Sequence record: OZ413489.1 | DNA: 64,000 nucleotides | Reading direction: 5' to 3' (one strand) | Source: a phage | Part shown: piece after piece, positions 1-64,000 of the stretch | How positions within the stretch are numbered: the stretch's first letter is position 1 | How the letters are laid out: every line of letters starts with the position of its first letter | Translations under genes and position numbers: made by a program | Notes under the pieces: model-generated | Databases searched by the model: none | The model's input: the letters and a program-made list of their open reading frames with translations, nothing else | Told to the model about the DNA's origin: nothing

Positions 1-1
1 C

Positions 2-340
2 ACACTGTGGCGTAAACCTGATTACCGTTTTCATCCTTCTGACTATGGTGGGTATTTACCGGAGGATGATGTAAACCCTTGGTTTCCTGAATTTATAGCT
101 CCACGTGATGCCTATCCAAAAATAACTTGCGGCTGGATAGGTAATGGATTTATAATCCCGCCCACAAAACCTGTCCCGCAAATAGTTGACGCGGTTAGCG
201 GGTATTCCATGCAACACGCCAAGCTGGGTGGAAAGAGTGCAAGAACGAAGATGATTCGAAGCCTCACACCACGTGGCTGGGCAAAAGCCGTATTCTTAGC
301 AAACGAGCCTGTAGTAAGGAGCAGAATTAATGGGAAGTAA
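2..340 (+). CDS. 3' end of upstream gene (partial, start outside window); hypothetical protein
   Basis: Open frame from window edge to TAA at 338-340, overlapping the helicase start; same polarity as the block. Confidence 0.4.
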   Translation, partial: TLWRKPDYRFHPSDYGGYLPEDDVNPWFPEFIAPRDAYPKITCGWIGNGFIIPPTKPVPQIVDAVSGYSMQHAKLGGKSARTKMIRSLTPRGWAKAVFLANEPVVRSRINGK

Positions 341-2408
341 ATTTATGGCATCTGCATACAACCGTTTCGGTGAGCCAAACCCGAAAGCAACTAAGTATAA
401 AAGTGGGGGAAGTGTGAAACGAGACTATCGTGATGAAAAAGAGATTGAAACTGTAGAGACTGTTTTAGAAAATACTAAAATCGTCCCTGTCCCACAACAA
501 AATATCGGTCTGATGGCTGCACAATATTTTGGTGTGCGATCAGCATTGTCCCAAGAAGACGGTGTGACAGTTACTGCAACATATTTCCCATATTACGACC
601 GCTACGGGAATCTGTCCGGTTTCAAAAAGCGTGACTGGACGATTCCTAAAGAGCAAAGGGGCCATTTCTCCGTTGTTGGCATAGTAAAGGCCAACTCCCA
701 GATGTTTGGTCAAAAGCTGTGTGCATCTTCCAACAACCGTAAGCAGATTAACGTTTGTGAGGGGGAAGGTGATGTTATTGCAGCATGGCAGGCTGCATAT
801 CAGATACAAGTAAAAGGGATTCTCACCAACGCTAAAGCCCCGGCAAAGGTGAAGCAGTGGGCTAAAGAAGTCCAGGACGGGATCGATGCAGTTATCAACG
901 GTGGTGATCTGGCAGGAAAACCATGCCTGCCTTTTGTTGGAATTAACTGTGGATGTGCAAACGCAGTAGATACTTTTGCAAACAATGAGAAGTTTATCCG
1001 TAGCTATGGAACAGTTGTGCTGGCAATGGATAACGATGCAGCTAACGAGGTAGAGAAGCAAAAACACGTCATTAAAGGTGTTGAGGCCACGCACAATATC
1101 GCAGCATTTTTGATGGCTGATAACGTTTACCACGTAGAATACCCTGGTGAAGTAAACGACCCTGACGGTGTAAAAGATATCCGAGACATGCTGAAGGCTA
1201 AAAAGCTGGAAGATATTGTCAACATGTTCCGGCATCCTGTTAAATATGTGCCTGATGCGGTGTCGGATTTAGAAGACTTCTCTATCGAGTCTTTGCGGAA
1301 AAAGACTTCCAACGGGGTAGATATCAGCGCAGAGTTCCCAAAACTGCAAAAAATGCTAAAAGGCTTGCACAAAGGGACACTCGTAATGCTTACAGGTCCA
1401 TCAGGTGGCGGTAAAACAACCGTAGCTAAAAAACTGGAACACTGTATTGCAAGATACCTAATGGACCCGACATGCCCGAAGGCTGATGACTATGAAGAGG
1501 ATGATCGTCTATGTATGATCCATCTTGAGGAGGACCCAGAGGAAGCAATTAACTCCTTGTATGCAAACCAGTTAGGGTTTGATGTTAAAGAGTTTGTTGA
1601 AGATCCTAGCCAGTTTTTAACTGATCAAGAACACGCAGAGATTCACCAATCATGGGCAAAAGCTGGAAAAATCAAAGTGTTCAAACATTTCGGGTCTATT
1701 CCGGTGGATGAGTTGATTACCAAGCTTAAGCAAATGGTTTGCCTGTACCATTGCCGTTATATTGTGCTGGATCACCTGTCCATGGTAATTTCAGGGCTTA
1801 ATGTTAAGGATGAGCGAAAAGAACTGGACATGGCTATGACTCAGCTGGCTGCGTTTTGTAAGCAGTTTAACGTGTTTATCTTGGTGATCGCTCACCTCAA
1901 ACGTACAGAGATTGTGCCTCCTAAGGACAAGGATGGTAACCCGTTACCTTTCTGGTATCCTGTGCGAAAAGAGAATTTGCGAGGATCGGCGGGGCTTGAA
2001 CAGTTGAGTTGGGTAGTCATAGGTGTCGAGGCCGAAGAAATGGTGGATCGTTCTCGTGGACGTGTCCGTCTGGTAGGTCTTAAAAACCGTCCAGCAAAAA
2101 CTCTAGGTATTGCTGACACTTTGGTTATGGACCCGCACACAGGTAAGTTCCATGATGCCAGTAATTGGTACTGGGACAAAGAAATGCAGATGTTTACAGA
2201 CGGAGAAGGTGGGGAGGTTGTTTGGAGACCTCAGGCCATGTTTGAGGACCAAGAGCATGCAGTTGTAGAAACACCTATGGGCAAGGTTGTAGCCGATAAG
2301 GTTGTAACTCCTACTATTAAGCCTGTTGACACGCAGGAAGACCTCCAGTACGATGATCCATCCTCTGATCCGGTCCCCGGTTTTGAGGATGATGAAACAC
2401 CTTTTTAA
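330..2408 (+). CDS. T7 gp4-type primase-helicase (TOPRIM + DnaB-like helicase)
   Basis: 692 aa; TOPRIM-like CEGEGDV; Walker A LTGPSGGGKTT; Walker B-like IVLDHLS; RBS AGGAG upstream. Confidence 0.8.
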   Translation: MGSKFMASAYNRFGEPNPKATKYKSGGSVKRDYRDEKEIETVETVLENTKIVPVPQQNIGLMAAQYFGVRSALSQEDGVTVTATYFPYYDRYGNLSGFKKRDWTIPKEQRGHFSVVGIVKANSQMFGQKLCASSNNRKQINVCEGEGDVIAAWQAAYQIQVKGILTNAKAPAKVKQWAKEVQDGIDAVINGGDLAGKPCLPFVGINCGCANAVDTFANNEKFIRSYGTVVLAMDNDAANEVEKQKHVIKGVEATHNIAAFLMADNVYHVEYPGEVNDPDGVKDIRDMLKAKKLEDIVNMFRHPVKYVPDAVSDLEDFSIESLRKKTSNGVDISAEFPKLQKMLKGLHKGTLVMLTGPSGGGKTTVAKKLEHCIARYLMDPTCPKADDYEEDDRLCMIHLEEDPEEAINSLYANQLGFDVKEFVEDPSQFLTDQEHAEIHQSWAKAGKIKVFKHFGSIPVDELITKLKQMVCLYHCRYIVLDHLSMVISGLNVKDERKELDMAMTQLAAFCKQFNVFILVIAHLKRTEIVPPKDKDGNPLPFWYPVRKENLRGSAGLEQLSWVVIGVEAEEMVDRSRGRVRLVGLKNRPAKTLGIADTLVMDPHTGKFHDASNWYWDKEMQMFTDGEGGEVVWRPQAMFEDQEHAVVETPMGKVVADKVVTPTIKPVDTQEDLQYDDPSSDPVPGFEDDETPF

Positions 2409-2466
2409 TGTTTAACAAAGAGTGGGAGGGGTAGTACAACCGCCTCCCCTTTAAGGAGAACTGTAT

Positions 2467-4896
2467 ATGAGCATGTGGTCGTTCGACTTTGAGTCATCCG
2501 GTTTGCTGGAAGACCCAGATCTTTATTATCACTGCGGCCTGTTTAAAGAGCTGAATAAGAACCGTTTTATGCTGTTCCTTCCTCTAAATGACCGCACACA
2601 CTACTCCGAGGAGGATATAGAAAAGGCTAAGAACTTCATTCTGGCAAAGAAAACTCTTTATAAAGATTTTGAAGTTCGCATAGCAGATTTTTCAGAGTTG
2701 GAAGGTTGGCTTACAGGAAATTCTGACTGGTCACCAACAGCTTTGAACTGCCATAACTGCTACAGTTATGACTTTATGCTGATGGAAAGATTATCTGGTA
2801 TTCATTTTGATATGTTCCGTGATCCTAAATGTATGGGGACTATCAACGATCACCAGGTTAACCTGTTTGATACGTTGGCGATGAGCCGAATCTTGTGGCC
2901 TGATCGCCCTTTACCAAAAGGTTGTCCGGACTCTGTATTCAACCCGGTTACTAAGAAAATGCAGCCTGTTGGTCCTCACGGCCTTATGGCATGGGGCTAC
3001 GCCCTTGGTAACCAGAAAGTTCAAATTGATGACTGGCGCGATCTTCCGTTGTGGAAGTATGTGGATCGTGTATTCGAGGACGTTATCATCCAGGAGCTGC
3101 TCTGGAAAGAGCTGGTAGCGGAATCAAAAGGTGTATTCTACGGCAAATCTGACATGCAGAACTTTATGTACGATCCGGCCAAAGAGAAGCCGAAAGGGTT
3201 CAAGAAGATCACCTGGAAGAACGCATTACGTCGAGGCATGCTGCAGCACTTCCTGATGGAGCTGCAGGCCCGTCAGGGTGTATACTTCGACATAGATGGA
3301 GCTATTGCTTTACGTGACCGTTGCGATGCGTGGATGAAAGAAATCGCTGATCGTGTTGAACCACAACTACCTTTAAAAGAGCTGTCAATGTCTCAGCGGC
3401 CCAAGTTCCCTGAAAAGCCGTTTAACCAAGACGGGACAATCTCTAATAATGGTTGGAAATGGTTAAAAGATAAGCTTGGCTATCCTGTAGACATGAGTGC
3501 TTTAGAGTTCAAAGCCCTGCCTAAGCGAGCATTTACCTCTACAGGAGATGTCAGCAAGATGGGGATAAAATGGTGTGAAGAGATGGGCTGCAAAGACCCC
3601 GATAAGATGGCTGATTTCTTGAGAGGCTATATTAAGGGCACCTCCACACCACAACCCTTACCTAAAGAGCTGATGGATCAGGCAATAAGTGATCTGCAGC
3701 AGAAGCGAATGCCTGACTGCAAGATACCTATGAAAATCAGCAATCAGGACGACATCAAGCGATACCTAATCAGTGCTGGTTGGCTCCCAACAATGTGGAG
3801 AACTAAAGATGTAACTAAAGACAGCAAGAAGAAAGCTTTACCTGATGCAGATGTTGATGCACGAGTATATGCATATATGGACGAGCTTTTGGAGTCAGAG
3901 TATTGTGACCTAATTATCAACTTCTGGAACAAAACTGATGCTAAGTTCCAGACAACCGTGCACAAGTTCCGAAGCTTTCCTAACTCCGAAAGGATTAAAA
4001 AGGAAGTATTCGGGAAAATACGTAGAAAAGCCAGGGCACTTATTACTTCTCCGCAACTGAAAGATACGTTTGGACACCTATGCCCAAATCTTGAAAAATT
4101 GAACGGAGAGATGGCTAAAGATATCGTCTTGTGGTTATCATTGCGAAACCGCAGATCGGTCCTTGATCCAATCAAGGAGGATAAGGTTGATACTGGTCTT
4201 CTTAATCACCCACGTTTGAAGATTGACCATAAGCTTCCTGCTAAAAGCTCTGGATTAACAAACACTTCCAGACAGAAACACAGTATTTGTGCAAACATGC
4301 CTAAACCATCTCCTAAAGTAGTTATGGGTAAAGAGATGCGTAGTCTGTGGGGTGTTCCTCCAGGATACTTTGAGATCGGTATTGACGGGTCCAACTTAGA
4401 GCAGCTCATCGGGGCTTGGGGTGCCTTTGAGTTCGACAACGGCTTGTATTATGATGTTGTAAGTAACGGAGACGCACACCAAAACAATGCTGAGGCATAT
4501 ACAAAAGTGGCAGGCAGAGAGGTGTCCCGTAACGACGGTAAACCTATCACGTATGGGGTTATGTACGGGGCACAAAAAGATAAAGTTGCAGATATGCTGG
4601 ACATCTCCCCAGAGTTGGGACAAAGGGTAATCGATGCACTCTGGGATGCCAACCCAGGTCTTAAGGGGCGCAAAGAGGATCTGGAGAAATTCTGGGAAGC
4701 AACAGGTAAGAAGTTTATCTACTCTTTTGATGGTCATGCTATCTGGACCCGATCTAAACACTCTTTACTTAATGCATACCAACAAAATGGCGGTGCATCG
4801 TTGTGTGACTTAGTTGGAATACTCATGCACCACCAGATGGTGAAGCGTGGGTGGTACGATGAAGGTGTTCGTCGTATTATTTATTACCATAAATAA
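2467..4896 (+). CDS. DNA polymerase, family A (T7 / Pol I type)
   Basis: 809 aa; N-terminal exo motif FDFESSG; motif A-like IGIDGSNLEQL; motif B-like KPITYGVMYGAQ. Confidence 0.85.
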   Translation: MSMWSFDFESSGLLEDPDLYYHCGLFKELNKNRFMLFLPLNDRTHYSEEDIEKAKNFILAKKTLYKDFEVRIADFSELEGWLTGNSDWSPTALNCHNCYSYDFMLMERLSGIHFDMFRDPKCMGTINDHQVNLFDTLAMSRILWPDRPLPKGCPDSVFNPVTKKMQPVGPHGLMAWGYALGNQKVQIDDWRDLPLWKYVDRVFEDVIIQELLWKELVAESKGVFYGKSDMQNFMYDPAKEKPKGFKKITWKNALRRGMLQHFLMELQARQGVYFDIDGAIALRDRCDAWMKEIADRVEPQLPLKELSMSQRPKFPEKPFNQDGTISNNGWKWLKDKLGYPVDMSALEFKALPKRAFTSTGDVSKMGIKWCEEMGCKDPDKMADFLRGYIKGTSTPQPLPKELMDQAISDLQQKRMPDCKIPMKISNQDDIKRYLISAGWLPTMWRTKDVTKDSKKKALPDADVDARVYAYMDELLESEYCDLIINFWNKTDAKFQTTVHKFRSFPNSERIKKEVFGKIRRKARALITSPQLKDTFGHLCPNLEKLNGEMAKDIVLWLSLRNRRSVLDPIKEDKVDTGLLNHPRLKIDHKLPAKSSGLTNTSRQKHSICANMPKPSPKVVMGKEMRSLWGVPPGYFEIGIDGSNLEQLIGAWGAFEFDNGLYYDVVSNGDAHQNNAEAYTKVAGREVSRNDGKPITYGVMYGAQKDKVADMLDISPELGQRVIDALWDANPGLKGRKEDLEKFWEATGKKFIYSFDGHAIWTRSKHSLLNAYQQNGGASLCDLVGILMHHQMVKRGWYDEGVRRIIYYHK

Positions 4897-4920
4897 CATT
4901 GTGGCTTCATAGAGTAATCT

Positions 4921-5079
4921 ATGTCGAATAACCTCTTTAACTGCGGGAAGCCTAAACCTTATGGCAAGGTAATCCGCAACGAAGCGCTCAAAAGAGCGAA
5001 CGCTCAGAGGCCATTCCGAAAGGAAGTAGACCAGCAAGTGCGGTCGAAATGGGAGGATTCCTGTGGTTGCTTATCATAG
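4921..5079 (+). CDS. small hypothetical protein (52 aa)
   Basis: ATG ORF below the track size cutoff in the gap after the polymerase gene; weak RBS. Confidence 0.3.
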   Translation: MSNNLFNCGKPKPYGKVIRNEALKRANAQRPFRKEVDQQVRSKWEDSCGCLS

Positions 5080-5163
5080 GAATATGAGATGGTCCGATCC
5101 TACGTGAAAACGTATGGCTATGCACGTAATGGTGCGGGGTAGCTTAACGACCTACCTGAACTA

Positions 5164-5520
5164 TTGGATGAGTACCAACTTCAAGTGCCTGACACACCGA
5201 AGTATAAGACTGTGTACACCTTCGACACAATTGAAGAACTGGAAGCATTTAAGGCAGAGCAGGAAGCCAAACTTCATGTGTTCGACGGTCATAAGTACAA
5301 AAAGGCACGCAAGGATGAGGACGGAAACGAAGTGGTTGACAGAGACGGAAACACGGTGTACGATCCTATCCTGAACGATGACGGAAAGCTTGAACTTATC
5401 TGGAGCCCTGTGGGTGAAATGGTGGTACATTGCTTCTGGCAAGCTTCTAAAATGATGGGAGTCCCGTTCCAGATCACAGGTGAATACTTGTGTGGTCGTA
5501 ATTGGGGTGATTGTCACTAA
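5164..5520 (+). CDS. hypothetical protein
   Basis: 118 aa ORF; track start is TTG, true start uncertain. Confidence 0.45.
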   Translation: MDEYQLQVPDTPKYKTVYTFDTIEELEAFKAEQEAKLHVFDGHKYKKARKDEDGNEVVDRDGNTVYDPILNDDGKLELIWSPVGEMVVHCFWQASKMMGVPFQITGEYLCGRNWGDCH

Positions 5521-5569
5521 TGTAAACTATCAACACATGGAAGTGTTGTTGAGCAAAGAGGAGACTTTT

Positions 5570-5854
5570 ATGGTAGTAGAACCAACAAAAACATTTACAT
5601 CCATGACTATCCCTGTTATTATGCAGGTGGAGTGTGTTCAGGTATCTCAAGTGTGGCCTGGCACCAAAATCCCAACAGGGCCTGATTTCTTTCAGGTTGG
5701 GAAAGTGTACAATGTCTGGAAGGCACCAGATTGTTACCCTTTCATTAAAGATGACCGTGGGATGCTGTGGTACCTTGGAAATGACTTGACACTGCACCTT
5801 GGGAATACTATTATTGCAGTATTCAGACTTAACAAGAAGGAGACCGATCAATGA
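5570..5854 (+). CDS. hypothetical protein
   Basis: Track ORF 5480-5854 trimmed to internal ATG preceded by AGGAG. Confidence 0.45.
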   Translation: MVVEPTKTFTSMTIPVIMQVECVQVSQVWPGTKIPTGPDFFQVGKVYNVWKAPDCYPFIKDDRGMLWYLGNDLTLHLGNTIIAVFRLNKKETDQ

Positions 5855-6078
5855 CGACTTTGGTTAAAGCTACCTTTGTAGAAGAAAAGATGACAGACCT
5901 GTCATTCTTTAAAGAAGGAAAGACCTACGAGGTTTATTACGATAAAGCTCGTGCAAACAAAATGATTAAAGACGAGGAAGGGGTTGCCTGGTATATCTCT
6001 CACCTGGCAAACGGTGAGTATCATATCTACGGAACCACTTTGCTTGCCAAGTTTGTAGTTGTTGAAGAGGACCTATGA
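5851..6078 (+). CDS. hypothetical protein
   Basis: 75 aa ORF, start overlaps upstream stop (ATGA). Confidence 0.5.
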   Translation: MTTLVKATFVEEKMTDLSFFKEGKTYEVYYDKARANKMIKDEEGVAWYISHLANGEYHIYGTTLLAKFVVVEEDL

Positions 6079-6269
6079 AAGTAAAGTATCTTGCTGAAGG
6101 TATGAATAGGTATTTTACCCTTGGTGAAGAATATTGGCCCTTTACAAACAACGGCGATGTCTACGTGAAAGATAATTTCGGCACGCCGTGGTTTCTGCAC
6201 TCTAATGGGCTGGGATACTCCATTTACTGCGGTGCAGTGAACAACACAACTCTTGCAGAGTTCGTTTAG
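6075..6269 (+). CDS. hypothetical protein
   Basis: 64 aa ORF, overlapping start/stop with neighbour. Confidence 0.5.
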   Translation: MKVKYLAEGMNRYFTLGEEYWPFTNNGDVYVKDNFGTPWFLHSNGLGYSIYCGAVNNTTLAEFV

Positions 6270-6279
6270 AGGAGGTAGG

Positions 6280-6651
6280 ATGTTAGTAAAAGGTACCCAC
6301 ACAGTCAAACAACGTATTGAAGTTGAGATTGATGATTGTGAGCTGAAGCATATTTTACGGTCATGCTCCAACGTTTTGCTCCTTAGTATTCTTCAGGAGC
6401 GAGCGGAGAACGAGTTCTTAAATGCATTGGCAGGCCGTCCCGGTGACTTCTGTGTGCGTAAGCGTGGTGACAACAAGTCGTGGTTGTGGGAGATCGATGC
6501 CGACTGGGATTACCACAAAAATGAGGGTATAGATGAGCCTATTCGTGAACTGACGGACAAAGAGATTCAGATGTACAATGAAGTTTGTCATTGGGCAACA
6601 CGCCAACAAATTTACCTAGACCCTGTGTGGCTGATTGAAAATAGTCGTTGA
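6280..6651 (+). CDS. hypothetical protein
   Basis: Track ORF 6253-6651 trimmed to ATG after GAGGAGG RBS. Confidence 0.5.
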   Translation: MLVKGTHTVKQRIEVEIDDCELKHILRSCSNVLLLSILQERAENEFLNALAGRPGDFCVRKRGDNKSWLWEIDADWDYHKNEGIDEPIRELTDKEIQMYNEVCHWATRQQIYLDPVWLIENSR

Positions 6652-6676
6652 CAAGAAGTAAGGCTAGATGTAAGAT
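6648..6676 (+). promoter_or_regulatory. sigma70-type promoter (TTGACA-17-TAAGAT)
   Basis: Near-consensus -35/-10 hexamers upstream of the 6728 gene; preceded by AATAGTCG also seen at 15229. Confidence 0.55.
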
Positions 6677-6727
6677 ACTCCCCACAAACAGAGTATTGAT
6701 TGTTAAATAATTAAGGAGACCTCTAAG

Positions 6728-6982
6728 ATGAAAATCATGTTGAAACCAGAATGCGTTGCAAACGACCGAGCTTTTAAAGATTGCACACTTGGCGCTACTT
6801 ATGAAGCAGAGTTTTGTGAGAACCCTTTGGTAAAAGCCCTTTTGGAAGAAGGGGCCCCTCTATCACAAGAAGAGCTTGATGAGCTGGAAAACTCAGCACA
6901 GTGCCTTACCTTTAAAGATGATGAAGGAGACTCTGTCTGGTGCACTGTTAATGAAGTAGTTTTTGTAAAACCTGAACATTAA
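6728..6982 (+). CDS. hypothetical protein
   Basis: 84 aa ORF with AAGGAGA RBS. Confidence 0.55.
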   Translation: MKIMLKPECVANDRAFKDCTLGATYEAEFCENPLVKALLEEGAPLSQEELDELENSAQCLTFKDDEGDSVWCTVNEVVFVKPEH

Positions 6983-6985
6983 TAC

Positions 6986-7014
6986 TTGACAACAGTGATG
7001 GGGCCTAATATAAT
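6986..7014 (+). promoter_or_regulatory. sigma70-type promoter (TTGACA-17-TATAAT)
   Basis: Perfect consensus hexamers with 17 bp spacer. Confidence 0.6.
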
Positions 7015-7045
7015 GGCCCTATCAAAACGAAAGGGGACCACAGCA

Positions 7046-7306
7046 ATGACCAAACAATATCAACGAATTAAAGCCAAGGTTAAGCCAGACTATCTGGAGA
7101 AAGACTCTGCTTTTCGGGACTGCACAGCCGACAAAGTTTACACAGGGGCTGTCCTGTTGAACGATAAACTTGAAGTAGATGTGCTGGGTAAAGAGGCCGT
7201 TATCGAGGATGACAACGGTGACTGGGTTTTCTGCACCACACGAGAGCTAGAAGTCTTAGAATATTTCGGTGAAATCTTCAACTCCTTAGACGACGAGGAA
7301 GCGTGA
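7046..7306 (+). CDS. hypothetical protein
   Basis: Track ORF 6986-7306 trimmed to first ATG downstream of the promoter; RBS AAAGGGGA. Confidence 0.5.
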   Translation: MTKQYQRIKAKVKPDYLEKDSAFRDCTADKVYTGAVLLNDKLEVDVLGKEAVIEDDNGDWVFCTTRELEVLEYFGEIFNSLDDEEA

Positions 7307-7695
7307 TGAAAAATATTTGGGATATCGATATCTTTGAAGCCTCTAAGCTTGACGGTGCTGATGGAGTGATTATGGTGTCTGATGGCAAGGCAACACTAAC
7401 TTCCGGAGATATCATCTATGCCTTGGACGAGCTGGCGCTTCTGAAATCTACCGGTAACACTTTGGAGGAGCGTCTTCAAGGATTCGCTTTCAAAGAAGGT
7501 ACAAATACAGCCATGATGTGCACCACACGGACAGTTCAGGTTGGTAACGGTGTCTATATGATTATTGCTGTGTGTCCTAAATTCAGCAACGTCAACAAAG
7601 ATGATGCTGACGCGGTCAACGATGTGGTTGTTCTCTTCGTGGGTGACGCTATGGCAGATCTGATGAATGCAGGAGAAGCAGCAAATGAAGACTGA
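7303..7695 (+). CDS. hypothetical protein
   Basis: 130 aa ORF, ATGA overlap with upstream gene. Confidence 0.5.
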   Translation: MMKNIWDIDIFEASKLDGADGVIMVSDGKATLTSGDIIYALDELALLKSTGNTLEERLQGFAFKEGTNTAMMCTTRTVQVGNGVYMIIAVCPKFSNVNKDDADAVNDVVVLFVGDAMADLMNAGEAANED

Positions 7696-7987
7696 AAACA
7701 TCACCCCAGCAGGGTTCTTAAAAGTATACCGTGAACTGCTATATACTACAGAGGACAGTGTTCTAGAGTATCCAGAATATCTTTTGCTGTATAAGTATCT
7801 GCAGGAGGCTGGTGAAAATCTGCCAGTTAGTGCAGAAGGTGGTCCAAACTGGATATACAGCGCATGGAGAAAGGTTGACATTCTCCCAGACCCAGGTAAA
7901 GATATGGTAGTTTGGCAGCTTATCAACAACATCGGGATTCCAATCTTTGATGAAGCTGTTAAAATCTATTTTGAACTTGACGATTAA
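7685..7987 (+). CDS. hypothetical protein
   Basis: Track ORF 7667-7987; second ATG preferred because of AGGAGAAG RBS. Confidence 0.45.
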   Translation: MKTENITPAGFLKVYRELLYTTEDSVLEYPEYLLLYKYLQEAGENLPVSAEGGPNWIYSAWRKVDILPDPGKDMVVWQLINNIGIPIFDEAVKIYFELDD

Positions 7988-8004
7988 TATCAGGAGACCT
8001 TAAG

Positions 8005-8250
8005 ATGACTGAAGCAGTTGCTCGCGCAGGACAGAAAGTACGTTGTGTTGAAGTAGGTTTTGGTGGCAAAGGGTGTCAAAACTTGACTCAAGGTAAGGAA
8101 TACGCTGTTATCTCTGGGGGTGGAGACGAAAGTATTGTGTTCGAGGGCCACATCCTGGATGCTGAAAACTTTGAAATCTTTGACGACGATGGGGACCCGA
8201 TCACCTGCCTGCTGGACGGGAATTGGGGAACTTTCGAAGTGATTGGCTAA
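8005..8250 (+). CDS. hypothetical protein
   Basis: 81 aa ORF with CAGGAGACC RBS. Confidence 0.55.
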   Translation: MTEAVARAGQKVRCVEVGFGGKGCQNLTQGKEYAVISGGGDESIVFEGHILDAENFEIFDDDGDPITCLLDGNWGTFEVIG

Positions 8251-8333
8251 CAAATACCTATTGTAATTTACAGAAGGGGATGCTAAAATAGTGTCTCCTT
8301 CTATGTTGTTCAAATAAAATCGGAGATTCCATA

Positions 8334-8699
8334 ATGGAACAAATGAACGATCAAGCGTCGGTTGCGATGAACGAGCAAGAACAACCTCAAGAATTTTTCT
8401 TAGGGTTAAGTAAAGATCAAGTGTCTCTTCTGCTAGTGCTTTCTTCTTTCATGGGAAGACTTCAGGAGCTTACACAACAGCCAGAGGCTGAACAATTATT
8501 CCAGGCTCTGCGTGAAGAAGAAAAATATCGTCGTTTGGACTATGCCTTAGGTTGGGTAGCTCAACAACGAGATATGCTGATGGCCCTCTCTGGGACCACA
8601 AGTTTTGCAATGGGCCTGTTGGCTCAAGTTCAGGACAAATTAATTCAAGCAGGGTTTGCACACACGGCAAACACTAACGAAGAACAAGGAGATAAATAA
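8334..8699 (+). CDS. hypothetical protein
   Basis: 121 aa ORF. Confidence 0.5.
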   Translation: MEQMNDQASVAMNEQEQPQEFFLGLSKDQVSLLLVLSSFMGRLQELTQQPEAEQLFQALREEEKYRRLDYALGWVAQQRDMLMALSGTTSFAMGLLAQVQDKLIQAGFAHTANTNEEQGDK

Positions 8700-9925
8700 T
8701 GAGCGTTATTCAACAATTCGCTAACCCGATGAATCCGCGTGAAACTGTTTTACTAGCTCACGGCATGATTAAACGTGTCAGCATCAAGCCTATCAAAGGT
8801 GCTGATCCTACAACAGGTATTAAAACCACTGTGTGGCAAGGTAAGAAAATTGAATCCAGCCACACCATCTCTTTACTGATTTCTGAACTGGATTCCTCTG
8901 ATAACCTACTTCAAGGTGGTGAAGAAGTTTGGATCAGTATGGGCGATAAGCTGCTTAAACCAGGTCATCAAGACTCTGTCTCTGTTAAAATTGATGACAA
9001 GTGGGAAACCGTAACGCCAGGATGGATCGTAAATATCCCTTTGAAGGCAAACGAGCATAACGGTAAGACCTACTACAAAGGCTCACTGGCTAAGATGGTT
9101 AAGCTGGGTGCAGGAGAGGCTCCAGCAGCGACTCAGCAGCAAAAACAGCAACAAGGTGCACAATCACAAGGCCAGAAGCAGAAACCTCAGCAGAATGCCA
9201 ATCAGGACGTTTTACGCATCTATGGTGATGTGACTCAGATTGTTGGCAACGTGGTTACTGTTAATGACCACAAGATTGGCGAAGGTGCTATGGTTGTCAC
9301 TGATGAGCAGCTTAAAGACCTGGTGGTAGGTGGTCGTGTTGCAGCCATTGTTGACAAAGACACCGGAAACATTATCAGTGGCTTCAAGGCCTATCCTCCT
9401 AAGGCAGAGAACGGCACTCAAGGCTCTGGTGGCAAGCGTAAATCCTCTTACGACCCTATCGGTGTGGAGACGGGACATAGCATCAATGCGTTGCAGATCA
9501 TCCTGGATCGCGGGTTTAAGGTGGACGACCCACTAGGCGTGGCTAAAACACTGCACGTAGTCACCATTGAGCTTAAGAAAGAGTATGCTCAAGCCACCAA
9601 CCGAACTGAAGATGAAGTAGGTGCCAGTGTCGGCAATGCGGTGTTGAACGCTTGTCGCCGTATTGACAAGAAAACGAAAGTTGATGATTTTGCAGCGGCA
9701 ATTACTGCAGAAGCAAAAGATGTCTTGACTAATCTGGCTGAGCCGTTGTACGATTGGATCAAGAACGGTGCTGGGTCCACTGACCATCAAGAACCTCAAG
9801 CTGCCAAACAGGAAGCAGCTCCACAGCAAAACACTGTAGACGCTCCTCCTGTAAATGACGAGGAAGATGACCCGATGGATCAGAATCCAGCACAGTATGA
9901 GTTCGATGACTCGATCCCTTTCTGA
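8699..9925 (+). CDS. putative ssDNA-binding protein with SSB-like C-terminal acidic tip
   Basis: 408 aa; Gln-rich linker; C-terminus ...EFDDSIPF resembles the bacterial SSB tip DDDIPF. Confidence 0.45.
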   Translation: MSVIQQFANPMNPRETVLLAHGMIKRVSIKPIKGADPTTGIKTTVWQGKKIESSHTISLLISELDSSDNLLQGGEEVWISMGDKLLKPGHQDSVSVKIDDKWETVTPGWIVNIPLKANEHNGKTYYKGSLAKMVKLGAGEAPAATQQQKQQQGAQSQGQKQKPQQNANQDVLRIYGDVTQIVGNVVTVNDHKIGEGAMVVTDEQLKDLVVGGRVAAIVDKDTGNIISGFKAYPPKAENGTQGSGGKRKSSYDPIGVETGHSINALQIILDRGFKVDDPLGVAKTLHVVTIELKKEYAQATNRTEDEVGASVGNAVLNACRRIDKKTKVDDFAAAITAEAKDVLTNLAEPLYDWIKNGAGSTDHQEPQAAKQEAAPQQNTVDAPPVNDEEDDPMDQNPAQYEFDDSIPF

Positions 9926-9933
9926 GGTCAGTT

Positions 9934-10512
9934 ATGAAATGCAAACGTTGTGGAGAGGACAAGGAGGCCTCCGACTTCTACACCAGTAACAAATCAACGT
10001 GCAAAGAGTGTTGCAAGAAGGCCAGCAGGGAGGCTGACCAATTTGCTAAAGACTCTTCAGAAAAAGGTGTAATACGTGTGTTGTACAAGGCTCAAAAGTG
10101 CAACAGCAAGCAAAGAGGTCACCCTCCTCCGACTTACACCAAAAAAGAGTTTAAGGAGTGGCTATACCTTAACGGTTACAAAGAGTTGTATGATCAGTGG
10201 GTAGCCAGCGGATACGACAAAAGGAAAAAGCCTTCTTGTGACAGGATAGATGATTTCAAAGGGTACTCTTTTGATAATATCCGTTTAACGACTTGGGGAG
10301 AAAATAAAGACAAGCAGACAGAGGATATTCTGTTACATAGAAGCACCAGCGGTAGACGGTGCAAAAATGTAAGGAGGTTGGACATGAATGGTAACGTTCT
10401 TAAAGAATGGGTATCTCACAACTCTTGTAGCAGAGAAACCGGAATATATATTGGTTACTACATTCATGAAAAAATTCCAGCTCCAGATGGATACTTATAC
10501 GAATACTTTTAA
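9934..10512 (+). CDS. hypothetical Cys-rich protein (possible zinc-binding N-terminus)
   Basis: 192 aa; N-terminal CxxC...CxxC pattern. Confidence 0.45.
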   Translation: MKCKRCGEDKEASDFYTSNKSTCKECCKKASREADQFAKDSSEKGVIRVLYKAQKCNSKQRGHPPPTYTKKEFKEWLYLNGYKELYDQWVASGYDKRKKPSCDRIDDFKGYSFDNIRLTTWGENKDKQTEDILLHRSTSGRRCKNVRRLDMNGNVLKEWVSHNSCSRETGIYIGYYIHEKIPAPDGYLYEYF

Positions 10513-10528
10513 CACATAACTAACATAG

Positions 10529-10556
10529 CCCTGCCCGAAAGGGTGGGGCATTTTTG
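10529..10556 (+). terminator. putative rho-independent terminator
   Basis: GC hairpin CCCTGCCC-GAAA-GGGTGGGG followed by CATTTTTG. Confidence 0.45.
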
Positions 10557-10574
10557 TATAAGGAGATCTGAAAA

Positions 10575-10991
10575 ATGACATTAGAAGATATCATTGTTAA
10601 ACCTGAGAACTATGACCAATACAACCTGTCAACTCAATCTGTAGACCTTGGATGCGCCACAGTTAGTGCGTGGCTGGTTAATGGAAAAGAGCTGGACAAG
10701 TGCTTAGAAGCTCACATGTCTGTTAACAAGTTTCTGGATGAAAATACTCACTGGCTTGAGGGTGCTGGAGTATATGCTTCATGGTTGGAGAGCATGGGCT
10801 TTGACTATCAATCTGATGAAGGGTGGTGGAGCTATCTGGCTATCTGTCCAGAAACACTGCAATGCTTCATGAAATACTCTGAAGATCTTGAGTACCGAGC
10901 GGTGGTTGATAGTGCTATTGCCCGTTATAGCCGTAAACCTTTTTCCCATGACATTAAAACTGTGGAAGAATTTGTTGAAGTTTTCTGTTGA
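10575..10991 (+). CDS. hypothetical protein
   Basis: 138 aa ORF with AGGAGA RBS. Confidence 0.5.
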   Translation: MTLEDIIVKPENYDQYNLSTQSVDLGCATVSAWLVNGKELDKCLEAHMSVNKFLDENTHWLEGAGVYASWLESMGFDYQSDEGWWSYLAICPETLQCFMKYSEDLEYRAVVDSAIARYSRKPFSHDIKTVEEFVEVFC

Positions 10992-11016
10992 CACAGGTTG
11001 AAAGGTGTGCAATTAT
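10988..11016 (+). promoter_or_regulatory. sigma70-type promoter (TTGACA, extended -10 TGcAATTAT)
   Basis: -35 hexamer overlaps the stop of the upstream gene. Confidence 0.45.
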
Positions 11017-11087
11017 AACTTCATAAAACGGGAGGACGCGATGAACGAAGAAAACTGGGATGTATAACTAACAGGAGACCACTGCCC

Positions 11088-11285
11088 ATGATTTATCGAA
11101 TCCGTGTAAGAGAAGATGCACCAGGCTGTTACTTTGACTGGCGTGGGTGGTGGTTTCTCCACCCGATGGATGGACTCACAGATAGAATGCTGGATGCTGC
11201 CCTTTATACAGATACCGACATAGAATATAATCTTTATCTGAAGGACGGTATAGATAACGGCCTATTTGAAGCAATTCCTGTGTAA
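11088..11285 (+). CDS. hypothetical protein
   Basis: 65 aa ORF with AGGAGA RBS. Confidence 0.45.
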   Translation: MIYRIRVREDAPGCYFDWRGWWFLHPMDGLTDRMLDAALYTDTDIEYNLYLKDGIDNGLFEAIPV

Positions 11286-11353
11286 GAGACTGCGATAGCC
11301 ATGTTTTATGATCTTCCTGTAGCACCACCACCTATTGAACCCGGAGAACCAAG

Positions 11354-11773
11354 ATGATCTATGAAATGCCAAAATTGATCCGTGACGATGCCCAAAACCA
11401 CACCATTATTATGGGTAAACGCATGAATATCCTTTGCCGTAACGATTTCTGTGGTGGAGAATACGTTGCAGACTACTTCGGTGAGAATGGTAAACACCCT
11501 GTTCAGTTCTTCCTTGACCATGAGGATAACATTATCTGGGAGTTTGAAACTGAAGATATCCGCAACCTCTTCATCTTCCTCGGTGTCAAGGTTAAGGCCA
11601 ATTTCGCAGAAGGTGAGTGCGACGATTGTGGATTTTATGAGGTGACAGACTTTTATCTCCCGAGTGGCAAGAACCTTTACTATGAGAGTCACTTCGGAAA
11701 CACCAACATGCCTCAAAGCTGGGAAGAATTTTTCAGTATCGTAGAAGAGGAGCTGGCATACCGTGATTATTGA
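11354..11773 (+). CDS. hypothetical protein
   Basis: 139 aa ORF. Confidence 0.5.
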   Translation: MIYEMPKLIRDDAQNHTIIMGKRMNILCRNDFCGGEYVADYFGENGKHPVQFFLDHEDNIIWEFETEDIRNLFIFLGVKVKANFAEGECDDCGFYEVTDFYLPSGKNLYYESHFGNTNMPQSWEEFFSIVEEELAYRDY

Positions 11774-12221
11774 TACTGTAAAGGGAGATTTAATCTCCCT
11801 TTTTAAGAGCGGTGCTGGTCACCTGATCCACGGTTGTAACTGCTTCCACACAATGGGTAAAGGTATAGCAAAACAGATTGCCCGTGAGTTCCCTCAAGCA
11901 TTGGCAGCCGACAAAGAGACGAGACACGGTTGCCTAAGTAAACTGGGTGCGTTCTCCCGATGGGAGCACTTATCTCCGATAGGTATTGTCTACGGAATCA
12001 ATCTGTATACTCAGTTCTACCCAGGGCCTAATGCTGAATATTTCTCAATCCTGAAAGGCTTTGAGCTAGTCAATGAGGTATTCAAGGGATCGACTTTACC
12101 ATTCTACATCCCTAAGATCGGGTGCGGCATAGGCGGTTTGAAGTGGGAGCACGTAGAGGACGTTATTAACCTCGCCACTTTTGATATAGATATTATCGTG
12201 GTGGAGTACAAAGAGTGTTGA
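11763..12221 (+). CDS. putative macro-domain (ADP-ribose binding / processing) protein
   Basis: 152 aa; N-terminal GDLISLF...GAGHLIHGCNCFHTMGKGIAKQI resembles the macro-domain Gly-rich loop; from memory only. Confidence 0.4.
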   Translation: MIIDTVKGDLISLFKSGAGHLIHGCNCFHTMGKGIAKQIAREFPQALAADKETRHGCLSKLGAFSRWEHLSPIGIVYGINLYTQFYPGPNAEYFSILKGFELVNEVFKGSTLPFYIPKIGCGIGGLKWEHVEDVINLATFDIDIIVVEYKEC

Positions 12222-12246
12222 CAGCTGGCTTTTGAGATGGTATAGT
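12218..12246 (+). promoter_or_regulatory. sigma70-type promoter (TTGACA-17-TATAGT)
   Basis: Consensus hexamers, 17 bp spacer. Confidence 0.55.
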
Positions 12247-12274
12247 CACCACAACGATTGAGAGAGGGAGCACT

Positions 12275-12475
12275 ATGGAGACTAAAATCTTAATTCTGGC
12301 TGTGATAGATACGACCGAAGGGGCCGTGTTCGAATCTGCAGGAGGGTATTTCTACCTGCCCTACGGAAAAAGAACTTCCGAACCGAGTAAAGATTCAATC
12401 CTTAAAGTGTTCCCTTGTGCTTTCTGGCTGGAGATTCTGGTAGAAGATTGCAGAGGATTGGGGAGAGAATTATGA
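12275..12475 (+). CDS. hypothetical protein
   Basis: 66 aa ORF with GAGGGAG RBS. Confidence 0.45.
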   Translation: METKILILAVIDTTEGAVFESAGGYFYLPYGKRTSEPSKDSILKVFPCAFWLEILVEDCRGLGREL

Positions 12476-12666
12476 GAAACAAGAAAGAGCTTTACTCTGG
12501 CGAGTGGATCAACGATCAACAGGTCGGAGAGGTAACCTGCTTCCGATGTTTTACCAGGTACAATCTTAAAACTGCACCAAAAAGTGTTCCAAAGACTGAT
12601 GGTTATTATATAAAAGAACCTCATTGCCCAAAATGTAAATGCCGATTGTACTGGAGCAATCTGTAA
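12472..12666 (+). CDS. small zinc-ribbon protein
   Basis: Track ORF 12415-12666 trimmed to ATG overlapping upstream stop; CxxC...CxxC. Confidence 0.4.
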   Translation: MRNKKELYSGEWINDQQVGEVTCFRCFTRYNLKTAPKSVPKTDGYYIKEPHCPKCKCRLYWSNL

Positions 12667-12670
12667 GAGG

Positions 12671-12699
12671 TTGACATCTGAAAACTGCAGTGTATAATA
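12671..12699 (+). promoter_or_regulatory. sigma70-type promoter (TTGACA-TATAAT)
   Basis: Consensus hexamers. Confidence 0.55.
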
Positions 12700-12729
12700 T
12701 ACGCATAAACTAACAGAGAGCGATGTATT

Positions 12730-12921
12730 ATGGTAATTTTTAACCGGGATGGTATCATAGTTAGACAGCACCCGTTCCTTGAATACTATCAAATTGAGCA
12801 ATGGTGCTACGGGGATTGCAGTCACTCCTATGGGCAAAGTTGGGGATACCGTACAGTTTTTGAATCCACAGACCTTGACAAAGTAAGACAGAAAGTTTTA
12901 GAACTTATTAACAACAAGTGA
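12730..12921 (+). CDS. hypothetical protein
   Basis: 63 aa ORF. Confidence 0.4.
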   Translation: MVIFNRDGIIVRQHPFLEYYQIEQWCYGDCSHSYGQSWGYRTVFESTDLDKVRQKVLELINNK

Positions 12922-12928
12922 GTATGAT

Positions 12929-13261
12929 ATGGTAACATTAGAAAGACGTAAAGCTATTGCCGCCACACTGGCAGACATCTTTTGGGATTGTAATTTAAAA
13001 TCTACCCGAAATTGTGGCGCATCTGTAGATGTATTATTCCCACGGCCTACTATTGTTGCAATGGGCAACCTTCTTGATGTGGTATATGGAGCATGGGACA
13101 AGGAAGGTGGATTCTATATCTGGCAACCTGACTACGGGACTTGGAAAGAGGTTAGTGGTTCTACGGACTTCACTCCTGCAGTGGCTAAAATGGATGGCTG
13201 GAAAATCTATGTCGGTAACGACATGGAACTGAAAGGCGAAATTGTTTACTGGTTACCTTAA
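12929..13261 (+). CDS. hypothetical protein
   Basis: 110 aa ORF. Confidence 0.5.
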   Translation: MVTLERRKAIAATLADIFWDCNLKSTRNCGASVDVLFPRPTIVAMGNLLDVVYGAWDKEGGFYIWQPDYGTWKEVSGSTDFTPAVAKMDGWKIYVGNDMELKGEIVYWLP

Positions 13262-13282
13262 GAGAATGCAGGAGATAAAGTT

Positions 13283-13528
13283 ATGAACAAAGGGTGGACA
13301 TTTGTAGACGGCGTTAAAAACATGCCTCTAGGAAAGTATATTGTAGCCATGGCTGATGAGGATGGCAATGTGGATTTCGGAGCTTGCGAGGTTGTTCTTG
13401 CAGGATCTGGTAACTATGTGGACAAAACCGGGATAATTAACGGTCAGTTCTACTTTGATCACAACCCTGTTGTAGCGTATATGGCTATGCCAGAGTTTAA
13501 GTTCCCAAAGGATGGTGCTGATGTTTAA
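13283..13528 (+). CDS. hypothetical protein
   Basis: 81 aa ORF with AGGAGA RBS. Confidence 0.5.
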   Translation: MNKGWTFVDGVKNMPLGKYIVAMADEDGNVDFGACEVVLAGSGNYVDKTGIINGQFYFDHNPVVAYMAMPEFKFPKDGADV

Positions 13529-13718
13529 GCTTAAATCCGCATGGAGCATTGCTGTGGGTGATGAGATCCGTATCCCCGGTGGGAAGACCATTATGAAGAT
13601 ATCTCGTATTGAGTACGAAGGTGACCGTGTATTCCACATCTTCGCAGAAGATGGTCGAGAAATTTATATACAGGCAGGTTCTCACATTTATATCCGTAAG
13701 AAAGGGGACGACAAATGA
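13512..13718 (+). CDS. hypothetical protein
   Basis: 68 aa ORF overlapping neighbours. Confidence 0.45.
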   Translation: MVLMFKLKSAWSIAVGDEIRIPGGKTIMKISRIEYEGDRVFHIFAEDGREIYIQAGSHIYIRKKGDDK

Positions 13719-14044
13719 CAGAAATCATCATTTCAACTGCAGGGTATGTGTTCCTGACAATCATTGCACTGACTATTTTGGTGACAGTGTATGGGTTTGT
13801 TATCCTTCCTATCCTTGAGACATTTAGTTTGTGTCGGTGTTGGAGAAAAGCTTACGGTCCACAACCATGGAAGGACTGGCCCCACCTGGTGCGCTTAGCG
13901 TTCTCTTATGCTTACGATCACTCCAGTAGTGCATGCATAACCGGATACCACGCCCACAACTGGAGCTGGGAAGGGTTGAGGAAATGGAATGTTACAAAGA
14001 CCATACCTCTGCGCATGTACAAACCTAAAAACAAAGACAACTGA
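13715..14044 (+). CDS. hypothetical membrane protein
   Basis: 109 aa; N-terminal hydrophobic segment. Confidence 0.5.
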   Translation: MTEIIISTAGYVFLTIIALTILVTVYGFVILPILETFSLCRCWRKAYGPQPWKDWPHLVRLAFSYAYDHSSSACITGYHAHNWSWEGLRKWNVTKTIPLRMYKPKNKDN

Positions 14045-14079
14045 TACTTGAAAATTCTTGGCATATCAAGTATAAGGGG

Positions 14080-14540
14080 GATTTCTAAAATGGATTTCCT
14101 CCTTTTGATATTTCACCGGGCCGGATATTTTAAAATTCTTAGAAAATCAGAAAATGGATCGAAAACTAAAATGGATTTTTCAGAGTAGGCGCGACAAGCT
14201 GAATAACTCATCCTATCGTTTGCACCATATTCCAGGCCACCATTATAGATTTCCCACACATGCTAACCTCCCTCTACTAGAACTTCCTCCACTTACCCTT
14301 GACCTTCTATGGTAACAATCTAACCGCTATCTTGAAGTTGCTGTGCAGCTTTCCAGGTACTCGATCTACTTTTCATTTCAGGGCTTGGATTTTCTGAAAA
14401 TTTTTCTCGATAAATTTCTCAGTACTCGATCTGTTTTTCGTTTTCTGAATCGGATTTTCTGGAAATCGTTCCGGCTCTCGACCTGAAATTTTTGGGGACG
14501 AAATCGATTTTTCGTTTTCAGAAATGGATTTTTAAAATTT
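14080..14540. repeat. iteron-like direct repeats (AAAATGGAT x4; about 35 bp TCGATCT...GGATTTTCTG unit x3)
   Basis: AAAATGGAT at about 14087, 14151, 14168, 14522; longer units at about 14358, 14422, 14501; AT-rich, no ORF. Confidence 0.6.
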
Positions 14541-14646
14541 CTATATGGGAATATTTTATGGGATACTGTTTTATAGGAAATTGTTACGGAGGGTAATTAG
14601 CGTGCTAATTAAATTTATTAAATGCGAGGAGTTCTCATTTAGAATT

Positions 14647-14838
14647 TTGAATGATAATCATTCTCGTTTGCAGAATAACGGGCAGGCCCGGTGATTGTCT
14701 CCCGGCCCCTACTGCCCCGGCTTGTTATTATAGTATCACACAGGACAAAGAAAGCAAGGATTTTTTGCATAAATTTTTAAATGATAATGATAACCGTTCT
14801 CATTTTATGCAGCGCCCATCCCCGGTGGTTGTCTCCCC
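14647..14838. repeat. two tandem units: Fur-box-like AT core + TTCTCRTTT..GCAG + GC-rich tail
   Basis: Unit 1 14647-14703, unit 2 14779-14838; cores match the Fur consensus at about 15-16 of 19 positions by hand alignment. Confidence 0.5.
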
Positions 14839-15060
14839 CGTCACCGGTGCCTGCCGTCCTTTCGATAGGTATATCGTGCCACCTGGCGGGGCCGCTGTCA
14901 ACACTTTTCAAAAAATTTTTCTAACCTGATGCGCTAACCGCTGCAACCTGGCGGGGTCAGCCTGGCAGGACCTAACTGACCGGGTAGGAGAGAATGAAGG
15001 CTTGTAAACCTGGTGGGCCTATGCTACAGGATAGGTAACAATTGAAGAGGAGGTACAAAA

Positions 15061-15228
15061 ATGAAAGGTAATATGATCCCCCTAGAAAATGTAGCTATTA
15101 ATGACGCTGAGGCTATCGCCCTGGTTGAAAAGGCTATGGCGGGAGCGTTGGAACATAAAGAAGAGTACGAAAAATGGTGGTTAACCTGGCGGGGGCGGCA
15201 GGTGGATTCTATCATAAAAATAATTTAA
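15061..15228 (+). CDS. small hypothetical protein (55 aa)
   Basis: ATG ORF below track cutoff with strong RBS GAAGAGGAGG. Confidence 0.4.
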   Translation: MKGNMIPLENVAINDAEAIALVEKAMAGALEHKEEYEKWWLTWRGRQVDSIIKII

Positions 15229-15236
15229 AATAGTCG

Positions 15237-15266
15237 TTGACAACAAGGTTAATCATGGTATTATTA
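15237..15266 (+). promoter_or_regulatory. sigma70-type promoter (TTGACA, -10 TATTAT)
   Basis: Preceded by AATAGTCG as at 6641. Confidence 0.5.
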
Positions 15267-15314
15267 CCCTACAAGGTGAACAACACCGCACTAACCAGTA
15301 AAGAGGATAAATTT

Positions 15315-15512
15315 ATGAACGCATACGGGATCAAAGTACGTCGCAACACTCGCCAGGTGGTCACCAATCAAGTGATTTGCCGGGTGGATGTAACCATCAA
15401 CAACGGGCAAGGCCTTTATAAATTTCGTCGCGGTCATAGCTATACCCTGCAACAGCTTAATCGTTGCGCCCTGACAAAAGGTCAGATCAACCATTGGTTT
15501 AATAAAAAATAA
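15315..15512 (+). CDS. hypothetical protein
   Basis: Track ORF 15237-15512 (TTG = promoter -35) trimmed to ATG after AAGAGGA RBS. Confidence 0.45.
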   Translation: MNAYGIKVRRNTRQVVTNQVICRVDVTINNGQGLYKFRRGHSYTLQQLNRCALTKGQINHWFNKK

Positions 15513-15515
15513 GTA

Positions 15516-15544
15516 TTGACATACAGTCCGACACCAAATACACT
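15516..15544 (+). promoter_or_regulatory. sigma70-type promoter (TTGACA-17-TACACT)
   Basis: Upstream of the 15577 gene. Confidence 0.5.
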
Positions 15545-15576
15545 AAAAGCACAAAAGACACTAAGAGGATAAAATC

Positions 15577-15975
15577 ATGAAAACCACTACCTTTAATTTT
15601 GATAATGCAGACTTTTCTTTTTCTGATGTCAAGAACTGCCGCCGTGATCGTGGATTTTACAAGGCTTATAATCTGGTGGGCCTGGACGATGACAATAATT
15701 TGCACGAAGTAGCTGAGATCCGGTATTATGCCGCCGCCAGCGGTAACACTAACTACTGCGTTTTTTGGATACACGACAACAAGAACAATAAGTACGGTTA
15801 TACTGGTGGCAAGGCTAGCGGTCACGGTTATGATAAAGCCAACGCTGCACTTGAAAGCGCATTAAATGCCATGGGAATCACTGCCGACGGCTGGATCTAT
15901 GAAGAAGAGTTTTTGGCGGCACTTGCTGCCCACCTGGGCTATAAAAAGCACATTGTAACATGCGCCCACGAATAA
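15577..15975 (+). CDS. hypothetical protein
   Basis: 132 aa ORF with AAGAGGA RBS. Confidence 0.5.
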   Translation: MKTTTFNFDNADFSFSDVKNCRRDRGFYKAYNLVGLDDDNNLHEVAEIRYYAAASGNTNYCVFWIHDNKNNKYGYTGGKASGHGYDKANAALESALNAMGITADGWIYEEEFLAALAAHLGYKKHIVTCAHE

Positions 15976-15986
15976 AAAAAAAATTA

Positions 15987-16015
15987 TTGACACGCTGCAA
16001 AATTCAAGTAAACTA
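15987..16015 (+). promoter_or_regulatory. sigma70-type promoter (TTGACA, -10 TAAACT)
   Basis: Upstream of the 16063 gene. Confidence 0.5.
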
Positions 16016-16062
16016 GGCACAAAAGGCGGGAATGTTTCCCGCCAACACGAAGGAAAAAGATC

Positions 16063-16458
16063 ATGAATAAAAACGTACGCCGCATCATGAACGAACTGGC
16101 AAACGATGAAAAAATTATTGATATGCATTTGGTCAACATTTGCCGCCGTTGTGTAACATATAACAACCGCGCCGCAAAAGCGCGTGAGATGAACGCAAAA
16201 GGCACCTTAAAGCCCTTTCAGGTGGTTGTAAAATCTATGACCAGTGCAGCAGGCCAGGCGCATGACCACAACAACGGGAGCACTAATATTGATCCATCTT
16301 ACGTAATGAAACGGATCCGGACTTGCAAGAATAAAGAGCAGGTGTATAACGTCATAGATTGGCTGGACTCCCTGGGTGACGTGGTTTACAATAGGTTTTC
16401 TGCAGCTATTGAAATTCAGTTAGACAGGTTGGACGGGAAAGTACTGAAAACTTACTGA
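16063..16458 (+). CDS. hypothetical protein
   Basis: 131 aa ORF with AGGAAAAAGA RBS. Confidence 0.5.
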   Translation: MNKNVRRIMNELANDEKIIDMHLVNICRRCVTYNNRAAKAREMNAKGTLKPFQVVVKSMTSAAGQAHDHNNGSTNIDPSYVMKRIRTCKNKEQVYNVIDWLDSLGDVVYNRFSAAIEIQLDRLDGKVLKTY

Positions 16459-16460
16459 GT

Positions 16461-16506
16461 TTATTTTTAGATGGCCTTGACTCCAGGGCCATCAATAAAG
16501 TAAACT
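16461..16506 (+). repeat. conserved stem-loop element, copy A
   Basis: TTTTTAGATGGCCTTGACTCCAGGGCCATCAATAAAGTAAAC; 7 bp stem GATGGCC/GGCCATC; immediately 3' of stop codon. Confidence 0.6.
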
Positions 16507-16538
16507 AATCCCAGTTAAGCGAAAAAGGAGGCTTGAAG

Positions 16539-16658
16539 ATGAGCACTACACGCCAGCACACAAAGGTAACTATTATCGTTTGCATCATTGGTTATATCCT
16601 GGCGCAAATGTTGATGGGTAGCGCTAACGGTGTCGCAAAATTTTTCTTAAACTTTTAA
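16539..16658 (+). CDS. small hydrophobic peptide (39 aa)
   Basis: ATG ORF below cutoff with strong RBS AAAAAGGAGG; predicted single TM. Confidence 0.35.
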   Translation: MSTTRQHTKVTIIVCIIGYILAQMLMGSANGVAKFFLNF

Positions 16659-16687
16659 TTGACAAGCTAACTTAGATCAGTATACTA
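16659..16687 (+). promoter_or_regulatory. sigma70-type promoter (TTGACA, -10 TATACT)
   Basis: Upstream of the 16736 gene. Confidence 0.5.
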
Positions 16688-16735
16688 AACACATAAACGG
16701 GAAAACTTCCCAGAACACCAAAAGGAGAAAACATT

Positions 16736-17086
16736 ATGAATACTTCCATCACTATGACCGCCGAAGAAAAAGCCCTGCAGATCGCCGCTCTGAAAAAACA
16801 GATTGCAGAACTTGAAGACAAGATCGACAATTTTGAAATCGACGAAGACAAATACGACGATAAATATGATGAATGGTTGGACGAGATCTACGGCGAAATT
16901 ATGATCGGAAACATTTCTTTTCTTCCGTCGCGTATCCTCAAGGAGCTAGATCCTATCGCTTACCGCTGCGGATTTAGCGACTACATCGACAGCCTGGATA
17001 TTGAGGACGATGAAGAATACCAGGAATTGCAGACAGAGCTTGAAGAAGTGAAAGAAGAGCTTGCAGAACTGGAAGAAAACGAGTAA
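16736..17086 (+). CDS. hypothetical acidic coiled-coil protein
   Basis: 116 aa, Glu/Asp-rich, heptad-like; RBS AAAGGAGA. Confidence 0.5.
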   Translation: MNTSITMTAEEKALQIAALKKQIAELEDKIDNFEIDEDKYDDKYDEWLDEIYGEIMIGNISFLPSRILKELDPIAYRCGFSDYIDSLDIEDDEEYQELQTELEEVKEELAELEENE

Positions 17087-17097
17087 GATTATTTTTA

Positions 17098-17135
17098 GAT
17101 GGCCTTGACTCCAGGGCCATCAATAAAGTAAACTT
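17098..17135 (+). repeat. conserved stem-loop element, copy B
   Basis: Near-identical to copy A; immediately 3' of stop codon. Confidence 0.6.
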
Positions 17136-17175
17136 TATACTGTTAACACTGAACTAATGCATAGGAGTTAAAACC

Positions 17176-17421
17176 ATGGCAGCACTAATCACCAAATATT
17201 ATGCCCCTACCAACACCAAAAGCGCCCGTATCATGGTAAAAGGCTTCGGACGTAAAAAGGTTTACACTTGGGATTATTCCCTAGACATGGAAGACAACTA
17301 CACCAACGCGATGACCGATTTTATTAATGAACTAAATAAGCAGATCTTAACCAATTATAAGGTGACCGACATCGCCTATGTTGGGGAAGGTGGGATCTGT
17401 TTTGTCGGTATTGTCAAATAA
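17176..17421 (+). CDS. hypothetical protein
   Basis: 81 aa ORF with TAGGAG RBS. Confidence 0.5.
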   Translation: MAALITKYYAPTNTKSARIMVKGFGRKKVYTWDYSLDMEDNYTNAMTDFINELNKQILTNYKVTDIAYVGEGGICFVGIVK

Positions 17422-17431
17422 GCTGTTTTTT

Positions 17432-17470
17432 CGGTGGTCCTGGTGGCAGGGCCATCTATAAAGATAGTTT
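17432..17470 (+). repeat. conserved stem-loop element, degenerate copy D
   Basis: GGTGGTCCTGGTGGCAGGGCCATCTATAAAGATAG; shares the GGGCCATC...ATAAAG core. Confidence 0.4.
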
Positions 17471-17496
17471 ATTAACACCATGAAAGGAGAAAGTAC

Positions 17497-17850
17497 ATGA
17501 TCAGCGGGGCTAGTTTTATTATTGGCGCTATTGCTACAGCTTTAATTGTAAACAAGATCCAGGATAAAAAGGAAAGAGGAAGTACCGCCCTTGCAGAATA
17601 TCCATTTTGGACATTCAACGATAACGAAGATTATATTATAAAGTATAAAAATAAAGAAGGTGACCAAGTAACACCGCGACCGATCCCGGCTTACAAGATG
17701 CAGGAAACACTATACCGCTTGGAGGCAGGGGGCGCAAAAATTGTGGACTTTTGGGGATACGATCACACAGATCAGGAAGTTATAAAGCGCCGTATCCGGG
17801 CTATTCAGGCCAATATTGAAGTTAGCAAGGGGGGAATATATGAAGATTAA
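17497..17850 (+). CDS. hypothetical protein
   Basis: 117 aa ORF with AAAGGAGA RBS. Confidence 0.5.
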   Translation: MISGASFIIGAIATALIVNKIQDKKERGSTALAEYPFWTFNDNEDYIIKYKNKEGDQVTPRPIPAYKMQETLYRLEAGGAKIVDFWGYDHTDQEVIKRRIRAIQANIEVSKGGIYED

Positions 17851-18037
17851 TTTTGAGAAAATTGTAAAGCGATCTCATGATTCCGAAGAGCTGCCGGAAC
17901 GCCGCCAGCGTAACAATAAACTGAATAAGCCAAAAAGATTTGGGAAGATCTGGCGGAATCATTATGATCGTAAATTGCCGGGCCTCCTTTTGGAACGTGA
18001 ACGGCAGGCGGAACGATACCGCCACAAAGGCAACTAA
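17840..18037 (+). CDS. hypothetical basic protein
   Basis: Track ORF 17816-18037 trimmed to ATG after AAGGGGGGA RBS. Confidence 0.45.
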   Translation: MKINFEKIVKRSHDSEELPERRQRNNKLNKPKRFGKIWRNHYDRKLPGLLLERERQAERYRHKGN

Positions 18038-18045
18038 CAACCAAC

Positions 18046-18072
18046 GCCCCGCCATCGTGCGGGGCTTTTTAT
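18046..18072 (+). terminator. rho-independent terminator
   Basis: GCCCCGC-CATCGT-GCGGGGC followed by TTTTTATTT. Confidence 0.65.
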
Positions 18073-18195
18073 TTCTACCCTACGAATAGCGCCCCTGGTT
18101 GGCCCCACAACGCCCTAAAAGCCCCCTACCCATGCAATCCCATTTCTTAACCTGAAAACATCGTCAAAGGCTGTTTTAAAGCGTTAAAAATATTG

Positions 18196-18224
18196 TTGAC
18201 ATCTAAAATATTCTAGATATACTA
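18196..18224 (+). promoter_or_regulatory. sigma70-type promoter (TTGACA, -10 TATACT)
   Basis: Upstream of the 18259 gene. Confidence 0.55.
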
Positions 18225-18258
18225 ATCACATCAAAGCGAGAAGTAAGGAGTAAACGCC

Positions 18259-18519
18259 ATGCGTAAATTAAAAAATTTTGATAAAGTTGATATTGTCCTG
18301 AATAATTTTTACTACTGCAATAACAAGGCCGTTTGGTGGCGTGATAGTTCCACCGATAAAGTCAAGGCGCGCTTTCTCCAGGGGCACTGGCAAGGCCGCC
18401 CAGTGATTAAAATCATGGGGCAATTGGTAGCGTTTAAAAATTGCCGCCGTGTTGATGACGTTGAAGAGATTTTAAACATTTTGCGCCACAATAATTTAAA
18501 AAATAGTGTTGACAAGTAA
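18259..18519 (+). CDS. hypothetical protein
   Basis: 86 aa ORF with TAAGGAG RBS. Confidence 0.5.
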   Translation: MRKLKNFDKVDIVLNNFYYCNNKAVWWRDSSTDKVKARFLQGHWQGRPVIKIMGQLVAFKNCRRVDDVEEILNILRHNNLKNSVDK

Positions 18520-18537
18520 ATCTCAATAAGTATAATT
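18509..18537 (+). promoter_or_regulatory. sigma70-type promoter (TTGACA, -10 TATAAT)
   Basis: Consensus hexamers; -35 overlaps upstream stop. Confidence 0.55.
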
Positions 18538-18593
18538 AAAAACACAGGCGGGAAAACTTCCCGCCACTAACAAAGAAAACAGGAGAAAATATC

Positions 18594-19217
18594 ATGACCA
18601 CCGTTAACATTACCACAGGTTACAATTTATCTTTCGACGTGCTGACCGACGAACAAAAAGAAAAAGCCGTGGAAATGGTCCGCGAAAGAGAAGAACACAG
18701 CGGGGATAACTTTTTTGCAGAAAGTGTAATTGAGTACTATAAAGAATATGTTTTTCCAGAGTACGGCCTTGAAGATACCGATGTACATTGGTCAGGCTTT
18801 TGGTGCCAGGGTGACGGCGCGTCAATCAGTGCGGAAAACGTGGATTTAGAAAAATTCTTGCGTAAAGTCAAGTCTCTGACTAAATTCCGCTCAATTCGTC
18901 ACTTGTTCGGCACAATGCACGATGGCGAGTTATCCGCAAGTGTTGAGCGTGATCCATATAGCCGCTATAGTCACGAAAACACTGTAAACGGATACATCGA
19001 TACTACATGGCTAGACCTGACCACCAAACAAGAAAACAAAGTGGAAGATCTGGAAGAGCTGATCACCGAGACGGTACGGGAGTTATCCCGCAAGGTTTAC
19101 GTAGACCTGGAGGAGGCCTATCTTGAACAATTCACCGCCGAAAACTTGATCGGCCTTATCGAGGCCAATGATTGGCGGTTTGATGTCGATGAACACGGTA
19201 AGATGACTTTTTCATAA
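18594..19217 (+). CDS. hypothetical protein
   Basis: 207 aa ORF with CAGGAGAAA RBS. Confidence 0.5.
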   Translation: MTTVNITTGYNLSFDVLTDEQKEKAVEMVREREEHSGDNFFAESVIEYYKEYVFPEYGLEDTDVHWSGFWCQGDGASISAENVDLEKFLRKVKSLTKFRSIRHLFGTMHDGELSASVERDPYSRYSHENTVNGYIDTTWLDLTTKQENKVEDLEELITETVRELSRKVYVDLEEAYLEQFTAENLIGLIEANDWRFDVDEHGKMTFS

Positions 19218-19225
19218 ATAAAGTG

Positions 19226-19254
19226 TTGCAATAACCTAAAAACCTGCTATATTA
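19226..19254 (+). promoter_or_regulatory. sigma70-type promoter (TTGCAA, -10 TATATT)
   Basis: Upstream of the 19306 gene. Confidence 0.45.
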
Positions 19255-19305
19255 AAACTCAAGGGGCAAGACGTTTGCCCCACACAAAACAAAGAGGTAA
19301 ACATT

Positions 19306-19686
19306 ATGAAAAACACTACTAAAGCTATTGACACCGTTATGTTTAACCTGGTTACATTCCGTGAAGATATGAAAGATCTTCCACGTGAAACAGTGTGCGA
19401 TCACATTGAAAACTATCGCAAACTAATCAAAGAGTTGCCTTTAAAACGTGACCAGTATGCGGCTAACGCTATGCTTAACGCCATGATCAAAAAGATGATT
19501 CAGTGTGATTTAACTCTGGCCTATGATTATGCAGGTGGTCGTTTTGCAGTATACAATCAGCCCGTGCCTGGTATGAGCACCACCGAAGAATTGCACGCGT
19601 TAAATCTGAAACAAGATGTATGGGATAACATGCCCCGCGTGGTGGTGTGGGCAGAAAGCGGAAAGATTTACGGCGATAATTTTTAA
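19306..19686 (+). CDS. hypothetical protein
   Basis: 126 aa ORF with AAGAGG RBS. Confidence 0.5.
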   Translation: MKNTTKAIDTVMFNLVTFREDMKDLPRETVCDHIENYRKLIKELPLKRDQYAANAMLNAMIKKMIQCDLTLAYDYAGGRFAVYNQPVPGMSTTEELHALNLKQDVWDNMPRVVVWAESGKIYGDNF

Positions 19687-19696
19687 TCAGGTAACA

Positions 19697-19722
19697 GGCG
19701 GCATATTTGCCGCCTTATTGTT
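19697..19722 (+). terminator. rho-independent terminator
   Basis: GGCGGCA-TATT-TGCCGCC followed by TTATTGTT. Confidence 0.55.
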
Positions 19723-19750
19723 AAACAGAACTGCAAAAGAGGTACATAGA

Positions 19751-20122
19751 ATGGAATTTATTATTTTGGCTGTAGTAGTTGCCTTGTTCAACGCCTGGAT
19801 CGCTGGCAAGATAGGTAGATCCGCTTTTCTATGGTTTGTTATATCTATTTTCCTGGGAGTGGTTGCAACTATTGTATTGGTTATCCTTGCAATTGTTGAC
19901 AAGGGCGATAATAGAAAGGGTAAAGTGTTTTCCGACCTGTATGACGCACAAACGTTTGTCAACGCCTATTATAGTGATCTTCCAGTCTCCCTACGCTGCA
20001 GCCTGGCACAACAGGTTTTTGATGAGGCTAAAACCAGAGACCAAGCCCATGAGATATGTTTAACTGAAGCGGATCGCCTATTTGAGAGGAATAGAAAATA
20101 TGTGGACCAGCCGTTTAAATAA
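19751..20122 (+). CDS. hypothetical membrane protein
   Basis: Track ORF 19616-20122 trimmed to ATG after AAGAGG RBS; two hydrophobic segments. Confidence 0.5.
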   Translation: MEFIILAVVVALFNAWIAGKIGRSAFLWFVISIFLGVVATIVLVILAIVDKGDNRKGKVFSDLYDAQTFVNAYYSDLPVSLRCSLAQQVFDEAKTRDQAHEICLTEADRLFERNRKYVDQPFK

Positions 20123-20321
20123 CGCCACGTTAATTAATCCCTTTAGTGAAGATTTGAAGCCAGCCGCCTGGCGTGACGGATTCAATAACGAACGCTTTAT
20201 TTTCAGGCCTGATCTTGAGGAATTTTATAACAATGGATCGAACAACAGCGGAGATAATTTTTCTTGTGGTGTGCGTGGTGATAGGACTCCTGGGGGCCAT
20301 TGTAAACCACGTCACTACTAA
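20100..20321 (+). CDS. hypothetical protein (alternative to the overlapping 20173-20358 frame)
   Basis: Track ORF 20082-20321 trimmed to ATG; frame choice unresolved. Confidence 0.3.
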   Translation: MWTSRLNNATLINPFSEDLKPAAWRDGFNNERFIFRPDLEEFYNNGSNNSGDNFSCGVRGDRTPGGHCKPRHY

Positions 20322-20341
20322 CAGGAGGGAAGGGGGAGACG

Positions 20342-20461
20342 ATGACAACCAAAGATAAGCCATGCGCTGATAAGGTGCGCCGTGTTATGGTATGGCTTGA
20401 GATTATCGCCCTTGAAATATTGTTAGGCGTAGGGATGTACTTTATCGCTGTAAGTAACTAA
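20342..20461 (+). CDS. small hydrophobic peptide (39 aa)
   Basis: ATG ORF below cutoff with strong RBS AGGAGGGAAGGGGGAG; followed by terminator. Confidence 0.4.
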   Translation: MTTKDKPCADKVRRVMVWLEIIALEILLGVGMYFIAVSN

Positions 20462-20465
20462 GAGC

Positions 20466-20495
20466 GGCCCCCGATCATGGGGGCCTATCTTTTAA
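20466..20495 (+). terminator. rho-independent terminator
   Basis: GGCCCCC-GATCAT-GGGGGCC followed by T-rich run. Confidence 0.65.
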
Positions 20496-20599
20496 AAAAT
20501 TTTTCTTCCGGGGTGTTGCAATCCGGTCCGGAATGTGGATAATAACAATCAACGGGGAGCTAATCCCCACCACCACAAAAACCAGAAAGGAGAAACAAA

Positions 20600-20800
20600 A
20601 TGAGCAACAATATCCGCGTTATTAACTTCAAAAAAGAAGAAAAAATTGCCGTGCTGATTGACGGTCAAGAAATCTTCAAGGGCGACTATGAAGATCATCA
20701 AACGGCGATTAGTATCACTCGCGTGATTGGTTATCATAATTTCTACCCCCAAGGCGCTGAGGCAGCAGTTAAACGAATCAAAGAGATTGTAGGCCTGTAA
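20600..20800 (+). CDS. hypothetical protein
   Basis: 66 aa ORF with AAGGAGAAA RBS. Confidence 0.55.
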   Translation: MSNNIRVINFKKEEKIAVLIDGQEIFKGDYEDHQTAISITRVIGYHNFYPQGAEAAVKRIKEIVGL

Positions 20801-20812
20801 AATTTATTTTTA

Positions 20813-20850
20813 GATGGCCTTGACTTCAGGGCCATCGATAAAGTAAATTT
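20813..20850 (+). repeat. conserved stem-loop element, copy C
   Basis: TTTTTAGATGGCCTTGACTTCAGGGCCATCGATAAAGTAAA; immediately 3' of stop codon. Confidence 0.6.
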
Positions 20851-20893
20851 AAACCCTGTTAAAATACCACGCAGTTAACAAGGAGTGATAGAC

Positions 20894-21193
20894 ATGTTTA
20901 TCCAGGCTAATAATCTTTATTTCTTTGATGGTCAGATCGTAGATGGTGTGGAAGTGGAGATCACCGGGTGCCCTGGCGGTCAGGCTATGACTTTTCGGAA
21001 TAATGCCTTTGATGATTCTCATATCGTTATAAGAATGGAAGTTACGAAGCTGGACGACAAGAAAACACTTATTGACTATTCTGTGAAAGATCATCCAGAC
21101 TACCGCATGATCCATGGTGATTTGTGCATTGTTGACCGTGACAAGGTGGGCGGCATTGTGATCGCTATTGTGAACGATGTTTTCTCAAACTAA
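20894..21193 (+). CDS. hypothetical protein
   Basis: Track ORF 20885 (GTG) trimmed to ATG after AAGGAG RBS. Confidence 0.5.
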   Translation: MFIQANNLYFFDGQIVDGVEVEITGCPGGQAMTFRNNAFDDSHIVIRMEVTKLDDKKTLIDYSVKDHPDYRMIHGDLCIVDRDKVGGIVIAIVNDVFSN

Positions 21194-21210
21194 TTTCAGC
21201 AGGCGATTTT

Positions 21211-21561
21211 ATGAAAGTCAAACTATATTACCTTAATGAGCTTAACCCCCTTGCCCAGGTCCGCGCCCTAGCTAATACCTTGATTTGTGAGAAATCTGTA
21301 TATTGTGTTGAGCTTAACGCCATGCGTGAACGTCTCAAAGGTGGTTACTTTGACATCCATGCTGCAATCAACGGCCTGAATATGGAATTTATACGCTTAC
21401 GTAACAGCCGCCGGAATCTGGCAAGAATGGAACAAGATCCGGCCCACCTTCGTAAACTGGTTATTGAAAATCATCTGATGTTTAATGCCGAGGGGGATTA
21501 TTACCATTTTCACCGCAAACGCTGGTACCGTGGCGGCAATACAGGCAAGAATGCAAAATAA
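21211..21561 (+). CDS. hypothetical protein
   Basis: 116 aa ORF. Confidence 0.5.
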   Translation: MKVKLYYLNELNPLAQVRALANTLICEKSVYCVELNAMRERLKGGYFDIHAAINGLNMEFIRLRNSRRNLARMEQDPAHLRKLVIENHLMFNAEGDYYHFHRKRWYRGGNTGKNAK

Positions 21562-21599
21562 GGCCCCTAGCAGGGCCTGCAGCAATATAATCACATAAA

Positions 21600-21630
21600 G
21601 GCCATGCGGTTGCATGGCCTTTATTATTTT
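21600..21630 (+). terminator. rho-independent terminator
   Basis: GGCCATGC-GGTT-GCATGGCC followed by TTTATTATTTT. Confidence 0.7.
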
Positions 21631-21678
21631 GGCGTTACAACGGCATACGGGGCGCTTAAAAAATTTTTAAAGAAGTAC

Positions 21679-21707
21679 TTGCATCATTCCCGACAATATG
21701 GATAATA
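21679..21707 (+). promoter_or_regulatory. sigma70-type promoter (TTGCAT-17-ATAATA)
   Basis: Precedes the GC-rich island 21720-22140. Confidence 0.45.
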
Positions 21708-22100
21708 AGAGTTGTCGAGGGGGAGGCCCCCAATCGTTGACCAGATAGATAGGAGTTAAAATCATGGCTATTGTTACCGCTGGCTATCTTCAAAGATGCG
21801 GAAGCAAAACAACGCCGGATCTCAATACATGAGATCATCAACCTTAACGCTGGAGGCACACCATACCGCCCAGGACCTGGCCGTGAGATGGACAATACGC
21901 TAGCGATCCTGAAGATACGCCGTAAACGGTCCTCCCTTACTCTGGACTCATTACACACAATGCAGCCTCCGTTCCAGGTGACCGGGAAACGGATCGCCAG
22001 GTCCTGGACAAAGGCCAATGATCGGACCGTATAAATAAAAGTGTTTTGGTACTGATTTTGGGGTTGACTTGTTCGGCCCCTTTTGCTATTCTTATTAAAC

Positions 22101-22123
22101 GGGCGGCACTTGGGAACAGGGGG
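22101..22123 (-). repeat. third, inverted copy of the GC-rich tail GGCAGGCCCGGTGATTGTCTCCC
   Basis: 22 bp exact reverse-complement match to 14682-14703. Confidence 0.6.
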
Positions 22124-22168
22124 AGACAATCACCGGGCCTGCCTGTCATATAAGAACTATAAAAACCG

Positions 22169-22197
22169 TTGACATCTGCCATGGGGTGGGGTAACAT
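22169..22197 (+). promoter_or_regulatory. sigma70-type promoter (TTGACA-17-TAACAT)
   Basis: Upstream of the 22252 gene. Confidence 0.45.
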
Positions 22198-22251
22198 TTA
22201 TCTTGAAGGGGCAAAAGTGCCCACACAACAACCAAGAGAGAGGAAAACACT

Positions 22252-22524
22252 ATGTCAAACTGGATTAATCAAGAAGTCGAATCACGTTTTAATGCTATTT
22301 GGGATCTCATCGAAAAAGAAGACGGCACATCAAGCCCCTACCTCAACAATTTGGAATTCCATTTTGTGGAAGCGATGAACGCAGAACATGATCACGAAGG
22401 TGGCGCGGATGAGTTCGCTAAAGGTTATGGCTTTAACAATGCCAACGAAATGATCGAGGCGGTAGTACTCCAGGCTGAGGAAGATTATCAACTAAAAACG
22501 CTTGAATTCTGCCGCCGCAAGTAA
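22252..22524 (+). CDS. hypothetical protein
   Basis: 90 aa ORF with GAGAGAGGAAA RBS. Confidence 0.55.
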   Translation: MSNWINQEVESRFNAIWDLIEKEDGTSSPYLNNLEFHFVEAMNAEHDHEGGADEFAKGYGFNNANEMIEAVVLQAEEDYQLKTLEFCRRK

Positions 22525-22584
22525 TAAGATAATGACACGGGCCAAAAGGCCCACTAATCAGAACCGCACAAAGAGGTAAACATC

Positions 22585-22848
22585 ATGAAACGTCTTGATC
22601 AGCTCAAATTAGTTCAATATATGGCTTATCGTGTTCTTGAAGTCCAGAAAGGTAGCAAAAAAGAGGTTTGCGAGAAAGCTTATAAGATCTTCACTCGCAA
22701 AAAAGATGACTGGATGCTACGCCAGACTAAAAAGGCTGACATCTTGGGGTACCTGGAAGAAGAGATCCGCCTTGAAGAGCAAGAAGAGATCCGCCGTAGT
22801 GAGGCAGATTATCAGGCAGCTTGGGAAAACTGGATGAGCAACAAATAA
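22585..22848 (+). CDS. hypothetical protein
   Basis: 87 aa ORF with AAGAGG RBS; last gene of the rightward block. Confidence 0.55.
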   Translation: MKRLDQLKLVQYMAYRVLEVQKGSKKEVCEKAYKIFTRKKDDWMLRQTKKADILGYLEEEIRLEEQEEIRRSEADYQAAWENWMSNK

Positions 22849-22867
22849 TACAACAAGGTGCACGGTC

Positions 22868-22893
22868 AGGGGCTTAAAGCCCCTTTCTTTTTG
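22868..22893 (+). terminator. rho-independent terminator ending the rightward block
   Basis: AGGGGC-TTAAA-GCCCCT followed by TTCTTTTTG. Confidence 0.65.
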
Positions 22894-23772
22894 TCTCCTC
22901 TTTTCCTACCACAAATGGCCCCGCCTGGCAAATGGAATAATCAACAAGCCAGCAATTAACCCCACTGTACAAACATACATATAAAATAACTATTGCATAA
23001 TTTTTCATTGTGTGGTAGCAGTGCCATTTTTACACGTTTTTCCTTCCAAAATTGCACGTAATGCAGCATTTGCACAAAATTTAACCTGATGCATATCTTC
23101 AATAGCTTGTCAACAACTAAAAATCTTTATAAGTCATACACTTACATAACTACAAAAACGTTTTCTACGTGAAAAATCGAGTATAACTATAGCCGCCAGA
23201 TCTCAGAATTTACGTACGCTCGCCATTCTATAGCCTGCTAAGCATTTATTCCAACCATAGAATAACGGAATAGTCAATACCTGCATAAAATAATTATTCG
23301 TGTAAACTGCATAACATAAATCGGCCCAGGTGTCAACATTTTTCGTAAACAGTCTGGAATTGTCACGTTAGGTTACCATAAGCAGAGAAATCTTTAGTCG
23401 TCTAATGTTTACTGTACATTACTATACTGACTGGAATCATTAGATGACTAAGAGAAAGATAAGAAATAATTAATAATGTAATTATTTTACCTGTAACAAT
23501 AAGGCAACTATGCAAACGAATGGCATGGCGCGACGGAGTCGCGACATAATATAAAAGCAGTAACCATCACCCCCGTGATAGTTTGTCTGCAAACTATTAA
23601 TCAGATCATAGTTGCCTTGTATTTAGTTAATCATGACATGACAAGCAAGGCAACTATAGATCTGCTAATAGTTGCCCTGCTTTTATATTATGTCATGCTA
23701 ATTATAATCAGTGCGATTATTGTCATGTATAATTATTGTCATGCAAACGAATGGCATGGCTGATTATCGGTG

Positions 23773-23859
23773 TGTAAACAGTCAATCATGTAAATGGTTA
23801 GCATGTGAACAATCAGGAATGTAAACAATCCAGTGTGTAAACTAATAGGTGTGTAAAAG
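23773..23859. repeat. iteron array: six TGTRAAMW octamers at about 16 bp spacing
   Basis: Copies start near 23773, 23789, 23804, 23820, 23836, 23852. Confidence 0.65.
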
Positions 23860-24001
23860 TGTCATGTTGTGTCAGTTAGGTCACATTATGTCAGACAAGT
23901 TTTTCTCCTCTTTGTCAAGTGCTGCATGAAAAATTTACAAGCTTGTATGGTAGCATTTTTGCGGCCCTGTTTACATTCAGTAATGTATGTATAATCCTTG
24001 T

Positions 24002-24165
24002 TGTGTGGGCGTTTAGACGTCTAGACGGTTGGAAGTCCACAGGTCAATATCTAATCTATCGGCTGCTAACTATATCCCACACATGTGTGGGCGTTTAGAC
24101 GTCTAGACGGTTGGAAGTCCACAGGTCAATATCTAATCTATCGGCTGCTAACTATATCCCACACA
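24002..24165. repeat. perfect tandem duplication of an 82 bp unit with 8 bp terminal inverted repeats
   Basis: Unit TGTGTGGG...CCCACACA at 24002-24083 and 24084-24165; internal palindromes AGACGTCT / GTCTAGAC. Confidence 0.8.
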
Positions 24166-25461
24166 AATAGTAAGAAATATGATTGTTATATGCGTAAACT
24201 GTAACTCATGTTATCAATCCCTGTATGGATCGCCAGTGGTGCGCATAATAGGTATTATGTTAAATTGCCCGTAATGATAACAGTTCTCACAATGATAGGT
24301 ATTCTCATTCATCCACACAAAATAGGTTGCAAATGTTGTGCCACTGTGTGAACGGCCTGGCCTATTAATTTCTCTCACTGCCTCGATATTTGAGAATTGT
24401 TATAAGAATGAGAAGTATTCCCATTCCGTCCGCCTGGCAGCACTCCTGTAGGTCCTGCAAGGACTCTAGCTGAAAGCTAGACCCTTCGGGCCTCCCTGTA
24501 GGTCAGGTCAAAATCGTGGTAGAATTGGGCCTGTTCAGATATTTCTGGCTGACTCTTCAGGTCTGTGTGGGAAAAGCCAACCTCTCCGGCGGGGCAGGGG
24601 GTCATGACGGGAAAATTGCAGGTCAATTAAAAAATTTACGTGGTGTATGAAGCGCTCTTCAGGTAAGGCATGTATTATGGGATGAAACCCTCTTCAGGCA
24701 ATGATATTTGTGGGTGTGATATTTGCTGGAAAGCCAGATATGACGGGACTCCCGGCGGGGATGGGGTAGTACAGACAGGGAAAATATGAGAATGTAGTTG
24801 GGGAAATTGATCAGACAGGTAGAGTATGGAATATGTTACAAGTATGTTAAATATGGAGGTTGAATATCTGTAGGATTTGTGTGTAAAATCAAAGACTTAA
24901 GGGGTGTTGTGGTATTTTCTATAAATAATTCAAGTTTAATAGGCAATATTTGTCTCTATCCGCTTTGTGTGGTAAACAGATTCAGATTAGATTGGTTTAC
25001 AAGTGTATACATAATATACAAATTAAAGATACAAGAAACCCCCCTCCCCCTTCGGCTACCATTCACCTTTTCCTCTGACTGGTACTTAAACACTTATTCA
25101 GACTCTTCAGGTTATCACCCATATATCATATGGCAGTGACTGGTGTCCTCCGGCCCCTCTTTCGTCACCCGTCCGCTTCGCCATGCTAATGCCATAGCCA
25201 ATGGTTCGGTTGTTCACTCTGTTCACTCAGGTGTATCTCCATACCCCTTCAAACCGAAGAGAACAGAAAACCCGAATTACTCGGTAAAAGAAAAGAGAAG
25301 AACTTAATTTTATCAGGATAGGCAAGAATGTCAAGGCATGACTGCTCACTAAACAAGCAAACAGTCATGTGTGGAAGGTAAGTGATTGTGGTGGTGGGAA
25401 ATTTAGTTGAAAGATGTGTTATAGGTGCTCCCAGCACTTTAGCCGGGTAGCTAATTGTGTG

Positions 25462-25677
25462 TCAGTCCAGTGGTTCATCACCTACTTCACTGAAATCAAT
25501 GTTCATGGTCTCCTCCCAACCATCAATCTCAGCACCAGAGTAGAGATCTTTAGGACTTACTCCCAAAGCATCAGCAACAGAGTCCATATTTAACACCTCT
25601 GGCAGGTATGATTCATCGAATTCAAGGTAAATCAGGCCACGAGTGTTGTCAGCTCCACCAAATATTTCTATCTTCAT
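25462..25677 (-). CDS. small acidic protein, MKIEI family
   Basis: Track ORF 25462-25743 trimmed to internal Met MKIEIFGG. Confidence 0.4.
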   Translation of the reverse strand: MKIEIFGGADNTRGLIYLEFDESYLPEVLNMDSVADALGVSPKDLYSGAEIDGWEETMNIDFSEVGDEPLD

Positions 25678-25797
25678 GAAATCTCCTCTGGGAATGAGAG
25701 TGTGAACAGGGTTTATACGTTCCAATGCGCTGGAATTATGCACGTTTGCCTCTTCAGGCCATGCTTCAGCATGAGGAACCTGTGTGGGCTCGGTGCT

Positions 25798-26010
25798 TCA
25801 TAGTCTACCACCCCTGAACTCTTCGTGCTCAGGCATAATAGAGAACCAGATATCTACGATGTCTTCCCACGTCAGGTCATCAGCCTCAGGATCTACCTGG
25901 AGCGAAGATGAAGAATCTTCAGAATCGAAGTTTTCCTCTTGCACTGGCTCAGTCAAGGGACATATAGTCACTCCTTTGGATGTCTCTTCAGATGCATGTG
26001 TGTTTATCAT
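25798..26010 (-). CDS. hypothetical acidic protein
   Basis: 70 aa ORF. Confidence 0.4.
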   Translation of the reverse strand: MINTHASEETSKGVTICPLTEPVQEENFDSEDSSSSLQVDPEADDLTWEDIVDIWFSIMPEHEEFRGGRL

Positions 26011-26370
26011 GTTCCACCCGTGAGTATTCCGGCAACAGCTGCTATGGACGTAATGATCATCAGGATCACCACTAAAACTTCGGACAATGTTCTCATTGTG
26101 TACTCCATATTCTACAAACTATGTGTGGATACTATCACTGGATCGGTAATGTGTCAACAGAAACGCCGCGAGGGTTTGGTTAAAATCCGAGCGTATGGTG
26201 ATTTGGGTCAAAACGGACGTGCGTTCTCGCTACGCTCGAAATATGGAGTTGTTTGTAGGGAGCTCTTAAACGCTCTGTAATGAAATTAACTACCCAAGGT
26301 ATGCAATCGTGCACCAGACAAAGAAAAGGACGCCACAGAGCGTCCTAGGTGTCTTAAATTTGATATTTTG

Positions 26371-26682
26371 CTATACCCACGAGGGCTTATCAAGGTTGGA
26401 GTAGCTGAAAGGTGTCAAAAGGTGACTGTCAAAATCTCTCAAACTATCCAAATCTTTTTCCTCGTCCTGACACCATCTGTGCCTACATTTGTTGTTGTAG
26501 TGCATGGAATGCATAGCGTTCTGCAACTTAACAGGCACAAGTGATTCAGGAGTAGATAGTATTGTTGGGTATGCCAGAACCACCTCAAACAGTGGAAACA
26601 CATCGAAACTAAAGTCTACCTCTGCAGAGGTTGATGGCATATAGGAGTATTTAGCCGCCTTTGTAGACATAATCCACCTCAC
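26371..26682 (-). CDS. hypothetical protein
   Basis: 103 aa ORF. Confidence 0.45.
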   Translation of the reverse strand: MRWIMSTKAAKYSYMPSTSAEVDFSFDVFPLFEVVLAYPTILSTPESLVPVKLQNAMHSMHYNNKCRHRWCQDEEKDLDSLRDFDSHLLTPFSYSNLDKPSWV

Positions 26683-27011
26683 ACAGGTTTGATAATACCT
26701 TCACCGAATAGCTCTTCGTATCTAATCTTGTCCGGATCCCACTCCTGTATAATTTCGAAGACAATATCCAACCCAGGAACAATCACTTCTCCAGTGTCAA
26801 GCTTAGCAAGAACAAAACCGGAAGGTTGAATGGTTTCCCAGTTACGGCGATCAGAATAAAATACTTCGAAAATATCACCAACCTCAATCCGTTTCTGTTG
26901 CTCAAGATGCTGAAGGTTCTCTTTCATACGGATGCAGCGTATTTTTCGTGCAGGCCATAGACCACCTGCATCACGTTCATTCAATTCTTTTACAGTGATC
27001 GGTATACCCAT
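26679..27011 (-). CDS. hypothetical protein
   Basis: 110 aa ORF with AGGAGA RBS. Confidence 0.5.
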   Translation of the reverse strand: MGIPITVKELNERDAGGLWPARKIRCIRMKENLQHLEQQKRIEVGDIFEVFYSDRRNWETIQPSGFVLAKLDTGEVIVPGLDIVFEIIQEWDPDKIRYEELFGEGIIKPV

Positions 27012-27031
27012 CTCAAGTCTCCTTCATGGAT

Positions 27032-27060
27032 AGTAAAAAGAGGGGCCTAAGCCCCCCTCT
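27032..27060 (-). terminator. putative rho-independent terminator
   Basis: GC hairpin AGAGGGGCC..GCCCCCCTCT with T-run on minus transcript. Confidence 0.5.
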
Positions 27061-27066
27061 TTGTCA

Positions 27067-27372
27067 TTATTCTACAGAGCGTTTGAACAGAATGTCTGCC
27101 TCAGACATGTGCTCAACCTCTTCTTCGATTTTAGCTCGACGTTTTTCAGCCTCATATCGAATATCGAACTCGGTAGCCACCAGAGATTTGATGAATTTAG
27201 GAGAATACAGATGATCCTGCTTCTCAACAAGAATGATATCCTTGATGGCATCTTTCAAATCTTTAATCTGAAGCTGGAGTTCCACCAGTTCTTCAATTGT
27301 TTTGCGAAGGCGATCACGTTCTGCAGTGTCAGAAGGAAGAGAGGTGAACAGTTCAACTTTAGATTTAGCCAT
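27067..27372 (-). CDS. hypothetical coiled-coil protein
   Basis: 101 aa, charged heptad-like sequence. Confidence 0.5.
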   Translation of the reverse strand: MAKSKVELFTSLPSDTAERDRLRKTIEELVELQLQIKDLKDAIKDIILVEKQDHLYSPKFIKSLVATEFDIRYEAEKRRAKIEEEVEHMSEADILFKRSVE

Positions 27373-27400
27373 AGTAAGAGTCTCCTTATGTTGTTTTAAA

Positions 27401-27718
27401 TTAACGTTCTACAAAAATACCGTTCAGTTCAATAACCAGGAATTTCTGGTCTTCACTATCGTCTCGTGCCAGCACCTCACAGACGTATCGGTCATCCCCA
27501 TCATCATCGCAGTCAAATACAAGACTGAGGACTTTATCATGGTAAACCTTCGCCACTACCGCCTCGTAAGTATTGCCGATTGTGAATCCAAGATAATCTC
27601 CGATGCATTTGACAACAACATGGTCTCCAGCATTTAAGTCAATCTTCGTCATTACTGCGCTCCTTGGGTAATAATACTGTATGTAAAACTTTAACCAGAG
27701 ATGTGAATAACGCCCCAA
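27401..27718 (-). CDS. hypothetical protein
   Basis: 105 aa ORF. Confidence 0.5.
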   Translation of the reverse strand: MGRYSHLWLKFYIQYYYPRSAVMTKIDLNAGDHVVVKCIGDYLGFTIGNTYEAVVAKVYHDKVLSLVFDCDDDGDDRYVCEVLARDDSEDQKFLVIELNGIFVER

Positions 27719-27807
27719 AACACACCGATAGCGCTAAAACAGACAAGGCCATCATTAAAGCTTCAGTAAAATCCGTCATTCCTCACCTCTTGTTAGTCAC
27801 TATACTA

Positions 27808-28071
27808 TCATTTATCCTTGTCGTCAAGAACTTTTTTAAATCTTTCAGGGATATCTCCCGTTCTTAGATAGTTCATGACCTCGCAAGGTTCCCACTTGAA
27901 TTTCTTACAGAGCAGGGCGGCTGAGATTGTTTCATTGCGAAAAGAAAGGATATTAATATCCCACTCTGAGAACCCCAACTTCCGAAGGGTAGCTACAGAA
28001 ATCCTCACCGCAACCCAGCAGCAAAAACATGCAACAAACGCCACTGCTACAACCCACATCAGGATGTTCAT
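27808..28071 (-). CDS. hypothetical membrane protein
   Basis: 87 aa; N-terminal TM segment. Confidence 0.45.
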   Translation of the reverse strand: MNILMWVVAVAFVACFCCWVAVRISVATLRKLGFSEWDINILSFRNETISAALLCKKFKWEPCEVMNYLRTGDIPERFKKVLDDKDK

Positions 28072-28160
28072 ATAAGCACCTTACTGAAATACAAGACACA
28101 GTGTTAAGGTTACTGACCAGCAAATAATTAACAGTGCCGTTGCAACCTTGGCAAGATTTA

Positions 28161-28448
28161 TCATAGTGCCTCTAAGATTTCATATCCTTCGGGTCGGAAT
28201 ACAAGCCACTCCGTGGCTCCGTTTGGTCGATACGCTTTATACAGAACAACCTGATCTCGGCACATGCACATGGCTACATAGTTTTCATCCACACCTGCAG
28301 CCTGCATTGCATCTTCTTCTCCGGCAACCGCTTTGCTTACAACTTCCTTGGTAGGCAGGTGTGCGATCAGCTCGTCACCATCATTAATTCCAAAATGGCT
28401 GAGTTCTCCATTGGTATCTTTGATCTTAATCTTAACCAGATCTTTCAT
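28161..28448 (-). CDS. small acidic protein
   Basis: 95 aa ORF. Confidence 0.5.
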   Translation of the reverse strand: MKDLVKIKIKDTNGELSHFGINDGDELIAHLPTKEVVSKAVAGEEDAMQAAGVDENYVAMCMCRDQVVLYKAYRPNGATEWLVFRPEGYEILEAL

Positions 28449-28777
28449 TAGTCTTTCTCCAGGTTCAAAGGTCCTAAGATTTCATATGCCAGATTAGAAG
28501 TTACAAGAGGGTCTTCTGCGTCTTTAGTATTATACCACCCGTGAATAACCAGAGTCCCACTTTGTTTCATGTCCAACTGTAACTCTTCTGCCGTTTCCTC
28601 ATCCAGCTCCAAGATTTCCATAAGGTATTTGATGTTAGGGAGGTATGCAGCTGTTACAGTCCCCTCTACCAGACCTTCAGGCCAACCTACATCTGGATGA
28701 CAAGTAGGAACCAGGTTGGTCAGCTTAATGGTGTACGCTTTTTCTGCACGAGCCTTCAGTAACGGGTCAATCTTCAT
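28448..28777 (-). CDS. small acidic protein
   Basis: 109 aa ORF. Confidence 0.5.
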   Translation of the reverse strand: MKIDPLLKARAEKAYTIKLTNLVPTCHPDVGWPEGLVEGTVTAAYLPNIKYLMEILELDEETAEELQLDMKQSGTLVIHGWYNTKDAEDPLVTSNLAYEILGPLNLEKD

Positions 28778-29127
28778 TATTCGTCCTCCTCTTCGGTACC
28801 TGCTTCCAGTAATAAGTTAAGAATATCTTCTGCACAAGGCTCATAGAACTCTTGGCCTTCATTATCGATGATTTTATAGTCATCTCCACGAATAATCAGG
28901 GGATCACTCTCAAAATTATCGAGACCTTTAACAACGACAACACGATCGATTGCCATCATTGTAAGAACTTTATCGACATCTTCCTCTGCTACACCATACT
29001 GCAGCAGAATGTCTTTGGTAGGAGGAACAGCATCCACCACAACGCCGTTACCAAAACCTTCTGGAAGTTTAGCTAAAATATCTTCCGGAACCACATTCAC
29101 ATCAAAACCGGTAATTTCTACTTTCAT
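28777..29127 (-). CDS. small acidic protein, MK(V/I)(E/K)I family
   Basis: 116 aa; MKVEITG start, C-terminus EEEDE. Confidence 0.5.
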   Translation of the reverse strand: MKVEITGFDVNVVPEDILAKLPEGFGNGVVVDAVPPTKDILLQYGVAEEDVDKVLTMMAIDRVVVVKGLDNFESDPLIIRGDDYKIIDNEGQEFYEPCAEDILNLLLEAGTEEEDE

Positions 29128-29385
29128 TTACAGCACCTCTTCGTCAACTACTTCATAAAAATGGCCTGGGATTGCAATAGCGTTCTCACCTTCACCTACA
29201 AACACAGTTCCGTCAAGAATCAACATCATAAGAATTTCTGTAATATCCTCTTCCGGAACGTTGCCAAAACCTTTAATCAGCTCGTAGGTTGGAATATTTA
29301 CCTCTAAGATGTCACCATCTTTAGAACGGAAATCAACACCGTCCTGAATCTCTGCCGTTTCAAGGTTTTTCAATTTAATCTTCAT
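29128..29385 (-). CDS. small acidic protein, MK(V/I)(E/K)I family
   Basis: Track ORF to 29388 (TTG), ATG at 29385 after AGGAGA RBS; C-terminus VVDEEVL. Confidence 0.5.
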   Translation of the reverse strand: MKIKLKNLETAEIQDGVDFRSKDGDILEVNIPTYELIKGFGNVPEEDITEILMMLILDGTVFVGEGENAIAIPGHFYEVVDEEVL

Positions 29386-29417
29386 CAATCGGTCTCCTGT
29401 CTTGTTAAGATGAAGGT

Positions 29418-29446
29418 ATTATTTCACACAGGGTTGGCGTTGTCAA
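29418..29446 (-). promoter_or_regulatory. sigma70-type promoter on minus strand (TTGACA-17-AATAAT)
   Basis: Read as reverse complement of the plus strand. Confidence 0.45.
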
Positions 29447-29464
29447 CACCTGTGTGCAAGAAAA

Positions 29465-29860
29465 TTACTGAAACAGTGCGGATAAATTACCTTCTGGTGG
29501 GAACTTATCTGCCAAAAACGGTGTTAGCACAGTAGCCCTCTGAAGATCTGGGGTCCACTCGTTGTTCAGAACATCCCAGTAGTACGCAATGTTGCTGTGT
29601 GGGTGCCGCATTACGAACTTTTTCCCTTCGTAGTCATCTGAAACCTCTACAGAAGAAATAACAACAGAATCTTCAAGGGTTTCTTCATAGAAAGATCCAC
29701 CTTCAAATTTCCAACGAGATGCAAGAGCCCCTGCCTTGAACGCTGCAGATAACGGACTGTCGGCAAGAACATACATTTCTTGCACTCTGTCGCTGCGATC
29801 TTTGCTTCTTACGTTGTATACAGTATCTGAGCTATACTCAACACGGTATAGGCTTACCAT
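29465..29860 (-). CDS. hypothetical protein, paralog of 31667-32065
   Basis: 131 aa; shared block HP.S...YW(D/N)....WTP..........P.L. Confidence 0.55.
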   Translation of the reverse strand: MVSLYRVEYSSDTVYNVRSKDRSDRVQEMYVLADSPLSAAFKAGALASRWKFEGGSFYEETLEDSVVISSVEVSDDYEGKKFVMRHPHSNIAYYWDVLNNEWTPDLQRATVLTPFLADKFPPEGNLSALFQ

Positions 29861-30219
29861 TACCGAACCTCCTCAATAACTTCCACATCTGAACCTACCA
29901 CAAATGCAAAAGGACAGGTTTCATGAAAGATATCCGGATCGCCGCCAAGCTTGCTAACAATTTCTCCACCACTAATAAACACAAGCTCACCGATATTCAT
30001 CAGATTGCTGAAATAGTACCCATAATGATTAAAGAATGCAGCAGGGTCAGGTAGACTAGTAGCCTCAAGCACTACATCGGTTGAGGTTACTTTCTTATCA
30101 TAACCTCTCGCCTTTTGAGATGCAAGATCTGCAGAATCCTCAGGCGACCGGAGATGCACAGGAATTGTTTCACCAATAAAGCGTACTTTCATATTATCAC
30201 CCAACAACCATAGCTTCAA
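29860..30219 (-). CDS. small protein, distant member of the MKVK..D..AAGA family
   Basis: 119 aa; MKVRFIGE and VFISGGEIVSKLGG. Confidence 0.5.
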   Translation of the reverse strand: MKLWLLGDNMKVRFIGETIPVHLRSPEDSADLASQKARGYDKKVTSTDVVLEATSLPDPAAFFNHYGYYFSNLMNIGELVFISGGEIVSKLGGDPDIFHETCPFAFVVGSDVEVIEEVR

Positions 30220-30460
30220 AAGGAGTCATGAACGAATAAACGGCATCATCATCTGCTTCAGGGAATGCTCCCAAAGACTTCATATCTGAGCCCTTGACAA
30301 ATACAAGGTTTTGATCAAAGGCTTCTTGGGGGTCAATCCGATACATATTTCGTAAAATATCGCTTACCTCCTCATCAAGAGGTGAGTATGCTGTGCACGT
30401 TTTTCCGATCAAGCTTTGAGAATCAGGGTATCCACCTGAAGTTTTAAAATAAACAATCAT
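30197..30460 (-). CDS. small protein, distant member of the MKVK..D..AAGA family
   Basis: 87 aa; VFVKGSDMKSLGA. Confidence 0.5.
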   Translation of the reverse strand: MIVYFKTSGGYPDSQSLIGKTCTAYSPLDEEVSDILRNMYRIDPQEAFDQNLVFVKGSDMKSLGAFPEADDDAVYSFMTPFEAMVVG

Positions 30461-30551
30461 ATAGTATCACCTCTGGTAAGAGATTGGGACTCCTTTCCCA
30501 CAAATAATTACAAATCTTCCTTAGCGAGGAAGTATGCTAATCCAAGCAGGA

Positions 30552-30821
30552 TTATTCCTCTACAATCTCATACACATCAGGAGTTACAATCAACTCTTCT
30601 CCGTTACCCGGTGCAACAAACACCACCAAACCTTCAGGTGTGTGCTTTTTAGCCATCTCGATAACATCTTCTCGCAGAGCTGGCTCCATCAGATCAAAAC
30701 CTTCACCTAGGGCATCACGAACCACCTTCATATAGTCCACTGGTTGTGCTTCAACAATCATGCCTTCAACCAGTCCACAATTTTTGTCTGCCAGCTCAGT
30801 TTGGAATAATTTAATTTTCAT
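30552..30821 (-). CDS. small acidic protein, MK(V/I)(E/K)I family
   Basis: 89 aa; MKIKLF start, C-terminus YEIVEE. Confidence 0.5.
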   Translation of the reverse strand: MKIKLFQTELADKNCGLVEGMIVEAQPVDYMKVVRDALGEGFDLMEPALREDVIEMAKKHTPEGLVVFVAPGNGEELIVTPDVYEIVEE

Positions 30822-30958
30822 TTAGAGGTCTCCTCAATTATTTGATATTAATAGCCGTAACCTAACACATTAACTACAACTGCGATTGCAAACATAATTT
30901 CAAAGCATGCAATCTCTACATTTGGGACTAATTTCTTAATCACACCCATTGTAGCACC

Positions 30959-31276
30959 TCATTCTCCAAAGTCAATCTTTACTTTGCCTTTCCCCTTACC
31001 TTTCTTTCCACCGCATTTAGCCAGCTGACGTGCTGCAACATCTACCATACGGTCAGTTGCCTCGTAAGCATCACTGCCTTTAGCCTTGGCAATAACTTCT
31101 TTTCCAGAATTGTCAAAAATGAACGCCATAACTTCCTGGTGATCATTTTCAACTTTTACACTCACACGTGCATAGTTGGCAGAGGGATGCAAACGCTCCA
31201 ACTTAGACATTTTGTGGGAAATGAAAGACACCATACCTTCAGTGATTTCTACGTTGCCAGTGATTTCAATTTGCAT
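30959..31276 (-). CDS. ribosome hibernation promoting factor / RaiA-like protein
   Basis: 105 aa; MQIEITGNVEITEGM..F...KMSKLERL.....ARVSVKVEN resembles HPF/YfiA; Lys/Gly-rich tail. Confidence 0.65.
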   Translation of the reverse strand: MQIEITGNVEITEGMVSFISHKMSKLERLHPSANYARVSVKVENDHQEVMAFIFDNSGKEVIAKAKGSDAYEATDRMVDVAARQLAKCGGKKGKGKGKVKIDFGE

Positions 31277-31323
31277 AACGTGTTCCTTTTAAAGAAGAGG
31301 GAACCGAACCCTCTTTGAAAACA

Positions 31324-31352
31324 ATGATACTAAATCTGAAGCGTTGTGTCAA
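31324..31352 (-). promoter_or_regulatory. sigma70-type promoter on minus strand (TTGACA-17-TATCAT)
   Basis: Immediately upstream of the HPF-like gene. Confidence 0.5.
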
Positions 31353-31358
31353 CAGTTT

Positions 31359-31649
31359 TTACAGATTGTTGTCGATAGTTTTTAAAATATCCACAGCAAG
31401 ATCTGCCATTTTTCGAACATACTCTGCAAACTCAACAGGATCCTTGATCAAAGAATTCACAGGGTCGTACCCTAGAGCGTTCAAAATGGCTGCAGCATCT
31501 ACAACCTTCTCATCATTTGCGAAGATCTCTCCATCAAACTTGTAGGTCCATTTTGAGTCAATCTTGGCAGGGAATGATTGGTCAACGCTTGTTACACCAT
31601 CCTTTTTAAACGCTCCGGTGTTATCAGTGTCTAGAACTAAATCCATCAT
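31359..31649 (-). CDS. hypothetical protein
   Basis: 96 aa ORF. Confidence 0.5.
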   Translation of the reverse strand: MMDLVLDTDNTGAFKKDGVTSVDQSFPAKIDSKWTYKFDGEIFANDEKVVDAAAILNALGYDPVNSLIKDPVEFAEYVRKMADLAVDILKTIDNNL

Positions 31650-31666
31650 GTTAGTACCTCACCGTT

Positions 31667-32065
31667 TCAGTTTAGCTTTTCTTCAACAACCCCATAGCTC
31701 GGGACAGAGTCAAGAGCTTTCTGGTTTAAAAGTGGTGTAGCAGAATCTGCAAACGGTGTCCAAGTTTTTGTTCTGGCGTTCCAGTAATGCTTCACTCTGG
31801 AATCTGGATGCACTATAACAAAAACTTTTTCACTTGTCAACACATTAATTTCTTCCACACCCCTGCTGATAATTTCTCCGTCATATCCCCCGGTCTGGTA
31901 TCCTTCGTACCAGGTTCTTGCATAGGCATAGCCAGCCTGCCAGCATGCAGCCTCCTCCGAGGTGGAGACTACGTAGAAGTCTTTCTCAAATTCTGGGATA
32001 CGCCCTTGCTTTACGCTCCAAGCTCCGCGAATTTTCATTGTAACTTTGAATAGTTTATTTTTCAC
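31667..32065 (-). CDS. hypothetical protein, paralog of 29465-29860
   Basis: 132 aa; shares the HP.S...YW motif block. Confidence 0.55.
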   Translation of the reverse strand: MKNKLFKVTMKIRGAWSVKQGRIPEFEKDFYVVSTSEEAACWQAGYAYARTWYEGYQTGGYDGEIISRGVEEINVLTSEKVFVIVHPDSRVKHYWNARTKTWTPFADSATPLLNQKALDSVPSYGVVEEKLN

Positions 32066-32077
32066 AACGGTTACCCA

Positions 32078-32332
32078 TCACAGTTCTACAATATCTGCAT
32101 CTGACCCTGCCCCAAAGGCATAATAGGACTCTTCCCCGAAATAATATTCCGGTGCACCAGCAGCGATCAGGTCTGATCCCAAAATGAATACCACGTTGTG
32201 GCCTACATAGCTGTGATTTTGCCGCACAGGATCATCCCACGGCAACCCTTCGAAGTATACCGCAGGGACGACCTTTCCTTTCAGGAAGGATTGCCCCAAG
32301 TAGACGTTAGAATCAAGAATTTTAACCTTCAT
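32078..32332 (-). CDS. small protein, MKVK..D..AAGA family
   Basis: 84 aa; MKVKILDSNVYLGQ...DLIAAGA. Confidence 0.55.
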   Translation of the reverse strand: MKVKILDSNVYLGQSFLKGKVVPAVYFEGLPWDDPVRQNHSYVGHNVVFILGSDLIAAGAPEYYFGEESYYAFGAGSDADIVEL

Positions 32333-32549
32333 GATCGTCCTCCACTATCTCTACATCCTCACCTAGGGCAAAGTTGTAGGTCCACTGACTGTCAAAGCAT
32401 TCCTGAGATGCACCAGCGGCAATAAGATCTGCCCCTTTTATTTTTAAAAGGTCAGGGTAATCTTCGTTAGGGACAGCAGTAAACACTTTCCCTACTAAAG
32501 GCTCCTGACCAATATAGAAGCTTGAATCTAAAACTTTAACTTTCATCAA
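32322..32549 (-). CDS. small protein, MKVK..D..AAGA family
   Basis: 75 aa; MMKVKVLDSSFYIGQ...DLIAAGA. Confidence 0.55.
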   Translation of the reverse strand: MMKVKVLDSSFYIGQEPLVGKVFTAVPNEDYPDLLKIKGADLIAAGASQECFDSQWTYNFALGEDVEIVEDDHEG

Positions 32550-32833
32550 CGGTCTCCATCAGGTGGTTGTGGGACGTAAACACTGTTACGAATATCGTCC
32601 GCAGTATAGTAATAAGTGTCTCCAACCCTATCTCTGGCTGCAATGTACTCTGCTATACCAATAAGTGCCATTGATTTGGTGGCGTATCTTCCCCACTCGT
32701 TAGCTCCCCAGTAGAATTTAGACCAGTAGGGAATAATACCGAACAAATATACCTTTTGACGAACTTCCCAGTAAGTGCCTTTTCCGACAAGTTTAAACTC
32801 TACTTCACTACTGTTAATCTTTTTCATTATCAA
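32546..32833 (-). CDS. hypothetical protein
   Basis: 95 aa ORF. Confidence 0.5.
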   Translation of the reverse strand: MIMKKINSSEVEFKLVGKGTYWEVRQKVYLFGIIPYWSKFYWGANEWGRYATKSMALIGIAEYIAARDRVGDTYYYTADDIRNSVYVPQPPDGDR

Positions 32834-33126
32834 TCTCCCTCTACCGTGGTCGGATTGTCAGTAAGAAATTGAGCATTGGCTGGAGGCACGCCTGACATTT
32901 TCCACACAACCATAAGTTTGTAACCAGGAACTCTATTAAGTGCAGATCGAGTAGAGTTTGTGCACGTATACTTTCGCTTTCCAAACCCGTTCTCCATCAT
33001 AATCCAGTACCCAGTATCTTTGTCACCAGGTATCGGTAGACCACCTTCATCAACCCACTGAATGGACCACGGCACGATGGCTACAGCTTTATATTTAAAC
33101 TTTTTAAACCACTCAAAAAGTTTCAT
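32830..33126 (-). CDS. hypothetical protein
   Basis: 98 aa ORF. Confidence 0.5.
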   Translation of the reverse strand: MKLFEWFKKFKYKAVAIVPWSIQWVDEGGLPIPGDKDTGYWIMMENGFGKRKYTCTNSTRSALNRVPGYKLMVVWKMSGVPPANAQFLTDNPTTVEGD

Positions 33127-33221
33127 AATTCAGCCTCGCATAGACATAATCACTATAAACAGGCAAACAATGAATCCGAATGCCACGCCACCCATAAACG
33201 TTAATATTGATGCAATCATAG

Positions 33222-33407
33222 TCAATCAGCCTCGCTTGGCAACTCTTCTACCTTAACATGCCGAAAAGTGTTACCGTAATGGTTGATCCATGACATCAGC
33301 TCGCTTTCTTGCTCTTCCTCTGGGATGAACTCTCGAATGCTGACAAGTTTTAAGAAAACCCAATCACAATCTGCACCCATTCTACCAGACAGGCAATAGT
33401 GCTTCAT
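33222..33407 (-). CDS. hypothetical protein
   Basis: 61 aa ORF. Confidence 0.4.
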   Translation of the reverse strand: MKHYCLSGRMGADCDWVFLKLVSIREFIPEEEQESELMSWINHYGNTFRHVKVEELPSEAD

Positions 33408-33425
33408 AAAAACCCCCCGCCTGGT

Positions 33426-33620
33426 TTAGAATATTGCTTCTTCCATTGCACCTGAGAGCAACAAAGAGGTGATCTGGCTAACATTCATCTCAGACTCTAC
33501 TTCCTCCCCTTTGAAAGGTTCGCGGCAGAATAGGACTGTTTCAGGACTTTTACTTCGAACAATATAATACAAATCATTCAATGTGTTGTAGTAATAAGTG
33601 TTAAAACGTAAGTTTTTCAT
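33426..33620 (-). CDS. hypothetical protein
   Basis: 64 aa ORF. Confidence 0.4.
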   Translation of the reverse strand: MKNLRFNTYYYNTLNDLYYIVRSKSPETVLFCREPFKGEEVESEMNVSQITSLLLSGAMEEAIF

Positions 33621-33904
33621 TTTCTAGTCCCCTTCTTAGATTTTTGTGTAGAAACGCTTTCTGCAATACGAGACAAACGTTCTTCTGAAGCCTTGCCTAT
33701 TCCAGGTTTTTTGAGTGGGTTATCTTTATGACCACAATCCAATTGGATATTGGATACCTCTCCAACCTTGTAAGTCAATTCTAGCAAAAGGTTGTCGTCC
33801 TTGTCAAATGTTCTTACGATAAATTTTTTATCGTTCTCCTGAACTTCGTATCGGGTACCCGCAGTATACAGCATGGTGCCATCCGCATAGGATATCCAGA
33901 TCAT
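33617..33904 (-). CDS. hypothetical protein
   Basis: 95 aa ORF. Confidence 0.45.
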   Translation of the reverse strand: MIWISYADGTMLYTAGTRYEVQENDKKFIVRTFDKDDNLLLELTYKVGEVSNIQLDCGHKDNPLKKPGIGKASEERLSRIAESVSTQKSKKGTRK

Positions 33905-34248
33905 TGAACCTCCTTCTGCTGCAACAGCATTAACTCTTTGTTGGAGATTTTTACTGCTGTTTTTATTGTTCCATCTTCACGAAACCACGACCAGAACTCT
34001 ACAGTGTCCCCACTGTCAAGCAAAGCATACCCGTGGTAGAAGTCTTTGTCCTTAGACAGTTTCTCATCTATGTCTGCATCGACACATTCGTGATCCATAG
34101 CATTTTGCCTGAATGCATCGGTTATACCAATGCACGCCTTGCTCTCAAGACTGGTATATCCGATATCTTTTAATTCAGTTTCCCAAGTCCAGTACCCTAT
34201 AAAAGCTAAAACAGCTACCCACATTAATAACGTTTTAATCTTTGGCAT
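33901..34248 (-). CDS. hypothetical membrane-anchored protein
   Basis: 115 aa; N-terminal hydrophobic segment. Confidence 0.5.
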   Translation of the reverse strand: MPKIKTLLMWVAVLAFIGYWTWETELKDIGYTSLESKACIGITDAFRQNAMDHECVDADIDEKLSKDKDFYHGYALLDSGDTVEFWSWFREDGTIKTAVKISNKELMLLQQKEVQ

Positions 34249-34310
34249 TCTCTCTACCTCTTTCTTAGTTTATTTCACTATGGCACATCCTTTGTGCCAT
34301 ATCTCAACCA

Positions 34311-34772
34311 CTACTTAAATAGTAGTCCAAAATAGTGCAAAATTAACAGAAGTTGAACTACACCTAGTGCAACGGCGAGTATGTTAATCTTAGAATCGAA
34401 AAACTTCTTAACTTTTACTCTAAAAGGTTCCTTAATGTCCTTTACGATCCTATTTATAGATGATTTCATATCCCTGATTACCATCCTAAACATTAGAGAC
34501 GGATCTTCCTTCTCTGTAATAGAATCGAAAACATACTCTCTTCGGTCATAAGGACCTCCAGATCTGCGTATTAACCTCTCCACAGAGACCTCGTACGACA
34601 CACCTGTAACGTAATCATCTATGATAAGTAGTGACGGGTCTTTATCGTCCAAGGGTATTAAAGTTATCTTTCCAGATTTTGTTAAAATTTCTCCTTTTTC
34701 AAGCAAGGTGTACCAATGCTCTCTACCAAGATTGTTGAGGCACGTTTTTACATATTTAACAAACATCGTCAC
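34311..34772 (-). CDS. hypothetical protein with C-terminal TM
   Basis: 153 aa; C-terminal hydrophobic segment. Confidence 0.5.
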   Translation of the reverse strand: MTMFVKYVKTCLNNLGREHWYTLLEKGEILTKSGKITLIPLDDKDPSLLIIDDYVTGVSYEVSVERLIRRSGGPYDRREYVFDSITEKEDPSLMFRMVIRDMKSSINRIVKDIKEPFRVKVKKFFDSKINILAVALGVVQLLLILHYFGLLFK

Positions 34773-34972
34773 CCCTCATCGCACGTCTGATATAACCACT
34801 CTATGAAATCTTGATACCATTCGCCCTCTGAGCGCTCCGTAGGCCAATAATCTTCACCCTCTCGTGCATTAAAATCTGAGTATTCAACTTTCCACTCCTT
34901 TACCAGCTCGTGGAGAAGGTTTTCAGCCTGCTCTAAAGATTTATTTTTTGCCATTGCTGTCTCCTTTTTCAA
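34769..34972 (-). CDS. hypothetical acidic protein
   Basis: 67 aa ORF. Confidence 0.45.
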   Translation of the reverse strand: MKKETAMAKNKSLEQAENLLHELVKEWKVEYSDFNAREGEDYWPTERSEGEWYQDFIEWLYQTCDEG

Positions 34973-35173
34973 GATAGTTATACATCAGAACTGCACCACC
35001 TAAGATGGCTACCAGTAACAATATCCCAGATAGCATCTCAATAAACATGGCTTGAAACACTGGAAGGTCTCCCTAAATTAACGCACCATTTTAAATACAT
35101 GCTCTTTTCCCATAAAGGTGCCTGGCTAAGATCTGCGTAGAACGCAATCTCTTTAAGAACAGTATAGATAGTT

Positions 35174-35401
35174 TTAGGTGCGGTCTCCATCCCTACTCTC
35201 CTTCCTGATATTCTTGTAGTAATCAACTAGGCACATTGTTACGATGAAGATAACAACAGGCCAAAAAGGTGCAGCAGTGATGATGGTGATAAAATCATCA
35301 AACTTCACCCTTCGTCTGGACACGATGCATACACCTGTCAAGAATGCCGCTGTTATAACGGACATTACCAGGTAACCTATTAGCACAACATTTATACTCA
35401 T
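35174..35401 (-). CDS. hypothetical membrane protein
   Basis: 75 aa; two hydrophobic segments; RBS GGAGGA. Confidence 0.45.
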   Translation of the reverse strand: MSINVVLIGYLVMSVITAAFLTGVCIVSRRRVKFDDFITIITAAPFWPVVIFIVTMCLVDYYKNIRKESRDGDRT

Positions 35402-35428
35402 TGGTCCTCCCTTTGTAGGTTAAATTGT

Positions 35429-35457
35429 ATACTACAAATGGTCGCTGAGGGTGTCAA
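35429..35457 (-). promoter_or_regulatory. sigma70-type promoter on minus strand (TTGACA-17-TAGTAT)
   Basis: Overlaps the 3' end of the upstream gene. Confidence 0.45.
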
Positions 35458-35965
35458 GAAAATTATCCCGTTCTTTCTCAGAGTTTTCATGTGTGTAGCT
35501 GAAAAACATATCGAGAATAACCTTATTGATATATTCCAGCTCCTCTGTGTTCAGATGCTTAGCAGGATCTACAATGACATCCCAAATATCATACAGACCA
35601 CACTCATGATACCCATAACGCCACTCAATTGTCAAGCTGAGCGGCAAATCTTTACCTTCACAAACAACCTTCCATCTACATATGTTGGTATCTGGTCGTA
35701 CCTGTGCACGGTACACCTGCACAAAATCCAATTTGAATTTGAGGTACTCGTCATACAATTTAAGCACAAAGCTCTCGATTTGTGGAGACACTTTTGCAGC
35801 AAACTGTGCGTATTTGTACTTGCACTGGATGATCTTTCTACGTTTTGCAGTTAAATTTTTTGCCGCCAGTTGTTCTTCAGTGTATCTCCACCTACGATCA
35901 ACAAACGCAACAGGGTCTTTGTCCCCATAGAGGTCTTCCCAGTTAATCAGAAGCATACCTGTCAC
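35432..35965 (-). CDS. hypothetical protein
   Basis: 177 aa ORF. Confidence 0.5.
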   Translation of the reverse strand: MTGMLLINWEDLYGDKDPVAFVDRRWRYTEEQLAAKNLTAKRRKIIQCKYKYAQFAAKVSPQIESFVLKLYDEYLKFKLDFVQVYRAQVRPDTNICRWKVVCEGKDLPLSLTIEWRYGYHECGLYDIWDVIVDPAKHLNTEELEYINKVILDMFFSYTHENSEKERDNFLDTLSDHL

Positions 35966-36195
35966 TCCTCCACAACTTCAAGGCCTTTACCGCCTCGCTC
36001 TGGCAGATTACTTAAAGATAGGTAATACATATAATCAGGAGAGATCCTGCCAGACTCTGCACCTGCAGCTAGTAAATCCTTCCCTTTAACCAGGACAACA
36101 TTCTCGTTTGCAGATAGCCGTTTTGCTTCCACAATTTTACCAACACAGTCAACCAAGGAAGGGTACCCTAAATCTGTAAGAAATTTAACTTTCAT
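35962..36195 (-). CDS. small protein, MKVK..D..AAGA family
   Basis: 77 aa; MKVKFLTDLGYP...DLLAAGAESG. Confidence 0.55.
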   Translation of the reverse strand: MKVKFLTDLGYPSLVDCVGKIVEAKRLSANENVVLVKGKDLLAAGAESGRISPDYMYYLSLSNLPERGGKGLEVVEE

Positions 36196-36232
36196 GCTAC
36201 CTCCTACCTACCGTCCCTGGTAAGATAAATTA

Positions 36233-36631
36233 TTACTGAACAGAGCGCGGTGCTGGGAAGGATAACTCCTCTAAAGAGAAGATTTCATTTCCTACCACCC
36301 AAGTTGCTGGGTCATCTGGATCAACAGGTTGGATAATCATTACCTCATCCGCCTCGCACACACGTTTCCCACCCATAGTAGCGTCAGCCACTAACATACG
36401 CGGCTCTTCAGAAATGCACAGGTAGCCACCTCGGCCCACTGTTCCTTCCACGGGATCCTGCCCTTTGACCACAATGAATACCTTCTCTCCTGTGGAGATA
36501 TTACTTTTCACACTAACAGTTTGACCAACTTTAGATGTACCGATCTTGGTGGCTTCAAACATTAAATCCCGAATTACTGTTGCATAGTTGCCGGACACTT
36601 TCTTACCTTCTTTAGTAATCTCAATCTTCAT
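36233..36631 (-). CDS. hypothetical protein (MKIEIT start)
   Basis: 132 aa ORF. Confidence 0.5.
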   Translation of the reverse strand: MKIEITKEGKKVSGNYATVIRDLMFEATKIGTSKVGQTVSVKSNISTGEKVFIVVKGQDPVEGTVGRGGYLCISEEPRMLVADATMGGKRVCEADEVMIIQPVDPDDPATWVVGNEIFSLEELSFPAPRSVQ

Positions 36632-36903
36632 AATCTAGGCTCCTTAAATGAATCTATGTAATCAATTAAATCCCAAGCATCGCGATGGGCTGTCAGAGGG
36701 TATACTTCTCCGAGAGGGATCATAGCAATAAGTCTATCAAAAACCCAGTCTGGACGCAACATTTTATGGTGATATTCCCACTCACCTTCCACAGATTTTT
36801 TCTGAGTTATCAGGATCTCTGTGTAGTGTTTCTCCTGTCTTGAGTAGATTGAAAATGACTTGTACATAAATGACCCCCTCTTGTTGAAAACAACAATACA
36901 CAA
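36628..36903 (-). CDS. hypothetical protein
   Basis: 91 aa ORF. Confidence 0.45.
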   Translation of the reverse strand: MCIVVFNKRGSFMYKSFSIYSRQEKHYTEILITQKKSVEGEWEYHHKMLRPDWVFDRLIAMIPLGEVYPLTAHRDAWDLIDYIDSFKEPRL

Positions 36904-37218
36904 CTACCAGGTTACTGTCAAGTAGGCAACCGTATTATTTTTCTCTGGGGAGATGCCAACAACATCTACCTGCAGACCTCCTGCCCTTAAATCTCCAACA
37001 ATGTGAGGGAAGTAATCTGAGAGATGCGAGGGTAGATTTATCGAAAATCCGCACCCCAGAAAGCCTGCTAACGCTTTATTTTGTATCTCCCCCACAATCG
37101 CATCATAAATGGAGTTAAGCTCGTCAGGGAGCGTTACAGGACGTTTTAGCGCTAACTGGTGTAATTTGTCCTTAGCACTCATTTTCATTTCAGGTCTACC
37201 TCTGGAGGTGCCAACCAC
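36904..37218 (-). CDS. hypothetical protein
   Basis: 104 aa ORF. Confidence 0.45.
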   Translation of the reverse strand: MVGTSRGRPEMKMSAKDKLHQLALKRPVTLPDELNSIYDAIVGEIQNKALAGFLGCGFSINLPSHLSDYFPHIVGDLRAGGLQVDVVGISPEKNNTVAYLTVTW

Positions 37219-37718
37219 ATAAACGGCGGCAAGTCTAAACGGTTTTTCTTATCCCACACAAAATATGCATATGCTTGCCCGTCAGTTCTGCCGTTTGATT
37301 GAAATGATGGACGCTTAGATATTGTGATCACAGTAGTAGGTGCATTATCAAGCCACCATTCAAATCTGGCTTTGCTTTCCAGAAAATTAAGACGCAAAAG
37401 CATAATAACTACGTCAGCATCTTTCAACGCCTTGTCTACAAACTCACGAGCCAGGCTGTATGGTGGGTTGGTGATAATACAGTCAACATGGTTGTATTCT
37501 GTATTCAGATAGTCAACACCTTCTTGTATTTCTCCCCATGCAGATCCTAACGGCATACGGGAGTAGAACACACCTGAGGCACTATTCCTGCAAGGCTCTA
37601 AGTAGGTCCAGTCTTCTGGGAACGGAATAAGGTCATACAGCCCTTCTGCACACCACTCCGGTGTCACATACTCATCGTAGGCGTTACGTTGTTCATCAGG
37701 TTTTCGAGCACAAGTCAT
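37185..37718 (-). CDS. DNA N6-adenine methyltransferase (small phage Dam-like)
   Basis: 177 aa; catalytic motif CIITNPPY. Confidence 0.7.
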   Translation of the reverse strand: MTCARKPDEQRNAYDEYVTPEWCAEGLYDLIPFPEDWTYLEPCRNSASGVFYSRMPLGSAWGEIQEGVDYLNTEYNHVDCIITNPPYSLAREFVDKALKDADVVIMLLRLNFLESKARFEWWLDNAPTTVITISKRPSFQSNGRTDGQAYAYFVWDKKNRLDLPPFMWLAPPEVDLK

Positions 37719-37736
37719 GCAAATCTCCAGATCATA

Positions 37737-37758
37737 AAAGCCCTCCGAAGAGGGCTTT
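37737..37758 (-). terminator. bidirectional-looking rho-independent terminator
   Basis: AAAGCCCTC-CGAA-GAGGGCTTT flanked by A/T runs. Confidence 0.6.
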
Positions 37759-37769
37759 AGAATTAATGT

Positions 37770-38819
37770 TTAAGCTTCTTCGACAATTCCTGCACCCAGG
37801 ATTTTTTCATTGAGCTCTTTTGCTGTTTTAATAATATTGTCCACCAGACGCTTGCGAGTCTTATCTTTTACCTTAACCTCTTCACCGCCGTTTAGGGTTG
37901 TCTTCAATTGGGACAAAATGTCTTGAAGTTCAACGACAGAGAATCGCTGCAGATCTTCTGAGGTAATCTCACCTAAGGCAATCTTAACGGTCTCACCACT
38001 TTCCATCTGCAGGTTCAGGAACACAGTGTGAACATCCCCTTTCGAACCACCCGCTTTTGCAGATTCAACAGCATGAACTAACTCATCTAAAGATGTGCAC
38101 TGGTGAATCTCCGGAAGACCTGCTTCACCTAACACGCCTTCTTCATCACCTTTTGCCAGAAGCTTTTTCGGTTTTTGTCCGTTCTGGATGCGTTGTATGT
38201 TGCCTTCATCCAGAATAATAGCTCCAGTGCGTGCTGCCAGCTCTTCTCCGTCCAACCACACTTCGCCACCAGCTGTGATGGATGCGATCTCATCTTCTGT
38301 CAGCACCCCACCGTAGTATTTTTCGATCAGGCGTTCAAAACGTTTTTTCCAGTAGCTGACCTGAGTATTCATGTTCACACCGTTACCATAAGTGCCACCT
38401 TGATAGTAGTGGAACATAAACTCTGTGTCCGGAGCCACAGTACGTTCTTTGCAACCCAGCCATAAGATTGTTCCCGCAGAGCAGCACATCCCTTCCGCAT
38501 GTGCAACAACGCTTGCCTGAGACTCGCGGAATGCCTGCAGATAAGCCATCGCAATGTGCACGCAACCACCAGGGCTGTTAATGATCACTCGAATGCTTTC
38601 TTCAGGCTGAGCCATACGGATCGTCTGCAGGCGAGACATATGATCCTGCAGGTCTTCCAAATCGTCGATATAAAGAACGTGGTCAACAACAGGTGTTGGG
38701 TAGCTGTATGTTTCCATGATACCGCCCGGCATACCAAACATTTTATTACTCATAGGTTCGAAACCGTTCTGTTTCTCTTTCATGCCGTGTACCATGGTGC
38801 TGCGAGGTGTTAAATTCAT
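37770..38819 (-). CDS. ClpP-like serine protease (S14 family)
   Basis: 349 aa; VIINSPGGCVHIAMAYLQAF and GMCCSAGT resemble the ClpP core. Confidence 0.6.
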   Translation of the reverse strand: MNLTPRSTMVHGMKEKQNGFEPMSNKMFGMPGGIMETYSYPTPVVDHVLYIDDLEDLQDHMSRLQTIRMAQPEESIRVIINSPGGCVHIAMAYLQAFRESQASVVAHAEGMCCSAGTILWLGCKERTVAPDTEFMFHYYQGGTYGNGVNMNTQVSYWKKRFERLIEKYYGGVLTEDEIASITAGGEVWLDGEELAARTGAIILDEGNIQRIQNGQKPKKLLAKGDEEGVLGEAGLPEIHQCTSLDELVHAVESAKAGGSKGDVHTVFLNLQMESGETVKIALGEITSEDLQRFSVVELQDILSQLKTTLNGGEEVKVKDKTRKRLVDNIIKTAKELNEKILGAGIVEEA

Positions 38820-38879
38820 GAGAAATCCTTAATATTGGAAGTTGAAAGCTATTTATTTAAACCTGATTCACATTTACCT

Positions 38880-39191
38880 TTATTTAGCAATCACTATGGA
38901 ATACTTACGATTGTCAGAAGCATCACAGCTCAATGATTGCCAGTCTACCACATACCACGTATCATTGTCAACAATTACTTTATCGCCTGTTCTGTAGCAA
39001 GTGCTGCTTTCAATAATTCGAGACTCGATAAAGAATCTGTGTCGGCGCTCACGTAGCAACGCTAAGTTAATTATATTACCACCGCTGTCCTTGGTCCACA
39101 CATTCTTGGATCCCTTATTTGCCAAAATTGTCTCGCCGTTATAGACAAACAGGCAGTATATTTTATTCAGTTTCTCTTGTATTGTAGCCAT
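38880..39191 (-). CDS. hypothetical protein
   Basis: 103 aa ORF. Confidence 0.5.
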   Translation of the reverse strand: MATIQEKLNKIYCLFVYNGETILANKGSKNVWTKDSGGNIINLALLRERRHRFFIESRIIESSTCYRTGDKVIVDNDTWYVVDWQSLSCDASDNRKYSIVIAK

Positions 39192-39219
39192 ACTGTCCTT
39201 CTCTCTGTTTTGTCCGATA

Positions 39220-39248
39220 ATAATATCTAAAGCTTACCTATTTGTCAA
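39220..39248 (-). promoter_or_regulatory. sigma70-type promoter on minus strand (TTGACA-17-TATTAT)
   Basis: Upstream of the 38880-39191 gene. Confidence 0.5.
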
Positions 39249-39292
39249 CAACTGTTTTAGATATTTAAGGGTGGAATAACCACCCTTCTGTA

Positions 39293-40081
39293 TTACTCGG
39301 AAACAGGGGTCCAAATATGATTTGCACGATCCTCAATAAGATTGAGTGCGATCTGACGACCCAACCCAGAACGAACGACATCGTCTGGACTATCAAAGCT
39401 GATCATTCCAACCTCAGGATCTGGATGACGAGTAAAGAAATCCGTCACCCATGCAAGGCCAGATTTACCAGGGATGTCACGTTGGCTATTATCACCCATA
39501 ATTACAAGGGTGGCTTGATCAGAGATCCTTGTGATAATTGACAACATTTCTTCAGGGTTAGTTTGCTGTGCCTCGTCAATCAGGACAAAGCATCGCTCAT
39601 CGAAACTACGACCACGAATGCTTTCAACTTCACAAATCTCGATACGACTGTTCTGACCGTCTCCCAGCATTGCGGCAAAAGCACCTTTGCCAACACGACG
39701 ACAAATCGTGTCCATCATGCTTCGAAGATAGGGCCACAGTTTCTGCATTGCATTTCCGGGTTTAAATCCTGAAGTCTTTCCTGTCTGGACGTAAGGACGT
39801 GCAACAATGATCTTATCAATCTCATTCTTACGCAGAAGATCACCTGCATATGCAGATGCCATGAATGTCTTACCGGATCCAAACACACCGTTTACAATAA
39901 TAATCTTACGTGACCCTAGATAATCAAGATACTTTTGCTGCTTTTTATTCATTGGTCGGAGAGCTGGAGCGGTGTGCTCTCGTTCGTCAGCAAATTTCTC
40001 AGCAGCCTTACGCAGGCGATCAGATTTGCGAGCCTCTCTAGCTTCATCACGCATGCGTTTTGTTTCTTTAGCTCGACCCAT
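39293..40081 (-). CDS. phoH: PhoH-like ATPase
   Basis: 262 aa; Walker A GVFGSGKTF and PhoH-like architecture. Confidence 0.75.
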   Translation of the reverse strand: MGRAKETKRMRDEAREARKSDRLRKAAEKFADEREHTAPALRPMNKKQQKYLDYLGSRKIIIVNGVFGSGKTFMASAYAGDLLRKNEIDKIIVARPYVQTGKTSGFKPGNAMQKLWPYLRSMMDTICRRVGKGAFAAMLGDGQNSRIEICEVESIRGRSFDERCFVLIDEAQQTNPEEMLSIITRISDQATLVIMGDNSQRDIPGKSGLAWVTDFFTRHPDPEVGMISFDSPDDVVRSGLGRQIALNLIEDRANHIWTPVSE

Positions 40082-40119
40082 GTTGGGACTCCTTTCAGAT
40101 TGAGATGTGCCAAGTACTT

Positions 40120-40470
40120 TTACTGCAACAGTTTTTCAATAGCCGCTTCCATGCTGCTTGCAACAGCCTGAACTCGGATATTCATCTCTTCTTGGTGGAT
40201 CAGCTCCTTAAGCTCTTTAATGGTAAATTCTTTAGAGAAACCTTCCACCATAATCTTGTGCAAGGCTTCTTGCGTGTCTACTTGCAAGAACTTTTCCAGT
40301 TTGTTGGCAGAGGCTTCTAAATCAGCCCGAATACGAGGGTCATCTGTGCGATTCAGCATTAGGCGTAAGCCATCAAGATTAGTAGAAATAGCGTCTGCAT
40401 GTTGAGTAACTAACCGTGGCAAAATGAGATCTACAAACTTATTAGCCAAATCGATACGTTCTTGTGTCAC
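40120..40470 (-). CDS. hypothetical protein
   Basis: 116 aa ORF (GTG start in track). Confidence 0.45.
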   Translation of the reverse strand: MTQERIDLANKFVDLILPRLVTQHADAISTNLDGLRLMLNRTDDPRIRADLEASANKLEKFLQVDTQEALHKIMVEGFSKEFTIKELKELIHQEEMNIRVQAVASSMEAAIEKLLQ

Positions 40471-40610
40471 TGTTGCACCCCCTCTTCATCCTCATGATAT
40501 TTCTTTTCACGCTTGTGTTTTTTCTTAAGCTCAAGCGCAATCTCTTTTTTGTACGCCTTCTTCAAGGCTTTTTTAGCCATTTGGCACCTCCTCTGCTCTC
40601 ATTACGCTAA

Positions 40611-40640
40611 TTATAACCAACTTAACAAAGCTTTGTCAAC
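40611..40640 (-). promoter_or_regulatory. sigma70-type promoter on minus strand (TTGACA-18-TATAAT)
   Basis: Just downstream of the nrdG stop. Confidence 0.45.
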
Positions 40641-40642
40641 GA

Positions 40643-41116
40643 TTAGTCAACCTGAACCCAACCATCTGCTACCTTTTTAAACATTCTTTGGTTATCACTA
40701 CCTCTGAATGGTTTTTTGGTGGGGTTATCTTTTTCGTACTTACCATCCATAATGTAATCGACACTATCTTTAATATAATCTGGGACTTCTTCAAACAAAT
40801 ACCCTGTGTACACCCAGATAGTTTTTGTGTTGCCGAAGCGTTCACGGATAGCGAGAATGATCGAGTACATACCATCGATATTGTAAGGCGCTAAAGGTTC
40901 GCCACCACACAATGTAACTCCGGTAATATGTTTCGGCTCTATAGAGTGAAGTATACTCTCAATTGTGTCATTTGTTAACGGTTCCCCTTTAGCGGGTGAC
41001 CAAACACTTTTGTTTTGGCAACCAACACAGTGATGTGGACAACCAGAACAGAACACCGTTGTCCTAATGCCTGGGCCGTCAACCATGCTACACTCTATAA
41101 TATTAACAACATTCAT
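40643..41116 (-). CDS. nrdG: anaerobic ribonucleotide reductase activating protein (radical SAM)
   Basis: 157 aa; Cys cluster CSGCPHHCVGC; upstream of nrdD. Confidence 0.8.
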   Translation of the reverse strand: MNVVNIIECSMVDGPGIRTTVFCSGCPHHCVGCQNKSVWSPAKGEPLTNDTIESILHSIEPKHITGVTLCGGEPLAPYNIDGMYSIILAIRERFGNTKTIWVYTGYLFEEVPDYIKDSVDYIMDGKYEKDNPTKKPFRGSDNQRMFKKVADGWVQVD

Positions 41117-41349
41117 TCCTTACCCTCTTTGAGGTAGGGATATTCAGGCCCACAATAAGCTCTATCTAAGAAAACAGCTTCTTCCCCTCTGGAATCAGTA
41201 GATCTATAATACCCATCACCCTGGTAACTAACGAACCAGTAGCACCCATCATCGCTTTCTACTGTTGTGGCTCTGTCCGAATGAAAGATAATTTCGTAAT
41301 CCTTGCCGAATGTAAACCATCTGTTAGCTTTTACACAGACACCTACCAT
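41113..41349 (-). CDS. hypothetical protein
   Basis: 78 aa ORF between nrdG and nrdD. Confidence 0.45.
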   Translation of the reverse strand: MVGVCVKANRWFTFGKDYEIIFHSDRATTVESDDGCYWFVSYQGDGYYRSTDSRGEEAVFLDRAYCGPEYPYLKEGKE

Positions 41350-41500
41350 AAGGAACCTCTCTTCTGTGGTGTGCTTCTATTCAAGATAAACTTATAAAAG
41401 TCCATTTGATGAAGCCGTATAACTTTTTATACTTACGCTTCAGTGCTAACAATTTTATCTTGAGTTTCTTGATAGATTTCCGCATTTCGACCCCTTATGC

Positions 41501-41617
41501 TTATAAGTACTCTGCATCGCATTCAGGACAATGCCAAATAAAATCGTCCAGTGCCTTGCACCAACGAAGATTGCAACGACAACCACACTTGCAAATTTTA
41601 TAAATACCTTTAGACAT
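41501..41617 (-). CDS. small Cys-rich zinc-binding-like peptide (38 aa)
   Basis: ATG ORF below cutoff with strong RBS GGAGGTACAGT; CxCGCxC...CPEC. Confidence 0.35.
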   Translation of the reverse strand: MSKGIYKICKCGCRCNLRWCKALDDFIWHCPECDAEYL

Positions 41618-41680
41618 ACTGTACCTCCTAGCTCACTGTGTGTCAATAATATGCCACATCCTTGTGGCTTTTGTCAAGTA

Positions 41681-43804
41681 TCAGCAAATACAACTTCCAT
41701 AGTGCTTAACTCGCTCGATAACTTCCGCTTGCTTACCTTTATTGTAAGGACGGGAGTTAGGACTGGAAAGGTATCCAGACACACGTCGAATTACACTGAT
41801 CGTTCCCTCTTCATGGTTTCCACACTCTGGGCATACAAAGCCTTTAGCTGTTGCACTGAACTCACCAGAGAAACCACACTTGAGACATTTATCCACAGGT
41901 TGGTTAATACCAAAATACATAATATGTTTATATCCGAAATCAACAAGAGTTTCCAAAGCATCTAAGTTGTTTTTCAGATTTGGTGTCTCTACGTATCCGA
42001 TGTTGCCACCAGAGGAGATCATAGCAAAACCTTCCTCATACTCCCACTTATCAAAAGGAGAGCTACTGATCCATACTGGCTGATGGAAACTGTTGGTGAG
42101 ATATTCATGCTCGTGCTTCAACACTTCCGGATATTCACGATCCAGACAGGTTGCAGCTTTATAGCATAGACTTTCAGAAGGGGTGCCGTACAAGCTAAAT
42201 GCTAGTCTACTTTCCTTCTTGTATCTCTCACAAGCATCTCTCATGTGCTGAAGGATTCCAAGAGCTAAAGCCTTGTCACCCTCTCTGCCCAAAATCTTAC
42301 AGGTTTCATACACACCAATATACCCAATACTGATGGAAGCGTACCCGTCATAGAAGAGTTTATCAATACTCTCTTCAGGATCCAGGCGAGCAAGAGCGCC
42401 TTCACACCACATGATAGGGTTCTGCCCTGCCTTGGTGCCTTTCAGACGGTTAACCCTTACAAGGTGAGCTTCATATGCCAAATCCAGATACTCGTCAAGA
42501 ACGGCAAAGAAATCAACACCTTCCGTCTTAGCTTTTGCCGCAATCATTGGTAGGTTAAGGCTAACAACACCCAAGTTGAATCTGCCGAGGTATTTCTCCT
42601 CACCTGTTTCCAAGTCATTGTATTTGCTAAGAAAACTCCGGCAACCCATACTCGTTACTTTGCCATCTGTCGAGCCTGTCACTTTACGATTTAGTGGAAC
42701 AGAAACAAAGTCAGGATAAATCCGCTCTGCAGAGCATTCCAGAGCTAATCGTTTCAAATCATAGTTGGGATCTCCAGGGTTCATGTTGACACCCTCTTCT
42801 AGGAAGAACAGCACTTTAGGGAACACAGGTGTGATACGTTCTTCACCAAGACCCATTTTGTGGACTTTCAAGTAGTTTTTGGTAATCATTCTACCAAAGA
42901 CTGAGGTGTCCAAACCTAAACTCAATGTGATGAATGGAGTTTGCCCGTTGACAGAAGTTAACGTATTGATTTGATAGAGCAAAGTCTGCATGCTGTCAAA
43001 TACGTCTTTATCTGTCATTTGCATTGCAACAGTCTCAGCATCTGGCAACCAATGTTCCTGGCAAAATTTAAGGTTCTTCTCATAAGTCGCCTCAACATAC
43101 TGTGCCAAATAATGGTCAATATGGCTCATAGTCTGACCCCCATATTGAGCACTAGCTACTGCACTAGAGATTTGGCTAAGGATTGTTGTTGCAACCCCTA
43201 TTGACTTCGGCTTACTGACATGGGCGTTACCAATGTTGAATCCGTTTTCCAACATATCTGGATAATTTACCAAACAACAGTTTGTTAACGGACTGATCAA
43301 GTAGTCAAGATCATGCACATGGATGAAGCCTTTATTGTGCTCTTCTGAGACACGGTCTGGCAGGATCTGTGTTGATGCAAGGTGTTTGCTAAGGATGCCT
43401 GCAAGCAGGTCACGATGAGTGTGTACATGATTGGTAGGCTTATTTGCGTTTTCTTTTGTAAATTCATCACAAGTTCGATCCAAGAAGCCACTAATATCTG
43501 CAAGCAGTTTTCCACCTGCCTCTCTGTTATTATCTCTTGTCTGTCTATACTGGATGTATTCTCTGGCTGCACATTTTAAACCCATATCCATAAGAGCATC
43601 TTCAACAAGGATATGGATATTTTTTACAGAGATCGTGCACTGGTCGGTTGGTAGATTGTTAGCAACAACTTCATTAACCGCACAAGCGATCCGGTAAGCT
43701 TCTTCTTCAGTATGTCCAGACTCAAGTAAGGCGGACTCTGCCGCCTTGATCACCTTAATTCCGTTATAGACCTCTTCTCTACCGTCCCGTTTTACAACTT
43801 TCAC
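41681..43804 (-). CDS. nrdD: anaerobic ribonucleoside-triphosphate reductase
   Basis: 707 aa; N-terminal ATP cone; C-terminal glycyl-radical motif RRVSGYL; CxxC zinc site. Confidence 0.85.
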   Translation of the reverse strand: MKVVKRDGREEVYNGIKVIKAAESALLESGHTEEEAYRIACAVNEVVANNLPTDQCTISVKNIHILVEDALMDMGLKCAAREYIQYRQTRDNNREAGGKLLADISGFLDRTCDEFTKENANKPTNHVHTHRDLLAGILSKHLASTQILPDRVSEEHNKGFIHVHDLDYLISPLTNCCLVNYPDMLENGFNIGNAHVSKPKSIGVATTILSQISSAVASAQYGGQTMSHIDHYLAQYVEATYEKNLKFCQEHWLPDAETVAMQMTDKDVFDSMQTLLYQINTLTSVNGQTPFITLSLGLDTSVFGRMITKNYLKVHKMGLGEERITPVFPKVLFFLEEGVNMNPGDPNYDLKRLALECSAERIYPDFVSVPLNRKVTGSTDGKVTSMGCRSFLSKYNDLETGEEKYLGRFNLGVVSLNLPMIAAKAKTEGVDFFAVLDEYLDLAYEAHLVRVNRLKGTKAGQNPIMWCEGALARLDPEESIDKLFYDGYASISIGYIGVYETCKILGREGDKALALGILQHMRDACERYKKESRLAFSLYGTPSESLCYKAATCLDREYPEVLKHEHEYLTNSFHQPVWISSSPFDKWEYEEGFAMISSGGNIGYVETPNLKNNLDALETLVDFGYKHIMYFGINQPVDKCLKCGFSGEFSATAKGFVCPECGNHEEGTISVIRRVSGYLSSPNSRPYNKGKQAEVIERVKHYGSCIC

Positions 43805-44079
43805 TTTTTCTCTCCAAAACCATTCTTAACAAAAGAGATGAAATCGTCGGCACCGCCTATATGGACACTTTCAAGATTGCTTTCTAAGAAGATCTGCGGC
43901 AACGTTCTGGGTACGATTGGACTGCACTTCTCAATAAGCTCTTCTTTTGTGTAACCCTCGCCAAGTGTCTTATATACAAAAGGCAGACCTTTACTGACTG
44001 CAAATTCTTTTGCTCTTACACAATGTGGGCAGTTATCTTTACCGTAAATAATAAAGAAAAAAGATTTTTCACAGCTCAT
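43801..44079 (-). CDS. glutaredoxin / NrdH-like redoxin
   Basis: 92 aa; active site CPHC; between nrdB and nrdD. Confidence 0.7.
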   Translation of the reverse strand: MSCEKSFFFIIYGKDNCPHCVRAKEFAVSKGLPFVYKTLGEGYTKEELIEKCSPIVPRTLPQIFLESNLESVHIGGADDFISFVKNGFGEKK

Positions 44080-44082
44080 GTA

Positions 44083-45171
44083 TTAAAACTCCCAAATTTC
44101 TTCTTCAGCGTCATTAACAGTTGTGTTGACGCGGTAGTCAGTGTTCGACATTTCTTGGTTCGCCGTCTGTTGCAATGAAGGTTTCATCCACACCTGCATA
44201 AACGGTAGAGGGTCCTTTGTTGGCGGCACAAAGTCTTTGTCGATGCCGTAGTAATCATAAATCGGTGAGCAGTTATAGTCAACCCATTCTTTAAGCAACG
44301 GTGAGTTAAGACCTATAATCGCTCTTCCTTCGCTGAAAATATAGTCACTCCAACCGTACTCTTTGGTTCGTACTTCATCAAGAATCTCTTTTAACTCCCC
44401 TTTTATCTCAAGGAAGCTTTTCTCCCATGCCGGATCATTAAGCAGGATATCAATGATGGCAAAATCACCTTTCGAGTGTAGCATTTCGTCAAGCATGATT
44501 TTTTGAACAAGCTGCGCCACCTGAACAAAAATACCCTGTTCAGCTACTGCGAAAGTGCATGCAAAACTTGCAATAAACTCAATACTTTCCAGGGCTAAAA
44601 GTGCAAAAAGCGCTCTAAGAATGCATTTCCGCACAATATCTTCTTCAACACTAGAAGGATCCAGTCGGTATTTTGCACCAATAACCTCAAGCTCTTGCAT
44701 GTATTTGACAATAACGCCAGATCTGCTCAGAACGTTTTGGTTTTCCTGAATCTCTTCTATAATCTCACGGGCATTGGGGAGGCATTGTCTAACAATCTCT
44801 GAGTAAGTTAGTGCGTGAAGAACTTCAATCTCTGACTGTTTCATCAATAGAGTGAAAAGCTCACTATTAGTGATGAATGGTGAAAAGAGGCAGATGATCG
44901 ATCTTGCCGCAACGCTATCAGCCTCCCATTGCCACATCAAGGTCTGCACCATCACGTCATAAGTTGACTTGGAGCATGTTACAAAATCTGAAATAGATTG
45001 CGACAAATCCACTTCATCCTCTGCCCAATCTTGCTCTTTTTGTTTTTTGTATAGTTCAAACAGTTGTGGATATTTTTTGTTGATAGAGTCATACATACCC
45101 ATTTGCTGTCCTAGAAACAGCGGATAGTCACCAGTTTTATGAGCGGTGTTCTCAGCATTAAATACAGCCAT
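44083..45171 (-). CDS. nrdB: ribonucleotide reductase class I small subunit
   Basis: 362 aa; ferritin-like helices with E..H pairs; downstream of nrdA. Confidence 0.75.
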   Translation of the reverse strand: MAVFNAENTAHKTGDYPLFLGQQMGMYDSINKKYPQLFELYKKQKEQDWAEDEVDLSQSISDFVTCSKSTYDVMVQTLMWQWEADSVAARSIICLFSPFITNSELFTLLMKQSEIEVLHALTYSEIVRQCLPNAREIIEEIQENQNVLSRSGVIVKYMQELEVIGAKYRLDPSSVEEDIVRKCILRALFALLALESIEFIASFACTFAVAEQGIFVQVAQLVQKIMLDEMLHSKGDFAIIDILLNDPAWEKSFLEIKGELKEILDEVRTKEYGWSDYIFSEGRAIIGLNSPLLKEWVDYNCSPIYDYYGIDKDFVPPTKDPLPFMQVWMKPSLQQTANQEMSNTDYRVNTTVNDAEEEIWEF

Positions 45172-45184
45172 TATTCTAACCTCT

Positions 45185-45208
45185 AAAATGGGGCCGAAGC
45201 CCCTTTAA
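45185..45208 (-). terminator. hairpin between nrdA and nrdB (possible attenuator)
   Basis: GGGGC-CGAA-GCCCC flanked by AAAAT and TTTAAAA. Confidence 0.45.
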
Positions 45209-45210
45209 AA

Positions 45211-47526
45211 TTATAGTGCACAACTTTCGCAATACGGATCTTCAACCGAACTATCTGCAATCAAAGGGTAGTTCTTTCTGGTTTCATCTTCAGCCTGTTT
45301 CTTGGCATGAAGTTCCTCTGCCAATGAGTCACCAGCACCAACCCTGGAGTTTAAATAATACCATGTCTTCATCCCGAATTTAGTGGCACGGATAAGGTAC
45401 CCTAGCTGCTCCTTCATTGAAATTTTACCATCTTTCAACTTGGTGTAGTCTATGTATAAATCCGCGCTGATTGCCTGACCTGTAAATTTTTGAATCACAG
45501 CATACATATCGATCATGTCGTTAGTATCAACGTCCCAAGCCGAGGTGTAATACTCTTTCAACTCATCATAGTCAGGAACGATAAACAGCACCTGCCCTTG
45601 TGGCGACTTTTTAAAGATAATGTGCTCACGGACAGGATAAACCCCGTTAGTGGTGTTTGTTGCCAGCGAAGAGCTTTCATTAGGCATATATGCTTCAAGA
45701 ACGCTATTACGTAGCCCACCATTTTCAATGATTTCTTTACGTAACCCTTCCCAATCCTGTTTAAGAGAAGGATCTTTCACCACGCTATCGACCTCTTTGT
45801 TATAGGTGTCGATTGGTAACCAACCTTCTGGATATTTTGTTTTATGCATCCACTCGCAGACACCACGCTCTTTTGCCAACCGTAAACTTGCCTTATGCAA
45901 GCTGTAGCTGTGAAGTTCTGCAAGATCGTGAACAAGCTGTTTACTTTCAGGAGATCCGTAAGTAACCTTGTGGCTGGCAATAAAATGTGCAACATTGGTA
46001 AGGCCAACCCCGATGGATCTGCGTTTTTTAACTGTGCTTTCCATATTTTCATACGGATATGTCATGATTTCCATAACATTGTCAATCATAAGCACCGTGT
46101 AGTATGCAACATCCTCATACTCCTCTGGAGTAACCCTTCCAGCTACAAGAGATGACAGGAAGCACAATGCAACCTCTCCATCATCAGCATCGTACTTGAA
46201 GATATTACGCATATCTGAATAGCCTTTTGTAGGGAGGGCTATTTCTGCACACAGGTTACTTGAATAGATCACATCTTTAAAAGGTGTATGTCTATTCATC
46301 TCATCTGTCCAGTATACATACAGCCTTCCCACCTCAGTACGCTGCGTGATCAGTTCAACAGCAAGATCTCTGGCTCGGATCCATGTTTTAGGAATACTGT
46401 CATCTTTAGCAATACGATCAACCTCTGCATCAAACTCCTCCATAGACATGGTGAAGATACCCTCATGCAGTTGAGGAGCGTGCTTATAAGAAACAAGCAT
46501 CCAATCTAAATTCTTAGCCACACGGTTGATAAACGACCTATTAATACCGATGGAGTAGTCCATGGTGTTGATTCTTTTTGAAGCAACAGTCATAGGGTTT
46601 CTCAAGCGGATTAGCTCATCAATCTGCGGGTCTAGTGCAAGGAATGATACTGTTGCAGAACCGCCACGTGATTGTTGTCTGTTCTCCTTAACACCAGCAT
46701 CAATACCTCGATAATATGGAATCTTACCCATGTGTTTAATAGTGTTACCGCGAACACCATCACCTGCAGATCTTGATGATAAATAGTAGCCGATACCTGC
46801 TTGGTTAACCGTCATTGTGTACGCAACTTCACGTGCCACACCAATAGATTTTGCTGTATCGTCAGCTTTTATTACACAACAAGATGCATACCCTGTCTTA
46901 CCTGTGCGCAGCCCGTTTAAGTACGGTGTCGGGGCATTGATCTTTAAGTCGGACAGATAAGTGTATAATTTTACAACATCGTTGATACGACGTTCTTTTG
47001 GCATATTCTTCATGACAGCCATTGCTATCCCCATAAACATCATCTGGGGAGATTCAAACAAGGTGTCTTTAAGAGTATCCTTGATCCCGTATTTGTCGCG
47101 AAACTGTTTAAGGACTGCATAGCCATAACCGAGATCTTTACTGTGGTCAATAACAGCGTCTAAAGTGTTTAGCTCGGTAAAGCTATATCCCATATCCTCC
47201 CAATACCCTTTCTCAACCATGTCGTTGTAAAATGATGGTAAGGAAGGGATCTTTGTAAACCCTCCAAAAGCCTCTTTATAAATCTGACCAATAAGAACAC
47301 GACCAGCCATACGGGAATGTGCTTCGTCTTTACGGCTAACACAGGAGTCTATGATAGCTTGGTTAACTTCTTTGGTTGTACATCCATCATACAGTCGTTT
47401 GTATGCATCCAGTGCAATATGTGACCAATTGCCGTTACCGTCGTCACCGAAAATAGCTGCCTTATTTAAACGTTCTGGATCGAATGCCACTTCACATCCG
47501 TTGCTTTTAATTACCTTGGTGATCAA
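45211..47526 (-). CDS. nrdA: ribonucleotide reductase class I large subunit
   Basis: 771 aa; N-terminal ATP cone; active-site region NLCAEIALPT. Confidence 0.85.
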   Translation of the reverse strand: MITKVIKSNGCEVAFDPERLNKAAIFGDDGNGNWSHIALDAYKRLYDGCTTKEVNQAIIDSCVSRKDEAHSRMAGRVLIGQIYKEAFGGFTKIPSLPSFYNDMVEKGYWEDMGYSFTELNTLDAVIDHSKDLGYGYAVLKQFRDKYGIKDTLKDTLFESPQMMFMGIAMAVMKNMPKERRINDVVKLYTYLSDLKINAPTPYLNGLRTGKTGYASCCVIKADDTAKSIGVAREVAYTMTVNQAGIGYYLSSRSAGDGVRGNTIKHMGKIPYYRGIDAGVKENRQQSRGGSATVSFLALDPQIDELIRLRNPMTVASKRINTMDYSIGINRSFINRVAKNLDWMLVSYKHAPQLHEGIFTMSMEEFDAEVDRIAKDDSIPKTWIRARDLAVELITQRTEVGRLYVYWTDEMNRHTPFKDVIYSSNLCAEIALPTKGYSDMRNIFKYDADDGEVALCFLSSLVAGRVTPEEYEDVAYYTVLMIDNVMEIMTYPYENMESTVKKRRSIGVGLTNVAHFIASHKVTYGSPESKQLVHDLAELHSYSLHKASLRLAKERGVCEWMHKTKYPEGWLPIDTYNKEVDSVVKDPSLKQDWEGLRKEIIENGGLRNSVLEAYMPNESSSLATNTTNGVYPVREHIIFKKSPQGQVLFIVPDYDELKEYYTSAWDVDTNDMIDMYAVIQKFTGQAISADLYIDYTKLKDGKISMKEQLGYLIRATKFGMKTWYYLNSRVGAGDSLAEELHAKKQAEDETRKNYPLIADSSVEDPYCESCAL

Positions 47527-47831
47527 TTTGCTTCCTCCACTTCATCAACGTATTTATCAAGGCAGGTATCAGTATCTTGCTGGATAAAGGTATCCTCTTC
47601 TACAGAGATATTTATAATTTTGCCTGTATACTCGTCATAATAAACATCATCATACATTTTAATATCGTTTGTCAGGCCGTTGAACCAAAGCCAACCAACA
47701 TACTCTGACCGACTTGCAAAACCAAGATCCTTCCACTTGGAGTTATGACTCATCTTCACCACCTTAGCTTTCAATACCGAATAATTTTTCCAGGCGATGC
47801 AGATCTTCAAAATTGAAAGGTTCATCAACAA
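47523..47831 (-). CDS. hypothetical protein
   Basis: 102 aa ORF. Confidence 0.45.
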   Translation of the reverse strand: MLMNLSILKICIAWKNYSVLKAKVVKMSHNSKWKDLGFASRSEYVGWLWFNGLTNDIKMYDDVYYDEYTGKIINISVEEDTFIQQDTDTCLDKYVDEVEEAN

Positions 47832-48264
47832 TATGAATATCTTCAGCCTTTTCAGATTGTTTTGTATACTTTCTTACATTAACACGATCCTCTACAGGAA
47901 TATCATACGGAAGATCTTGAACAAGCATTGCCTCACCAGGTGCTTTATCCACATCTAAAATATCTACACCGTTATACATTTGCGGGTATCTAAAGTCTGC
48001 ACGCATGACACCAGCAAATACATCTGCCTTTCGATAATGTGTTGGCTTATTTTTGCATCGAACGTTTTTTCCACGAAGAACATCAATACTTTTTAAATCA
48101 AACCCTACGGCAAAGAGTGCAGCTCGGAGACCGTTTCGTGTGCGAACGTTAAACCCGGGAACGGTAGATAGGAAATCCAAAGTAACTGAAATAAATGTCT
48201 TTTTAGGAATCATAACATTACTCATATCTGTCTCCATTTCTGGCTCACCAACAAAGTGAGCCAT
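47764..48264 (-). CDS. hypothetical protein
   Basis: 166 aa ORF; start may be an internal Met. Confidence 0.45.
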   Translation of the reverse strand: MAHFVGEPEMETDMSNVMIPKKTFISVTLDFLSTVPGFNVRTRNGLRAALFAVGFDLKSIDVLRGKNVRCKNKPTHYRKADVFAGVMRADFRYPQMYNGVDILDVDKAPGEAMLVQDLPYDIPVEDRVNVRKYTKQSEKAEDIHIVDEPFNFEDLHRLEKLFGIES

Positions 48265-48323
48265 TATTATAGATTATCTAATACTATTAGTCAACACAAA
48301 AGTTACCTATCGCTGTGATAGGA

Positions 48324-49307
48324 TTAACCTTTCACGAAGTGGTTATTAAGCAGTTGTCTGTGCTGAACCCACCCACAAAAGTTGGCAGACCAGAATTTAC
48401 CATCACGGTCTTGATGGGTTACACCTTCCTGCCAAGTACTGATGTCTTGTGTGATTTCACATGAAGACAGGTAGTAGTTTAAACGTTCCATTGCGTTATC
48501 GTGATCCATAGGTGTTGCCTGGTGCTCGTAAGGGCTTGCATGAATACGATCCCCACCAATCAATTTTTTAGCAACACTATCTGCCTTTTCAAACGTGCTG
48601 TCAATATTTCGATAAGATACTTGTGCACAGCAACTAGCACTGATAGACAGAGCTTCTTTAGTATCGAGAATGCAAAGCTTTCCTTCTGTGTCACGTACAG
48701 CGTAGTTAAACTCTCCGTCCAAATAAACGTGCTCTACATATGGGGTGTGCCATTGACCCGGTTTAAGGATTTCAGGAGTGCTATTCTCAAGAGCCTCCCA
48801 CATACAATTAGCTAACATCTGAATCGTAGGATCCGCATCGTGCCAGCAACGGAGGTGGAAAAAATTATTCCACTCGGTGCTTGTTACAACTGTTTTCATG
48901 CGCTGGAACGGCTCCACTAAGCGGTTACATACTTGCTTATGGTAACCAGCAAGGGCGAACTTCTCTGCATGCCAAGCGGCGTTTTTTGCAGCTTCTTTCC
49001 AAAACTCTTCAGGAGTTAGCTCCATGTCAGTGTACTCTACACGGATCTTTTGATCGTGTTCCCCACCATCTTCCATTCCTCGCTTATTTACACCGAAGCG
49101 AACTGGCATTGCCGGATTCTCCACAATCTGTTGCAGCATCTTTCCGACAGGCACTGCACGGGAAGACATGGCGTTTCGGCTGAACACTCGGTGCGTCATA
49201 AGCTCTGAGTGAATAATTCGAGGATACTCTAGCTCAAAAGTGGTGATGCGCTTACCTTTCTCGGAAATGCTGTCAGCAATGATCTTTGCAGTGCACAGTT
49301 TTAGCAT
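48324..49307 (-). CDS. thyX: flavin-dependent thymidylate synthase (ThyX-like)
   Basis: 327 aa; THRVFSRNAMSSR resembles the ThyX RHR..S motif; nucleotide-metabolism context. Confidence 0.55.
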   Translation of the reverse strand: MLKLCTAKIIADSISEKGKRITTFELEYPRIIHSELMTHRVFSRNAMSSRAVPVGKMLQQIVENPAMPVRFGVNKRGMEDGGEHDQKIRVEYTDMELTPEEFWKEAAKNAAWHAEKFALAGYHKQVCNRLVEPFQRMKTVVTSTEWNNFFHLRCWHDADPTIQMLANCMWEALENSTPEILKPGQWHTPYVEHVYLDGEFNYAVRDTEGKLCILDTKEALSISASCCAQVSYRNIDSTFEKADSVAKKLIGGDRIHASPYEHQATPMDHDNAMERLNYYLSSCEITQDISTWQEGVTHQDRDGKFWSANFCGWVQHRQLLNNHFVKG

Positions 49308-49507
49308 TATTTAGCTCTCCTTGTTTTAATTTTGGAAATTTCGTCTGGGTTTATGTTGGCCTTAAATGCAAGGTATCTGTTGAACATATCGGAGCACATG
49401 TCTTGGGTGATCCTAGAGGCATACACTAGCTTACCTCCTAGATCATACACCTCTAGCCAGTCACCGTATCTGACTACAGGATCGCCACCTTTAGAACATC
49501 TGCCCAT
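49307..49507 (-). CDS. hypothetical protein
   Basis: 66 aa ORF. Confidence 0.4.
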   Translation of the reverse strand: MGRCSKGGDPVVRYGDWLEVYDLGGKLVYASRITQDMCSDMFNRYLAFKANINPDEISKIKTRRAK

Positions 49508-49508
49508 T

Positions 49509-50102
49509 TCAAATACCTTCTAAAAATTTTCCTATTTTATACCAGCTATTAGCGGTATAGTCAACACTGACCTTTAACTCCTCGAATTGCTCATAAGGCG
49601 TATCTTTTAGGATTTTAATAACTTCAGGTCGTGAAGCGAATTGGTTCAGGTATTCATGCCTGTCATCAATTATAACATCTACAGCCACATTTCCTTTGAA
49701 ATGTGTGGCGTAGAATCCGTGGCCCTGGGTGTGATCGTCCAGATCCATAAAATCACTGGTCCAACGCTTTAAGAACCTTGATTTAGATGCAAGGTGACCT
49801 TTCTTGCATACCGAGATAAATGCAAGCTTGTGACCACGAGCCACCAAATCTTTCATAACCTCAATAGCCCCCTCTTCAGGCTTAAGGAAGTCGTAGAGGG
49901 ACGGATCACTCCAGAAATCAAAAGGTCCTATGATGTTTTCTTTGGGACGATCAGGCCAATACTTTGACAGATCGTAATACATTAGCCCATTAGAAGGTTT
50001 AGCTACTGTCTTACTGGCTGGACCATACAAACGCTCCAACCACTCCCACCATGCTGTTCCTGAATCTACCAGTGTCAGATCTACATCAATTCCGATTAAC
50101 AT
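49509..50102 (-). CDS. HAD-family phosphatase, possible 5'-deoxynucleotidase
   Basis: 197 aa; N-terminal GIDVDLT (DxD motif). Confidence 0.5.
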   Translation of the reverse strand: MLIGIDVDLTLVDSGTAWWEWLERLYGPASKTVAKPSNGLMYYDLSKYWPDRPKENIIGPFDFWSDPSLYDFLKPEEGAIEVMKDLVARGHKLAFISVCKKGHLASKSRFLKRWTSDFMDLDDHTQGHGFYATHFKGNVAVDVIIDDRHEYLNQFASRPEVIKILKDTPYEQFEELKVSVDYTANSWYKIGKFLEGI

Positions 50103-50710
50103 TCTTCTTGGGCCTCTTTAGCATCAATATACTTGCACACAATCTCCGATGCACACTCCCAAGGTGCACCTTCAGGGTTTACAACATCAAACTCAACCCC
50201 TTTTATTCCGTTCTTTTCCAGACTTAGATAGGTTCTGGAATCATTTCCCCAGTCATATCCTACACGGTGAATACGGAACAACAACAGATCTCCACCTGTG
50301 CTGTATGCGTACTCGCTAAGGCATGCCAGCTCCTCTTTGAATCCCCCATCGGAGTAAACAATAACCCCTTTACCTTCAGGGAAATCTTTCTTCAAAGATG
50401 CGACTGCGGCTTTACCGAAAGCATCTTCACCAAAGATAGGTTTAATCAGATTTTCACTACAATGGATCATCCATTCTCGCGGAGAAACATGCTTGCCGTC
50501 TATCATTAAGAAAGGGCAAGGCTCTTCTTTGTAGTGACGGTCATAAAGTGCATTCCAGAGTTGAGGAGTTACACCAGCTGCCTTAATTGCCACACTGAAG
50601 AGCATTTCCTTAACCTCGCGGTGGTGTGAGTTAGGAATAGCTTCCAACAAGAGATCTGCAATGTGATCCTTACCACTGCTGGGTGGGGCGTTAAGAACAA
50701 TAATATCCAT
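50096..50710 (-). CDS. deoxynucleoside monophosphate kinase
   Basis: 204 aa; MDIIVLNAPPSSGKDHIADLL resembles the T4 dNMP kinase N-terminus. Confidence 0.6.
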   Translation of the reverse strand: MDIIVLNAPPSSGKDHIADLLLEAIPNSHHREVKEMLFSVAIKAAGVTPQLWNALYDRHYKEEPCPFLMIDGKHVSPREWMIHCSENLIKPIFGEDAFGKAAVASLKKDFPEGKGVIVYSDGGFKEELACLSEYAYSTGGDLLLFRIHRVGYDWGNDSRTYLSLEKNGIKGVEFDVVNPEGAPWECASEIVCKYIDAKEAQEEC

Positions 50711-50913
50711 TAAAAACCTCCGTGGTATTCTTCAACTGCATCAATAATACTTTTACACTTATCTACCAGCTCGTTAGCCACTACAGAATCGTCTTCCCAA
50801 ACAGCCTCCTCAATCTGATCAAGCAATGATCGCATCTTACTCATCATTTCTGGGATAAAGTTTTCTGAAAAGTTGTCTGGAATTGTTAACTCTAGTGTCA
50901 TTTCGGTCTCCAA
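50710..50913 (-). CDS. hypothetical acidic protein
   Basis: 67 aa ORF. Confidence 0.4.
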   Translation of the reverse strand: METEMTLELTIPDNFSENFIPEMMSKMRSLLDQIEEAVWEDDSVVANELVDKCKSIIDAVEEYHGGF

Positions 50914-50928
50914 TCATACTATGCGTTA

Positions 50929-51387
50929 TTAGAAGTTTGTTTTTACACGTCCCTTCTCATCAACCTCGTTGTTAGCTAAAAGCGTTACAAAGTCTGTGAA
51001 ACGAACATGAAGAACCCTTTTCTTATCAAGGTATCCTAAAGCCACCCCTGAGAAATTTAGCATCAAAGGGGCTAAAGAAGCTCTGGCACTGAAATGCTGT
51101 TGTTCTACCCTTCCAACACCCTTAGTGTAGGATGGGTTAAGATTGTAAGTTCTGAATCCCAGTTTTGTTGGAGCTTTAGAATTAAAAACGACTTTATAGC
51201 GTTTCTTACTCAACTTATGCTCCAGGATAAGCATTCCCTTATCACCTTTGATAAGTTGAAAATCTGTAAAGTGCTCTTTTAAGACGAAAGGTAGTGCCAG
51301 TCCCATCGCCTGTCCTCTTTGTACCGCTGTCTCACCAAAAGCTTTTGCATCAGTAAGTTCTTTGGTCAAGTCTATGCTTTTGATCAT
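50929..51387 (-). CDS. hypothetical protein
   Basis: 152 aa ORF. Confidence 0.45.
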   Translation of the reverse strand: MIKSIDLTKELTDAKAFGETAVQRGQAMGLALPFVLKEHFTDFQLIKGDKGMLILEHKLSKKRYKVVFNSKAPTKLGFRTYNLNPSYTKGVGRVEQQHFSARASLAPLMLNFSGVALGYLDKKRVLHVRFTDFVTLLANNEVDEKGRVKTNF

Positions 51388-52168
51388 ACCTGGTCTCCAA
51401 AATGTATTGTAGTTCTTTCTTACCTATACTCTTCATTCCAGCAGTCTTACCTGCTTCTTCTTGAAAAGAAGAATAGCATTCAGCAAACACTCTGTCAACA
51501 CCGTTAACTAAAGATTTTATGAAATATGTTGATTCTTCAGATTTTGGGTCATCATCCCCCAATACTTTTCCAGCATTATACCCAACACGTCTTACACAGA
51601 AGTCGTAGTCATCTGGTGTGCTAAAAGAAAATAACTTATTCTCTCCAATCTCTACAGGATCCCTATTGCACGCCTTTTTCTCCCAAATTTGGAAAACACA
51701 TGGCACGTCATAAGGTTTGCCATTAAGTAAAAACGAATTCTTAGGGCACCTTTCGCTGTAGACAAGGTGCATCGACATGTCCAGTTTGTTTGCAAAAAAT
51801 ATTTTTTCAAATGTCCGTGGCAAGATGAAGGCTATAGCCCCTCCAAGCTCTAGCAATGATGCACAATGGTTAAAGAATTTGCAAGCTAAGGATGAATTCT
51901 TGCCAAATGGTGGGTTACCTATGAAGACATCTGCCTTGGGATGCACCTCCAAGAAGTTTGCCTGAATGCACGGTGTTGGTCCTTCAAATTCAGGATCTGG
52001 TACTAAATCGTACGACAGTATCTCTGAAAATAGTTTTGAAAAAGAACCCCTTCCAGCAGAAGGCTCAACGTATGCACAATTCCCATACTTATCTTTTACT
52101 TTACCAACAAGATATTCTGCATACTCAGGGTTTGTGTAGTATTTGTCGTTGGACTCTTTCTTGCTCAA
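51350..52168 (-). CDS. DNA N6-adenine methyltransferase (second, NPPF motif)
   Basis: Track ORF to 52198 (TTG inside a hairpin); trimmed to TTG at 52168 preceded by GGAGG; motif FIGNPPFGKN. Confidence 0.6.
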   Translation of the reverse strand: MSKKESNDKYYTNPEYAEYLVGKVKDKYGNCAYVEPSAGRGSFSKLFSEILSYDLVPDPEFEGPTPCIQANFLEVHPKADVFIGNPPFGKNSSLACKFFNHCASLLELGGAIAFILPRTFEKIFFANKLDMSMHLVYSERCPKNSFLLNGKPYDVPCVFQIWEKKACNRDPVEIGENKLFSFSTPDDYDFCVRRVGYNAGKVLGDDDPKSEESTYFIKSLVNGVDRVFAECYSSFQEEAGKTAGMKSIGKKELQYILETRYDQKHRLDQRTY

Positions 52169-52187
52169 AGTGCCTCCAAAAGGAAAA

Positions 52188-52205
52188 GGGAGGCGCAAGC
52201 CTCCC
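52188..52205 (-). terminator. rho-independent terminator
   Basis: GGGAGGC-GCAA-GCCTCCC with T-run on minus transcript. Confidence 0.55.
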
Positions 52206-52213
52206 TATAATTG

Positions 52214-53197
52214 TTAGATTATCTGAATCAGGGTATTTTTCATTTCTTCTCTGGTTCGGATGTTGTTACGGTCACGAACAACAGATCCACAACCTTCGCA
52301 GCGGTATGTTTTAAATGCACTCAGTTGAGTATACGCCAAAGCTTCTTCCTCGTGAAGGTGTTCTCCACCACAGCGTGGGCAACGAACTTTTGGCTCCTCA
52401 TCCTGGTAGTACAATGACATGTTGGGGTGCTGCTTAGCAAACGGGCGAGCCAGCAAATACAGGCCTTCCAGAGATAGGATATCGCCAACATTGTACTCCC
52501 GCATCTGTTTAAACGCCTCAAGATCACCGTGAACACACTTGATCCACATTTCAAATGTGTGGTCAATCAGTTTCTGTCGGGCAAGTTGGAAGTATTTGCA
52601 TGCATACTCCAAAGTGTTTGCATTCAAACGGAATGCCTTCTTGATCATTTTAAGGGTGTCAACCTCTTTGTAGGGGCTTGTTGGAGGCAATCCGTGAAAT
52701 GCAAATCGTTGGTTGGCCCACCCACAGTCAAAACCTGAATTGTGGGCTACTGCGACATCACATTTATCCAGATAATACCACAAATCCTGAATCAATTCGA
52801 GATCATTGTGAATATCCTCATCCCACATTTTGTAATCAGGAAGAGCGCAGTCAACCACACTAGGACTGTCTAACCACTTACCTGCGAAAGTTAGCATGTA
52901 GGGCATAATTTCAATACCACAGGTTTGAATGTTGGTCTTATAGTGCCCAAAGAACCAGCCGTTTGTTGGGGATGTCTCTGTATCATACACCCAAACTTTA
53001 GCACCTTTGTGCTCCTCAAGGAAGCGCTCCGTTGCCTCTCCTACAATCTCTGACATATTCTCTTGTGCACGTTTAAGCTGTAGTCGGATCCAGCTCTCAC
53101 GTGACTCACGGCCTAAAAATTCACGAGCAATTTGTCTATTAGTGTATCCCTGTTGCTTTAGTGTTAAAATTTGCTCAAGAGTTAACTTTGTCATCAT
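52214..53197 (-). CDS. DEDDh-type 3'-5' exonuclease with N-terminal HTH and C-terminal zinc ribbon
   Basis: 327 aa; Exo I YDTETS, Exo II AHNSGFDCGW, Exo III H..D; CPRCGG...CEGCG. Confidence 0.55.
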   Translation of the reverse strand: MMTKLTLEQILTLKQQGYTNRQIAREFLGRESRESWIRLQLKRAQENMSEIVGEATERFLEEHKGAKVWVYDTETSPTNGWFFGHYKTNIQTCGIEIMPYMLTFAGKWLDSPSVVDCALPDYKMWDEDIHNDLELIQDLWYYLDKCDVAVAHNSGFDCGWANQRFAFHGLPPTSPYKEVDTLKMIKKAFRLNANTLEYACKYFQLARQKLIDHTFEMWIKCVHGDLEAFKQMREYNVGDILSLEGLYLLARPFAKQHPNMSLYYQDEEPKVRCPRCGGEHLHEEEALAYTQLSAFKTYRCEGCGSVVRDRNNIRTREEMKNTLIQII

Positions 53198-53209
53198 CGT
53201 TAAGATTCC

Positions 53210-53431
53210 TTAGTAAAACTGAAGAATGTCTTTTAAAGCGAAGTCACGATATTCGCCCTTGTCTACATCGAAGGCACGCATCAACCACTGCTCTTCTTTA
53301 TGATACTCTGTAGAGCCAAACCATAAATTAGGCTCAGTAACGCAGCGATCTGCAACAACACCTTTCCAGTTACGGTATTTCATCCTGATCAGGACTGAGT
53401 CGCAAGGATTGAATACCTTTTTCATCCCCAT
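53210..53431 (-). CDS. hypothetical protein
   Basis: 73 aa ORF. Confidence 0.4.
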   Translation of the reverse strand: MGMKKVFNPCDSVLIRMKYRNWKGVVADRCVTEPNLWFGSTEYHKEEQWLMRAFDVDKGEYRDFALKDILQFY

Positions 53432-53975
53432 AGAAATCTCTCTCCTCAGTTTTCTTTATAAACTCTTGCATGTAGGACTCAATAGCCTCATGCTTGGTGC
53501 ACTCCGGATCAATGACAAGATTGAGATCTGATTCTGCTCGTGCAATAATCGTAGCTTTAGAGCATCTCCTCAAGAACTTTGTCATATCATCTCTGTAGTT
53601 TTTGTGGAGCGGGAAGTCGCTGTAGTCTTTCTCCAAATAGTCAGCCATCCGGCGCAACGCCTCTGATAAACTGCAATCTGTATACTCGTTACAGTATTTC
53701 ATCCAGTATTTAAGCACATACCCCTCAAAGGTATTAGTGCATTGAGACAAAACACCCCTGCAACGACCAGTCAGATGATCATGATCTAAACAAGGCTTAC
53801 GAAGTGGCTCGCACAAGATCGGATCAAGACCATCCTGCTCCTCTGACAATTCTTTTCGAAAGTTGGCTATGTCCTTAGAATCTTTTAACCACCCGTTATG
53901 AACTGGGGCTTTGACAGCTTTCTTTCTTATTTTACGCTTTGCGATAATCCCTCCAGATGAGCCCTGCCTATCCAA
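53370..53975 (-). CDS. recombination endonuclease VII-like junction resolvase
   Basis: 201 aa; CEPLRKPCLDHDH..GRCRGVLSQCTN matches the T4 endo VII zinc/His core. Confidence 0.65.
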   Translation of the reverse strand: MDRQGSSGGIIAKRKIRKKAVKAPVHNGWLKDSKDIANFRKELSEEQDGLDPILCEPLRKPCLDHDHLTGRCRGVLSQCTNTFEGYVLKYWMKYCNEYTDCSLSEALRRMADYLEKDYSDFPLHKNYRDDMTKFLRRCSKATIIARAESDLNLVIDPECTKHEAIESYMQEFIKKTEERDFYGDEKGIQSLRLSPDQDEIP

Positions 53976-54556
53976 TAAGCATCTGCGAGATCGGCCTTAC
54001 CTTGTACCAAATTGATCCCGTCTAGGAACCCAGGTTCAGATACTTCGCAGGCCTTAACCATCAACTTTTTATCCATTGTAACAGGTTTCTTCACAGTATG
54101 CTCTTTACCTGTCTTTTTGTCAAGCTTTTTCTTCTCCTCAAAAGCAAGTTCTTCAGGAAGATGACTACGAGCAAACTTTTTGGCAGTTGTTGGTGTCACT
54201 GTGTGGACCTTAAACAGGCCGTCATTTTCACAATCAGCTAAGGCATCCCAAAGCATAATTTCAAGACCGTAAAACAACCCAGCCAGTTCACGTGTGGCAT
54301 CCCCGCGTGATCCAAAGGAAAGCCCTTCCATAACCACGGTGTCAACGTGATGCGTGTGGATATAATATCTGACCTGTTTGCAGATCCAGTCAATACGCTC
54401 AGCAGCTGTTGCAAAAGAAACCGTCCCTGGTTTCTTCTCTTTTGCAGATGAGCTTTGAGTTCGTAACACAACCTTATGAACAGGCTTTCCATCGTCCCAT
54501 ACAACGCAAGCTGTGTGTGTCAACGACTGGTCTATGGATAATAGACGCTCTCTCAT
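53927..54556 (-). CDS. RuvC-like Holliday junction resolvase
   Basis: 209 aa; N-terminal LSIDQS, central MEGLSFG, C-terminal DLADAYWIGRAH. Confidence 0.55.
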   Translation of the reverse strand: MRERLLSIDQSLTHTACVVWDDGKPVHKVVLRTQSSSAKEKKPGTVSFATAAERIDWICKQVRYYIHTHHVDTVVMEGLSFGSRGDATRELAGLFYGLEIMLWDALADCENDGLFKVHTVTPTTAKKFARSHLPEELAFEEKKKLDKKTGKEHTVKKPVTMDKKLMVKACEVSEPGFLDGINLVQGKADLADAYWIGRAHLEGLSQSVK

Positions 54557-54888
54557 ACTTCCTCATCCTCCTCTCCTTCATCAGGAGCATAAGCCTTATC
54601 TTTGAACAAGACGAGAGAGCAAAGCTTAACATCTGTTTCCACACTGGTGAACATGCATAACCGCTCGCCCTCAATCAGTTCACAATCCTCTTTTAAAACA
54701 GCAGACCATACACGGTCATCTGCGTAATCATCAGTGTACAGGATGTATGAAATGGTGTCATCTTCATACAACCGCCACATACCTGTGGCAACAACGAATG
54801 TATTTTTTGTTTTAAGTGTCCCTGTTGTATGATCATCCTCAAAAACAGCTTCCATAATTGCACTATCTACAGAATTTTTAGTCATCAA
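54553..54888 (-). CDS. hypothetical acidic protein
   Basis: 111 aa ORF. Confidence 0.45.
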   Translation of the reverse strand: MMTKNSVDSAIMEAVFEDDHTTGTLKTKNTFVVATGMWRLYEDDTISYILYTDDYADDRVWSAVLKEDCELIEGERLCMFTSVETDVKLCSLVLFKDKAYAPDEGEEDEEV

Positions 54889-56024
54889 ATTGCTCCAACA
54901 TTTCTAAGAACGTTAACAAGTTTTGTTTGATCATTGAATGTTCGCTTCATATACAAACAGTCAAAAATTATACTCATCCATTGACCTACGGAAATTCTAC
55001 GATCAACACCATTGAAGTCAGTATACTTAACAACACCTTTCGGGAACCACTTCTTGTACTGATCAATAATAGCCACCCACATCTCCTTTGGAGTGCTGCA
55101 CTGAGACAGTAGGTAGAATGCTGAGGCATCTCCGAACTTACCCTTACCGATAAGTCCCTGATACGGCTTGATGTTGTCAGCAGAGTCACCACACAGCATT
55201 TGGTATCCGAAGAACAGCATTCCGTAACCACCAACCTCTCCATTAGGCTTCATGAAGATGTTCCCCATACCGTTATCGATCAGCATAGGGGTTTCTCTTA
55301 CAAAATCTCCCTTATCGTTTCGCATGGGATCGAACACAAGCCCCGGTAGTGTTCTTTGGTCCTTATCAATAGAGATAATAAACTTGTTGAACTTACCTGT
55401 TTTTTGGTAGTGGTTCCAACCTTCAAATTGCTGGATAGCTAACCAGTCGTCAGCCTCGATACCGTTGATCACTTGAGCATTATACTGCTTTTGGAGATAC
55501 TGTCTTGCATCTCCAAGCAGCAGTGGTCGAAGAGTATTGTTACGGTTGGCTTTATATCTTTCCGGCATGGGAAGATCTAGTCTGAAATTACCTGTGCCTC
55601 CAAGTACCCCCACGCACCGATCTTCCGGAATACCGAGATAATTAAGGACTGCATTAGCTTTACACTTAATTGTGTGCAAGCAGTTCTCTACAGGATCAGG
55701 GGTTTGGATATCCAAGACATCGAAATCTTCTCGTGTCCACGGAATAAACTCCTTGCCAGCCTTTTTACATGCAGCTTCACGGTTGGTATTCTCAGCTTTT
55801 AACCAACCACCAACGGTGTTCTTCTGCCGCCCCCAGAACTCTGTTCGTGTTTTAAACATCTTCTTACGTCCGGAGGCTTTGTGTGTTACCTCAATTGTCC
55901 TTTTTTCACAACTTGCTGCAGCTTGATATGCAACCTGATCGAAGTCATAATAAACTATAGCGTCAGGTTCAAGAAGATCAGCCAGACAATCTATGGACTC
56001 AATAAGTGGATATTCTCTACTCAA
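54885..56024 (-). CDS. flap endonuclease / RNase H-like 5'-3' exonuclease
   Basis: 379 aa; YKANRNN, GIEADDWLA and IISIDKDQ resemble T4 RNase H / T5 D15 motifs. Confidence 0.6.
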   Translation of the reverse strand: MSREYPLIESIDCLADLLEPDAIVYYDFDQVAYQAAASCEKRTIEVTHKASGRKKMFKTRTEFWGRQKNTVGGWLKAENTNREAACKKAGKEFIPWTREDFDVLDIQTPDPVENCLHTIKCKANAVLNYLGIPEDRCVGVLGGTGNFRLDLPMPERYKANRNNTLRPLLLGDARQYLQKQYNAQVINGIEADDWLAIQQFEGWNHYQKTGKFNKFIISIDKDQRTLPGLVFDPMRNDKGDFVRETPMLIDNGMGNIFMKPNGEVGGYGMLFFGYQMLCGDSADNIKPYQGLIGKGKFGDASAFYLLSQCSTPKEMWVAIIDQYKKWFPKGVVKYTDFNGVDRRISVGQWMSIIFDCLYMKRTFNDQTKLVNVLRNVGAI

Positions 56025-56325
56025 AGACCCTCCTGTTAGTTATTCTGCAAGATGGTTGGATGCTGTAATGGAAGGCATCATCACTCTCTGCAATAAGTGA
56101 CTCAACATCCCAATACTTTTCAAAAAGGAACGGATTAGACCCCCAGTGGTGGGTTATTTTCATCAAGGAGTCTGGTATCATATAACCACAGATCTTAATT
56201 ACATCGCCAGGTTGAATTGTGTTTTCATGAAGGTTGCTTGCCTTCTTCAGAATCATACCTTTATGATTCTCGTTTGCATACAACTGGACAATATCTTTAT
56301 CTTCAACAATAAAAATTTTAAGCAT
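56017..56325 (-). CDS. hypothetical protein
   Basis: 102 aa ORF. Confidence 0.45.
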   Translation of the reverse strand: MLKIFIVEDKDIVQLYANENHKGMILKKASNLHENTIQPGDVIKICGYMIPDSLMKITHHWGSNPFLFEKYWDVESLIAESDDAFHYSIQPSCRITNRRVFE

Positions 56326-56384
56326 ATCTAGTTCTCCTAGTTTATAGATATCTTACCGATAATATCAGATTAATAACACTTTTG

Positions 56385-56678
56385 TCAAGACTTTTTAGTC
56401 TTTCTTGGAGAGCTTTTTGTTGATCTTTTCCTTTTGTGGTAGATTCCAAGTGCAGCGTTTTCTTGGGCGCACGTTTTAACAGTTCTCAGACAAGAACTTT
56501 CAGCTTTAGGCAGGTTTAACTCCCACCAACCAAGCCAGTAAAGTTCTGATTCAGACAACTGCTCAGATTCAGCCTTCCGATACAAGGCTTGCATACCTCT
56601 GATGATATCGTCCAGAGGTGTATCGAATACAAAAGCTGTCTTATCGAATTTCTCTTTTACAGGTTTCTTAGCCATCAA
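56385..56678 (-). CDS. hypothetical basic protein
   Basis: 97 aa ORF. Confidence 0.45.
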   Translation of the reverse strand: MMAKKPVKEKFDKTAFVFDTPLDDIIRGMQALYRKAESEQLSESELYWLGWWELNLPKAESSCLRTVKTCAQENAALGIYHKRKRSTKSSPRKTKKS

Positions 56679-57132
56679 GGTAACCCTCTATCCACGAAAA
56701 GTCAGTCTTCCACTCTGGAACTTTACTAAGCTCACGCCACTCTGCAAAGCAGTCTCGGTAATACTCCTCTGCCATACCTTTGGTGATCTTATTCACCTTA
56801 GCCAACTGATTAACTGCCTGAGCATACTTTCCACGGATATTTGCTAACCCAGGGTGCACCGATGTGTGACAATCCGGGCACAACGCTATCAGTCCGACAA
56901 GCCGGATCACTCCCTCTTCGAAAGTGTAAAGTTCATGACACTCCACTGGGTGTTTGCTGCCTTTACCGCCGCACACCTCACAGGTGTAGTTGGCTTCTCT
57001 ATAGCACTTCTTGCGGATCTTATCCCACTCACTCTTCTTTACAGCGTTTCGGAGGTTATTATACCAAGCTGTTTCTGGGATCAGTTGCACAATAAGCCTG
57101 CGTTCAGACTTCATTAAACGTCCGTCTTCCAC
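56668..57132 (-). CDS. HNH endonuclease
   Basis: 154 aa; CEVCGG...HPVECHE...CPDCH. Confidence 0.6.
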   Translation of the reverse strand: MEDGRLMKSERRLIVQLIPETAWYNNLRNAVKKSEWDKIRKKCYREANYTCEVCGGKGSKHPVECHELYTFEEGVIRLVGLIALCPDCHTSVHPGLANIRGKYAQAVNQLAKVNKITKGMAEEYYRDCFAEWRELSKVPEWKTDFSWIEGYLDG

Positions 57133-57141
57133 GTATCCTCC

Positions 57142-57348
57142 TCATTCAAAGAAATGGGTACGAGGGCAGGAACCTGCCTCTCCTTGTTTCACAAGTTCGT
57201 AGAGCTCACCTTGGCTTGTCTCATAAAGGCAAATACGTTTACCATTGTCCCGATATACATCGACAAGATACGCTGTTTCACCTGCAAACACTACACCACA
57301 GGCCAGACATGCCGCCATGAACAAAATTGCCAACAGAAAATCTTTCAT
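57142..57348 (-). CDS. small secreted / lipoprotein-like protein
   Basis: 68 aa; N-terminal hydrophobic segment with Cys (FMAACLACG). Confidence 0.4.
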   Translation of the reverse strand: MKDFLLAILFMAACLACGVVFAGETAYLVDVYRDNGKRICLYETSQGELYELVKQGEAGSCPRTHFFE

Positions 57349-57416
57349 GGTTAAACCCTCTCAAACATTTTATGAGGTGACAATACCACGTCCGTGTGGT
57401 TATGTCAATGATACTG

Positions 57417-58115
57417 TTACAAGCTTTCAGTAAGAGCCTTTGCGTAACACGCTTCAGCAGACTCTTTGGTGTCAAACCTGCCTAACGTTTTTCCTCTGAA
57501 AGTTACTTTCCATTTGCCCCTGTCTGCTTCAAATCTGACACCTCTAGATTTATCCCTCCCTAAAGGCTGTCCACGATATTCCCTGACAAACGTGCCACTT
57601 TCAAAAGACTTTTGAGCAGCAATGGCCTCTTCTAAGGTATCGTATTCTCCTAAATCTTTCTTATAGTAATGACCTACCTTACCAAAAGCAGCATACCTTC
57701 CAGATCTAGCATGAAAATATACACCCAAATGTCCAGTATTGGATTTAGGTATCTTGCGTGCCAGGCATCCGTCATCTGCCGCCTTTTTTGCATTTTCTTC
57801 TGGTGTTAACAGTTGTAGGTTTTCTACCCTATCATCCGCAACACCATCGGAATAGAAAAGTGGCTTTATGTGATCAACTTCGTACCCTTCTGGGATTGGT
57901 CCATAGTGCATCTCCCACACCAATCTATGCCTGTAGTAATGCACGCCACAATAGACTATATCCCTGTACCCGTCCATGTTAGTACATCCAGCCTCCTTTC
58001 CCAGTAGTTGAGGTTTGTTTTTTGGCGGGGACTTCCAAAACAACCTTCCAGTTCCTGTATCGTATCTAAAGACACTCCACCAGTTAATCCCGTTACTCAT
58101 CTGTAACAACTCCAC
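57417..58115 (-). CDS. HNH homing endonuclease with AP2-like DNA-binding domain
   Basis: 232 aa; YRHRLVWEMHYGPIPEGYEVDHI; start overlaps the 3' end of the endolysin gene. Confidence 0.6.
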   Translation of the reverse strand: MELLQMSNGINWWSVFRYDTGTGRLFWKSPPKNKPQLLGKEAGCTNMDGYRDIVYCGVHYYRHRLVWEMHYGPIPEGYEVDHIKPLFYSDGVADDRVENLQLLTPEENAKKAADDGCLARKIPKSNTGHLGVYFHARSGRYAAFGKVGHYYKKDLGEYDTLEEAIAAQKSFESGTFVREYRGQPLGRDKSRGVRFEADRGKWKVTFRGKTLGRFDTKESAEACYAKALTESL

Positions 58116-58581
58116 CTGCCTTCTTAAAGATATCCAGCATCTTGTCTATACTTTCTGCTCGCTGATTGTACAGCTTTCCAGCTCCTGGCGGTGGTGGGAA
58201 GCTTGCCCAGCGGCTGCGGCATTTATAAATGGCCTGATGAATACGCCCTTCGTCAATGTCAGCGAGAGCCTTGCACTCACGGATCAGTTGCAACGCAATC
58301 TTGTCCTGACTGGCAGGGCCAAAATCTGGTAATCCTAACTGTTTCATGTAGTGTTTAGCAAACTTCTCCAAAACCTGGTAACGACCAGCAGCGGAGGAGG
58401 TAAGTTTAGCATTTAGCTTAACGTAAACACCTGGATGCTTGCTGTAATCGCTGAACAGCTTGCCGCCGACTATGACATCGTACCCCCGATCCTTGGTAGG
58501 TTGTCTACCATTATCTGTTCCTTCCGAATATGCGATCATATCCAAGAAAGCTTTTCGTTGAACATTTTTATCAAGTTTCAT
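58093..58581 (-). CDS. endolysin, lambda R-type lytic transglycosylase
   Basis: 162 aa; near-colinear with lambda R (QRKAFLDMIAYSEGTDNGRQ...GYDVIVGG...AAGRYQ). Confidence 0.85.
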   Translation of the reverse strand: MKLDKNVQRKAFLDMIAYSEGTDNGRQPTKDRGYDVIVGGKLFSDYSKHPGVYVKLNAKLTSSAAGRYQVLEKFAKHYMKQLGLPDFGPASQDKIALQLIRECKALADIDEGRIHQAIYKCRSRWASFPPPPGAGKLYNQRAESIDKMLDIFKKAGGVVTDE

Positions 58582-58705
58582 TTTTCATACTCTCCAGTTT
58601 GCTCATAACTAACCCGATCAACAACACTGCATAGTGTGGTTATGTAGGTGCCAATTGAAAAACCATCATTCAATTGGCTACCGTTACCTACTAAACCATC
58701 CTACA

Positions 58706-59989
58706 TCATTCCAGAACCTCCCAAGTGTCTGGGTCAACATTTCGGACGCAGATACCGACAGGGAATTGGTAGTTGTTGTCTTCTGTCCTTGATTGATATT
58801 TGAAGGTGACAAACTTGCCGATCATTTCCTGCATCCTGTCATAGCTACGCTCCTCGTGCGTGCCTTTCATCTTCATTTTAACAATAACACCTTCCTTGTC
58901 AACACAGATAAGAACACCTTCATCATTCTTATCTTTCTCAACGTCAATAACTTTCACCTCTGCGTCGTTGAACTTTTTCCATTTCAATGCTTCAGATGTT
59001 CGCTGACCGTACTCGTATTTACCGCAGAAATTACGCATGATAGTACCTTCATATCCTTCGGACATGAATATACCAACAGATTCTTCGCAATGATCAACTG
59101 TGTACGCAAGCTCTGCGTCAACAACCTTGATATGGTCAAGCATCAGAGTGGTAACGGTATCCTCTGCATCCATAAGATCCTTGCAGCGTCCAGACTCTGT
59201 TTCTGGATCCCACCACACCTTGTCGCTAGGAATATCAAAAATGTGATACTCCAGATCGTAGCTACAGTACCCACCGTAACGCAAATCATCACGAACAGGC
59301 TCAACATCGACAGGAATATCTACCTTGTTGAAGTTTTTGTATGTTGATAAGCCTGCCTTAATTGCTGCATGACGGCGTTTTTTATCTGCCTCATAGTCTT
59401 TATCGATCTCGGCCTGAATTTCTTCCTGTGTGCGCCACCGTTTAGCAAGAGACACTATTTTCTGCAGAGGAAGACCATGAATATAGAGCTCTCCGTCGAG
59501 CTGTTTAATCCCGGTGGTTAGGTGGAAAGAGCGAAGTTGCTCCAGAAGCTTTCCTTGAATAGGGTAGGACTTATTACCACGGGAAATAAATTTAGGCTCA
59601 CCATTTTGGAAAACAACAAGCAGACGAAGGCCATCTAACTTACGCAAGATCCAGCAAGGTAATTTAAGTGCCTTGCCACGCTTCAGGTAGTCATGCACCA
59701 GCATGGGTAAAAGATCAACACCCTGCTCGCAATCTTCCATGTTTTCAACATACCCCAGACGGACTTGTTTTTCCCACTTGCTGATAGCCTCAAGCTCGGC
59801 CTGTTGCTCAGCTGTAGTCTCGTTGGCACGACCTACGTTCTTAGGTGTGCATACCGTCTCTTTGTACTGCAGTTTACCATCAAGCTTGCCAAACTCTACG
59901 ATAACCTTATCACCATCCGTGAATACTTTCCACTGTTGGTAGCTGCCATCTTTATTCAGTGCGTACAGTGTTGTTTTGATCTGATGCAT
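58706..59989 (-). CDS. ATP-dependent DNA ligase
   Basis: 427 aa; motif I KLDGLRLL, motif IV EGTIMRN, motif V KWKKF. Confidence 0.8.
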   Translation of the reverse strand: MHQIKTTLYALNKDGSYQQWKVFTDGDKVIVEFGKLDGKLQYKETVCTPKNVGRANETTAEQQAELEAISKWEKQVRLGYVENMEDCEQGVDLLPMLVHDYLKRGKALKLPCWILRKLDGLRLLVVFQNGEPKFISRGNKSYPIQGKLLEQLRSFHLTTGIKQLDGELYIHGLPLQKIVSLAKRWRTQEEIQAEIDKDYEADKKRRHAAIKAGLSTYKNFNKVDIPVDVEPVRDDLRYGGYCSYDLEYHIFDIPSDKVWWDPETESGRCKDLMDAEDTVTTLMLDHIKVVDAELAYTVDHCEESVGIFMSEGYEGTIMRNFCGKYEYGQRTSEALKWKKFNDAEVKVIDVEKDKNDEGVLICVDKEGVIVKMKMKGTHEERSYDRMQEMIGKFVTFKYQSRTEDNNYQFPVGICVRNVDPDTWEVLE

Positions 59990-60258
59990 TACTCGGCCTC
60001 TTCCTTAAAAATTTTAAACATCTCTTCTTTACTCATTACCAACCAGTCTCCCATAAAGTCAACTAGCCAATCTCCCTGGTACAAGACAAGGTTACCAAAA
60101 GGCTCGACAAGCTCACACATGCGACGAAGATCTCTGGTCCGAACAGGTGACGATGTAAACACACCTGTATCAATCCACCGTTGCAGATCAGATACTGATG
60201 AAGAGCTTCCGTCAAACTGATGTGCTTCTACAGGTTTAGCAAGATTAAATAACGGCAT
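59989..60258 (-). CDS. hypothetical protein
   Basis: 89 aa ORF. Confidence 0.45.
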   Translation of the reverse strand: MPLFNLAKPVEAHQFDGSSSSVSDLQRWIDTGVFTSSPVRTRDLRRMCELVEPFGNLVLYQGDWLVDFMGDWLVMSKEEMFKIFKEEAE

Positions 60259-60583
60259 TGCAGTCCTCCTTCTGTAGTAGGTCTTTTATAGGATAAACAA
60301 GTAAGTGTGGGTCGTAATAACGTATAGTCCTATTCTGCCACACTATGAACTTTATTACAACCAAATTTACAATATCTTTATCACCATGTAGCCCAACACA
60401 CACATTTGTCCATATTTTGTGGTTGAAGACCTTGCTATCGATGTAGATTTTAGTGTCAAACTTATCCTCCATTCTACCAATAAGTTTAACCAACTCTTTC
60501 ATCTGATCCCCAAACACAGCATCGTTTTCAAGATCTCTAGAGTGCTTGTACATAACTATCTGCCTCACTTGCATACTTTCCAC
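60245..60583 (-). CDS. hypothetical protein
   Basis: 112 aa ORF. Confidence 0.45.
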   Translation of the reverse strand: MESMQVRQIVMYKHSRDLENDAVFGDQMKELVKLIGRMEDKFDTKIYIDSKVFNHKIWTNVCVGLHGDKDIVNLVVIKFIVWQNRTIRYYDPHLLVYPIKDLLQKEDCNAVI

Positions 60584-60616
60584 AACAAGTAAAGCCGGGT
60601 AATCCCGGCTATGTTG

Positions 60617-61330
60617 TTAAATATACTCTGTTACATCCTTGAAGCTCGAAGGCTTCATGATCTTACCTTTACTGTCAAGGAATATGATAACTTTATTACC
60701 GTTGTAGAATTCTTCCTTAGCAACAAAACCTTCATATCGACCATCAAAGCGTCGTTCAAGATCTTTAATCTCCAACTCGATGAGTTGTTCAGCAGGCATA
60801 TCTGCACTGGCACCGTGTGAATACCGTAGATGGTTGACCCGTGCAAACTTGCTGTCATTCGATTTGAGAACCTTACGCATCATCCCGCACACATCGCCGC
60901 GAAGCTGGAACAGCAAAGCTGTTGACAACTCTGCTAAGCGGTAAGCGGATGCTCTTTGCTTAGAGGTGTTTTTCGCAGCGATCAGTGTATCATAGAACTC
61001 ACCGATCTTGAACTTAAGACCTCGTGGATTATCAAACAGGTTTGACCACTTTTCGTGATTGTCATTAACAAGATAAGCGGCATAACTTGTGACAACGTGA
61101 AGATCGCAGGCCTCTTTTAGCAGGTGATCTCCACCATCCCCTTTCTCCAGCTCTTCCAAAACTTCATTGAACTCTTCCTCAATGAAGCTAAGCTGTAATT
61201 CGAACGGTATGTATGATTTTTTCACTTTAGCTGCCACACGGTTCCAGTTTTCCACCCAGTTGGCAGACCAAAGGTAGTTTTCAGGTTGGGACAGTTTTTC
61301 CAGGTTGTCAATTAATTTGGTATTCAGCAT
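60617..61330 (-). CDS. MazG-like nucleotide pyrophosphohydrolase (putative)
   Basis: 237 aa; acidic helix IEEEFNEVLEELEK...KEACDLHV. Confidence 0.45.
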   Translation of the reverse strand: MLNTKLIDNLEKLSQPENYLWSANWVENWNRVAAKVKKSYIPFELQLSFIEEEFNEVLEELEKGDGGDHLLKEACDLHVVTSYAAYLVNDNHEKWSNLFDNPRGLKFKIGEFYDTLIAAKNTSKQRASAYRLAELSTALLFQLRGDVCGMMRKVLKSNDSKFARVNHLRYSHGASADMPAEQLIELEIKDLERRFDGRYEGFVAKEEFYNGNKVIIFLDSKGKIMKPSSFKDVTEYI

Positions 61331-61343
61331 TAAAGGTCTCCTT

Positions 61344-62105
61344 TTAAAGTTCCATAAAGTTTTCTACGGTCTCAATGAATGTTTTATCAGAGAAGGCATC
61401 AACCGCACCGTTAAACCAAACTGGGATGCCGCGATCCTCATACTGGTAAATATCACTACGTGAAATGCCATTCTCCTCTAGATGCTGTGAGTCGTATTTA
61501 TTAACGATCAGTAGTTTGGTTCCCTTATTGCAGGCAGGGAATAGCTCCCAGTTAAAATTGATAACTGTGTTGGAACACCCTACAAGGATAACCATATCAT
61601 TGCTTGTAAGAGAAGTCAACAGGTCATACATGTCTGTATACTTCGGAGCTACTTCTCCGAAGAACACCACATTAGGTTTAACCCAGGTATACTTTCCTGC
61701 ATCTACCTCAGAGTATCCAATGTCCTTAATGACGTCACTTCCTTCATCGTCCTCATAGACTATTTCTGGCAAATACCCGTGAACATGTAAAATATCTTCA
61801 TGTTTTACACCAGCACGCTCCAGCAAATCATCTACATTGGTGGTAAGGTTGATCACACGACCAGACCAGCGGGAATACCACTCAGCGATCCGAAGATGTG
61901 CAAGGTTAGGCTCAACACCGCCTAGAGCTACACGACGTGCATTGTAAAAGTCATGCACCTTGTAGTAGTTCTTGGCAAAGGTGTGGATGTTGCACACCTC
62001 ATCGATGCTGAAATTCTCCCACATTGCAGTGCTACCAGATCGGAAAGTGGGAATACCAGATTCAGCGCTCAAACCAGCACCGGAGATAATAATCAGTCGT
62101 CGCAT
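61344..62105 (-). CDS. Sir2-family NAD-dependent deacylase / ADP-ribosyltransferase-like protein
   Basis: 253 aa; GAGLSAESGIPTFRS, TTNVDDL, VHGY, VVFFGE, ILVGCS; no obvious zinc ribbon. Confidence 0.7.
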   Translation of the reverse strand: MRRLIIISGAGLSAESGIPTFRSGSTAMWENFSIDEVCNIHTFAKNYYKVHDFYNARRVALGGVEPNLAHLRIAEWYSRWSGRVINLTTNVDDLLERAGVKHEDILHVHGYLPEIVYEDDEGSDVIKDIGYSEVDAGKYTWVKPNVVFFGEVAPKYTDMYDLLTSLTSNDMVILVGCSNTVINFNWELFPACNKGTKLLIVNKYDSQHLEENGISRSDIYQYEDRGIPVWFNGAVDAFSDKTFIETVENFMEL

Positions 62106-62113
62106 AAGTGTCC

Positions 62114-62464
62114 TCAGTAGATGTTTTGTTTAATCTCTATTCCAAACTTTTTAAACGAGTCAGCTGCAAGCATGAATTTACGAGCCGCTGATGGGTTAGA
62201 AGTATGCACGAAAATCTTCACGTTGTCAACTACAGGGGGCTTACCAAATACAAATTTTTCCTCCAACATAGATAGGCAATCGTACCCTTCGAACACCTCT
62301 CCAAGGTCGTTGTCCATGTGCCACTCAGAAACGCGTCTGTAGAGCTTTCCCCTATCGTTAATAAAATCTATAAACTCGGAGGAATTCTTTAGCCAAATAG
62401 CGTCTGGGAGCCCATAATTTGACGGATCTCTCAAGTCATCCAGCCACACAATCAACTTCTTCAT
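62114..62464 (-). CDS. hypothetical protein
   Basis: 116 aa ORF adjacent to the Sir2-like gene. Confidence 0.45.
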   Translation of the reverse strand: MKKLIVWLDDLRDPSNYGLPDAIWLKNSSEFIDFINDRGKLYRRVSEWHMDNDLGEVFEGYDCLSMLEEKFVFGKPPVVDNVKIFVHTSNPSAARKFMLAADSFKKFGIEIKQNIY

Positions 62465-63396
62465 TGCATATAGTTCTCGTTGTGGAAATAGTAATCAAGT
62501 ATCTCACGGCGTTCCTGCTCCAGGAGGCAGTTCCACACATCTTCTGTGTAATTGTTACGAATGAAGTTTACCATGCCGTAAAACTCTTCGTCAACACGTT
62601 TAAAGATATCATCATCCCAAATCCTCCAAGCTTTACCCCTCATTACGGCCTTCCGTGCCAGGTAGTATGGAGACTTGATCTTCAGCTGCAGGTCATAAGG
62701 GTAGTAAGGCTTACGGATCATATACCCTTCGCCCCTTGTTTCTGCGGCTAATTCTTTTGCATAGCTGAACGGGATTTCACGCACAGTGTGAGGACGTTTT
62801 GCACCAAGGTATTTGGCAATCCCATCTAAAGCTGCTTCTGGTAGCATTATTCCAGAATCATTATATCTGCAACCTATCAAATATGCGCCATGGTCTTCTT
62901 GAACAATATGCGGATCTGAAGGGTGACAAATTTCAAACATGAATGTCATGTTTTCATTGCCCATAACCTTCTTGATAAGATCTAAATTACCACATTGCTC
63001 TTGGATGGTTTCCTTTGCAAGGTTACAATATGGAGAATCAAGAGACCCGGTTGTTGAGAACAATAGGTCACCTTTATGAGATGATACCACACCAAGGAAT
63101 CCGTTCTTTTTCTCTACCGCAGTCACAAGCTTATTGTCAGGCAGGTTGGTGGAGTTTTCTCCCAAGTTAAACACTTTTGTGAAGGGCCATGCCACAACAT
63201 TTCCTTCATTACCTACAACAATGCCTCGACACTCCAGTAAACGAGGGGACAAATGCCATAAATTGTTGTAAAATACTTTTCTAGCATATTTATAGATCTT
63301 TAACCCAAGATCCGGGTAATATCTACTGGTTACAAGACCTTTGTCAACTAGGTCGTCTGCATTAAAATACTTCATCATACGTTCCTCATTTGTCAT
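62461..63396 (-). CDS. RNA ligase-like nucleotidyltransferase (putative)
   Basis: 311 aa; candidate motif I EKKNGF plus EGYMIRKP and LKIKSP; from memory only. Confidence 0.45.
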   Translation of the reverse strand: MTNEERMMKYFNADDLVDKGLVTSRYYPDLGLKIYKYARKVFYNNLWHLSPRLLECRGIVVGNEGNVVAWPFTKVFNLGENSTNLPDNKLVTAVEKKNGFLGVVSSHKGDLLFSTTGSLDSPYCNLAKETIQEQCGNLDLIKKVMGNENMTFMFEICHPSDPHIVQEDHGAYLIGCRYNDSGIMLPEAALDGIAKYLGAKRPHTVREIPFSYAKELAAETRGEGYMIRKPYYPYDLQLKIKSPYYLARKAVMRGKAWRIWDDDIFKRVDEEFYGMVNFIRNNYTEDVWNCLLEQERREILDYYFHNENYMQ

Positions 63397-63439
63397 TTTG
63401 TCAGTCTATCCTGCCACACAAATAACCTAGTGTCAACAC

Positions 63440-63468
63440 TTGAAATTAACAAAACAGTTAGGTATACT
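63440..63468 (+). promoter_or_regulatory. sigma70-type promoter (TTGAAA-17-TATACT) in divergent region
   Basis: Between the leftward ligase-like gene and the rightward kinase gene. Confidence 0.5.
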
Positions 63469-63496
63469 ATCGTTGAAATTAAAACGGAGTATTACT

Positions 63497-63907
63497 ATGT
63501 CTAAAATGCTATATATCGTGCGTGGTCTACCAGGGTCTGGCAAATCAACACTGGCAAATGCGCTATCTTTAGAAGGTCTGTATCCACATTTTGAGAACGA
63601 CATGTTCTGGTACGACGATGATGGAAATTACAACTGGGATGCAAGTAAAGTAACACTTGCAGCAAAATGGTGCAAAGATAACGTAGAAGATATGATGCGT
63701 ATGGGATACGACCGTATCGTGGTAAGTAATACGTTTACAAAAGAAAAATATGTGCAAGAATATATTGACATGGCGATCAGTCATGGGTATAGTTATACCG
63801 TGATCGTGGTTGAAAACCGCCATGGTAATAAAAGCATTCATGATGTTCCAGACAGGGTTGTGGATCGTATGGAACGCCAGCTTAAAAACTGCATTAAACT
63901 TAAATGA
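63497..63907 (+). CDS. P-loop kinase, polynucleotide-kinase-like
   Basis: Track ORF 63440 (TTG) trimmed to ATG after GGAG RBS; Walker A GLPGSGKST. Confidence 0.55.
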   Translation: MSKMLYIVRGLPGSGKSTLANALSLEGLYPHFENDMFWYDDDGNYNWDASKVTLAAKWCKDNVEDMMRMGYDRIVVSNTFTKEKYVQEYIDMAISHGYSYTVIVVENRHGNKSIHDVPDRVVDRMERQLKNCIKLK

Positions 63908-63915
63908 GGAATGTA

Positions 63916-64000
63916 TGAAATACTTTGTAACAAGCGACACACACTTTCTCCACCAGCGGGTCATGGAGTTCGATTCATGTCAAAAACACAGATCTCAGTA
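63916..64000 (+). CDS. calcineurin-like metallophosphoesterase (partial, runs off window)
   Basis: N-terminus MKYFVTSDTHFLHQ resembles phosphoesterase motif I. Confidence 0.4.

Follow-up and report, generated by a model that had tools for sequence, protein, structure and literature searches.

What occupies the GC-rich island at positions 21640-22140 of this phage sequence, an interval that lies between a terminator and a promoter and for which a first-pass annotation, made from the letters alone, had offered either a structured RNA or a foreign remnant? We examined the island in the context of the window, by which we mean the whole 64,000-nt stretch of record OZ413489.1 that was analysed. Based on homology, junction mapping and reading frames, we propose that the island is very probably a deletion scar, in which a conserved gene of the protein family PHROG 13681 was decapitated by a private 2.3 kb deletion within a variable early-gene region.

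The window belongs to an rV5-like coliphage (Vequintavirus). Around the island, 1.4 kb of sequence match 118 phage records, almost all of them rV5-like and including "Campylobacter phage" records of the same kind, and the surrounding 10 kb match 130 Vequintavirus-like records. This 10 kb stretch is 94-97% identical to the closest relatives, in which the same interval measures 12.4-13.3 kb. The neighbourhood is made up of small genes on the + strand, each run of which is flanked by sigma70-like promoters and intrinsic terminators. The length of the region is highly variable among real isolates, and 241Ecol014PP is entirely without the PHROG 13681 block. A scan of the window for tRNA and tmRNA genes found none, and the sole Rfam 15 family above the gathering threshold in the window is a group I catalytic intron at 4881-5116 (RF00028, 64.7 bits, E=4e-14).

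The left-hand part of the locus comprises the following features:

21595-21634, + strand: intrinsic terminator with a 13-bp perfect stem and a 4-nt loop, then TATTTTGG.
21679-21706, + strand: putative sigma70-type promoter TTGCAT-16 nt-GATAAT, read from the sequence, with an A/T-rich tract upstream.
21719-21731, + strand: small GC hairpin GGGGG-AGG-CCCCC, read from the sequence and presumed to have a role in the 5′ leader.
21752-21832, + strand: Shine-Dalgarno sequence AGGAG (21752-21756) and a 22-codon fusion ORF (ATG 21764, TGA 21830-21832).
21777-21784, + strand: deletion junction with one retained copy of the 8-nt direct repeat CCGCTGGC, located by two-sided base-by-base extension.
21771-22034, + strand: decapitated PHROG 13681 gene with codons 19-103 kept, homology beginning at 21777 and TTG 21771 being a mechanical start.

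The strong terminator reported at the left edge of the island is present, with its stem at 21595-21624 followed by a T-run, and serves the upstream gene at 21211-21561 (phrog_8549, E=1.3e-41). The promoter at 21679-21706 fell below the threshold of the scan tool, hence its putative status. Over 21640-21787 the window is 99-100% identical to many Vequintavirus records, in which this block lies 5′ of the PHROG 12610 gene, and in these relatives the same putative promoter would head an operon that starts with the PHROG 12610 gene and ends with the PHROG 13681 gene; it is presumably used in the present phage as well. The leader hairpin also occurs in 241Ecol014PP. The intact PHROG 12610 gene (94 aa; L007:3725-4009, L003:1566-1850), which matches its own profile with E=4.9e-63, begins with the same ATGGCTATTGTTACCGCTGG as the fusion ORF, and the latter consists of the first 7 codons of this gene followed by PHROG 13681 sequence read out of frame. 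Both weak ORFs of the first-pass annotation, a 22-codon ATG ORF at 21764-21832 and an 87-aa TTG ORF at 21771-22034, are therefore real, the former being the fusion and the latter the decapitated gene. The distance from AGGAG to ATG 21764 is an optimal 7-8 nt and that to TTG 21771 is 14 nt.

Alignment with four relatives revealed a mosaic junction in the window. Up to ~21784 the window resembles 241Ecol014PP and many other records, sharing with them the terminator, promoter, leader hairpin, AGGAG and ATGGCTATTGTTACCGCTGG, and from 21777 it matches the interior of Murica gp154 and RudolfGeigy bas52_0127 with 97-99% identity. The extension used rV5_ev168 (L007) and AlexBoehm (L008) as references, and the window proved to follow the left parent as far as 21784 and, from 21777 onward, the right one. 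Both references contain the two sides of the junction in the same order but ~2.3 kb apart, the window being shorter by 2316 bp relative to rV5_ev168 and by 2319 bp relative to AlexBoehm. The intervening stretch holds the rest of the PHROG 12610 gene and a series of complete small genes, seven in rV5_ev168 or eight in AlexBoehm. CCGCTGGC is found at both parental sites in AlexBoehm, and the right-hand copy of rV5_ev168 is CCACTGGC, with one mismatch to CCGCTGGC. The repeat is read as A|CC GCT GGC in the left gene and as CCG CTG GC in the right gene, so that the fusion is one base off frame and the right gene's frame is left with only the mechanical TTG at 21771. The ambiguous coding ascribed to the island is fully accounted for by this out-of-frame fusion.

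An insertion in the relatives, instead of a deletion here, was rejected. Many records, and other genera as well, have intact PHROG 12610 (94 aa) and PHROG 13681 (103 aa) genes. As the long form completes these two conserved ORFs, no direction but deletion makes sense. The deletion is known from this single sequence: none of 50,697 phage genomes contains a junction-spanning record, and the exact 38-nt junction sequence has no copy in IMG/VR or JGI metagenome contigs. The uniqueness of the junction in all collections searched, and its position at a short repeat, might suggest an artefact of mis-assembly, cloning or collapse of chimeric reads, with the real phage retaining the full 2.3 kb. We consider this scarcely credible, given that the collapse of a modern assembly would take a much longer repeat than 8 nt and that real isolates vary widely in the length of this region.

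We therefore prefer a genuine deletion, for which the following sequence of events can be envisaged. Ancestrally, transcription from one promoter (~21679) would have covered nine to ten small genes, the PHROG 12610 gene being the first and the PHROG 13681 gene the last, and would have ended at the terminator at 22060. Illegitimate recombination between the two CCGCTGGC copies, which lay within the first gene (codons 5-7) and the last (codons 18-20), would then have removed ~2.3 kb and with it eight to nine genes. The residue would be the promoter, the leader, the Shine-Dalgarno sequence and 7 codons, joined one base off frame to codons 19-103. Ribosomes starting at ATG 21764 would halt after 22 codons, leaving the other 85 codons without a proper start.

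Positions 21777-22034 correspond to the final 85 codons of a hypothetical gene that is conserved and encodes 103 aa, and the 87-aa translation matches phrog_13681 with E=2.8e-43 over residues 3-87 and profile positions 19-101 of 102, compared to positions 1-101 for a full-length relative. The translations had been called low-complexity, which is wrong for the sense frame, since it matches a conserved protein family. The remnant shares the reading frame of Murica gp154 and bas52_0127, is 97-98% identical to P0001, and differs from the intact RudolfGeigy copy by only ~4 substitutions, junction codons included; overall, the retained part is 97-100% identical at the amino-acid level to the members from E. 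coli phages. Being almost identical to intact copies, the remnant is still undecayed. Conserved protein homologues thus identify an ordinary gene at this place in the ancestor, the outcome that the first-pass annotation had named as contrary to its own reading, and the present copy departs from that ancestral gene in having lost the start and the first 18 codons.

Intact full-length PHROG 13681 genes were detected by tblastn in 55 of the 50,697 phage records. They encode 103-105 aa in Vequintavirus, Certrevirus and Justusliebigvirus, and the more distant homologues (64-77% amino-acid identity by tblastn) comprise Certrevirus CR3, CR8, CR9, PBES02, DU_PP_I, P7_Pc, KaOmega and F1M1E as well as Justusliebigvirus FKP3. 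All full-length copies are annotated CDSs, mostly with an ATGA overlap to the gene 5′ of them, and most Vequintavirus genomes are without the gene. Among 13 homologues aligned by codon, 36/32/66 of 101 columns are variable at the three codon positions, the third varying about twice as much as the first two, and Nei-Gojobori dN/dS between genera is 0.19-0.39 at dS 0.5-1.1; the family is under purifying selection at the protein level. The protein is a hypothetical protein of Vequintavirinae and Stephanstirmvirinae. Sequence searches with the full-length protein returned no Pfam domain and no PDB relative, and among 5.8 billion proteins only eight clusters match it, all of them unnamed. An AlphaFold2 model from a 7-sequence alignment is all-helical but unreliable (mean pLDDT 50.1, pTM 0.41).

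Across genera, no part of the family is better conserved than the 18 lost N-terminal residues (MIAITPTVLDWYRQ.IAPP), so that profile positions 1-18 and the family's conserved N-terminus are absent from the remnant. Nor does the remnant have a usable start: in relatives the ATG overlaps the upstream stop, whereas here the TTG lies 14 nt past AGGAG and ATG 21764 is off-frame. We infer that the remnant is not translated. As a counterpoint, its ORF is fully open over 85 codons, as if it were still used from TTG 21771 or ATG 21888, and a truncated PHROG 13681 protein might still be made from either of these codons or through a +1 frameshift. The intact frame over all 85 kept codons, their near-identity to functional copies and the in-frame TTG 3′ of AGGAG all speak for such a working remnant; a recent deletion would, however, explain the near-identity equally well, the TTG would face competition from a strong ATG at the optimal 7-8 nt, the missing 18 residues are the most conserved ones, and no frameshift signal is evident. 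Continued function in this form is thus unlikely. The remains of the gene are most likely a transcribed but non-functional remnant whose original function has presumably been lost.

The description of the interval as GC-rich holds: 21640-22140 has 49.1% GC, which is the 98.6th percentile of 500-nt windows, and the ORF at 21771-22034 reaches 52.7% GC (99.8th percentile) compared to 43.0% for the whole window. In the retained PHROG 13681 ORF, GC3 is 58% versus 43±5% in 31 long ORFs, and the 86 retained residues are encoded with 53.5% GC versus 46.7% expected under the window's own codon usage. The gene is a genuine compositional outlier, beyond what its amino-acid content explains. Homologues in Certrevirus have 54-57% GC and a GC3 of 61-65%, and the GC-richness belongs to the PHROG 13681 gene family. 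Both the GC outlier and the patchy presence would fit an accessory gene that has been exchanged with relatives of higher GC content, such as Certrevirus. Of the suggested foreign remnant, the remnant has been borne out as the residue of a 2.3 kb deletion, and the foreignness in part, by GC content and patchy distribution. Avoidance of CCWGG (Dcm/EcoRII) was considered as a marker of foreignness and discarded, as the window has 116 sites versus 78 expected and hence no avoidance.

The island had also been described as open in several frames on both strands. Across 21771-22034 this applies to the sense frame and one antisense frame but not to the other four frames, which have 3-6 stops each. The antisense frame corresponds to a 157-aa ORF at 21656-22129 that is open only in E. 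coli phages; it was rejected as a gene, having no PHROG match and 1-3 stops in nine of nine distant homologues.

A long-range inverted repeat of 11 bp had also been noted in the island. The repeat exists, with CCAGGACCTGG at 21870-21880 and CCAGGTCCTGG at 21997-22007, but its length was understated, as it is a perfect 12-nt repeat with 114 nt separating the arms:

21870-21881, + strand: inverted repeat arm 1, CCAGGACCTGGC, codons CCA GGA CCT GGC (Pro-Gly-Pro-Gly).
21996-22007, + strand: inverted repeat arm 2, GCCAGGTCCTGG, codons GCC AGG TCC TGG (Ala-Arg-Ser-Trp).

Such arms could close a functional ~140-nt structured RNA domain (21870-22007), acting as a non-coding RNA or as a regulatory structure of the mRNA. 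The stem is a perfect 12 bp, the motif CCAGGWCCTGG occurs twice in the window versus 0.03 expected, and synonymous-codon shuffles of the ORF produce a 12-nt inverted repeat in just 0.7% of trials. The minimum free energy of the bracketed RNA is -57.5 kcal/mol and its z-score -3.3, the latter value biased by the segment having been picked because of the repeat. Given the shuffles and the z-score, the PHROG 13681 gene would not trivially be expected to contain a 12-nt repeat. At the scale of the window, perfect inverted repeats of at least 12 nt with a 20-300 nt gap number four versus 1.27±1.17 in simulated windows, the other three forming a repeat cluster at 23501-23694; with ~1.3 expected per 64 kb, one such repeat in the window is not unusual.

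Comparison with other genera argues against a role for the stem. Arm 1 lies in an indel-prone loop, with a two-codon gap in five of nine distant homologues and changes in the remainder, and arm 2 is changed in all nine, where Ser is replaced by Ala (GCC or GCA) and the perfect complement is broken. In a 12-sequence alignment, one pair of the 12-bp helix has a double change and seven of the 12 pairs depart solely by broken pairs; the RNAalifold consensus is without this helix and has a covariation term of -0.01. An Rfam E-value scan of 21500-22300 gave chance-level matches only (E>5), and selection acts at the protein level. Some pairing is built in, as the codons for Pro (CCN) and those for Gly (GGN) complement each other. 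With no Rfam match, protein-like evolution and a 12-bp stem that is not kept in other genera, the structured RNA of the first-pass annotation is very unlikely, and the inverted repeat itself is most likely a coincidence that arises from Pro/Gly codons opposite GCC-AGG-TCC-TGG; an mRNA structure specific to this lineage is improbable.

Two blocks of the gene, CCGCTGGCTATCTTCAAA and GGATCGCCAGG (21777-21795 and 21991-22003; columns 52-72 and 269-281 of alignment A2), are invariant at every codon position in 12 homologues at dS ~1. RNAalifold pairs one with the other, and as they never vary the pairing carries no covariation information. The 8-nt repeat of the deletion sits in the first of these blocks.

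Downstream of the remnant, the island contains or adjoins three further features:

22060-22092, + strand: terminator hairpin (22060-22080), then TTTT, overlapped by a promoter whose -35 is contained in the stem.
22099-22146, + strand: conserved non-coding element of ~48 nt, CGGGCGGCACTTGGGAACAGGGGGAGACAATCACCGGGCCTGCCTG, with the core GGGAGACAATCACCGGGCCTGCC at 22121-22143.
22169-22197, + strand: early-type promoter TTGACA-17-TAACAT of the next gene, 22252-22524 (PHROG 7287).

Transcription from the putative promoter at ~21679 to this terminator would probably yield an orphan transcript, from a unit of ~370 nt. The promoter that overlaps the terminator consists of TTGACT at 22064, a 17-nt spacer and a TG-extended TATTCT ending at 22092, and this overlapping arrangement is conserved in Vequintavirus, Certrevirus, Justusliebigvirus and Phapecoctavirus. 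The promoter previously noted at 22169 is upheld with 10 of 12 positions, and matches the sigma70-like early promoters of the AAAA-N-TGTTGAC...TATAAT type described for Certrevirus; the same paper does not describe the element at 22099-22146 (PMC7344957).

This element is separate from the gene remnant. It contains the inverted copy of a GC-rich tail that had been noticed in the island: an exact 23-nt inverted copy of 14681-14703 does exist, but at 22121-22143, ~20 nt to the right of the 22101-22123 originally given. The core, also given as GGGAGACAAWCACCGG / GGGAGACAAYCACCGGG, has three copies in the window versus 0.12 expected, and the paralogues of the element lie on the - strand at ~14679-14720 and 14809-14857, the latter with an 18/19 copy at 14821-14839. 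The element always begins at the predicted start site of a TG-extended -10 promoter, and the paralogues at 14.7 kb are each located immediately 3′ of a -10-like hexamer. Together with its terminator/promoter context, the element is 84-89% identical among Vequintavirus, Certrevirus, Justusliebigvirus and Phapecoctavirus; further carriers of the 14.7 kb type are Henunavirus, Seunavirus, Mydovirus and phiTE, and conservation extends across Vequintavirinae and Stephanstirmvirinae. A specific pattern recovered it from IMG/VR only in 137-152 kb contigs of rV5-, CR3-, phiTE- and Hena1-like phages. Looser searches were uninformative, a loose gapped pattern giving 120 chance matches with no true one and a 16-mer mostly hitting an unrelated prophage gene.

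The evidence for an RNA structure in the element is weak. Gathering-threshold and E-value scans gave no Rfam match in the island or in the 14.3-15.05 kb region. Individual elements fold with a shared outer stem and inner hairpin; RNAalifold found no consensus structure for 20 instances and, for eight B-type instances, just an 8-pair outer stem with one compensatory pair. The mean z is -1.07 on the sense strand versus -0.46 on the antisense strand, and the 14.7 kb copies are oriented against the local gene direction (FV3 annotation). An undescribed cis-acting leader RNA, for instance in anti-termination or RNA stability, or some other RNA is a possible but doubtful reading. It is much more likely that the element is a functional conserved non-coding element of some kind, and in rV5-like phages it could also be an origin-priming transcript or a regulatory DNA site. 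A sigma54 promoter reading of GGCAC...TGC within the element was dismissed on inspection for its wrong spacing. BASEL annotations place a 29-aa TTG ORF across the element (L002:1807-1896, L008:6364-6453 and L020:403-492, equal to window 22083-22172), a CDS call that is probably spurious because the same element occurs elsewhere without any ORF.

Several repeats elsewhere in the window were observed alongside. Fur-box-like palindromes of the AAATGAGAATGATTATCATT type (TGAGAAT-N-ATTCTCA) directly follow the 14.7 kb elements at 14647-14665 and 14783-14801 and match the E. coli Fur-box consensus at 15 of 19 positions, better than any other site in the window. They also lie around positions 440-520 of L262-L267, and occur two to four times in phiTE and GAP31. 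Matches at 13 of 19 positions are frequent by chance in an AT-rich genome such as this, with 39 observed versus 24 expected. Host iron regulation or a phage operator is possible for these palindromes. Nearby, 14400-14650 is part of a non-coding region of ~300-700 bp, depending on whether a 92-aa ORF at 14651-14929 is real, and contains iteron-like repeats GAAAACGAAAAAnnGAT and a long AT-rich palindrome at 14488-14525, with AAAAAATTTTTTCGCG conserved in relatives; it could serve as a replication origin or in some other form of control. The cluster at 23501-23760 is a repeat-rich non-coding region of low GC content (32-37%), in which three copies of AAGGCAACTAT in alternating orientation (23501, 23607 and 23646) create three perfect 12-nt inverted repeats, and the 20-nt direct repeat ATGCAAACGAATGGCATGGC is present at 23511 and 23741.

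For annotation, 21764-22034 is best entered as a PHROG 13681 pseudogene or deletion remnant, and as neither a new gene nor an RNA. The locus provides a clean natural example of gene loss in the accessory early region of rV5-like phages via an 8-nt repeat. The eight to nine lost small genes are evidently dispensable, and their loss marks the genes from PHROG 12610 to PHROG 13681 as non-essential for the propagation of this phage, which is useful for phage engineering. Beyond this example the deletion is an ordinary finding, and the element at 22099-22146 with its paralogues alone might repay more work.

Deletions between short direct repeats in non-essential regions are classical in phages, as exemplified by the early-region deletion mutants of T7 and by those of T4. 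The present junction resembles them in keeping a single 8-nt copy, in the two-copy parental arrangement ~2.3 kb apart in relatives, and in affecting a block of small, dispensable early genes; unlike those selected laboratory mutants, it occurs in a natural genome sequence, where either replication slippage or recombination may have generated it. Hyperplastic or accessory early-gene regions are likewise known from large lytic phages, and share with this region their runs of tiny genes, units bounded by promoters and terminators, and a presence that varies among close relatives. Here, however, the breakpoint lies inside two ORFs and not at module boundaries, and genes were destroyed rather than modules swapped. 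Compared to the members of PHROG 13681 (Murica gp154, bas52_0127, CR3_154), the remnant retains the frame and the terminator after the gene, but has lost codons 1-18, its own start and the translational coupling, and carries a foreign 5′ end that is off-frame. For the neighbouring element, the closest parallels are cis-acting leader RNAs that adjoin promoters, HK022 put and the promoter-early stem-loops of T4 among them. Like these, it is a conserved, repeated unit of ~48 nt at a predicted transcription start in which an outer stem is possible. It differs from them in having no sequence similarity and no Rfam match, in its weak thermodynamic and covariation support, and in paralogues at 14.7 kb that run against the gene direction, and a site acting at the DNA level fits at least as well.

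Follow-up and report, generated by a model that had tools for sequence, protein, structure and literature searches.

The 2.6-kb gene-free zone at positions 22894-25461 of the 64,000-nucleotide stretch of the phage record OZ413489.1 that we analysed (the window) is very probably the terminal, concatemer-junction and packaging region of the genome, which would be packaged with short, exact direct terminal repeats (DTRs) in a T7-like manner. This reading follows from the terminal repeat of the related phages EdH4 and HdK5, which maps to 23894-24434, within the zone. An earlier note on this DNA had left the choice between a replication origin, a packaging site and a locus of structured non-coding RNA; the packaging or terminus option was supported by a DTR homologue with both predicted cut sites, while structured RNA was not supported by either Rfam searches or folding.

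Gene setting and coding content of the zone

The phage of OZ413489.1 is a Vequintavirus (an rV5-like coliphage), and the zone is matched by 122 phage records, 98 of which cover at least 80% of it. Its earlier description as an ORF-free, repeat-dense stretch between converging blocks proved accurate, with gene orientation flipping from plus to minus across the zone and no coding signature within it. The terminator thought to close the rightward block consists of a 7-pair hairpin (22868-22884) followed by a T-run, and the leftward gene end at 25462 is annotated likewise in relatives. According to the relatives' annotations the neighbours of the zone are small hypothetical proteins, and no initiator gene is annotated beside it in the relatives compared; no tRNA or tmRNA genes were found, and scanning IMG/VR with a protein from the flank yielded just two loci. 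The same locus, between ORF163 and ORF164 of rV5, is the 'non-coding' box of the rV5 genome (104013-106618, without ORFs; PMC3606486), for which the relevant passages of that paper give no function and make no mention of repeats or genome ends.

We scored all zone ORFs of at least 30 aa (n=28) for third-codon-position bias among variable sites. None of the 28 showed such bias, so that the claim of 'no credible ORF' also holds in a comparative test, and the majority were disrupted in relatives. Both flanking genes displayed a strong third-position bias in their variable sites ([9,5,46] and [9,6,34]). The comparison across related phages that had been proposed thus revealed conserved blocks without coding bias; the small 'hypothetical proteins' that some records annotate in the zone differ between records, and we do not accept them as genes.

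Could the zone be DNA in decay, with no function and composed of the remains of genes and of repeats that drift? It tolerates large indels and a private duplication, and CCTGAAGAG also occurs as Pro-Glu-Glu codons in apparent coding sequence elsewhere in the window. However, most blocks vary at 10-36% of sites, whereas the neighbouring genes vary at about 50% of their third codon positions, the boundaries and block order are kept in 19 aligned relatives, and another genus shows this architecture too, leaving decay barely credible. The features of the zone are collected in Table 1.

Table 1. Features of the gene-free zone and its left border (window positions; strand where assigned)
Feature	Position	Strand	Remarks
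Intrinsic terminator	22868-22893	+	ends rightward gene block; annotated as terminator in phages Alma and Murica
AT-rich conserved non-coding spacer	22894-23493		GC 0.33-0.40; no coding signature
Palindromic cluster	23494-23697		potential branched hairpin, roughly 170 nt
Segment between 20-mer direct repeats	23510-23760		repeats at 23510-23529 and 23741-23760; absent in phage FV3
Hypervariable iteron arrays	23766-23893	+	six GTGTAAAC/GTGAACA-type units at about 15-bp spacing, then TGTCA x4 with 10-bp phasing
DTR homologue	23894-24434	-	541 bp here, 459 bp in relatives; EdH4/HdK5 ends map here
82-bp tandem duplication	24002-24165		in DTR; unit bounded by 8-nt inverted repeats, TGTGTGGG...CCCACACA
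Short repeated motifs	24385-24785	+	straddle DTR start
Hypervariable region	24435-24634		directly outside other DTR boundary; relatives differ by insertion, deletion or replacement of hairpin modules
Strongly constrained non-coding block	25035-25384	-	99-100% identity across 19 relatives
Strong sigma-70-type promoter	25307-25334	-	TTGACA, 16-nt spacer, TG-extended TAAAAT

The probable direct terminal repeat and its predicted cut sites

In the GenBank records of EdH4 and HdK5 (MK327930, MK373780), 459 of 459 bases are identical between the two ends, and this repeat maps to 24434->23894 of the window with a single 82-bp unit. Terminal redundancies of 458 bp were reported for both phages, whose ends were placed where most PacBio reads stop abruptly (Korf et al. 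2019, PMC6563267). The stretch 24434->23894 aligns end to end with both repeats at 93-95% identity, and both boundary sequences (GGCGGACGG and ...AACTTGTC) are intact in the window. The homologous repeats agree in both boundaries and in the non-coding blocks beside them; the copy in OZ413489.1 differs in its length, because an 82-bp unit is duplicated inside it (459 + 82 = 541), and in being present once, whereas EdH4 and HdK5 carry the repeat at both ends. The window therefore represents the collapsed junction form with one DTR copy, and the identity of the two ends was checked in relatives.

Across the relatives the DTR boundary sequences are 97% conserved, with hypervariable blocks directly outside both. 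Records of the four bov phages, Pr121LW, ECP2303 and ECP2309 begin or end exactly at these boundaries, most Vequintavirus GenBank records being opened elsewhere. In addition, nine extra matching places among 120 records are consistent with records in which each end bears the repeat.

By homology, we predict cut sites at 23893/23894 (TGTCA^GACAAG) and 24434/24435 (minus strand, TGCCA^GGCGGACGG). Replicating genomes would be linked head to tail via the single repeat copy, and terminase would cut at these two fixed sites, with the repeat being duplicated during processing such that every virion DNA would begin 5'-GGCGGACGG... and carry the repeat at both ends. More precisely, the first bases of virion DNA would be 5'-GGCGGACGGAATGGG (reverse complement of 24420-24434) and the last ones of the DTR ...CTTGACAAAGAGGAGAAAAACTTGTC (reverse complement of 23894-23919). 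With fixed cuts around the repeat, the non-coding DNA to its left and right, roughly 1 kb each, would form the inboard portions of the genome's two ends, and the AT-rich spacer would accordingly be placed inboard of the DTR at one of them in our model.

A different packaging mode has been proposed for this group. Two PhageTerm-based reports describe Vequintavirus genomes as 'circular permutated' (four bov phages) or 'headful (PAC)' (BpE1AUH), in which case the DNA would be packaged by the headful from a pac site and the 459-bp 'repeat' would be an assembly or annotation convention in some records. PhageTerm frequently fails with tagmentation libraries, and the deposited records of the same bov phages start at the EdH4 boundary. 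Headful packaging is also disfavoured by the abrupt PacBio read ends that define termini in two phages, by identical exact boundaries in the records of other submitters, by doubled coverage together with a PhageTerm DTR call in the homologous zone of KPP-1 (see below), and by end sequences that are conserved between genera. We consider it highly improbable.

The 82-bp tandem duplication inside the DTR is perfect, as had been noted (24002-24083/24084-24165), and is a strain-private event rather than a conserved element. All 19 aligned relatives (19/19) carry a single copy, and the duplication junction is absent from every record of the phage collection. One small hairpin in the unit displays compensatory changes. 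A candidate promoter at 23970-23995, which would start transcription at the 82-bp unit, was discarded; its spacer is just 14 nt long and it is absent from the promoter scan output.

Non-coding flanks and candidate cis-acting signals

On the left side of the DTR, the AT-rich spacer varies at 30% of sites compared to 50% at the third codon positions of the flanking genes. The 12-nt perfect inverted repeat recognized earlier (23608-19/23646-57) belongs to a bigger palindromic cluster, which contains CAAGGCAACTAT four times in alternating orientations together with an 18-nt perfect inverted repeat and has a DNA fold z of -8.3. A consensus-fold signal in the zone was confined to this palindrome (23440-23760) and appeared on both strands; the fold at 23494-23697 scores equally on the two, which fits a DNA palindrome. 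The cluster was also considered as a mobile element and rejected, as no extra copies were seen and the additional matching places fit records that are split at their ends or hold the repeat twice. The duplicated 20-mer ATGCAAACGAATGGCATGGC was recovered at 23510 and 23741, and FV3 (L011 in the alignment) is gapped from just past its first copy to just past the second. Since the FV3 record lacks the segment between these repeats, including the palindromic cluster, the segment is dispensable and the cluster not essential.

Next to this segment lies the iteron array, which matched its description: GTGTGTAAAC-like units about 15 bp apart (23770-23858) are followed by four TGTCA copies at 10-bp spacing (23860-23893). 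The array adjoins the DTR, the final TGTCA stopping at the predicted cut site, and is the least conserved part of the zone (79% of sites vary), with a copy number that appears to differ several-fold among the aligned relatives.

Iterons beside AT-rich DNA (GC 0.33-0.37 at 23000-23999) are also what a replication origin might look like, and the zone, chiefly its left flank at 22894-23893, could be or contain one, either through an iteron-bound initiator and AT-rich unwinding or through T7/T4-like transcript priming. Purifying selection on the non-coding flanks would suit an origin, as would a T7-like replisome: a family-A DNA polymerase is encoded in the window, and passages of the rV5 paper (PMC3606486) describe a gp4-like primase-helicase and place the polymerase of ICP1, a phage whose ORF-less space has an inferred origin, among the closest homologues. 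Against this, the iterons are precisely the most variable sequences in the zone, FV3 does without the palindromic cluster, transcription runs toward the zone from both sides and not away from it, and no initiator gene adjoins it. The skew change at the zone coincides with the transcription strand switch, and Kropinski et al. 2013 (PMC3606486), in the passages on skew, likewise link the changes in rV5 to transcription direction. We rate an origin here as rather unlikely.

On the right side, GATATTT occurs four times (24385, 24538, 24703 and 24718) and the GC-rich motif CCGGCGGGG(C)A(G/T)GGGG twice (24586 and 24752). The description of the GC-rich repeats as about 30 bp long was confirmed only in part, the match found being 15 nt at 87% identity. 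Recurrence of CTCTTCAGG was also confirmed, with four copies in the zone, three of them within 24385-24785 and the fourth at 25103. The whole-window count of this motif is 8 versus 0.6 expected; three copies far from the zone are Pro-Glu-Glu codons in apparent coding sequence, so the window-wide enrichment is in part codon-derived and we count just the four copies in the zone. That CTCTTCAGG might act in regulation or as a promoter was considered and not retained.

Further inward, the strongly constrained block at 25035-25384 has 10% variable sites, the level of first and second codon positions, and shows no coding bias, no Rfam match and no fold signal. Host mimicry by the right flank was not supported, as no E. 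coli homologue was found. Within the block, the sigma-70-type promoter (25334-25307) has 11/12 consensus matches plus an extended -10, is 99% conserved and is directed at the DTR, about 870 bp away.

A strong conserved promoter without a downstream ORF, together with a strongly constrained 350-bp block, raises the alternative that this promoter transcribes, within the zone, at least one large structured non-coding RNA, of the GOLLD/ROOL/OLE kind or of a new class. Indels of hairpin size at fixed sites between conserved blocks, and the compensatory changes in the small hairpin of the 82-bp unit, could be read in the same way. However, the covariance-model search that had been suggested gave no support: with Rfam 15 (including GOLLD, ROOL, OLE and HEARO), run on the entire window with gathering cut-offs and on the zone also at E <= 10, no zone match reached gathering score, and the relaxed threshold yielded only five chance matches of 18-20 bits (miRNA, CRISPR-repeat). 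Excess fold stability was absent from 24380-25300 and 25030-25300 on both strands (MFE z -0.8, -0.9, +0.9 and +1.7). Consensus folding, assessed by a sliding alifold scan with column-shuffle controls on a 20-genome alignment whose 19 relatives differ too little to test covariation strongly, was not significant across 23840-25440 on either strand. The sole strong fold is the palindrome on the left side, equal on both strands as expected of DNA, and we regard a structured RNA as improbable.

In a terminal region processed by exact cutting, these flanking elements would be likely cis-acting signals. At one cut site they may comprise the abutting phased TGTCA repeats and the iterons, at the other the nearby GATATTT and GC-rich motifs, and the constrained 350-bp block with its host-type promoter pointing at the repeat may constitute a further signal. 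Homology to experimentally defined ends, the exact boundaries, the lack of coding signal and the conservation pattern are observed, whereas recognition of particular flanking motifs by terminase, the mode of repeat duplication and any function of the promoter transcript are inferred. One specific, speculative version, to which we give a low probability, is that block 25035-25384 is a dedicated cis element whose sigma-70 transcript across the junction, made by host RNA polymerase, or the process of transcribing it, is needed for terminase cutting and repeat duplication, or primes replication. If true, a large myovirus would have a sigma-70-dependent counterpart of the mechanism by which T7 uses its right-end promoter and a pause at the junction.

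Related termini and implications for Vequintavirus genomes

A comparable arrangement is present in Mydovirus, where KPP-1, DP and KP12, like Vequintavirus, have a short DTR (514 bp in these three) in an ORF-poor convergent zone. For KPP-1, doubled coverage and a PhageTerm DTR call define a 514-bp DTR at 116316-116829 (PMC9862379), which falls within a stretch homologous to our zone (KPP-1 115389-117840); phage DP carries an annotated 514-bp repeat_region, and KB57 has an ORF-poor zone with converging gene blocks. DP and KP12 start 5'-GACGGACAGC, and the repeat ends ...CTTGACAAGGAGAGAGAATCGTGTT, both resembling the Vequintavirus ends, such that the terminal sequences are similar in the two genera (GRCGGACRG...; ...CTTGACAA-GAG-AGA...TGT). 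Both genera likewise have an AAATATC motif, about 45 bp inward from the start of the DTR, and the global alignment of the Mydovirus and Vequintavirus repeats gave z = 4.8 against shuffles. Mydovirus differs in its overall repeat identity (about 51%), its repeat length, its other flanking repeats and the rearranged order of the surrounding genes. A synteny walk from a conserved 101-aa regulator-like gene did not reach the equivalent zone in other genera, since Mydovirus and Seunavirus have a rearranged gene order; the Mydovirus zone was located via annotation gaps and the published KPP-1 coordinates. A sigma-70-like promoter faces the repeat in KB57, but it matches at 9/12 positions and overlaps a hairpin, and is thus a weak parallel only.

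The T7 genome reportedly has a 160-bp terminal repeat flanked by short-repeat arrays, with promoters near both ends, and its concatemer processing is said to duplicate the repeat. The junction proposed here resembles that of T7 in its short exact DTR, the short-repeat arrays directly outside it, a promoter toward the junction and a palindrome nearby. In contrast to T7, the phage is a myovirus with a genome of about 137 kb, its promoter is a host-type sigma-70 one and not one for a phage RNA polymerase, non-coding DNA extends for about 1 kb on either flank, and there is no sequence similarity; our junction is known by sequence comparison.

In ICP1, a 1.3-kb ORF-less space contains the pac site and an inferred rolling-circle origin (Barth et al. 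2019, PMC7145576). The likeness lies in an ORF-less stretch at the genome terminus and a related family-A polymerase/primase-helicase replisome; unlike the exact DTR proposed here, packaging in ICP1 is reported as headful (pac), and its space has no sequence homology with the zone.

A DTR-type terminus at this position is an ordinary feature, largely already known and documented in close relatives, and exact DTR packaging is a familiar mechanism. Recognizing the zone as the genome terminus nevertheless fixes the true start and end of widely isolated phages, most of whose deposited Vequintavirus records are opened arbitrarily with the repeat collapsed, and explains a 2.6-kb gene-free gap noted since 2013. 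It also pinpoints a conflict between PhageTerm calls of circular permutation and the deposited ends of close relatives. When such phages are engineered for therapy, the putative cis signals to retain are the cut sites together with the constrained blocks that flank them, and the same signals could be transferred to make packageable constructs.

A probable terminal repeat within the gene-free zone

A search of the phage collection with window positions 22850-25500 retrieved 122 phage records, with identities of 80-99%. Almost all are from Vequintavirus (rV5-like coliphages), and in 98 at least 80% of the query is covered. In rV5 the zone (22894-25461) sits between ORF164 and ORF163; the accessible portion of the rV5 genome paper assigns it no function and reports, in its skew analysis, only changes linked to the direction of transcription (PMC3606486). 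Approximately 19 matching records are labelled 'Campylobacter phage' and are 90-94% identical to the zone of this E. coli Vequintavirus; A147, the one fetched, is an unannotated record marked UNVERIFIED. Probably these host labels are wrong, or samples were mixed.

Several GenBank records start or stop within the zone at two recurring positions, ~23894 and ~24434. The EdH4 (MK327930) and HdK5 (MK373780) records (Korf et al. 2019, PMC6563267), both ends of which were fetched, carry an exact 459-bp repeat at each end (459/459 identical), which maps to the minus strand from 24434 down to 23894 with one 82-bp unit; 459 + 82 gives 541 bp, the exact span of 23894-24434. On the minus strand, 24420-24434 reads 5'-GGCGGACGGAATGGG, with which virion DNA would start, and 23894-23919 reads ...CTTGACAAAGAGGAGAAAAACTTGTC, which would close the repeat. 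The two cut contexts are alike when both are read in the direction of the repeat (TGTCA^GACAAG vs TGCCA^GGCGGA). Four bov phages, Pr121LW and ECP2303 start or stop at the same bases, as did ECP2309 in an earlier search. Searching with the repeat located it 129 times across 120 records, and the nine surplus occurrences fit records that, like EdH4 and HdK5, have it at both ends. For the virion DNA of close relatives, fixed ends bearing a direct repeat of 459 bp are established, and the window holds the homologous junction with both boundaries, in line with the packaging site that the earlier note had offered as one option.

Packaging calls for Vequintavirus disagree across the literature. Headful packaging, to which PhageTerm reports point, conflicts with the ends defined for EdH4 and HdK5. 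The bov phages MT884008-MT884011 appear in print as 'circular permutated' on the basis of PhageTerm, and their deposited version-2 records begin exactly at the EdH4 repeat boundary.

The perfect tandem duplication of 82 bp described earlier is present but private to this phage, and is not a conserved element. Every aligned relative showed an exact 82-bp overlap between two BLAST segments, the alignment with 19 relatives has 98% gaps across 24035-24084, and the duplication junction used as a query found a contiguous match in no record of the phage collection, its halves always matching opposite ends of one unit. Either the duplication arose recently or it is an assembly artefact of this genome. 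The two ends of the unit (24002-24083) are exact 8-nt inverted repeats of each other (TGTGTGGG...CCCACACA), so a perfect 16-bp palindrome results at the duplication junction.

Non-coding character and constraint

Coding potential was assessed from variable sites by codon position in the window aligned with 19 relatives. While the two flanking genes gave [9,5,46] and [9,6,34], a bias toward the third position was absent from all 28 zone ORFs of at least 30 aa, most of which are broken in relatives; this confirms the zone as non-coding, as had been proposed. Short 'hypothetical proteins' annotated there in some records are not the same from one record to another. The previously listed terminator, leftward gene end, iteron array, duplicated 20-mer and 12-nt inverted repeat were all recovered, and four CTCTTCAGG copies of the recurring motif were counted; the GC-rich repeats exist, at 15 nt and 87% identity rather than the ~30 bp claimed.

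Features of the window, with variable sites among aligned relatives
Feature	Position	Strand	Observation
Terminator-like hairpin	22868-22884		closes rightward block
AT-rich spacer	22894-23493		30%
Palindromic cluster	23494-23697		18%
Iterons	23761-23893		79%; array at 23766-23893
Repeat interior, three segments			19-32%
82-bp tandem duplication	24002-24165
Block	24435-24634		38%; numerous hairpin-sized indels
Block	24635-25034		36%
Constrained block	25035-25384		10%
Strong sigma-70-type promoter	25334-25307	-	TTGACA, 16-nt spacer, TG-extended TAAAAT; start of constrained block
Leftward gene end	25462
101-aa protein	27067-27372	-	1.6 kb from zone
Group I intron	4881-5116	+	Rfam RF00028, 64.7 bits

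Third codon positions in the flanking genes, at which ~50% of sites vary, served as a near-neutral yardstick; at first and second positions 9% vary. The level of constraint measured in this way contradicts the view that the zone is junk DNA. Two hypervariable blocks lie directly outside the repeat boundaries, and the sequences at the boundaries are conserved at 97%. Small GC-rich hairpin modules (e.g. CACCCGAAGGGGTGACCAAAGGTCACCTGG; TTTCACC..GGTGAAA) are gained, lost or exchanged at fixed points between conserved blocks, at window-equivalent 23640, 23700, 24460 and 24604 in seven relatives (L006, L008, L010, L012, L014, L019, L020).

That the zone encodes a structured RNA, another option raised earlier, is not supported. 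The covariance-model search against Rfam suggested at that time gave no match in the zone, folding z-scores ranged from -0.9 to +1.7, and a consensus-fold scan was significant solely at the palindrome, on both strands. Within the 82-bp unit, a single 3-bp hairpin varies in a compensatory way (TTGG-AAGT-CCA(C) here vs TCAG-AAGT-CTG(C) in relatives), a signal too slight to build on.

Elsewhere in the window, a group I intron appears to split the family-A DNA polymerase gene: an 809-aa ORF (2467-4896) extends into it and a 118-aa ORF (5164-5520) follows. Introns are described in the terminase gene, not the polymerase, in the accessible portion of the rV5 paper (PMC3606486).

Possible working of the junction

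By analogy with T7-type phages, replication would yield concatemers in which each junction has a single copy of the repeat; terminase would read signals around the junction and cut at both boundaries, and duplication of the repeat would leave every genome with two copies. The candidate signals comprise the TGTCA repeats, phased at 10 bp and ending at the cut site, the iterons, GATATTT and GC-rich motifs close to the other boundary, and the constrained block, whose promoter is directed at the repeat. T7 processing involves a promoter that transcribes into the junction, together with a palindrome close by. The palindromic cluster of this phage (~170 nt) has a very stable DNA fold (z = -8.3). FV3 lacks a ~230-bp segment (23530-23760) containing the entire cluster, which is therefore dispensable; the deletion lies between two copies of the 20-mer ATGCAAACGAATGGCATGGC and fits a repeat-mediated event. 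SYGMH1, of the same species, retains the segment.

An additional role as an origin of replication, also put forward earlier, seems rather unlikely. The iterons adjoin a stretch of 33-35% GC, the replisome is T7-like, and ICP1 offers a precedent of a pac site and an inferred rolling-circle origin in ORF-less space (PMC7145576); however, the iterons are the fastest-changing part of the zone, an adjacent initiator gene is absent and transcription converges on the zone.

The layout in other genera

BLAST found no counterpart of the Vequintavirus zone beyond that genus. In Klebsiella phage KB57 (Mydovirus), an ORF-poor zone lies between converging gene blocks at 114.6-116.4 kb; its counterpart, KPP-1 115389-117840, contains the published 514-bp KPP-1 DTR (direct terminal repeat; 116316-116829), identified from doubled coverage and PhageTerm (PMC9862379). 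Phage DP has a 514-bp repeat_region annotated at its genome end, and KP12 begins at the same base. In these two Mydovirus phages, the DNA opens with 5'-GACGGACAGCTCCGG and the repeat closes with ...CTTGACAAGGAGAGAGAATCGTGTT, sequences like those at the Vequintavirus ends. In global alignment the repeats of the two genera are 51% identical (z = 4.8 against shuffles), and they share an AAATATC motif ~45 bp inside the repeat start. Parts of the Mydovirus zone (KB57 locus, 14500-16500) recur with ~80% DNA identity in Cronobacter phages and in Seunavirus (PVP-SE1, SSE121); in the latter no annotation lies beneath the match.

The 101-aa protein encoded near the zone is 100% identical in almost all Vequintavirus records listed; homologues (42-60% identical) annotated 'transcriptional regulator' occur in Mydovirus, Seunavirus, CR3-like Cronobacter phages and Aeromonas phages, and the gene neighbourhood differs in other genera.

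The zone is a real feature, and its core identity as a terminal repeat with its packaging junction has already been described in the genus. With KB57, KPP-1, DP and KP12 included, at least two genera of Vequintavirinae have a short terminal repeat in a gene-free zone of convergence.

Follow-up and report, generated by a model that had tools for sequence, protein, structure and literature searches.

What is the function of a regularly spaced set of short direct repeats that lies in a part of a phage genome free of open reading frames? The question is raised by a window of 64,000 nucleotides of phage DNA (sequence record OZ413489.1; the coordinates given here are those of this stretch), in which a first-pass annotation had singled out six octamers at 23773-23859 and had read them as binding sites for an initiator or regulator. 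Judged by its sequence, the window is part of the genome of a Vequintavirus, an rV5-like E. coli myophage, and the region in question is 90-97% identical to its counterparts in more than 100 Vequintavirus records.

The repeats sit within the 2.4-kb ORF-free stretch of the genus, which runs here from about 22,870 to 25,250. It is flanked by a plus-strand gene block, which ends at 22848 and is followed by a terminator at 22868, and by a minus-strand block, such that transcription converges on it, and the cumulative GC-skew maximum of the window coincides with the site of the array. The paper describing rV5 placed the same ORF-free region at 104013-106618 of that genome and remarked only on the change in skew, which it tied to the change in the direction of transcription (PMC3606486). 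GenBank records label parts of the repeats 'repeat_region' and nothing more, we found no description of these repeats in the vequintavirus literature, and a scan of IMG/VR with an invariant 20-mer from this region returned 2 contigs only. Nor do known elements account for the locus: Rfam identified only a group I intron when the whole window was searched at gathering thresholds and no RNA family when the 2.7-kb gap was searched at E <= 1, a search for tRNAs found none, and no promoter-like site overlaps the array, with promoter and terminator counts in general close to shuffle expectation. The eight ORFs flanking the gap, together with an optional 139-aa ORF found in relatives, yielded no Pfam domain above threshold, and the label 'DNA translocase FtsK' carried by an 87-aa neighbour in some records is without Pfam support.

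Several other features of this neighbourhood and of the window were recorded. The best sigma-70-like promoter in the gap, at 25334-25307 on the minus strand (TTGACA, a 16-nt spacer and TAAAAT with an upstream TG; 11 of 12 positions matching), faces the ORF-free region and has a terminator-like hairpin at 25284-25272 within ~25 nt. The G-rich right part of the gap (24555-24700 and 25100) holds four copies of CTCTTCAGG and two each of CCGGCGGGG and ATGACGGGA, and is conserved at 0.9-1.0 in the genus. In many relatives a 264-nt ORF is followed by a further one of 420 nt (139 aa, without a Pfam match), which is bracketed by a duplicated terminator; this ORF is absent from our window, where its site is 22868-22885, and from Alma, FV3 and slur16. 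The group I intron identified by Rfam (RF00028, 64.7 bits) occupies 4881-5116, where the DNA polymerase ORF (2467-4896) has its 3' end. For rV5, introns were described in the large terminase gene (PMC3606486), and the TerL gene of the relative Gotham is likewise split, by an HNH/EndoVII ORF.

The six octamers were found at the positions first reported, and all six fit the core TGTRAA, although only four match the proposed TGTRAAMW exactly. Their spacing was described as a regular 16 bp; four of the five steps are indeed of that length, while one is of 15 bp (16, 15, 16, 16 and 16 bp). The copies, all on the plus strand, begin as follows:

23773: TGTAAACA
23789: TGTAAATG
23804: TGTGAACA
23820: TGTAAACA
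23836: TGTAAACT
23852: TGTAAAAG

Overall frequency, which the first-pass annotation had offered as one measure by which the motif could be refuted, is close to expectation for TGTRAAMW (36 matches in the whole window versus 32.4 expected), and the related pattern YGTRAAYWRT is likewise not enriched overall in the window. Taken literally, this result counts against the motif, yet frequency is the wrong test because what carries the signal is the way the copies cluster and are phased. Shuffled sequence never produced six TGTRAA cores in a chain at steps of 15-17 bp: with 1000 dinucleotide shuffles of the whole window the longest such chain had 3 cores, and with 5000 shuffles of the 2.4-kb gap it had 2. 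Neither the window nor the other ~75 kb of a related complete genome holds a further chain of three or more GTRAA, and the strict form of the motif, hereafter class A, has just 7 matches in 64 kb, 5 of them inside the gap.

The similar octamers that had been noted upstream are also present, at 23301 (TGTAAACT) and 23344 (CGTAAACAGT). Their GTAAAC core is intact in 12 of 15 genomes at the former site and invariant in all 15 at the latter, where it starts at 23345. Three such isolated sites, two of which fall within the direct terminal repeat (DTR) of the genome, combine an invariant core with variable flanks:

23345-23350, plus strand: isolated GTAAAC site, core invariant in 15 genomes, flanks variable
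23969-23974, minus strand: isolated GTAAAC site within the DTR, core invariant
24194-24199, plus strand: isolated GTAAAC site within the DTR (CGTAAACWGT), core invariant

GTAAAC sites outside the array are enriched in the gap (7 versus 1.7 expected, P = 1.7e-3), and the extra conserved ones are scattered over ~1.7 kb, both inside and outside the DTR.

The class A array proved to be one element in an ordered series of repeats that ends at the DTR:

23510-23529, plus strand: invariant 20-mer ATGCAAACGAATGGCATGGC, first copy, at the left edge of a conserved palindrome block
23523-23700, no strand assigned: long imperfect palindrome with hairpin or cruciform potential (DNA fold -60.8 kcal/mol, z = -9.1)
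23701-23743, plus strand: class C, three direct repeats of ATTATWRTCAKG starting at 23701, 23716 and 23732 (15/16-bp period)
23741-23760, plus strand: invariant 20-mer ATGCAAACGAATGGCATGGC, second copy, the fixed left anchor of the variable arrays
23771-23859, plus strand: class A, six direct repeats with the core RYGTRAAYART (15/16-bp period)
23860-23893, plus strand: class B, four (R)TGTCA units starting at 23860, 23870, 23879 (GGTCA) and 23889 (9-10-bp period)
23894-24434, no strand assigned: DTR, 459 bp in relatives and 541 bp here

Comparison of 21 related genomes, which represent 19 distinct versions of the array, shows what is retained in this series and what is not. In all 21, the interval between the second copy of the 20-mer and the DTR boundary (106-219 nt) is occupied by direct repeats, and both class A and class B are present. 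Class A ranges from 1 to 8 or more units (1-8 strict copies), with nom, EmilHeitz and FFH2 being natural variants that have one or two only. In our window its units share a single orientation, pointing toward the terminal repeat, and across the 19 versions class A units are spaced at 15 bp (25 steps) or 16 bp (27 steps), which is ~1.5 helical turns. The 11-bp cores are kept (1.8-1.9 bits, versus 0.05-0.7 bits for the spacers), including a T at core position +8 that did not serve as an alignment anchor and is shared by 56 of the 57 distinct units. Spacers and copy number, by contrast, vary freely, and the spacers of neighbouring units all differ. Class B has the consensus ATTRTGTCA in relatives, in several copies with TGTCA mostly 9-11 bp apart, and its last unit is flush with the DTR boundary (TGTCA, then GACAAG) in 19 of 19 distinct versions. 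Class C, whose motif is related to that of class B, varies from about 1 to 6 copies (alignment columns 224-352). Over the window as a whole, ATTRTGTCA with at most one mismatch is under-represented, at 23 occurrences versus 42.4 expected, and each of 100 shuffles gave at least 23.

The gap is otherwise highly conserved, its identity to relatives being 0.9-1.0 except in four places: the arrays (0.49-0.77), a private duplication inside the DTR, the first ~70 nt past the other DTR boundary and 24588-24627 (0.58). The arrays are thus the least conserved and most length-variable part of the gap. The palindrome block to their left is the reverse, with ~187 alignment columns (1-187) invariant or nearly so in 17 genomes that otherwise differ by 5-15%; it is too invariant in this alignment for covariation to be informative. 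The two copies of the 20-mer form a perfect direct repeat 231 bp apart and are likewise invariant in the 17 genomes. The outer arms of the palindrome carry ATTATGTCA and CGACATAAT, the same 9-mer that abuts the DTR boundary, with ATTATGTCA at 23687-23695 on the plus strand and its partner, with one mismatch, at 23542-23550 on the minus strand. The palindrome is a candidate non-coding RNA, bidirectional terminator or cis-acting DNA element. In some relatives small hairpins, of 33 nt and ~45 nt, have been inserted at its loop and 3' edge. The DTR region of KPP-1 (Mydovirus) has no detectable nucleotide similarity to this one, and only weak short repeats were seen at its boundary.

The position of the series is best understood from the physical ends of the genome, which were mapped in relatives ~94% identical to this one. 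Gotham carries an annotated repeat_region at 1-459 and another over its final 459 bases, the two being identical, and the same 459-bp repeat is found at both ends of the HdK5 record. Six records begin at one same nucleotide, corresponding to window position 24434; in six records the match to window 23480-24000 stops at record position 353, and four of the six have this sequence at both record ends. These placements accord with published mapping, in which EdH4 and HdK5 were described as having 'short terminal redundancies of 458 bp', with ends set where most reads stop abruptly (PMC6563267), and in which KPP-1, a Vequintavirinae relative, was assigned a 514-bp DTR and T7-type packaging by PhageTerm (PMC9862379). 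Against this, PhageTerm assigned permuted or headful packaging to vequintaviruses in two other papers (PMC8407724, PMC13211470), and circular permutation was assumed for rV5 (PMC3606486). The greater length of the DTR in our window is due to a private, perfect tandem duplication of 82 bp at 24002-24165, of which each of 14 relatives examined has one copy.

The duplicated unit begins with TGTGTGGG, finishes with CCCACACA and has a moderate RNA fold (z = -3.2); within it, AGACGTCTAGACGG resembles two tandem copies of what we take to be the MetJ box consensus. Beyond the right DTR boundary, a 50-nt insertion at 24447-24496, which is 32 nt long in EmilHeitz and absent in Murica, FV3 and slur16, lies between direct repeats of CTCCTGTAGGTC and holds small GC-rich hairpins. 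No repeat array was found in this right flank (24435-24507).

On the left, the class A array stops 35 bp short of the DTR and lies outside it. The two boundaries, where ATTATGTCA is followed by GACAAGTTTT and CCGTCCGCC by TGGCAGCACTCC, carry related motifs, the left one having been located by motif search and by reference to the two ends of the records for Gotham and HdK5:

23889-23896, plus strand: left end-site motif TGTCA^GAC, with the DTR starting at 23894, within the small palindrome TGTC-A-GACA
24432-24439, minus strand: right end-site motif TGCCA^GGC, the mirror of the left site

Read into the repeat, both boundaries are therefore TGYCA^GRC in inverted orientation, and TGGCAG at the right boundary is invariant in every relative whose right flank could be extracted. 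The match was noticed post hoc, and we estimate its probability by chance at ~0.005. The 64-kb window has 14 copies of the 8-mer TGYCAGRC where 7.5 would be expected, a mild excess. Since 12 of these lie elsewhere than at the ends, the specificity of cutting must come from another source, and the one-sided arrays are the obvious candidate.

These observations bear on the earlier suggestion that the octamers are protein-binding sites. Cores that are kept while spacers and copy number vary, here over 19 versions, are the pattern expected of a binding-site footprint; although this support is indirect, the array motifs are probably sites for a protein. As to what such a protein would do, the location of the array 35 bp from the physical end-repeat makes a signal for cutting and packaging more likely than a replication origin. 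From the arrangement of the sequence, our preferred reading, which we consider as likely as not to be correct, is that the array is part of a one-sided signal for terminase loading or for processing at the concatemer junction, at which the terminal repeat would be cut and duplicated. Read toward the DTR, the order of such a junction would be a ~180-bp palindrome, class C, class A, and a helically phased TGTCA array that ends at the putative cut site. The repeats adjoin that site, class A at 35 bp and class B at 0 bp; both motif classes are conserved in all 21 genomes, and the class A chain is unique in a full genome equivalent.

A possible sequence of events can be outlined. A phage-encoded DNA-binding protein, which may be the small terminase or an accessory factor, would polymerize on the direct repeats and anchor the terminase nuclease on one side of the DTR, much as TerL of lambda is positioned at cosN by TerS bound to cosB. 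Nicks would then be made by the nuclease in the top strand at TGTCA^GAC and, ~459 bp away, in the bottom strand at the mirror motif TGCCA^GGC. With the nick polarity that we infer, both 3'-OH ends would point into the repeat, and strand-displacement synthesis could duplicate it and provide each daughter genome with a full copy, as in the classical T7-type scheme. The mirrored end motif fits this classical scheme of staggered nicks and repeat duplication.

Some observations argue against a packaging role. The arrays lie outside the genome whose end would be formed at the adjacent cut; the 15/16-bp period places neighbouring sites on opposite faces of the helix, which is awkward for simple wrapping of DNA around a protein ring; and the existence of variants with one or two class A units implies that a long class A array is dispensable. 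In addition, no small terminase gene was found, the ORFs upstream of the split TerL being spanins. A more ambitious version can be entertained only tentatively, in which the palindrome, the class C and class A repeats, the TGTCA array and the mirrored sites together would constitute the complete packaging and repeat-duplication signal of a DTR myovirus. Here the recognition protein would be non-canonical, a proposal made because no TerS is recognizable, and the phased arrays would serve as a ruler on one side of the repeat, licensing a pair of staggered nicks ~459 bp apart; we hold this part, too, to be a doubtful possibility. If correct, it would be the first defined pac-equivalent for exact-DTR packagers outside T3/T7, whose mechanism a 2026 review calls 'less understood' (PMC13595956).

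Apart from terminase loading, the array could bind some other phage or host protein that has no part in cutting, and instead silences or insulates the zone of convergent transcription, protects or tethers the end of the injected genome, or governs DNA entry, a role that has been proposed for the stop region of T5, which is rich in repeats. The footprint-like pattern of conservation tells us no more than that something binds, the conserved GTAAAC sites spread over ~1.7 kb would fit a spreading or looping protein, and sites on alternating faces of the helix would suit a protein that bridges duplexes. We nevertheless regard this as somewhat improbable, given that no promoter-like site overlaps the array, that the motif is not found upstream of genes elsewhere (5 of its 7 strict matches being in the gap), and that Pfam reveals no candidate protein among the flanking ORFs. 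It would also leave unexplained why the TGTCA array always stops exactly at the genome end. Among host factors, the TyrR half-site TGTAAA, IHF, the DnaA box and the PurR half-site GCAAACG were compared by eye only and set aside, as their arrangement does not fit.

The origin function put forward in the first-pass annotation is the next to be weighed: a phage initiator would bind the GTRAAY repeats and open nearby DNA, or else the array would serve as an origin near the genome end or for late rolling-circle replication. Direct repeats that share a conserved core do look iteron-like, the strong palindrome lies upstream of the array, an 82% AT patch is present at 23450-23499, and the replication genes are in a transcription unit that runs toward the array region. 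Late in infection by ICP1, whose DNA polymerase and helicase-primase belong to the same T7-like families as those encoded here, sequence coverage peaks at one genome end, which was read as a second, rolling-circle origin (PMC7145576). The local setting is nevertheless that of a terminus, as cumulative GC skew reaches its maximum at the site, convergent transcription units flank it and a physical end lies ~0.5 kb away. Nor do the repeats themselves conform. Classic origin iterons are 17-22 bp long, recur in phase at ~21-22 bp and adjoin a strongly AT-rich unwinding element, usually in or beside the initiator gene, whereas the core here is 11 bp and its 15/16-bp period is out of helical phase; alternating helix faces are thus not the classic layout of such iterons. 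No marked AT-rich tract adjoins the array, with GC contents of 0.28-0.38 in the 50-bp windows on either side; a very AT-rich patch (GC 0.18) is not reached until 270 bp away, on the far side of the palindrome. In the gap-flanking ORFs, Pfam finds no initiator-like domain above threshold. Furthermore, replisomes of the T7 type classically initiate from transcription and not from iterons. For these reasons an origin role for the array is unlikely, although we keep a late origin near the genome end in play as a minor rival.

A better candidate for an origin exists elsewhere in the genus. At 96,720-96,945 of Gotham (MT682716), ~0.9-1.5 kb past window position 64000, ~130 bp of 16-28% GC are followed by four tandem repeats of 21-22 bp, each with the palindrome TGTCCG-N5-CGGACA. 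The element is located in a 660-bp intergenic gap, ~1.5 kb from a divergent junction (window 63,380-63,497) and the GC-skew minimum, and is conserved in 119 Vequintavirus records. From its sequence, this lambda-ori-like element could be a replication origin or an operator array.

That the array is a functionless minisatellite, slippage-prone filler left by breakage, repair and unequal recombination beside the genome end, is very unlikely. No other stretch of the gap varies so much in length or is so poorly conserved (identity 0.49-0.77, 106-219 nt), and in some genomes the array is reduced to one or two class A units, but neutral arrays homogenize whole units with no position-specific constraint, whereas here neighbouring spacers differ while the core with its +8 T is retained, at least one class A unit is kept in every genome, and single GTAAAC sites elsewhere keep an invariant core amid variable flanks.

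The possible role of the array in cutting and packaging is of interest because junction recognition, the double cut and repeat duplication are poorly understood for exact-DTR phages other than T3/T7 (PMC13595956). The genus Vequintavirus is large, being represented by more than 120 sequenced genomes, and is used in therapy and biocontrol, yet its 2.4-kb 'non-coding' region has gone uninterpreted since the rV5 paper (PMC3606486). The present analysis provides a tractable motif map of this region, natural copy-number variants that can serve as ready-made mutants, a candidate consensus for the cut site and a separate candidate origin. In practical terms, it shows annotators the proper start point for vequintavirus genomes, flags 'empty' DNA that engineers should not delete, and offers a candidate packaging signal for the construction of transducing particles.

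How does the array compare with known systems? With the iterons of lambda ori, P1 and plasmids it shares repeats in the same orientation, conserved cores, a non-coding location and a nearby palindrome. The sequence features that define iterons, however, are all found in the genus's other element, with its four 21-22-bp repeats and AT tract, and none in the array, which differs in size and phase, has no AT-rich element adjoining it and is situated at neither a skew minimum nor a divergent site. A second parallel is the pac site of P1, in which clusters of the hexamer TGATCA/G lie at roughly helical spacing beside the point of terminase cleavage and resemble the class B TGTCA units in size and spacing. 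P1, however, is a headful packager with hexamers on both sides of the cut that are regulated by Dam methylation, and the class B units, unlike those of P1, contain no GATC.

Lambda offers a closer likeness. Its cosB consists of three TerS sites beside the nick site, the number of which varies among relatives through unequal crossing-over (PMC4669245). Its short repeats (the gpNu1 sites R3, R2 and R1) are placed on one side of, and within ~120 bp of, the nick site cosN, as the repeats in our window are with respect to the putative cut. In lambda they anchor the nuclease for accurate cutting at a weakly specific site of two-fold symmetry, and the repeats here may do likewise. The differences are equally clear. 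Lambda produces 12-nt cohesive ends at one site, whereas here two putative cuts ~459 bp apart would give the DTR; cosB is on the side packaged first, whereas the arrays here are outside the genome whose end would form at the adjacent cut; in lambda R3 and R2 face in opposite directions across a bend made by IHF, whereas all units here are direct; and cosB is read by TerS, whereas no TerS has been identified here.

The SRL/SRR arrays of T7 are the remaining point of reference. In T7 (NC_001604), ~12 CCTAAAG units with a 13-bp period extend over 174-340, similar units precede the right terminal repeat (TR), and three copies of ACCTAAAG lie inside the TR. To our knowledge, the function of these arrays is not established. 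For concatemers of T7, recognition of pacB by TerS has been described (PMC9860248). Like the array in our window, those of T7 are tandem direct repeats with a short conserved core and variable spacers, and in both phages a few extra copies occur inside the terminal repeat. The T7 array starts 14 bp from the inner boundary of the 160-bp TR; here class B starts at 0 bp and class A at 35 bp, so that short direct repeats begin within ~15 bp of an exact DTR boundary in both. The T7 arrays, on the other hand, are found on both flanks of the repeat and these on one side only, the period is 13 bp in T7 and 15/16 bp here, and the T7 core CCTAAAG has no sequence homology to GTRAAYART or TGTCA. Our phage further differs from T7 in having two or three classes of motif, of which one reaches right up to the putative cut, and in being a myovirus with a 137-kb genome. 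Set against these systems, the array would be a new, non-homologous variant of the kind of element represented by T7 SRL and lambda cosB, a placement to which we assign an evenly balanced probability.

Follow-up and report, generated by a model that had tools for sequence, protein, structure and literature searches.

A phage sequence, record OZ413489.1, carries two identical 82-bp copies standing head-to-tail at positions 24002-24083 and 24084-24165 of the 64,000-nucleotide stretch that was analysed (the window). The locus raises a simple question: what has been doubled here? A perfect tandem of a short unit with inverted repeats at its ends could be taken for a tiny mobile element or a regulatory element, and it could equally be a piece of ordinary phage DNA that happens to stand twice in this genome. 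The question can be answered in steps, from the exact form of the repeat and its place in the genome to its copy number in relatives and the routes by which a second copy could have arisen.

Structure and setting of the repeat

Tandem Repeats Finder reports a period of 82, 2.0 copies, 100% matches, no indels and a score of 328, and the identity of the two 82-mers far exceeds chance. It is the sole long-period array of the 64-kb window, a result with which a separate repeat search agrees. By inspection of the sequence, position 24001 is T, against an A as the last base of the unit, and position 24166 is A, against a T as its first base. Because these flanking bases mismatch the ends of the unit, the phase of the tandem is fixed and its junction is blunt, without microhomology. 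The copy at 24002-24083 is the counterpart of the single copy of relatives. The copy at 24084-24165, absent from relatives, is called the extra one, and either copy could be the new one.

Each unit begins with TGTGTGGG and ends with CCCACACA (a pattern search of the window gave two matches, with none expected). These ends form an inverted repeat of 8 bp within the unit and of 9 bp in the single-copy context (T|TGTGTGGG...CCCACACA|A). The left arm of this ancestral 9-bp repeat lies at 24001-24009 and its partner at 24158-24166, so that both endpoints of the duplication fall, symmetrically, 1 nt inside the arms. At the junction between copies (CCCACACA|TGTGTGGG, 24076-24091) the abutting arms make a 16-bp perfect palindrome that occurs once in the window. 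Inside the unit are two overlapping 8-bp palindromes, AGACGTCT at 24015-24022 and GTCTAGAC at 24019-24026, with the second set at 24097-24108. The original prediction, made from the letters of this DNA, had described a perfect two-copy tandem of 82 bp with 8-bp terminal inverted repeats and overlapping internal palindromes, and this description holds in every part. A smaller co-varying hairpin or palindrome, TGGAAGTCCA (CAGAAGTCTG in many relatives), is found on the + strand at 24030-24039 and again at 24112-24121. A promoter-like TATAAT hexamer at 23990-23995 (+), lacking an acceptable -35 element, ends 6 nt before the unit.

The octamer TTGTGTGG, an inverted-repeat arm of the unit, is itself frequent in the window: it occurs 14 times against 3.2 expected, a count reached in none of 100 shuffles. 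Its sites include 19280, 22221, 37254 and 63414. At two of these, 19280 and 22221, its complement, CCACACAA, is flanked on one side by a GC hairpin and on the other by the ribosome-binding site that serves a + strand gene.

The phage itself is readily placed. About 120 phage records match the 2.2 kb around the repeat at 90-97% identity, all of them Vequintavirus, and by sequence comparison the window is that of a Vequintavirus (an rV5-like E. coli myophage). Over 24 kb, identity to the nearest genome reaches only about 96%; no sister close enough to date the duplication was found. The matching records include nineteen unannotated ones labelled 'Campylobacter phage' (MG0656xx, UNVERIFIED), which share about 93-97% identity with E. 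coli Vequintaviruses here; these are likely to be mislabelled or contaminant genomes.

Around the repeat, convergent gene blocks leave a gene-free region of some 2.5 kb (22885-25460, from the nomo and Alma annotations). The + strand genes stop at 22848 and are followed by a terminator at 22868-22884 (+); the - strand genes enter the region from about 25460. Cumulative GC skew turns within it. The rV5 genome paper drew the same region as a 'non-coding' box with a skew change, and took the genome as circularly permuted (PMC3606486). Judged from the sequence, the 82-bp unit is non-coding.

Open reading frames at the locus were considered as genes and rejected. A 59-aa frame crossing the unit (23919-24098) is interrupted in many relatives. 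A 47-aa frame downstream of it (24208-24351) is broken in four of 25 relatives, and its variable sites, spread 9:7:8 across the codon positions, give no sign of third-position bias. A 31-aa frame from an ATG at 24179 has ATA in place of the start codon in most aligned relatives. Elsewhere in the window, a group I catalytic intron (Rfam RF00028) is matched over the full length of the model at 4881-5116 (+), with 64.7 bits against a gathering score of 50; it presumably interrupts a phage gene.

The terminal repeat that contains the unit

A direct terminal repeat (DTR) stands at either end of the linear genome as packaged, and terminase cuts at its edges. In the Vequintavirus vB_EcoM_Gotham the DTR is 459 bp long with defined ends (PMC7471380). 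Its record carries a repeat_region at 1-459 and at 136567-137025, and these two copies were compared here and are identical. Korf et al. give terminal redundancies of 458 bp for the Vequintaviruses EdH4 and HdK5 (PMC6563267). In the Klebsiella phage KPP-1, from another genus of the Vequintavirinae, a DTR of 514 bp was classed as T7-type by PhageTerm (PMC9862379).

The Gotham repeat aligns at 95% identity to 23894-24083 plus 24084-24434, and the 82-bp unit is the sole insertion. The records of Pr121LW, bov10K2, bov22_2, YN3 and ECP2303 start or stop at the equivalents of 23894 or 24434. In an alignment of 17 genomes, conservation rises a few bases before 23894 and falls shortly after 24434, with hypervariable flanks. 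From the Gotham alignment, the shared record ends and the limits of conservation, it follows that the unit sits inside the phage DTR. The DTR is collapsed to one copy in the record and maps to 23894-24434, which would give it a length of 541 bp (459 + 82). The unit lies 108 bp from its left edge and 269 bp from its right edge. The locus thus resembles the Gotham and EdH4/HdK5 repeats in sequence (about 95%), in its edges, in its position in the gene-free gap and in being confined to a single locus; it differs in that the repeat of this genome measures 541 bp and holds an internal 82-bp segment twice, as in no other record. Placing the physical genome ends at 23894 and 24434 is useful for the re-orientation and annotation of such records.

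Short motifs stand just outside both edges. TGTCA at 23889-23893 (+) is a candidate half of a terminase cut site, with TGCCA as its mirror on the - strand at 24435-24439; the edges read TGTCA^GACAAG and TGCCA^GGCGGACGG. In KPP-1 the corresponding edges are TGCTA^GACGGACAG and TGCTA^AACACAAT (116311-116315 and 116830-116834 in record coordinates). In both phages TGYYA^ reads, at each edge, on the strand running into the repeat. Vequintavirus conservation starts exactly at TGTCA; rV5 has TGCCT at one edge. These matches are suggestive only, and TGYYA^ may be a symmetric terminase nick site. The motif was not found at the ends of the 82-bp unit.

The DTR as a whole is a conserved island flanked by hypervariable sequence, and within the 17-genome alignment conservation of the unit does not exceed that of the remainder. 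The left 70 bp or so (23894-23965: TTGTCAAG...AAATTTACAA...TTTGCGG) have a recognisable counterpart in the DTR of the Mydovirus KPP-1, whose record runs the other way. No counterpart of the remaining DTR, the 82-bp unit included, is recognisable in that repeat.

The flanks of the DTR are rich in repeats of their own. About 150 bp outside it, the segment 23494-23760 resembles a cluster of iterons or operators: ATGCAAACGAATGGCATGGC, a perfect direct repeat of 20 bp at 23510-23529 and 23741-23760, encloses four inverted copies of CAAGGCAACTAT/ATAGTTGCCTTG and a perfect 18-bp inverted repeat (23543-23560 and 23677-23694). Adjoining the left DTR edge, at 23773-23857, are about six TGTAAAC-like heptamers with a spacing of about 16 bp. 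This motif is enriched in the window (22 occurrences against 10.4 expected), and the segment itself is hypervariable between phages. To the right of the DTR (24436-24710 and 25101-25112) the motifs CTCTTCAGG(T), CCTGTAGGTC/CAGGTC and pairs of CCGGCGGGG(C/A)(A/T)GGGG recur, and this flank is also variable between phages.

Copy number in relatives

Relatives and sequence collections were searched for the two-copy state. Among the matches listed for a 251-bp query across the repeat, each record aligns as two pieces, 169 bp (251 minus 82), which corresponds to one copy. Murica is otherwise 100% identical to this query and has a single copy. A 48-bp query centred on the junction was run against 50,697 phage records (blastn, word size 11). 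Relatives give two 24-bp pieces 82 bp apart, with a best E of 2e-3, and none of the 50,697 records gives a contiguous match across the junction at E<1e-6. Nor was the junction found in IMG/VR or in GTDB genome contigs. Four further Vequintavirus contigs were recovered from IMG/VR and metagenome pattern scans, each of them single-copy. The metagenome degenerate-pattern matches L018, L020 and L022 were set aside as chance matches with no alignment beyond the 20-mer.

All 25 fetched loci hold one copy, and 20 distinct 82-mer haplotypes occur among them. In all, about 120 records, 25 loci and four metagenomic contigs have one copy each, at the same site. The two-copy state is found once among about 125 genomes. 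The unit has no other locus within the 64-kb window.

Since the copies show zero divergence and the relatives examined are single-copy, the duplication is taken to be recent; on these comparisons it is private to this sequence. Perfect identity had been read as either a recent duplication or concerted maintenance. Identical copies and single-copy relatives support the first alternative, and single-copy relatives rule out the second, as maintenance of a two-copy state. Because every other sequenced relative is single-copy, the tandem is a curiosity and not a new element.

Readings of the extra copy

The unit is best explained as an ordinary stretch of the non-coding Vequintavirus DTR that was very recently duplicated in tandem in this phage, most likely without consequence; the probability of this reading is put at roughly 0.6. 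An 8-bp inverted repeat falls at the exact ends of an arbitrary segment with a chance of about 4^-8, or 1.5e-5. Because this chance is so small, the inverted repeat is implicated in the duplication. Slippage mediated by microhomology was rejected, as there are no bases in common at either boundary.

The known cycle of T7-type repeats suggests how the inverted repeat could act. Staggered nicks at the repeat edges, together with strand-displacement synthesis, duplicate the single repeat found at a concatemer junction, and concatemers form via annealing of single-stranded repeats. Ligation of a hairpin-stabilized flap is a route to repeat expansion and tandem duplication. The following course may be proposed for this phage. 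(i) The DTR would be copied by strand-displacement synthesis at each T7-type regeneration of the repeat from the concatemer, and would be exposed as single strands when concatemers form. (ii) In single-stranded DNA the inverted repeat would close the 82-bp segment into a hairpin. (iii) Held in this hairpin, a displaced strand could avoid removal as a flap; its ligation would add exactly one unit without microhomology. (iv) The edges of the DTR and the identity of its two terminal copies would be untouched, and a repeat of 541 bp would still work. Since these features are unaffected, packaging should tolerate the longer repeat, and the extra copy is regarded as neutral, most likely with no function of its own.

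The comparison has its limits. This DTR resembles T7-type repeats in being short, non-coding and exact, with fixed ends, and the mirrored TGYYA^ outside both edges fits symmetric nicking; the 82-bp unit lies well inside the repeat and its ends lack the edge motif, and a T7-like packaging mechanism is presumed for Vequintavirus. Flap ligation shares with this case a segment that an inverted repeat could close into a hairpin, and a junction without microhomology. It serves as a mechanistic analogy only, and the predicted DNA hairpin is weak, which counts against this step: as single-stranded DNA the unit folds no better than shuffles (z -1.4 and -0.9).

An artefact of assembly or of the record, in which a mis-joined overlap absent from the phage itself adds the 82 bp, is unlikely, though it is a chance to be taken seriously. 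The setting invites such errors: the DTR has double coverage and physical ends, Vequintavirus records are often re-circularized or rotated, and several start inside or at the DTR. A precedent exists in Shigella phage CM1 (MK962749, about 105.8-106.9 kb), which has a perfect 523-bp tandem at the same locus consisting of the DTR plus 64 bp upstream. The right edge of the CM1 tandem is exactly the physical end of the DTR, ...CCGTCCGCC; this is a record artefact, in which re-orientation seems to have left both terminal repeats in place. Vequintavirus records can therefore show perfect tandems here that are artefacts. The two tandems are alike in being perfect, two-copy and blunt at the junction, in the same genus. 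They differ in that the CM1 unit spans the whole DTR to its physical terminus, whereas the 82-bp unit is internal and bounded by inverted repeats; it is not the DTR (459 bp), and neither of its ends is at a DTR edge. The presence of the duplication in one sequence only, and a blunt junction such as concatenation would give, suit an artefact. Against this, the probability that arbitrary contig ends fall on a perfect 8-bp inverted repeat is about 1e-5, and the junction lies mid-window and not at a record end. The length was also counted against an artefact, 82 being even and not known to be among the k-mer lengths of common assemblers.

A selected role for the doubling, in which the 82-nt unit is a functional structured element and a second copy changes its dosage, is improbable. 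Such an element could be an RNA, either an early leader or a small RNA, with its start set by the TATAAT at 23990. It could also act in replication or packaging of the terminal repeat, as a hairpin of single-stranded DNA or as a module that binds protein. The hexamer ends 6 nt ahead of the unit, which favours such a start, but TTTACA lies only 14 nt upstream, leaving no usable -35, and a promoter and terminator scan found no sigma-70-type site or intrinsic terminator flanking the unit. A literature search found no relevant Vequintavirus transcriptome data. As RNA, the + strand of the unit folds at -26.1 kcal/mol (z -3.2 against shuffles; the - strand is weaker, z -2.2), which favours a structured transcript. 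The minimum-energy fold, on the other hand, has no double-sided pairs, as in shuffles, for 19 haplotypes that are about 95% alike and so of low power. Pair 5:78 of its closing stem is mismatched and uncompensated in eight of the 19. No Rfam family other than the group I intron matches the window at gathering scores, and a permissive scan of 22800-25400 gave nothing at E<=1. The small structured RNA of the original prediction thus finds no backing in Rfam or in covariation of the 82-nt fold.

Conservation of the motifs within the unit is uneven. Of 19 haplotypes, 15 retain the AGACGTCT palindrome, which speaks for a function, as does the conserved island formed by the DTR; GTCTAGAC is broken (as GTCTGGAC) in ten. 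About half of the haplotypes have a degenerate terminal inverted repeat, with CCCCCACA, CCACCACA, an extra C or GGTGTGGG. Further against a functional unit are its conservation, no higher than that of the remaining DTR, the lack of a recognisable counterpart in the DTR of another Vequintavirinae genus, and the rarity of two copies.

The part of the covariation check with a positive outcome concerns one small stem. In the 10-bp palindrome at unit positions 29-38, two of the three pairs of stem 29-31/36-38 change on both sides, with a score reached by seven of 500 shuffles at about 95% identity and with few linked haplotypes. The intermediates TGG..CTA, TGG..CTG and CAG..TTG are G.T wobbles on the + strand (G.U in RNA), apart from one A.C state. 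At most, this pattern suggests a dimeric protein site or a small hairpin, formed by the + strand as a transcript or as a single strand. As to the operator or recombination site of the original prediction, a protein site is possible only for this palindrome. Because positions 29-38 co-vary and the + strand RNA fold has a z of -3.2, some function of the underlying single-copy sequence is conceivable.

Less probable again is a reading in which the inverted-repeat arms are themselves symmetric nicking or hairpin-processing sites used in replication or regeneration of the DTR, or in which the unit is a functional hairpin module of the packaging end. If both strands were nicked symmetrically at T^TGTGTGGG and the nicked ends then filled in and rejoined, the footprint would be the same as that of flap ligation. 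The duplication would then be a 'target-site-duplication-like' trace of staggered nicks 82 nt apart. If true, this would reveal a DTR-processing step that is new for this phage group.

A miniature mobile element (MITE-like or IS-derived) present as a tandem dimer is effectively refuted: MITEs and IS tandem dimers likewise have short terminal inverted repeats (8-9 bp here) and ends abutted at the junction, but the unit occupies one shared locus in every genome, none having an empty site (25 of 25 fetched loci), is found nowhere else in the window or in relatives (one place per record unless the DTR is written twice), shows no target-site duplication (the flanks CCTTGT| and |AATAGT have no common direct repeat), matches nothing in 5,426 E. 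coli genomes, varies in its inverted repeat and has no associated transposase. It thus lacks the multiplicity and the presence/absence polymorphism of such elements, and the earlier suggestion of a tiny mobile element falls on its one fixed locus.

Preference therefore stays with a recent, probably neutral duplication within the DTR. What looked like a tiny mobile or regulatory element is then a known, non-coding terminal repeat of phages in a longer version private to this genome, and carries little wider biological weight. The DTR itself was already known; new here is only the 82-bp variant with its unusual blunt junction bounded by inverted repeats. If confirmed, it would be a clean natural case of a tandem duplication associated with a hairpin, in a region that repeatedly passes through a single-stranded state.
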